NCBI GenBank assembly: GCA_027604505.1
Contig: JADIIX010000056.1
Coordinates: forward strand, 121,104-141,103
Length of the DNA: 20,000 bases
Direction of reading: 5' to 3'
DNA from: Gonapodya sp. JEL0774
Lineage: Eukaryota
The position numbers were made by a program, and so were the translations under genes. How positions within the stretch are numbered: position 1 is the first letter of the stretch; each line of letters starts with the position of its first letter. The notes below the pieces were generated by a model that was given only the letters and a program-made list of their open reading frames with translations, was not told where the DNA came from and searched no databases. This document shows positions 1-20,000 of this stretch, in pieces.

Positions 1-981
1 CCGTCCTCCATACTCTGCACTCATCTGATAGAATCCAGTTCTTTGGCATGTGGTGAGGTTGATGAATTTAAATGAGGGAAGGTGGTGCATGAAACGTCGG
101 AAAAGATGAGTTTCAGGGAGAGCATCTTGCATGTGAGAATCGCGGGGATCAAAGGACCGCTCCTCGTATTTGTCTCGCGGGGGATAGTAGATGGAAGGGA
201 GATCTTACGCGCTTTCATTTTCGCTGGTGAAAGTGACTTTGTTTTGTTCCATCCTGGTGGCCTGTGTGGGCAGTCCATTTGTTCGTGCCAAGCATTTCTG
301 CATTTCCTGACGCAGAGGGTTGCTCCCAAAAGTTGTCGTTGACGTCGCACCTGAACTATTTGATGAAATATTGTACCCATAATCCACAGAGTGTAAAAGA
401 GGAAAGATTGCGTTACAAAACTGTAATCTGAGGGCAACGATCGGCGCGTGGGGCAATGATCAGTATTAGATTGTTCCATAGACTCGCTGATGAACATCCC
501 CTTCAAATCTAAGCGAGTGGCTGGGCTGGACGAATTGATGCCACACGCTATTGCTGGTCGGTACATATGCTCAGGCGAATGGATGGGTCTTGTGCCGTTG
601 ACCCAGACTGATGATCAAGCAATTCATTATTGTAGGCATAGTGTTTGTAGTACAGTATTTATCCATGCATTTGCAATGCCAACTTGGAGATATGGAAAAA
701 AATAGGTGGTAAAAAAGTCACAACAAAAAAAAAAAAGGCAAACAAGCCAGAAATGGAAATGTTCAGCCCTTTAGCCGCAGTGGACCCGATTCCTTCCAGT
801 TCACTCACACACCAGAAAGCCCCGCGAGTCCTACTTTCTGCTCGACGTCTCAGTTTCGCGAAATCCTCCGGGAAATCGCTCAGGGTGTCAAGAATACCGC
901 CTTCCCTCCCGATTGCCTGGTGCTCCCGACGTTGTCCCTCACAACAACTTTTTATCGGAACAGCCAACCACCAGTCTACAG

Positions 982-3459
982 ATGGCAATGACAATGCACA
1001 GAACGAGACGGCGACGAGAAACCAGCGTTTCAGCGCTCACTTGGACCCTGGCTGCACTGTTGGTGTGCGCCTTGATGACTACTCTTGCACACGCCAGATG
1101 TGAATGCGGGTACATTGACGACCTGGGCCGCCTCTGGACAGACGCAATCGTCTACCCTTCCTTCCGGAACACTACTTTCAACACCGCCAAGTCTGACCTG
1201 CGCATTACCGTCAATCAGTTACCGAATGACTCAGGGGTCGCCGGGGTCCCCGCGCCTTACCAGATTCAGAACGACCGAGACAACGTCATGATCAGTGGCG
1301 ACGAGCTCTGGATTCGGGTCAAAGCTGGAGTTCTTCCCGGCGGTGTTTATGTCAGCGGCGGCGAAGTTGTCACGATGAGAACCGATATCCTGTATGGGAC
1401 CTTCCGCTCCAACATCCAGATTACTCCCAATAACGGCACATGCTCTGGCTTCTTCTATTATGGAGACGTGAATAACGAGATCGATATTGAGATTCTTTCA
1501 ACCCAGATCCCAGACCAGAAAGTCAACTTTGTGCAGGTATGTCCTCCGTTTATGTGGCTAAAGTCAACCGATATGCACACTTCCACGGTCCCTGAAACAT
1601 TCTCATATTTTTCTATCGACCCTCTGGCTCCCGCTTACTCGTGGTACTCGTCACTGGGCGTTGCTCTGTACCGTGCCCATATCCTCTGACCGCCACAACC
1701 ACTTTCAATCCCGACCTCCACATCTGTCCAACAACAACTTTCACACCAAAGCACAAAATGAACCTTATCCCCGGCACCACAAATCCATCTCCAGAATCTC
1801 TCCAGAATATTGCTGTTGGCGTCGATCCCTCTGCCGACTTCAACGAGTATCGCATCGACTGGACACCACCTGCTTCCGACTTTTTCGTCAACAGTGCGAA
1901 GCAAACGACACTTACTGCAAACGAGCCCACCCTTGCAGGAAGTGTCATATTCAATCACTGGTCCAAAGGTCTGGTGAGTGCTCAGTCGAAGCAAACGGAT
2001 ACACTAGGATGCCAGGGCTTTTTCGCCTGAGAATGAGACAGCAGGGGAAATCACTATCTATGGCGAGAGGAGTGTTTCCATTCAATGCAGCGACTCAACT
2101 AATGCCCTCCCCGTTCATCCAGGCTGGTTGGGACCAAGGCCCACCAACCAACGACTCCTACCTTAGGATCCGCTCCTTCAAGTTCTTTTTCAACACTACA
2201 GACAGCACGGGCTTTGTTCGCCGATGCAATGCGTCCATGAACGCCAAAGTTCCCCTTGCCACAAGCCGATGCAGCACAGAGAACATCATTGGTAACGTGA
2301 CGGTCACCACCGACGCCGCAGGCATAGAATTCGCAACTGTTGCGTCGTCCAATTTGGCCTCCAGTCAATGTAAGTCAAAGAAACTCTGAATTGATGAACA
2401 ACGACCTCTCGATATGGAGTTGATATGCCCCATTTCGTCATCGTCACGCGACCCTGCCGTACTCCACATTCAGTTATCGCCAACTGGGCGCTGTATGGAA
2501 TGGCCATCGGGTGCGGTGCCATTGCGATCATGGCTTTGGCAACTTTCCCTATACGCTACGTTCGCGCCAAACAGTACGAAAAGGCCCTGAATGAGTATCG
2601 GGAAATCAATGACGAGGATGGATACGACGCGCGCTCTGGATCCTCTGGTGGTACTCTCGAAATGGGAAAATATGGGAACAAGAGGTACAATGGTCCCAGA
2701 GGTTGGAAATGGGGCTTTACGGAGCCGCCGAACTTCACCACCCCTCTTATCGGTAAAAACTCCAAGACTCAACAAGGCGACATTGATCGAGGCAATAAGC
2801 CCCCACGTAAACCGAATAAGACGTATGCGGGTCCAGGTGGGGACAGGGGCGACCCACGCTGGCAGGGACCGCCGCCTGATGGGATGATGCCCCCAGCTCC
2901 CGATTACGACTACCACGACCCTGCAGATGATTCTGACGCCACTTGGGCAGGTAGCAGTCCTGGACAACGTGGCCGCCACGGCAGCGCCGATGCCGAGTCA
3001 GACAGGAGGAGCCGCAAGTCCGTAAACGGCGGACGCGGTGATGGACGGGATCAACGTGACCGCGCTCGTTCGCGTGACCGGGGTGATCGTGGAGACCGAG
3101 GAGATGGTGGAGACTATGCGCAGCCCTCACAGAACAGGAGGTCGGAATCTTCCCATCGGCCTCAGTATCCCGCCCAAGCTCCTCAGTCCATGGCTGCTCC
3201 ATACGCCCAGTCACAGCGACGGCCATCGGAGCCTGCTTATCAGCAATCACAAGGGCAGTACCGTCAGGCACCCCCCACGGTCTCAAACGTTCAACCCCGG
3301 TGGGCGAGTGGAACGCGTCCTCCCATGCCGAATTCGATGGATGTGCAGGGACCACCGCCTTCCGACACGGAGGAGGACATTCCCCCGCCCAGACAACCAA
3401 GCCAGCCCAGGTATAGCAACAACGGAGGCGGGAATGGGGGGCAGGGAAGGAGGAGGTAG
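982..3459 (+). CDS. GH16 family glycoside hydrolase (beta-glucanase/transglycosylase-like), type I membrane protein, 4 exons, ~669 aa
   Basis: Model join(982..1536,1752..1973,2123..2369,2474..3459) keeps frame, with GTATGT/GTGAGT/GTAAGT donors. It has a hydrophobic signal peptide followed by CECGY, the GH16 catalytic motif EIDIE, and typical segments YGTFRS, DFNEYRIDW and NHWSKGL/AGWDQGPP. A TM segment (IANWALYGMAIGCGAIAIMALATFPI) precedes a low-complexity tail. The start ATG is uncertain (several are clustered). Confidence 0.88.
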
Positions 3460-4028
3460 AGAACGGAGAGAGGCGGGCTTCATGGTGGCAGGGTTGCTGA
3501 AGAACTCGTGAGAATTGAGAGGGGGCCTTTTCTGCTACACGCTCTGTGTTCTGGACACACAGCACGTGCTCGACCTGGCCTGGCGCTGGTCAAAGGCTGG
3601 TATCGGCTGCGCATGGATCAATCAGGACCACAATCTCCTTCCCTGGGGAGTCTGCTATCCAGCAGGACTTTCCCTTCATATTTCCCTATCCTTCTACGTA
3701 TGTTACAGAACTTGTTTGGTATGTTCATGCATCATGCAGTCGGGAGAAAGCTTCGGAGGAATCTAGAATTGTTATTTATACCCTCAATTGGATAGCGCAT
3801 TGTCTGACACAATGCAGGTTGCAATACACTGCTGTTGATGTATAGCCCTCGAGGAATATCGCATCTAGACTGTCTAAGTGCCTTTTATTTCCTAATGAAA
3901 AAGTGCTGTGACAATGTGGAGAAGCAAGGAAAAGGATTTGGCGAGGGGGAGTTCGAAATTTTGGAGGGAGTTGCGGCGCAAGCCCACCCTGTCTTTGATT
4001 TGAGAGACAATCACTTACATCACACCTG

Positions 4029-6048
4029 ATGCTACGATTTTCTCCTCCCGCGAATGATTTGAAATCGGCAATGCCAGCTGGTTTGCTCCCACCCGAACTC
4101 TCATCCAATGCCCTCGCTTTCTTCCAACCATTTTCCGCCAAGTCCCCACCTCTGCTGCCGCCAAGATCATCCATTGTTTCCCATGCAGTCTTCTGCCCTC
4201 GCAAGGATGCGGCTGATCTCATCGCTATAGCAAGAGCGGGTACAGTTGAAGTGTGGGGTGTCGGTTCGCGTGGAAAATGGGAAGGACGGAGAGGAGCCGG
4301 TGATAGGTGGGGATCCTTTGTCACATTCTACGGATTAAAAAAGGGAACGGGGAATCTTAACGCCAGGCAAAAGGGCGAATCTGTGGGGGAAGGCTCATTT
4401 GTCCAAAGAATTAGAACGGCGATGATACAAGCGAGTTAACACCACAGGTGTTTATCTCTGCGGGGCGCTCATTAATTTGGACTTGAGGCATCATAGTTTG
4501 TAGAGAGATGAGAGAATGAGAGATTCGCGCTGTTTTCTCCAAAGCAGAAACTCACCCAACCTACCATTCTGACGGCAGGTGGACCTTCCGCCTCCTCCAG
4601 ACCTACTTTCTCCCCGTCTCAAACAATTCTTCTACGGACTCCCCCCCCATCACTACCTCAGTTTCACCACCTCCAGCGGTCACTTCGCTGGCATGGGGAC
4701 AAGATTGTGTCTTCCGCATGTTGGAAGGTGATCAATTTGAGTTGAGGTACAGGTGAGAATCTCTCTGAGGCGATTCCATGGATACGATTATTTCAAGGAA
4801 GATAGCTCTTGGAAGAAAAATTTGAACAGGGCAAATGACCCAAGGATTTAAGAGCACTGCCTCGGATCGGGAAGTGCCATTCTGGAAGTAGCAGTGAGGT
4901 CGAAAGTGCAGCACAGGACTACCGTTGTAGGTCTCCACGTTGGAAGAGAGAATTCGCTGAATAGCTCATCACGCATGCTTCTAATATCCGAAACTTAAAG
5001 ACCATTCGTGATTGCCTTTAACTCTGTGCTTCCTGCCCATATGATGTCCCCAGCCTCTTTCTTTCTCTTTCTTCCGGACATCTCTACTTGCTTGAGAACA
5101 ATGTTCTTTCGACCCCCCTAGCTGCCCACCGCGGTGCCGTGTGCGCGGTTGCAGTGGCAGAAAGCAGAAACGCTGGGGGTGAGGGCGTAGGATGGAGCGT
5201 GGGTGGTACGTACGGTTGTCTGCAAGTTTAATCGAATACGCGCAACCTTGAACGCTTGAAGCCCACCGATTTCTCATTCTTTCATTGGCCTGCTTACTTT
5301 CAACCAATCCTGTTAGCTGATCTCGCTCTGCACACCCTCTCCCTTCCGCCCGGCAGTCCTTCTCACGTTCCTCCTCCAAATATCATCTCCACAGTCAATC
5401 TCTGCCCACCAATTTCTTCACCTATTGATTTGCACTCTTTTAATCTTTATGAATGCATTTTGATAACGTCCGACGGCTCAGTCAGGCGGTATAATCGCGC
5501 CAGCGGAGAATGGACTCTTGATACGCCCGAATTACTCGTTGGCGGTGCAACTTCCACTTCGATGGTTTTGAGTTCGGATGGGCATGGAGATGTGGATCTT
5601 TTGGCAATCTGCGGTCCACGAGGGTGGCGCTCATGCACCCCTGCGGGGGAAGTTGTGGCCAGTGGCGAGGAAGGTGGAACATGCGTTGCTGTCGGGCAAG
5701 GTGGTAAACTCGTAGCTGTGTCTGTTAAAGGACAGGTATTACAGGGGAGCGTCCCGGGACCGAATGGGTTGATTACATGGGCGGCAAGACAAGGAGTGGG
5801 CCGACCATCCGAGGTTCAAACTGATGCGGTTGCTTTGTATGATGTTTCTGCAGGAGGTGAGTGCCGTCTCCCGAGTGCGGGGTTTAAGTCTTTATATCCT
5901 TCATCACTTCCGCGAGTCATTTACTCCAAAAGTCGTTCAAGCCTTTTCCCTTCCCCTACCTGCCCGCCTTCGGTGTCTGACGTGGCATTCCCTTGGTGGT
6001 GCTCTGGCGGGTGCAGCGGGGGATTACATTGTAGTTTGGAAAGCCTGA
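4029..6048 (+). CDS. Divergent WD40/beta-propeller-like protein, ~5 exons
   Basis: Model join(4029..4306,4579..4752,5054..5205,5317..5856,5933..6048) is phase-consistent. WD-like segments include GTVEVW, AVTSLAWG, AHRGAVCAVAV, DGSVRRY and LRCLTWHSLGGALAGAAGDYIVVWK. The start may instead be 4071, and an extra exon in 4753..5053 cannot be excluded. Confidence 0.7.
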
Positions 6049-6191
6049 GGCAAGCCTCGCCTTTGCTTGGAAGCACATGTATGTAGGTCTCACTGAACTG
6101 AGAATGATGAGAATGCTTTCTGCCACGCCGAAACATTGGTATCATTGTATATCAAATATTGTAGACTGATAGAACAAGGTATTTCCAAGGG

Positions 6192-8995
6192 TTATGTACT
6201 CTTCTGACTAAGTGCGAAGGATTTGAGAGGGTCGGATCGTCGCTTTTGAGCCTAGTGGGATGACAAGGACAGTTCGAGGTGCCTGCCCGTCCCGCTCTTA
6301 GTGCAATTCCTTACCTTGCTTAAAGTAGCCCTGCCCCTGTTAGAAGCTCTGTCTCTCCCCCTTCCCTTTTCTGTGCCACCAGTCCGTTCACCCTCACCAA
6401 CCGTCACTGCACTCTTTTTCGGTGCCAAGTAACTGGGCACGTGCTTAAGATGTGATTGCACTCTTGCAGGGTGGAGGGGTCGATCAGACCGAAGCGCACG
6501 AAGATCGTTGGGGTTCGACGAAAAATGAGCCTTGGCGAAGTTGAGAGATTTTGAAAGTTTGTCCGAGAGAAACGAGAGAACGAGCACGTCAGATTGTTTG
6601 AAGAAATGAACTGAGACCTCCGTCCGCTTGTGGCACCCCTCAGCGTGGAATGATTTGATTAGCTTTACGGTTTGTGTCTCCATCCCCGAATATGCGGGTG
6701 CAGCGCAAGAATGACGTTGTCCAATCATCACCAGGGTACAAACTTGGACATTTCCCCAAATCAAACGAAATCGACGTTGAACGCACCTTCAACCTCTCGC
6801 TCTCTAACATCTCCCTCCTCACTTCCCTCACCCGCGCCTCCCTCACCGCTGCCTTTGTCACTGCCCGAACTGCATCAGCCACCCTGTATCTGAAGCCATC
6901 AACCGCTTCCTTATCCACAACGAGATCTGCGACCGTTCCACGTGCCTGGACCTTTGGAAATAATTTAATTCGGTCGACTAGCGCTCGTTCCGACACGGAA
7001 CCATCGTGGTCGATCAAAGATGCCGGGTTGGGTTCTGCCCAAAGAGATATAGCGACGCCCTGGCGGGACAAACCTCTCGCCGTCCGGCCGATTCGGTGGA
7101 GATACTGAGATGGTGATGAAGGTAGGTCGAAATTGATAACGGCATCGAGGCGGCGAAAATCGAGTCCTCGAGAAGGGTGGAAGGTGGCAGATGCAGAATT
7201 TCCGGTCTTGGGGCGCTTCGACTTTATTACAACACTGGTGGAAGCCGGTGCGTGGCGCTTACGGGTCTTGGTTGCAACAGAGGAGGACGATGGAGCCTCG
7301 ACTTCATCCGTCCGTTCCGATTCCTTTGAATCATCAGCGGCATCCTCGTCTGTCATCTCGTCGTCCTCTATTTCTGCAGAATCGCTCGCCAGAACGACTC
7401 CGTACATGCCCTGGCCAACGCCCTCAATGACCCTCACTCTACTCTCCACTGGCAAGCCCTCGTCGACGACAGCTGCTCGAATGCCAAATTGCTCTAGAAA
7501 CAGGCGTACACGATAGCAGCGCGGGGGATCACGGCAGAATATAAGAATACGGGAGGTAGATGTCAGAGGTGAGGGCCGCAATGTCAGAAGATAGTGGAGT
7601 AGGTGGAACTTTGAGGCATCTGTGGGGCAGCTGCGTAGGGAAAGGGTTCTCGCTAAAGTAAACGACCCGGCCAAACAGAGAAGATGAGAAAGTGGCAAAC
7701 GGCTCACCTTGCAAAGTGCTGCGAAATTTTACCGGTCCCAGGTACAAGTTCTTTGATTTCTTCGCCGACTTGTACAGTCCCACCCAGTCCGTCCTCATCT
7801 CCCTGAACCGTTACAACGGCCGCACCTTTACCGAATTCTGCAATCCAGTCGCTTTCTCGATCACGTTGCTCCCTTGCGCCAGTTCCAGAAACCGCAGTTG
7901 CCGACACCAGCCACCTTTGCACACCTCCCCCTCCAGCGCCAGCTGCAATAGCCTTTCGAACATCATCGGCGTAGCCAAAATTAGACAAGAGGTCGCATTC
8001 ATCAAGGACCAGGGAGTGAAAGTGTGAAGGATCGAAAAGCAAGCGAGAGGGAAGATCGGAGTGTTTAGATGGAAGGGCGTCGAGGGAGGAGAGGAGGAGG
8101 GACAACCGGGAGGGAGTAGAGATAAGAATGTCGGTCGCGGGGTGGGGCGGGAGAAAGAGAGAGCTTGGTTCCGCAGCATTGGATGGCAGAGGTGGGAGTA
8201 GCTCGTGTCAGAATAGTGGTCTTTGTTACGTTTGAGGTAAAAATCATCACAATATATGACCTCCTTCGCATGAGATGTAAAACGAACGTTCAAGGTCCTT
8301 TTGACTCAATAATGCTTGCGCCCCACATCAAACAACGTAGGGGTCGTTTGCGCACCCACCTTGGCTCGACGCCTTTGTTCACTTCCAGCTCCTTGACTAA
8401 ATTGACGATCCTTATTTGCGATTTGCAATATTGGGAGAAATCGACGGCTGCTTTGAGGACCTGGGCTGCCAGCTCTTTAGTAGGCACGAGGATGAGTGCA
8501 CGGATTGCGTCAAGCTAAATTCATGGTAAAAACGGGGGGAGACGAAATGAAAGGTGATTAACACATTTGAGGGAAGTACAATCGGCTCGTATCGTGACCA
8601 CTCATTGCAGATACCTTTACACTCCCATTGGTATCAACATCCCCCTTTGAATCAACGGCTACATTGCCAGACTTCTCCGCCAAAATTTTACTGATGATTG
8701 GCAAGAGGTATGCGGCAGTTTTCCCTGATCCTGTTCGTGCGTTGGCCACTATATCTCTTCCCTGAACCATCGCTAGAGGAATCGCCAATGACTGGATAGG
8801 CGAGGGCACGCGGAATCCCAGTCGCACGAGAGCACGCTGCAGGCGGGCATCGAGAGGCATGGAGGCAAAAGAAACGGCTGGCGCTGCGTTGGCGGTTGTT
8901 ATGGCGGTTCCGTCCGTCAAGACGTCGTCAGTGGAGTTGTCTTGGACTTCTCCTGGTAAAGGAGGCGGACTGGAAGGGGGATTGGGAGCTCGCAT
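6192..8995 (-). CDS. DBP9: ATP-dependent RNA helicase Dbp9/DDX56 (60S biogenesis), 6 exons, ~703 aa
   Basis: Model complement(join(6192..6251,6315..6530,6787..7630,7708..8163,8360..8514,8615..8995)) = 2112 nt, in frame. Helicase motifs: Q motif (GFRVPSPIQ), ARTGSGKT, VPTKEL, STPSR, DECD, SAT, SRGLDF, YLHRIGRTAR. Dbp9-type C-terminal signatures: FRYRVADAVRAVT, HFSSNPNDLRALRSDRPLHPARVQSHLKHVPSYL, DPLKSF. Confidence 0.93.
6633..6739 (-). ncRNA. Intronic box C/D guide RNA (snoRNA/scaRNA-like), predicted U6 snRNA 2'-O-methylation guide
   Basis: Lies in DBP9 intron 4 on the host strand. Terminal stem GUACCCU/GGGGUGC, box C GUGAUGA (6731-6725), box D CUGA (6643-6640), D'-like CUGC (6703-6700) and C'-like AUGGAGA (6683-6677) bridged by a CCCG/CGGG hairpin. 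The 12-nt guide GUCAUUCUUGCG is complementary to the U6 segment CGCAAGGAUGAC (human sequence) with one G-U pair. Confidence 0.8.
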
Positions 8996-9775
8996 TTTAT
9001 TGCAAATTTCTTGATGCTGCACTTGGACAATTCAGATGGAATTGGACTGGTTTTTTCTTTCGGACGATCGAGGTTGCGCGTGCAGGGTACGGTTACATGC
9101 CGTTGCCTCCCCCCCTTCTTGAAGAACTGACATGTATGCAACCACTATCCACCGAGCACGAGACGTCCGTGTTGCTCGGGCACAAGGAAGTAAAATTTGT
9201 GTCCCTCGCTAAGACGTGCCGTGTTCTCACTTCATTCTGTGCTTTCGTGTTTAGTCTTGTCGTTCAAAGCAATGCATCGCATTCTATATAGTACATCTCT
9301 ATGCTTTTTTCGTCGTTGGTAGGGCCATCCAGGGGACAGAACTTGGAAACAACAAGGAAAGGGGGAATGCATTCAAACACAGTAGTTTGTCACGATCTAG
9401 CAGCAAACGTTGAGGGCAAACTAAGCTCCCATCACTCCTCGATGAAGAACGGTGCTGCGACTGGTGCGAAGGTCACATCGTCTTTTGTTCTTCGCCTGAA
9501 ATTAATGGAGTGTTCCAGAAAAGAGCCTGAGTGAGCTACGAAGTAGGAACTTAACTTTTGAACGTAATAGACGCTTTAGAGCTCCTGCTTTCTTACCCGC
9601 TCGGATACTTTGCTCTGATAATCGACATGCTGTAGTCAGCAGAAGTTTAAGATGCCAAATATTATTGCTGTTCCCCAATCCCCAATTCAAATATTAGAAA
9701 TTCTAGTTCAAACAAAGAATGGACATTAGATCAATGGCTGTGGACTCATTGCCCCGGAGCAGATCCCCCATCGTT

Positions 9776-10598
9776 TCACTGCCCGATCGGGGGGCCGAGG
9801 GTTCCCTTGGGCAACTTAAATCCACCTAGAGCCAGCTTGCTCAAGTTCTTCAGTGCTTGTTGCTCTGTCACGCCATCTTTTACATTTCCGGAACATTGCT
9901 GGCAAAACAGTCTCGTGCCGTGGGCATTGGGAGGTGGCCCGGTTAACAGCGAGGTCCTGCAAGAATTGCACGTGAAGCACGCCTTGTGGTATATCAGAGG
10001 AGGTTTTGGGGGTGGCATGTCGAGAGTGATACTGTGAGAGATCTGTATGGGTTGGGAACAAGAAACGCAAGTACCGCCAGGGACGTTGCAACTCTGTAAC
10101 AACCCGACAAGCTTAGACTGATTCCGGGAGCAAGAGATCAATGACATGTATCATGCTCACTTTGTGCCATGCTTGTCTCTTTCCGTTGTTTTCAACCCAC
10201 AGCAACGATCCCCCTAACTCCACCACAGGCTTTTCACATCCAGGACATGTACCGACACTGTACTTGCTCACTGCACAAACTTCACATATAGTATGTCGAA
10301 CATTTGCAGAGCCGGTGACGGTTGATGGTGGTGTGAATACTTGTTCCGCCTAAGTGTATGTCGTGTGTCGAATAGTTTGCCAGACCGATAAACAAGTGCA
10401 GGTCTCGCCAACACCTACCGTCAGACCTCTCTTGCCGCATTCGACACACACGAATTTTTGTTGATCTACGGTAACTGCTGATTTGGGCTTCTGTGTCGAA
10501 GCGGAGTCCCACCCTGCCGGCGGCGCGAGTTTTGAGTAGTTTGAGAGTATTCGAGAGTCAACTTGTGGAATAGCCTCATTCATATCTCGAAACCCCAT
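9776..10598 (-). CDS. Small LIM-domain / zinc-finger protein, 3 exons, 228 aa
   Basis: Model complement(join(9776..10093,10161..10349,10419..10598)), all junctions phase 0. A complete C-terminal LIM (CVSC..HKAC-FT-CNSC..CQQC) is preceded by CVEC..CEVC and CPGC..HKSC zinc knuckles. Confidence 0.85.
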
Positions 10599-11251
10599 CT
10601 CGTGAGCGCTAGTTACTGAATGTTTAGGTTAGTTCGTGAGGTTGTTTGGATCGCAGTTGTAAAATCGCGAGTAAGTTTGCCGTCGAAATGTTTCACCACA
10701 CCTTCATTAGATGATCCATCACTCTGCATCTTGCACCCCTCTTTCACACAGACGCCTGAGGAAGGAACAATCTCTCCGCAATGTTTGCAATAGCTACCGA
10801 TGAAGGGAGTTCACGAAGGAAACACGGTGTTGAGAGCAAGAATCACGGTGGATCGATCAGTGTGACATTCTAGCAGTGGAGCTTACGGCATTATTTTCAA
10901 TTAATGGAAGTTAACGGGGTGTTTTGTAACCTAATTGGGGTTGCCACGAGTGGCGCGATGGTGATGGCGGTGTTGACGTGAGGATATTAACGAGCGCGGA
11001 AGGACGGGGTGGGGTTGTGAGGAGGGACGAAGGCTGTCTGGGAGGGGGGATTGCGAGTGTGGGAGGGGGGATGTGATGAAACACACGTGATCACACTTTT
11101 GATCGGCGGGATTGATCGATTATGTAAGAATGAACCCCACCACAAAACTCGCAAAACTTGGAGACACGATATTTGCTTCAAAAATTCGCGCGGCACTCAT
11201 TCATTGAATACTCCAGTATCGACACAAGAGCGCTACTTATATGCCAACAAT

Positions 11252-14200
11252 TCATAATCTCGCCTCCGACGTGATCTTCCTCCGTTCAAGACTTCCAACC
11301 CAATTTGGTGTGCCGACAATTGGCTTACAAGCAAAAACATTCTGCCCGTTTGTGGGAGGCGGTTGATTAATTGCAACACGCGTTTCGCACTGATTCACGT
11401 GGCAGGGTTGAGACACTCACCGGCCCAATCTCTACCACGTCCTCCTCTTCATCCTCGCCGAGCCATCGAATAGCTCCGCTGTCATATCCGAAGGGACGGG
11501 GTGCGCATCGCCATAGCACTGGTGTATCCGACAGCCGCAAAGGGTGTTTCATTATTCGAAGTGTTCCACCTGTCGCACGAACTGCCTCTTGAGCATCCCA
11601 GTGCGTTCCAATCACAACATCTACTGTTTCGCTTACCGAAGTGTGAGTTCTGATATGTGACGTGGTTACTGCGCAATCCAATTATAGTCAGAACATGGAA
11701 ATTGCCGTGCCCTTTTGGTTACTGACCTTTCTGCCCATCCTCTCGGGTTGCCTTTGCGATAAAATTCTCCTTGAAAACCAAGGAACTATTAGGAAGGTTG
11801 TTAAACACGACATGATGTTTATCACAGATAGACTCAATAACAAAGCTCACGTAACCCATTACTCCTACAGGCGTGCGAGGAACAGGTGGCAACAGAGGCA
11901 TCCGAGTATCAGCGAAGGGAGAATATCAGAGGACCGCTCATATATTAGCACAGTGCGATAAGACGAACCAATGGAATCTGAATCCGGATTAATAGGCCAC
12001 TGATCCGGCTGATAACGCTCCCAATTCTTTTCAACCAAGGAATCCGGATGCCGCCCAAGAGATTTCAAGAAAAGGCCCGATTGCAAAAGTCTGTGGAGAA
12101 TGTGCTTTTTAGATTGTTGCACTGTTTTGGAGAATCTGCTTGGCGACTCACGACACATTCACCAAGTAGCTTCCACCACTGCCATGTCGTTTTAGTAAGC
12201 CGGCGATCGCACCCAGGGCCCCGGCATGCCCCGTGAATATATCTACGGATGTAAGGCAGACAAGTCACTTTATGAGATGATCCGAAATCTGCGAGAGGGT
12301 CGGTTCGCACTCACCAAGAATGTTGATGCTGATCGCAGAAAATAGGGAAAACCAACGATACGTTCGTCACTTTTCCCGAAAATCAACCACTCTTCTCTAC
12401 GCATAATTCAGCTTACGGTATGGCGGAGGGTATGGGTTCAGGGGGTGTCTAGATCGCGTATCGTATGTAGGAGTTCACCCCAAAACTAATAATGATATGA
12501 CTTACTGGCACATACTTTGCGTACTGACCCTGTTCAGTCGCAATACCGGAAAAGAACTGGGCGAGGTGCTCGTACCTGACGGGAAGGGTTGGTCCGTTTG
12601 GATTCAAAGATGTGTTGAGTCGCAGACGACAGATAGTTGGAGGAATTGCACATACTTACCCAGCAGCGGTCGCGTAGGGTCCTACAGTCCCGTGTAAAAG
12701 CAGTCACAGTTACGGCGAAAATGCTACTAAATTATCGACCATGGGTGGGAGAGGAACGCACCAGAGAATCCAAAGCAATTTCCCTTCACACAACTGTCAG
12801 CAAAGCGACAACAAGGTCGCGGACTGAAACGCGATTCTTTCTCACCTGAACGTATACAATTCCCTTCTTCCGATCTTTTACAATATCCATGATGCCCTGC
12901 ATCCCGACTGAACAGGGAGCCTCAATGATTTTGAGTACATCGGAACTCAAACTGTAGAGGAGAGTCACTCACACCCAAGACGATCCATAGCACCATACGC
13001 GTTGCTGCAAAGGAATACCAGGTAATTATCTTGCCTCTCAAGCTCGTCTCTCTGTCTTTCCGGCGAGTACCCACTTCTGCAGGACCACATCAGCTTCGGC
13101 AAGCAGCTCTGTGAGCACTTTCTTTCCTTCCTCACTCTTGAGATCCAAGTACACGCTTCTCTTCCCTACATTGAGACACATGGCCACGAACTTGTTGTCT
13201 TCAAGCTGAGGAGACGATAACCTGATAACTGAAGCTCCAAGGCCACCCAATACACACGCCATCTGCGGTCCCATAAGAATGCGGGTGATTTCAATGACTC
13301 TGAACAGGCGTTAGTGGATGGAGTCAGGATGGGGTTGGGATGGGGTCAGTAAAACTCAGAAAAGTTTGATCACAATGCATGATCGTACGCAGATCTCACT
13401 TGATACCGCTGAGCGGGCCTCTTGCCTTGCCACCGTCTTGCCAGTTGACTGGTTCAAAAGGCGCCGGAAACCAGTGGGAGCCCACACGACTTTGTTGCTG
13501 GACCTCCACGACGGGGAAGGTAAGCGCTATCTTTCCCTACTCGACAGACCCGTCCAGAGATTACGCAACGAATGGCCGACACGGACCTACAGGCTTCACA
13601 AGCTCACATGCTCGCTCTCCCTGAACTCTTTGTCAGATTTGGGTACAATGACAGCGCCTCTGCCTAGCTTGATCATGTGCTGCTCGAGGTCCAAGGCAGA
13701 GGGCCACGACATGATTTTTTCCGAGAGTAGTCTAAGAAACTCGCGGCGATTCGCAGAGGAACCTTCCGTGAGCTGGTATATCCGGGGTACATCTTCTTTT
13801 GGGAACCCTATAACGTTGGATGCGTTATCGACTGCGAGAACGGAACACTCGAATCGAGACAAACCCACCGACTGCTTCCAGGAGGCCCTCTGGAGTATCC
13901 GTTGCCCTTTGATACATATACACCCAGCCATCCCTTATTATCAAGGAATGCGAACTTCATTGAGTTACGACCCCAGAACCCGCCAGAACCACACTCAATT
14001 CACCTTGCACGGAACGTGTTTTGGAAAAGTTGGAGGAAGCCCGTATGGGGGTTTGGTTGCGCCGTTGCGGCATCTCTGACAAGTTTGGAATCTGCTCGAA
14101 CGCAGGGGGATGGGACACTTTAGTCGACCCCGTGCGGTGCGAGATTCGTCCAGACTCTCTCAAGTACCCACAATGGACTCCGTCCAGCCACATATTGCAA

Positions 14201-14693
14201 TGCGTCGACAAACTCGCACTCGCATGATCCACGTCCACGGACACTTGCTGCAGTTTGCCGAACCTGATTTTGGAAATGACGTTTGCCAAGGTGCCCTGAG
14301 CGGAGGGGCAGTCAAGTCCGTCAAACCAGAAACGATCATTTTCCTCCTCACATCTTCCGAGCCCGCCTCGAGCACTCACTAGCGCCACATTCATCCCTGT
14401 AATAGCCTCCGACACCATAAACGGCGTCGGAACAAAGGAAACGTCGCTTCCTTCGATGACCGTATTCGCGAGCATTTCATCCAAGCTCGGCAAGCCAAGA
14501 TCACGTTCAAAATTAGCGAAATCGAGGCCAGTGGATTGAATCAGACGTTTGGCCGCTTCACGAGCTCCCTGGTGGACCGAGAGGGGAGCTTGGGAGGTGC
14601 GACGGACCAATGAGAGTGACCGAGCGGGAGATTCAGGACGTTTTTGGAACGTTCATGACACGGATGGCGCATACGCTTACTTTCAGTGGACAT
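11252..14693 (-). CDS. Family III CoA-transferase (CaiB/BaiF, long fungal type), 22 exons, ~623 aa, C-terminal PTS1 (ARL)
   Basis: Exons (minus): 14693-14681, 14588-14380, 14295-14172, 14091-14004, 13933-13869, 13807-13608, 13536-13400, 13299-13075, 13004-12973, 12907-12846, 12783-12762, 12681-12660, 12575-12506, 12448-12417, 12328-12315, 12242-12152, 12090-11969, 11864-11851, 11785-11727, 11668-11637, 11569-11421, 11341-11252. Total 1872 nt, all GT-AG, in frame. Motifs: GPLSGIKVIEITRILMGP, LGASVIR, NVGKRSVYLDLK, ADVVLQN, AMDRLGFG, GGSYLVNVSL. Confidence 0.88.
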
Positions 14694-15173
14694 GCTTGTG
14701 CGATTATAGTTGAATCGCGTGTTCCGAATCTTGGGCTTTTCGGCTCGAATGGTCCGCCTGGCCGGTGCCAATGAAAATGCCCGATCAGCGACCCACACTC
14801 GTCATCCCTCAAGATAATTCCATCGCCTCGCACCGATTCATTTGATGTAATCTGCAGAAGAATAACTTCACGCGACAACTGGAATGAGCGAGCCAGGACT
14901 GCGAGGACTCGCGGACGGACCACTCGAGTCTTTAACCCCTTCCTCCCCGGGCACCGCAATGTTTCGATCAAATATGTGCATTCTCCAATTCCCACCCACA
15001 CATTCACAATCTAAACAACTACCAACATAGTCCAGGGCCCCCACACCGGCCAGCCCCTCGCTACGCTCCAGTCATGCGCACTCCACACCGTGGACCAAGT
15101 TCTTCCCGCCTCTGAGTCCACGCAAAGAGCACACCTCCACAGCCATGTCGACGGCAGGCGGTGCCAGGTGGAT

Positions 15174-18100
15174 CTAGGCTGACGCCTTGGTGAGCGCGGC
15201 CTTGTCGAGGGCGGCCTTGCGGGCAGCCATCTTGGCAACGCCTAGCGGGGGGGTGGGTGGAGGTAGAGTGGAGAGGGCGAGCAGTGGCATCACGTGCAAA
15301 GGGGGGATGATGCGTGGGGTAGAGCAAGAAGGAACAACAATGAGTCGCACGCTCGGCACACCGAGGGACAAGGGAGACAACAAGCTCATCCTACGCACTC
15401 TTGATCCCCATGATACCTCCACCCCAGGTCCTCCTGATCTCGGTGTTATCGTTGAAGTTGGCCTTGAAGGCCGACACGAGGTCCGCGAGCTCCTTCTTGT
15501 CCTAAAGACCCAAGGTAAAGAGCGACAAAATAAACAAATAAATCAATACGAAAAAAAGGGCACCCGATGAACACGCTCGCGTCGCAAAACGACCACCGCA
15601 AGCAAACGTCACTCGAAAACTCACCTCAGGCTTCACCTCGGTAACGGCCAACGCCGTGGCGGTCTTCTTGTGGACGACGGCTCCGAGGCGGGCCTTGCCC
15701 TTGACAATGGCGTACGGGACACCCATCTTGCGGCAGAGGGCCGGCAACCAGAGGACGAGCTAAAATAAATAAAAAAAAAGCAAAAGAAAAAGAAGAAGAA
15801 AAAGGGCCGAGGGAGACAAAGAGCATGAGAATAATTCGTCGGAGGTAGAGAGGGGTGGGAAGGGGAAAGGCCACGCCGCGATTTTTCTCAAAAAAAAAAC
15901 CAACAAAACAAGTCCGTTCTAGGGCGCGGAATGCGGGTACACAGACAACCGACCGCGCCAACGTCCCGGCTCCACGGAGCCCAAGTGCGGGGGAAAACAA
16001 GTGTGTGTTGTTGTTACACAGACACACACTTTCTCGCAAGACACCCTTTTGTTGTATGCCCCCCGCGTTTGCGTGCGCATGTACCAACAGTCTGCGCCGG
16101 TCCGGATGACCGCGTCCCCCCGGACCCATCCCATCCCACAGGATGGGCGGCCAAAAAGGAAACCGAACAGACGTGGATAACCGCGGGCAACAAAAGTTGT
16201 TTTCCCCCCGTGACCGCGCCCCAATGTCGCCTCGCCGGTCGGTGTACGCCACTGACTCGCAGGCCCGATTCCGAGCCCGCCGACCCCCCTTGTGGGGGGG
16301 GGGAAGGAAGCGAGGAAAAGGCGCACTACGACGGACCATCACGACACGGCAAGGGCGGCACCTCCACACACAAAACACCAAAGAACGACCACACCATAGA
16401 GCCATACCGTGTCCGGGATCCCGGGGTTAATCACTCGCACGACACCTTCGTAGCCCCCGGGCTACGCGGGCCGGGGAGGACAAGAGCCCGGCGGACCACG
16501 AGGCGCGTGGCGGGACGGTGGGTGATGCACGCGGGGAACAGGCGGGCCAACGACACGCACAAAACCGAATCCACCAGATAAAAAAGGAAAAACACCAAAC
16601 CACGTCCCCAAACACATCCTTCCACCCCATACATACTCCCCGCCCTCTCGTCGTCACCGGTGCTGCGTAACTCGCTGGCCGGCGACTAGGGCGGGGGTGG
16701 TCTCGACAATTTGTATGGGGGTGTGAGATGAGATGGGACGGGCGGGTTTCCCCCCCCTGGGGACACCGTGCGGTGCATAGGACGGGTCATTGAACGTCGC
16801 GGGGGCATGAGCTGGAGAGAGTGTGGTGTGTGGTGTGTTGGTGTGTTGGTGTGTTCGTGTGTGTCGCGTGCTTGCTGTGGTCTGGTCGTGTGTGTACGAA
16901 TGTGCATTGTTGTGCGGTGGAACGGACGAGAAAACAGAGTGGCCGATATTGTGCGCGTTGCGTTGGCGAGGCGCACGCGCACACGAGAGAGAGAAAAAAA
17001 AGGCGGCGGGGGCGCTCGCGGCGCGGCCAGGCAAAAAACGGCTTTCCCCCCTTCCCCGACCAACGAGGTCACATGAGTTACCCACCTCGATAGGGTCCAC
17101 ATCATCCGCAATCACGACAAACGCCGCCTTCTTGTTCTCCACGAGAGCCGTAATGTGGTTGATGCCGTACTTGACGACGAGGGGTTTCTTGCCCGCGTCG
17201 GGCTTGGCGCCGGCCGCGGTGGCCGTGGCGGCGGCAGTCAGACGGACCTTCTTGTCGGCCTTGGACTCGGGACGGTACTTGACCAGGAGCTTGAAGAGTT
17301 GGGTAGCTGGGGGGGGGGGGAAGGGGGGCGGGGGAAGGGGAAGGTAGGTTGGCGTTGTACATACAGGGGTGCAGAGAGTGTGTGAGAACGAGACGGGGGA
17401 GACAAGACAACACATCATCGGTCCGCCAGGGCACCATGAAAAAACCAAATGGGGTCAATATATGGACCACTCTCTCTCCCGATCCCACCGTGGGATGAAA
17501 ACCCAAATGGGTCAATTTGTCCGTATAGGGCACCTCCGTTCCGTTGCGCTTCCGTTCACTCCAGGCCCAGGTCGGGGCCGCCTCGGCCTCCGGCTATTAC
17601 CCACCAGTGTTCTTATCCAACGTCTTTGTAAACTGGTTGATGGCCGGAGGCACCTTGAGCCTCTTTTGGAGGATGGCCTTTTGCCTCTGGAGGCGGATGT
17701 ATTCGGGCCACTTGACGAAGCGGGTGAGGTCGCGGGTGGGTTGGATGGCTTGGCCTGGGTTGGGGAGTCGGTGTGTGTGTGTGGGAGGGGGGTAAGGAGG
17801 GGGCGGGGGGGTAAGGAGGGGTGTGTGTGAGAGAGGGAATGGGGGGACTCTGCCATGGACTCTGCCATGGACCGATCAATAGACTTCCATTGGTCCATAT
17901 GGGCTTCACCGCCCATATGCCTATATGGACCGCGAGGAGTCACTCGCCTCCGGCGGACTATGCCCCTCGCTGACGCTTTCGCTCACCTCCGGCCGGCGAG
18001 GAATCAATCGCCACCGGCGGACTACCTCCCTTCGGTCGGGCGAGGCGCTCGCTGACGCTTGGGCTCCACAGTACTCACCGATTCCAAAGTTCCTTGGAGC

Positions 18101-18530
18101 CTTCTCAATGAGAGGGTTCTTTGGTGCCTTTGCGGTCTTGCCCTTGATGGGGTAAGGGGCGGGAGCGACCTTCTTTCCTTTGGGAGCCTTGGGCTGGGGT
18201 TGGTGGGTTGGGTAGGTGGGGTGTGTAGGTGTGTGGGGGGGAGAGAAGGGGAAGGAAGGAGGGGGGGTTGGGTGGTGGGGGAGAGGAAGGGGATGGAAAG
18301 GGGGGAGAAGGCGGGGCAGGGGAGGGATGGGNNNNNNNNNNCCCCCCGGGGCGCGCCGCCGGGCCCGGGGCGGGAGGGGCATGGGAATGGGGATGGGAAT
18401 GGGAATGGGGGGGTCAGGTCAAACCAGCACCCCCAACCACGTCCATCGACCGATTCCCATGGCGCCCACGTGACTCCTGCTCCAGAATTCCGCTCTTTGT
18501 GGTCTGTGTGTCTGCTGCGACGCTTACCAT
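15174..18530 (-). CDS. RPL8: 60S ribosomal protein eL8 (L7a / yeast L8), 7 exons, 264 aa
   Basis: Model complement(join(15174..15241,15399..15501,15625..15759,17086..17306,17605..17754,18079..18193,18528..18530)) = 795 nt. Conserved peptides: [114 protein letters not shown]. The first coding exon is ATG alone. Confidence 0.97.
16625..16720 (-). promoter_or_regulatory. Three-helix RNA hairpin overlapping the cassette stop codon and 5' splice site
   Basis: Nested pairings on the transcribed strand: CCCCAUACA/UGUAUGGGG (9 bp), CCCCGCCCU/AGGGCGGGG (9 bp), GUCGCCGG/CCGGUGAC (8 bp, one G-U). Confidence 0.7.
16637..16811 (-). other. Candidate poison (PTC-containing) cassette exon within RPL8 intron 4
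   Basis: Acceptor ...cacactctctccAG|CTC at 16812/16811, preceded by a C/A-rich tract like those before the intron 1 and intron 2 acceptors. In-frame TAG at 16688-16686. Consensus donor GTATGT at 16636. Length 175 nt (frameshifting). Confidence 0.6.
17436..17545. repeat. Duplicated ~24-nt module around a hairpin in RPL8 intron 3
   Basis: atgaaaaaaccaaatggggtcaat (~17436) and atgaaaacccaaatgggtcaat (~17495), with the atcccac-c-gtgggat palindrome between them. Both are flanked by gtccg..agggcacc. Confidence 0.7.
17846..18060. repeat. GC-rich direct repeats and palindromes in RPL8 intron 2
   Basis: Two copies of gcgagga.tca.tcgcc.ccggcggacta...ctcgctgacgctt (~17932-17978 and ~17996-18060), a tandem gactctgccatg x2, and the hairpin catatgggc-ttcacc-gcccatatg. 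Confidence 0.75.
18332..18341. other. Assembly gap (10 N) inside G-rich RPL8 intron 1
   Basis: Run of N flanked by G/C homopolymer tracts. Confidence 0.99.
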
Positions 18531-19022
18531 GGTGTCTTGGTCGAGTGAGTGCCGGGTTGGTTGGGTTGGGGTGGGGCGGGGTCTGTCCGATGGTACGGGG
18601 AATGGTCTGACTATAGTGTGGGCCCCTGCACGCACCACCCACCCAGTATTATTTTGTCTCGGACAGTCGCAGCGAACTCGAGGACCCACTTTCACCGGGA
18701 AAAACCTAATTCATTCGTTGCCCACGTGCACACTCTTAGTACTACAGACACACATCGAGCAACAGGTGGTACCATTATACCAACAATCGCGGCACCTCTC
18801 ATTTGGTTTTTCCGCTTTTTTTTTTGATGAAATTCAATAATATGAACGTACATATGTTCATATGGTGACTGTGGCCGGACCTGTGACCCACCACTCAGAC
18901 TGTTCACGTCTTGGGTTTGCCCCGTTCTTCCACGCACATTTCCCGACCCCACCAACCCCCCCTTCCCCCACTCCCGCCCCCGCCCCACCGCCCCCCGACT
19001 CCGCATTCCCATTCTCCTCCAC
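18531..19022. promoter_or_regulatory. Short divergent promoter/5' UTR region shared by RPL8 (-) and the NMA111-like gene (+)
   Basis: About 490 bp separate the two head-to-head start codons, with an AT-richer core at ~18790-18865. Confidence 0.6.
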
Positions 19023-19767
19023 ATGGAAGATCCCACCCCCCCTCCCCCCTTCCTCTCCGCCGTCCTCACCTCCCCTTCCCCCCACACACCCTCCGCCGCT
19101 CCCATGGCCCGCCCAGACGGCGCAGGTGGCAAGCCCATAATCGACCCGGACTCAATCGACTCCTCCTCCTCCCCTCCTGGCACCTCCCGCACCGGCGCCT
19201 TGCGCGCACGCACAACTGCCCAGGCCGGTGCACACAGACACCCTCCTCTGCCTCGCGAGTCCGACGACCAGGAAATGGCCTGGAAGAGGACTTTGGAGAC
19301 GGCCATTCAGAGTATCGTGTCGATAAGGTGCGTTTCGCGTCTGCTTGGTCACACAACGTGGCCGGGGGGGCGGGGGCAGGGAAGGGGGAAGGGCGACCAT
19401 GGAGGCAGATATATTAGGGTCGAAACGAATTGCACCGTAGTAGACGCGAAGCCGAGTGGACTCCATTTTTTCCATTAGTACGAATGTTTTCCGAAACGAT
19501 TTGTCCCATGAAAAGTGTTTCAGAGGGCGACACGTCGGGGGTCCACGATGCGATGGGACGGGACGCAACCAAAATTAACCATTCCCACACACCGGTTTCC
19601 AACTGCGTTTTCTTTTTTTCATCCCACCAATCCCACCATCCCACCAATCCCACCACTCCACAATCCCACCACTCCCACCATCCCACCACTCCACCACTCC
19701 ACAATCCCACCACTCCCACCAATCCCACCACTCCACCCCGGGTCCCTACCAATTTGTAGATTCATTG
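19023..19767 (+). CDS. NMA111: 5' part of an Nma111/Ynm3-like HtrA-family serine protease (continues beyond the window)
   Basis: A low-complexity N-terminus is followed by WKRTLETAIQSIVSIR|FI, which resembles the Nma111 protease-domain start (W..T...V..SVVSI.F). Exon 1 is 19023..19327 (donor GTGCGT), with a probable micro-exon at 19760..19767. No catalytic residues fall in the window. Confidence 0.65.
19621..19738. repeat. Imperfect tandem repeat, 8-9 nt unit (atcccacca/ctccacca)
   Basis: About 13 consecutive degenerate copies in the NMA111 intron, directly upstream of the micro-exon acceptor. Confidence 0.85.
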
Positions 19768-20000
19768 GTAAGTGCCGAAAAACACCCCTCAACGCCCAAA
19801 ACCCCAACACACCCCAAACCCCCACCCCTCCACCACCACCACCCACCCTCCTTCACACACACGCCACACTCCCCCCCCGCCGGGCGTGGCGCGTCCGCGG
19901 CGGTGGTGCGTGGCGGGGGTGGAACGTAGGCGTGGCTCCACCGCGCACGCACCTCACCCGGTGGGTTGTGGGGGTTGGGCGCCGGGGGGGCGGGGGGGGG

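What the first reader, a model, noticed from the sequence alone, without database searches (positions are those of the whole stretch)
6633..6739. Box C/D RNA in a DBP9 intron predicted to methylate spliceosomal U6 at the Am70-equivalent
Seen: a 107-nt unit on the host strand with a 7-bp terminal stem, perfect C (GUGAUGA) and D (CUGA) boxes, and degenerate D'/C' boxes joined by a small hairpin. It ends ~100 nt before the 3' splice site of the longest DBP9 intron. Seen plus established: the 12 nt upstream of D' (GUCAUUCUUGCG, 6715-6704) pair with U6 C66-C77 (human numbering) with one G-U, and the D+5 rule lands exactly on A70, a known 2'-O-methylated U6 residue (S. pombe Am64). Inference: this is an unannotated U6 guide in an early-diverging fungus, hosted by a ribosome-biogenesis helicase gene. 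It would point to deep conservation of U6 internal stem-loop methylation.
Basis: partly seen in the sequence, partly recalled or inferred. Interest (0 to 1): 0.88.

Follow-up and report, generated by a model that had tools for sequence, protein, structure and literature searches.

The report
U6-targeting snoRNA in fungal DBP9 intron
An intron of a ribosome-assembly helicase gene in the aquatic fungus Gonapodya holds a sequence with all the marks of a small guide RNA, predicted to direct a methyl mark onto one adenosine of the splicing RNA U6, a job already assigned to other RNAs in fission yeast and mammals but not found in print for this early-branching fungal group.

Summary
Minus strand 6739-6633 has a 7-bp terminal stem (2 G-U), perfect C and D boxes in kink-turn geometry, and lies in the 256-nt fourth intron of DBP9 (Gonapodya sp. 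JEL0774), 102 nt before the 3' splice site; 0 of 20000 intron shuffles give such a unit. Bases 6715-6703 form a 13-bp helix (one G-U) with U6 G65-C77; the only near-consensus D' box (CUGC) puts D+5 on A70, a known methylated base; 0 of 20000 shuffles match this. It works like S. pombe sno530 (Am64) and mammalian SNORD23 (assigned to Am70), and the mouse SNORD23 guide covers the same U6 site. It is not an Rfam SNORD23 member by sequence. Untested: this organism's own U6, expression, methylation and conservation in relatives (no genome, no reads). Deep conservation of U6 stem-loop methylation was already known from yeast and mammals, so this is a new member of a known kind. The scan holds no look-alike, but noted an A70-matching guide on a different snoRNA elsewhere.

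The parts
6192..8995 (-). Host gene DBP9/DDX56 (DEAD-box helicase), six exons, 703 aa
6531..6786 (-). Intron 4 (256 nt, GT..AG), the longest; splits SERLK|AHF
   Evidence: junction read without insertion in 15 of 15 other proteins aligned
6633..6739 (-). Predicted box C/D snoRNA, 107 nt including the terminal stem
6733..6739 (-). 5' arm of terminal stem
6725..6731 (-). Box C, GUGAUGA (perfect)
6704..6715 (-). D' guide, pairs U6 C66-C77 (one G-U at G72); D+5 base 6708 faces A70
6700..6703 (-). Box D', CUGC (one mismatch to CUGA)
   Evidence: the only 4-mer of seven tested with fewer than 3 mismatches
6685..6699 (-). Small hairpin between D' and C'
   Evidence: sequence; (register uncertain)
6677..6683 (-). 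Box C'-like AUGGAGA (two mismatches); can pair with CUGC at 3 of 4 positions
   Evidence: sequence, inferred
6644..6676 (-). D-side segment with no convincing target found
6640..6643 (-). Box D, CUGA (perfect)
6633..6639 (-). 3' arm of terminal stem
6588..6592 (-). Branch-point-like CTGAC, 57 nt before the 3' splice site with no AG in between
   Evidence: sequence

Best explanation
The 107-nt unit in DBP9 intron 4 has box C/D snoRNA anatomy and a 12-nt element complementary to the U6 internal stem-loop, and it is likely released from the spliced intron and predicted to direct fibrillarin to 2'-O-methylate the adenosine equivalent to human U6 A70. Shown: intron position, boxes, stem, kink-turn geometry, 13-bp complementarity to conserved U6, register on A70. 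Inferred from established box C/D biology: co-transcription with DBP9, splicing, debranching and exonuclease trimming to the protein-protected C/D motif, loading of Snu13/Nop56/Nop58/Nop1, opening of the weak U6 stem-loop (-2.7 against -19 to -22 kcal/mol for the guide duplex) and methyl transfer at D'+5. Help from a LARP7/Pof8-type protein is a guess by analogy. The D-side looks like a non-guiding side.
For: Unit beyond chance: 0 of 20000 shuffles. Guide of 11 bp or more from D+2 next to a near-CUGA box: 9 of 20000 shuffles, and 0 of 20000 on one of the eight known human U6 Nm sites (sites from PMC7960923). It is the longest of three helices of 11 bp or more between the whole window (both strands) and U6. 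The target stretch is upper-case conserved in the Rfam U6 consensus and matches the mouse U6 primer printed in PMC11863803. The same base has guides in S. pombe (sno530 knockout removes Am64, also 12 nt with one non-Watson-Crick pair) and mammals (SNORD23 D' element). Spacing from the 5' splice site (47 nt) lies in the 41-60 nt range reported for N. crassa intronic snoRNAs. The intron is the longest in a ribosome-biogenesis gene.
Against: This organism's U6 was not available; a pombe-like or other change in the stem-loop could break the duplex. The ten U6 copies used were fetched with a pattern that contains the guide's complement, so their agreement is circular. No orthologous intron could be fetched, so conservation is untested. 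No Rfam hit even at E 10 or E 5. Outside guide and boxes the unit resembles the SNORD23-like locus L201 no more than chance (1913 of 5000 shuffles). In L201 the best D' box (CAGA) would put D+5 on C68, not A70, and the mammalian register has been read differently (U64 in PMC5389715; Am70 called guide-less in the 2023 preprint). The shuffles test U6 only; allowing for all rRNAs and snRNAs raises the chance of some 11-bp target to a few percent (estimate).
Confidence: 0.76

Rival explanations
1. Real snoRNA that binds the U6 stem-loop but methylates a neighbouring base (C68 or A69) or acts only as a chaperone without methylating.
For: The SNORD23-like locus L201 covers the same U6 site but its best D' box points to C68; SNORD23 was first read as guiding U64; many novel snoRNA-target pairs show low methylation; D'/C' here are degenerate.
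Against: In the window the alternatives to CUGC have 3-4 mismatches to CUGA; A70 is a mapped Nm site and C68 or A69 are not in the human list; no paper in the library held both 'Cm68' and 'U6 snRNA'.
Confidence: 0.1
2. Real snoRNA whose true target is rRNA or another RNA; the U6 match is incidental. The nearest alternative is the 18S site guided by snR41/Nc CD9, and the D side partly resembles the snR53/Nc CD11 18S guide.
For: Against the N. crassa 18S-Gm1122 site printed the D' guide pairs 5 bp, then one mismatch, then 3 bp (two more pairs at the 5' side of the site if my recollection of 18S is right). The last 12 nt up to and including box D resemble the Nc CD11 guide for 18S-Am793. Host is a ribosome-biogenesis gene.
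Against: U6 gives 13 uninterrupted pairs; the 18S pairings are broken, and D+5 falls beside, not on, the listed methylated bases; the D-side core is only 6 bp with a mismatch at D+2. No eukaryotic rRNA could be fetched for a full scan.
Confidence: 0.07
3. A decayed snoRNA copy or a chance arrangement with no RNA product.
For: No expression data, no conservation data, no Rfam hit; fold z-score 0.51. The public gene model puts a 3' splice site 5 nt after the stem, which would leave no room for processing.
Against: Two independent rare features coincide; boxes, stem and guide are all intact; the public model's splice site adds 32 residues absent from 15 of 15 other proteins.
Confidence: 0.07

Closest known systems
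SNORD23 (Rfam RF00603; mouse Snord23 row in PMC11863803 supplement)
   Same: Box C/D RNA of 107-110 nt with terminal stem; guide just after box C and before a degenerate D'; pairs with the same U6 stretch; assigned to Am70 by chimeric eCLIP and RiboMeth-seq; small hairpin and degenerate C' follow.
   Different: No covariance-model match; the G-rich 3' half of SNORD23 is absent; the Gonapodya guide is longer (13 bp against 9 contiguous pairs read from the mouse row) and its D' is nearer to consensus. Human host gene is NOP53/GLTSCR2 (recalled, from no call), not DBP9.
S. pombe sno530 (SPNCRNA.530; PMC10484740, passages read)
   Same: Guides the same base (Am64), 12 nt of complementarity with one non-Watson-Crick pair; knockout-proven.
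   Different: sno530 has an imperfect C box and its boxes are not predicted to flank a hairpin; the Gonapodya RNA is canonical.
N. crassa Nc_CD_54 (Pezizomycotina; 'U6-70' in PMC5824354)
   Same: Fungal box C/D RNA with a D' guide to the U6 stem-loop.
   Different: A false friend: its guide pairs the 5' side of the stem-loop, and D'+5 falls on the human C60 equivalent by my reading; the paper's 70 is an alignment number (it gives N. crassa U6-55). None of the N. crassa box C/D RNAs listed in that file carries the A70 guide (read by eye).
Other U6 guides: SNORD7/snoZ30 (Am47), SNORD8/9 (Am53), SNORD67 (Cm60), SNORD94 (Cm62), SNORD10 (Cm77)
   Same: Same class and substrate.
   Different: Different target bases; no Rfam match.

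Membership tests
Box C/D snoRNA (class) | Box C (RUGAUGA) near the 5' end and box D (CUGA) near the 3' end, 70-130 nt apart | tested here: met
Box C/D snoRNA (class) | Terminal stem and kink-turn geometry | tested here: met
   7-bp stem, 3-nt bulge ending in U
Box C/D snoRNA (class) | Internal D'/C' pair | tested here: inconclusive
   CUGC and AUGGAGA are degenerate but placed around a hairpin
Box C/D snoRNA (class) | Antisense element of 10 nt or more directly before D or D' | tested here: met
   12 nt to U6 of other eukaryotes
Box C/D snoRNA (class) | Stable discrete RNA bound by fibrillarin complex | not testable with these tools
   no sequencing run was listed
U6 Am70 guides (function of SNORD23 and sno530) | D+5 base faces U6 A70 | tested here: met
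   on L001 U6 whose numbering fits human A43, C60, U64, A70, G72, C77
U6 Am70 guides (function of SNORD23 and sno530) | Pairing with the organism's own U6, and Nm at that base | not testable with these tools
   no genome held
SNORD23 (RF00603) | Covariance-model score at the gathering threshold (64 bits) or a significant E-value | tested here: not met
   no hit at E 10; the same model finds L201 at E 1.1e-6
SNORD23 (RF00603) | Similarity outside guide and boxes | tested here: not met
   against L201: 1913 of 5000 shuffles score as well
sno530 | Sequence homology | not testable with these tools
   sequence not in the text or the readable part of the supplement
Nc_CD_54 / SNORD67-type | Guide to the 5' side of the stem-loop (C60 region) | tested here: not met
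   guides compared

The most novel reading that the evidence does not exclude
The Gonapodya RNA, SNORD23, the SNORD23-like locus L201 and sno530 descend from one U6 stem-loop guide that was present before animals and fungi split and has been missed by family models because only the guide and box layout survive. The Gonapodya copy is the most canonical form, and its near-consensus D' box independently fixes the disputed register of SNORD23 at A70.
Probability: 0.35. Interest if true: 0.55.

Novelty: new member of a known kind. Interest (0 to 1): 0.38.

Why it matters
If true it gives a third lineage with a guide for U6 Am70, from near the base of fungi, and the first with textbook anatomy: the fission-yeast guide is atypical and the mammalian assignment is recent and has been read three ways (U64, Am70, no guide). 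It offers a clean seed for finding this guide across fungi and protists and for asking whether it is gained and lost together with LARP7/Pof8 and with sequence changes in the stem-loop. It also corrects the public DBP9 gene model. It is not a new mechanism, and in S. pombe loss of this mark alone had little effect on U4/U6 pairing.

Tried and rejected
Whole genome: none held. Sequencing runs: none was listed, no RNA holder listed; no evidence either way. Rfam on the window: nothing at gathering score or E 5; chance hits only on the narrow region. Orthologous DBP9 loci: viral collection gave none with P0002 and 24 distant helicases with the alignment. Box-plus-guide pattern: 98 viral loci served as noise (3 of 98 with a 7-bp stem under a lenient rule); the metagenome scan covered 8 of 64 parts and returned 118 of about 960 stretches; 2 of 118 had a 7-bp stem, 3 were sent to Rfam and 1 (L201) matched SNORD23; no fungal homologue was recognised, and that pattern could not match mouse-type SNORD23. 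Wider flanks of L201 were not available. Eukaryotic rRNA for a rival-target scan: not found (searches gave nothing or matches whose scores and lengths I read as bacterial; one search failed). D-side guide against U6, a partial U2 and a U4 of other organisms: 7, 7 and 9 bp, unconvincing. 'U6-70' of Nc_CD_54 first looked like prior art for this site and was rejected on its sequence. sno530 sequence not obtained. Paper searches for a LARP7-binding box, 'MeU6' and 'Cm68' gave nothing relevant. The bacterial promoter scan does not apply to this organism.

Full report
Observation. The minus strand from 6739 to 6633 reads as a 107-nt unit with a 7-bp terminal stem (two G-U pairs), box C GUGAUGA (6731-6725) and box D CUGA (6643-6640). 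The stem is followed by a three-base bulge ending in U and then the GA of box C, while box D runs straight into the 3' arm: the kink-turn geometry of box C/D RNAs (own knowledge). It is the only RUGAUGA..CUGA pair on the minus strand of the window; two others lie on the plus strand without a stem. In 20000 dinucleotide shuffles of the intron, 49 had the boxes, 6 had boxes with a stem of 4 bp or more and none with 7 bp; 300 shuffled windows held 0.003 such units on average. The fold energy itself is ordinary (z 0.51). Rfam knows nothing here.

Host. The large exon matches a protein of Gonapodya sp. JEL0774 at 100% identity over 84% of the query, G. prolifera at 59% and DDX56/DBP9 proteins below that; Pfam DEAD and Helicase_C are present. 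A six-exon model with GT-AG introns of 100, 196, 77, 256 and 63 nt gives 703 residues and scores better against G. prolifera than the public model (1945 against 1635). The public model ends intron 4 five bases after the stem and so inserts 32 residues that none of the 15 other aligned proteins has. The true intron is 6786-6531; the unit starts 47 nt after the 5' site and ends 102 nt before the 3' site, with a branch-point-like CTGAC 57 nt before the AG. N. crassa intronic snoRNAs lie mainly 41-60 nt from the 5' site (PMC2780460, passages).

Target. No genome is held, so I fetched U6 genes from other eukaryotes present as contamination in prokaryotic assemblies: 16 loci, 15 scanned, 12 with a U6 hit, 10 used after dropping two copies from the same contig as L004. 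These were selected with a pattern that includes the guide's complement, so their agreement proves nothing; the independent points are the conserved Rfam U6 consensus and the mouse U6 primer in PMC11863803. On L001, 107 nt long and in human numbering, bases 6715-6703 pair with G65-C77 in 13 uninterrupted pairs with one G-U at G72 (-19.3 kcal/mol for 12 nt, -22.5 for 13). Of seven possible D' positions only CUGC is within one mismatch of CUGA, and it places D+5 on A70. Shuffling the 81 inner bases gave a 12-bp helix on U6 in 2 of 3000; a helix of 11 bp or more beside a near-CUGA box in 9 of 20000, and on one of the eight known human Nm sites in 0 of 20000 (9 bp or more: 112 and 13). It is also the longest window-to-U6 helix in 40 kb, ahead of two 11-bp ones. 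These tests consider U6 only; with all rRNAs and snRNAs as possible targets the chance of some 11-bp guide rises to a few percent by my estimate, before asking for a known site.

Rivals tested. The N. crassa target list (supplement 4, read whole) offers one partial alternative, the 18S-Gm1122 site: five pairs, a mismatch and three pairs. The D side has no good target on U6, a partial U2 or a U4; its last 12 bases resemble the Nc CD11 guide for 18S-Am793 but give only a 6-bp core. I could not fetch eukaryotic rRNA for a full scan.

Mechanism. Shown: position, anatomy, complementarity, register. Inferred: release from the spliced intron, assembly with Snu13, Nop56, Nop58 and fibrillarin, invasion of the weak U6 stem-loop (-2.7 kcal/mol) and methylation of A70. 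In human U6, A70 pairs with U64 in the stem-loop, and the stem-loop methylations raise m2G72 formation more than tenfold in vitro (PMC13109388, passages and first part of the discussion). In S. pombe, Am64 slightly stabilises U4/U6 and loss of its guide does not disturb U4/U6 pairing (PMC10484740, passages).

Relation to known RNAs. sno530 guides S. pombe Am64 (knockout), has 12 nt of complementarity with one non-Watson-Crick pair and atypical boxes; its sequence was not in what I could read (figure S2C and table S3 not seen and may bear on homology). SNORD23 was tied to U6 by chimeric reads with a predicted U64 that is not methylated (PMC5389715, passages), left without a site in a 2023 preprint that calls Am70 guide-less (10.1101/2023.06.22.546166, passages; a 2021 review table also lists none, PMC7960923) and placed on Am70 by its D' box in PMC11863803 (passages, section 7 part 1 of 2, section 9, supplement rows), where the mouse interaction fell below the significance cut-off. 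The mouse sequence has its guide at the same place and for the same U6 stretch as ours. The fungal survey PMC5824354 (passages and section 26; supplements not readable) does not name Gonapodya and lists Nc_CD_54 as guiding 'U6-70', but that RNA's sequence pairs the other side of the stem-loop, at the human C60 equivalent by my reading. PMC6984369 does not mention SNORD23; PMC12724518 only confirms Am70. Searches showed no report of an Am70 guide in chytrid-grade fungi; the library lacks most subscription papers.

Relatives. A box-plus-guide pattern over 8 of 64 parts of the metagenome collection returned 118 loci, mostly noise like the 98 viral ones. One, L201, is a divergent SNORD23 (40.8 bits, E 1.1e-6, below the gathering score of 64) in AT-rich non-coding DNA of an undetermined organism. 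It pairs U64-A76, but its best D' box points to C68 and only a two-mismatch box to A70, which tells against a single fixed register in the family. It shares a 9-base C'-region motif with the window unit, no more than chance (1913 of 5000). So the unit works like SNORD23 and sno530, fails sequence membership of RF00603, and common descent stays open.

Earlier notes of the scan: no look-alike sequence, nothing from this genome, no DBP9-hosted case among those shown; several U6 C62 guides in fungal NFS1 introns and one A70-matching second guide on an snR55-type RNA, which, if real, shows that this guide can arise on unrelated snoRNAs. None was tested here.

Verdict. Very probably a real intronic box C/D snoRNA (about 0.93) and probably the U6 Am70 guide of this fungus (0.76). 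New member of a known kind; interest 0.38.

Noticed in passing
window 6531-6628 and about 7494-7735, minus strand: The public gene model (P0001) uses an early 3' splice site in intron 4 (32 extra residues) and drops a conserved stretch around intron 3; homologues support the 703-aa model.
   Followed up: yes
window 8250-8208, minus strand (DBP9 intron 2, 196 nt): A second GTGATGA..CTGA pair only 43 nt long, without a terminal stem; the CTGAC may simply be the branch point. The second-longest intron could hide another small RNA with a degenerate upstream C box; Rfam finds nothing.
   Followed up: partly
window 6663-6657, minus strand: Seven perfect pairs with U6 49-55 on the D side of the unit, 14 nt before box D; chance level alone, but placed where an extra U6 contact could help.
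   Followed up: partly
window 6651-6640, minus strand: The bases before and including box D resemble the N. crassa CD11 guide for 18S-Am793/U6-Am47; unexplained, possibly a relic or chance.
   Followed up: partly
L201:296-404, minus strand: Divergent SNORD23 below the Rfam gathering score, with a 13-bp U6 guide and a CAGA box that would point to C68; organism and host gene undetermined.
   Followed up: partly
PMC5824354 section 26 and PMC2780460 supplement 1: Nc_CD_54 'U6-70' is by its sequence a guide for the human C60 equivalent (SNORD67-like), not for A70; easy to misquote.
   Followed up: yes
window about 15170-18530, minus strand: A gene that reads like ribosomal protein eL8/RPL7A (recognised from memory, not tested) with long introns of up to about 1.3 kb; a typical snoRNA host, but no perfect box pair and no Rfam hit.
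   Followed up: no
window 7685-7675 and 18631-18621, minus strand: Two 11-bp matches to U6 (41-51 and 58-68) without box C/D context; chance level.
   Followed up: partly
L001, L002, L004, L005, L007, L009-L011, L013-L016: Prokaryotic genome assemblies carrying eukaryotic U6 genes, some beside tRNA, U2 or U4 genes; read as binning contamination.
   Followed up: no

Follow-up and report, generated by a model that had tools for sequence, protein, structure and literature searches.

Intron 4 of the gene encoding ribosomal protein eL8 in Gonapodya sp. JEL0774, an aquatic monoblepharid fungus, contains a 175-nt stop-bearing cassette, which is tentatively interpreted here, with a probability of roughly 0.45, as a poison exon in an eL8 feedback through splicing and NMD. 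The cassette would by default be skipped by way of its folded donor, and surplus eL8 would bind a loop next to this donor, leading to inclusion and NMD.

The gene occupies positions 18530-15174 on the minus strand of the 20-kb window (the whole stretch of DNA analysed) and comprises seven exons with a spliced frame of 264 aa, identical to P0001, which bears the NCBI name 60S ribosomal protein L8B, Gonapodya sp. JEL0774. Full-length homology and the L7Ae domain (PF01248) identify the product as eL8, PDB eL8 chains match it at E 5e-106, and its membership of the L7Ae family, as given by the initial annotation of this DNA, was thereby confirmed. From the spliced frame the following parts were derived:

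18530-18528, minus strand: coding exon 1, consisting of the ATG only
18193-18079, minus strand: exon 2
17754-17605, minus strand: exon 3
17306-17086, minus strand: exon 4, with the DPIE codons at its end
15760-17085, minus strand: intron 4, 1326 nt
15759-15625, minus strand: exon 5
15501-15399, minus strand: exon 6
15241-15174, minus strand: exon 7, up to the stop codon

Introns 1-6 measure 334, 324, 298, 1326, 123 and 157 nt, and this exon/intron model agrees with the earlier statement that intron 4 (1326 nt, versus 123-334 nt in the others) is the only long one. Several smaller features were recorded in the remaining introns. Intron 1 starts directly after the ATG (start-codon intron; 18194-18530, minus strand), as it does in loci L001 and L003, and includes a 10-base N gap at 18331-18340. 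Two to three units of a direct repeat, rich in G+C and with small stems, are found in intron 2 (17927-18063, minus strand; D4, D15, D16), and together with a palindrome at 17892-17931 (z -3.8) possibly form a small repeat element. An 18-nt inverted repeat (I7; 17586-17651, z -2.86) spans the donor of exon 3, so that partial pairing is predicted for the donor of intron 3 too. Further away in the window lie what we take by eye to be a spliced gene for a glycoside-hydrolase-type membrane protein (~980-3460, plus strand), which appears to have a GTATGT donor at 1537, and presumably, again by eye, a DEAD-box helicase gene (6640-9020, minus strand).

The position of intron 4 appears to be common to many eukaryotic eL8 genes and ancient. 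Among the best 150 exon-4 representatives, 68 continued directly after DPIE with an unrelated tail whose first residue is V, as is expected of read-through into a GT intron, and such V-initial tails in many eL8 genes point to the age of the position; 63 were spliced, 13 were other cases and six were without the DPIE motif. Its length is another matter: six metagenome eL8 loci were scanned, of which four, on near-identical contigs, have an intron of ~60 nt at this position and two are intronless there, so that a long intron 4 is not general and no long orthologue was found among these six. Viral and prokaryote scans yielded no eL8 locus (47 stretches were rejected, and none of the ten loci L010-L019 matched eL8), and look-alike DNA windows for the eL8 region were not found either. 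A cassette-like tail on an exon-4 homologue near to Gonapodya was absent from the 92 and the best 150 matches, and a protein search with the cassette peptide gave one candidate and none at E 10, both being weak negatives. P0194, a distant eL8 fragment, has an unrelated tail after DPIE without the initial V, which might come from the use of another acceptor or exon at this junction, or else from a faulty assembly.

Within and at the end of intron 4 the following features make up the candidate cassette and its surroundings:

16812-16870, minus strand: candidate internal acceptor, a C/A-rich, G-free tract ending in CAG (G-content scan; repeat families D1, D2, D5)
16811-16637, minus strand: candidate poison cassette exon, 175 nt, with stops in all three frames and without a protein homologue (sequence)
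16688-16686, minus strand: in-frame TAG after 41 codons (sequence)
16636-16631, minus strand: candidate cassette donor GTATGT (sequence; opening cost)
16630-16560, minus strand: G/U-rich tract downstream of the donor, containing G runs (composition, folding)
15810-15760, minus strand: U-rich tract of the productive acceptor (base composition)

The acceptor at 16811, 274 nt into intron 4, the 41 codons followed by TAG, the cassette of 175 nt and the GTATGT at 16636 are all present in the sequence as had been described. The acceptor context at 16811 is more than chance. It contains one G in -50 to -4, and of the 838 YAG sites that the window has on its two strands, four have at most one G and six at most two; the six comprise the genuine acceptors of introns 1-3, the site at 16811 and two adjacent plus-strand sites in the 3' flank (15031, 15036). 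An acceptor as G-poor as that at 16811 occurred in none of 1000 shuffled introns, which is a lenient null, as shuffling destroys tracts, and a repeat search independently grouped the tract with those of introns 1-3 and of the 5' leader. The upstream sub-intron closed by this acceptor would, at 274 nt, be similar to introns 1-3 (298-334 nt). A branch motif of the CTNAY type was not found before 16811, nor before exons 2, 4 and 7. The resemblance of the internal to the real acceptor (AG/CTC), which had been read as mimicry, does exist and carries no weight as evidence, being a match of three bases and not above chance.

The donor calls for similar caution. The GTATGT, 449 nt downstream of 17085, is indeed there, as the initial annotation had it; a donor hexamer of this kind was, however, present in 767 of 1000 shuffled introns, so that the hexamer alone is at chance level. 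In G/U richness of the following sequence, the site ranks 8th among 114 GTRNGT sites, and the true donors are not especially G/U-rich downstream (0.38-0.71). The productive acceptor of intron 4 is the most U-rich of the gene, with 0.82 T as compared with 0.14 T at the cassette acceptor. The TAG lies 49 nt upstream of the cassette donor and 287 nt upstream of the last exon junction; in silico, the alternative path thus places a premature stop far upstream of the last junction, as splicing-NMD demands. Early stops would be encountered on two other paths as well, namely TGA 16656 if the full intron 4 is retained and TAG 16688 if only the acceptor is used. A function of the cassette as coding exon was rejected, as stops occur in all frames and the protein is complete without it, and recursive or nested splicing was rejected by inspection, as neither junction regenerates a splice site.

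The stop and the donor lie in a predicted hairpin, the parts of which were derived from sequence and folding:

16722-16714/16633-16625, minus strand: helix P0, 9 bp, with its 3' side formed by donor positions +4 to +12
16696-16638, minus strand: P1-loop-P2 hairpin
16696-16688/16646-16638, minus strand: helix P1, 9 bp
16686-16679/16660-16653, minus strand: helix P2, 8 bp, with one G-U

The three helices, which had been proposed as a hairpin of 26 bp over stop and donor, add up to this number as read from the sequence (P0 9, P1 9 and P2 8 bp). Pair probabilities are 0.92-1.0 for P2, 0.74-1.0 for P1 and 0.43-0.99 for P0, in which a C run can slip. By the folding model, the hairpin is more than a chance structure: its 107-nt form reached z -4.76 (0/200 shuffles) and the 76-nt core z -2.91 (2/200), and among 61 windows of intron 4 the hairpin window was a clear outlier with z -4.86 as against -2.31 for the next best, although this window, like the thresholds for kink-turns given below, was chosen after the feature had been seen. 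The strongest predicted structure of intron 4 hence sits exactly on the cassette donor and the stop. The argument for the transcribed strand from the G-U pair failed, for the plus strand folds as well (z -4.11, 0/200 shuffles) and the strand, with its single G-U pair, gives no support.

According to folding, the cassette donor would be the hardest of the gene to open, at a cost of 11.8 kcal/mol versus 4.0-8.5 for the six true donors. Forcing it open leaves P1-P2 intact, so that U1 on the donor and a protein on the loop would be compatible. The acceptor tract is predicted to be ~90% open until some 230 nt beyond it have been transcribed and then to become about half paired, its unpaired fraction falling from ~0.9 to 0.52 once the G/U tract is transcribed (long-range pairs allowed). 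Pairing of the G/U tract with the cassette, and with the C/A tract that precedes the acceptor, is predicted to follow from composition and not from specific sequence; specific pairing of the two tracts was rejected, given -38.2 as against -38.0 +/- 3.2 in shuffles. Thirteen bases of exon 4 (17184-17172) are complementary to the region of the bulged loop strand at 16644-16656 (I18), and their pairing as a switch was rejected at a probability of ~1e-26.

Could such a module be neutral sequence, composed of a low-complexity C/A tract chancing on CAG and the inverted-repeat remnant of a small insertion? C/A tracts occur in the 5' leader too, the two plus-strand YAG sites at 15031 and 15036 are no acceptors, the fold is strand-symmetric, and of the four 80-nt windows along the gene with z below -2.5 three lie outside the hairpin. 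However, acceptor, stop, loop and donor coincide as one module in the sole long intron, and a second copy of the hairpin is absent from the 20-kb window; we therefore regard a neutral origin as very unlikely. Long introns of ribosomal protein genes often host snoRNAs, e.g. in vertebrate RPL7A, and intron 4 could owe its length to such a guest, with the hairpin as part of it. The 3' part of the intron does show several stems and ANANNA words, with no clear ACA tail. Against this stand an Rfam search over 15000-18700 without a match to E 1, the absence of box D (CTGA) from intron 4, where a single box-C-like word with a mismatch was seen, so that the pair of boxes C and D of a box C/D snoRNA is not found there, and, by inspection, the lack of an H or ACA box after the cassette hairpin. 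A snoRNA is regarded as extremely unlikely.

Between P1 and P2 lies an asymmetric loop, and a motif scan of the gene returned it together with a second stem:

16652-16647, minus strand: bulged strand of the kink-turn-like loop, with a 3-nt bulge then GA, or a 5-nt bulge then GA
16335-16232, minus strand: second stem with the same layout of UA opposite NNN-GA (z -3.57, 1/200)

The loop at the cassette donor was the best match to a kink-turn-like layout gene-wide. Its bulged strand faces U16688 and A16687 as 2n and 1n, bases which belong to the TAG stop codon. In a first register, an 8-bp C helix is followed by the bulge GAC, by G1b and A2b facing A1n and U2n, by a 2-nt bulge and by an 8-bp NC helix; in a second, a 5-nt bulge goes with a continuous NC helix. 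Further features are G1b.A1n, a C-G closing pair, G at L1, U at 2n and G-C at 3b.3n. A motif of this kind with both stems of 8 bp was found in one of 300 shuffled introns, at post-hoc thresholds.

Standard kink-turns have G at 2n, and U at 2n defines the commonest form of Kt-23 (PMC5061560). The loop shares with the standard simple kink-turn the 3-nt bulge followed by G1b.A1n; the A2b.G2n pair is missing, since 2n is U16688. By sequence it has the Kt-23-type arrangement of G1b.A1n and A2b.U2n between two helices, in two registers with one irregularity each. The natural rRNA site of L7Ae/L8e is Kt-15, described as a complex kink-turn with a bulged U (PMC4005666, PMC3553981) that is read by L8e (PMC3553981); kink-turns bound by SBP2 are reported to have a protruding U as well (PMC1874613). 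The elements of Kt-15 (A2b from the non-bulged strand, a G2n-U-A2b triple and the bulged U) do not occur in the loop, and a Kt-15 pattern built from published descriptions gave five loose rows in the gene and none at the hairpin. A eukaryotic helix-15 sequence for comparison was not found among the loci (L009 is no rRNA, and L007 and L008 break off too soon), and plasmid matches are bacterial. The loop fits a putative non-standard simple kink-turn of the Kt-23 type with U at 2n, set apart from the complex Kt-15 by description. The kink-turn likeness proposed by the initial annotation is thus retained for the Kt-23 layout and dropped for the standard A2b.G2n and the Kt-15 layouts. As to properties of the loop, G-C at 3b.3n is reported to predict kink-turn folding only with protein (PMC4382518), and G at L1 to be read by L7Ae E89 (PMC3884654).

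The second stem (16335-16232), possibly a tandem site of the main loop, is a weaker candidate, since in its fold of lowest energy the GA is paired, within a 2x2 loop; three motif matches of its grade occur on the plus strand of the window. A standard kink-turn-like motif was also noticed near the 5' end of intron 1 (554 nt) in a different eL8 gene (L003:3960-4004, minus strand) and was rejected as support, as 121 of 500 shuffles match too.

The cryptic sites and the hairpin may be real without eL8 binding to them, in which case the structure would silence a cryptic exon, or another protein of the L7Ae family or binders of G runs would regulate it. The folding model offers no two-state fold, the loop is unlike Kt-15, and N139-H140 is invariant in eL8, to which N33-E34 of archaeal L7Ae presumably aligns. 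The glutamate of archaeal L7Ae is described as reading G1b (PMC3884654), and G runs together with hnRNP H1 as driving the rpL3 event (PMC3177206). Given that a loop of such quality is rare in shuffles (1/300) and stands in the gene of an L7Ae-family protein, binding by something other than eL8, or none at all, is decidedly unlikely.

For the poison exon under eL8 feedback, skipping by default is predicted because the donor is folded into the hairpin, and the U-rich distal acceptor would outcompete that of the cassette. In terms of the model, default skipping is well accounted for by the buried donor, the partly buried acceptor tract and the far more U-rich distal acceptor. Surplus eL8 would bind the kink-turn-like loop beside the cassette donor; bound early to P1-P2, it may hinder closure of P0 or help U1 to engage, whereupon splicing would shift to inclusion of the cassette and the product would be destroyed by NMD. 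The folding model does not account for the regulated step, in which eL8 binding would favour inclusion. Forcing the loop open leaves the accessibility of the cassette donor at 0.22 in the folding model, so that no two-state switch is predicted between loop and donor, and a protein that stabilised the hairpin would make the poison donor even less accessible and favour skipping, which is the wrong sign for feedback. The G-poor acceptor, the neighbour-sized sub-intron, the structure on donor and stop, the rare loop and the precedent of worm rpl-7A speak for the feedback; the chance-level hexamer of the donor, the strand-symmetric fold, the lack of a structural switch, the non-standard loop and the short or absent metagenome introns speak against it. 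Of the autoregulatory switch originally proposed, the sites, the stop and the predicted structure at the donor stand, while the sign and the coupling of loop and donor do not support it. NMD factors are reported to be widespread among basal fungi (PMC5709506) and exon skipping to be comparatively rare in fungi (PMC6142364), the latter being a further point against a cassette.

The sign would fit a protein-stabilised structure if eL8 exerted control while the donor was rarely used: eL8 would lock the hairpin, with the outcome of acceptor-only use, in which the last 1052 nt of the intron are kept, or of stalling or retention with the cassette as decoy, as in yeast L30, L22 or human rpL3. By statistics the acceptor 16811 is strong, unlike the donor, and both products carry early stops (TAG 16688 upon acceptor use, TGA 16656 upon full retention). 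Precedents are reported in the cryptic 3' site of human rpL3 (PMC3177206), in Rpl22, where splicing is stalled by stabilising an intron fold (PMC13630204), and in decoy exons that favour retention (PMC6097662), and in almost every eukaryote retention is more frequent than skipping (PMC6142364). However, this alternative gives no account of how a hidden donor would promote the acceptor, the distance of the hairpin is ~360 nt to the true donor and ~870 nt to the true acceptor, and the G/U-rich tract directly after GTATGT resembles the start of an intron. Control of this kind, the main alternative to the feedback by inclusion, is somewhat unlikely.

Earlier work on splicing-NMD of worm rpl-7A is reportedly that of Mitrovich and Anderson from 2000. 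The NMD-targeted isoforms that the initial annotation gave for this C. elegans gene are confirmed, their share shifting with knockdown of the gene itself (PMC4937301). As proposed for Gonapodya, it is an eL8 gene with a stop-bearing unproductive isoform derived from an intron, and its own product feeds back directly or indirectly; in the worm, however, isoform and feedback are demonstrated and the regulated introns are described as highly conserved (PMC4937301), whereas in Gonapodya isoform and feedback are predicted. An RNA element or a splice type for rpl-7A was not found in the accessible part of that source.

Yeast L30 (PMC8047918) and L22 (PMC13630204) are described as binding structures in their own pre-mRNA. 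[quoted passage not shown] In contrast to the Gonapodya hairpin, which covers a cryptic donor situated 449 nt inside intron 4, the L30 structure lies at the authentic donor and blocks splicing, so that a block of the L30 type, with the structure at the authentic 5' splice site, does not apply to Gonapodya; moreover, the Gonapodya loop is non-standard (2n = U), and its stabilisation would hide an unproductive site. Kt-23-type kink-turns share the bulge followed by G.A and the U at 2n (PMC5061560), but Kt-23 is an element of 16S rRNA, and the NC helix in Gonapodya, deduced from its letters, requires either a bulge of 2 nt or a loop of 5 nt. The leader of archaeal L7Ae likewise provides a protein-dependent kink-turn in the transcript of an orthologous family (PMC6298567); there, translation is controlled, the kink-turn is standard and the RNA is reported as unfolded without protein, unlike the predicted pre-formed hairpin of Gonapodya. 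In human rpL3 (PMC3177206) and decoy exons (PMC6097662), a cryptic acceptor or cassette in a long intron leads to non-productive RNA with G runs nearby, as is proposed here, but other genes are concerned and a kink-turn is not described in the accessible parts of both sources. In the open-access literature no report of a fungal eL8 gene with a kink-turn or a poison exon was found, which agrees with the initial annotation knowing of none in this lineage, and an RNA element or direct binding for eL8 splicing feedback was not found described there. By its layout the module would work like a ribosomal-protein splicing-NMD loop, of which it is a candidate member.

It is unlikely that in an early-diverging fungus a eukaryotic eL8 directly recognises a Kt-23-type kink-turn differing from the site it binds on rRNA, with core bases that also serve as the stop codon of a poison exon, and gates this exon co-transcriptionally during a brief interval; if true, this would supply a defined RNA element for the eL8 splicing feedback and would imply a kinetic and not a two-state switch. 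Should the module be neutral or unused, only an ordinary eL8 gene remains. Feedback of eL8 via unproductive splicing is already known in worms; the compact 100-nt element with its named loop makes binding of eL8 to a kink-turn in its own pre-mRNA directly testable. If true, the reading would add an early-diverging fungus to the range of poison-exon control, within a kingdom in which exons are not commonly skipped.
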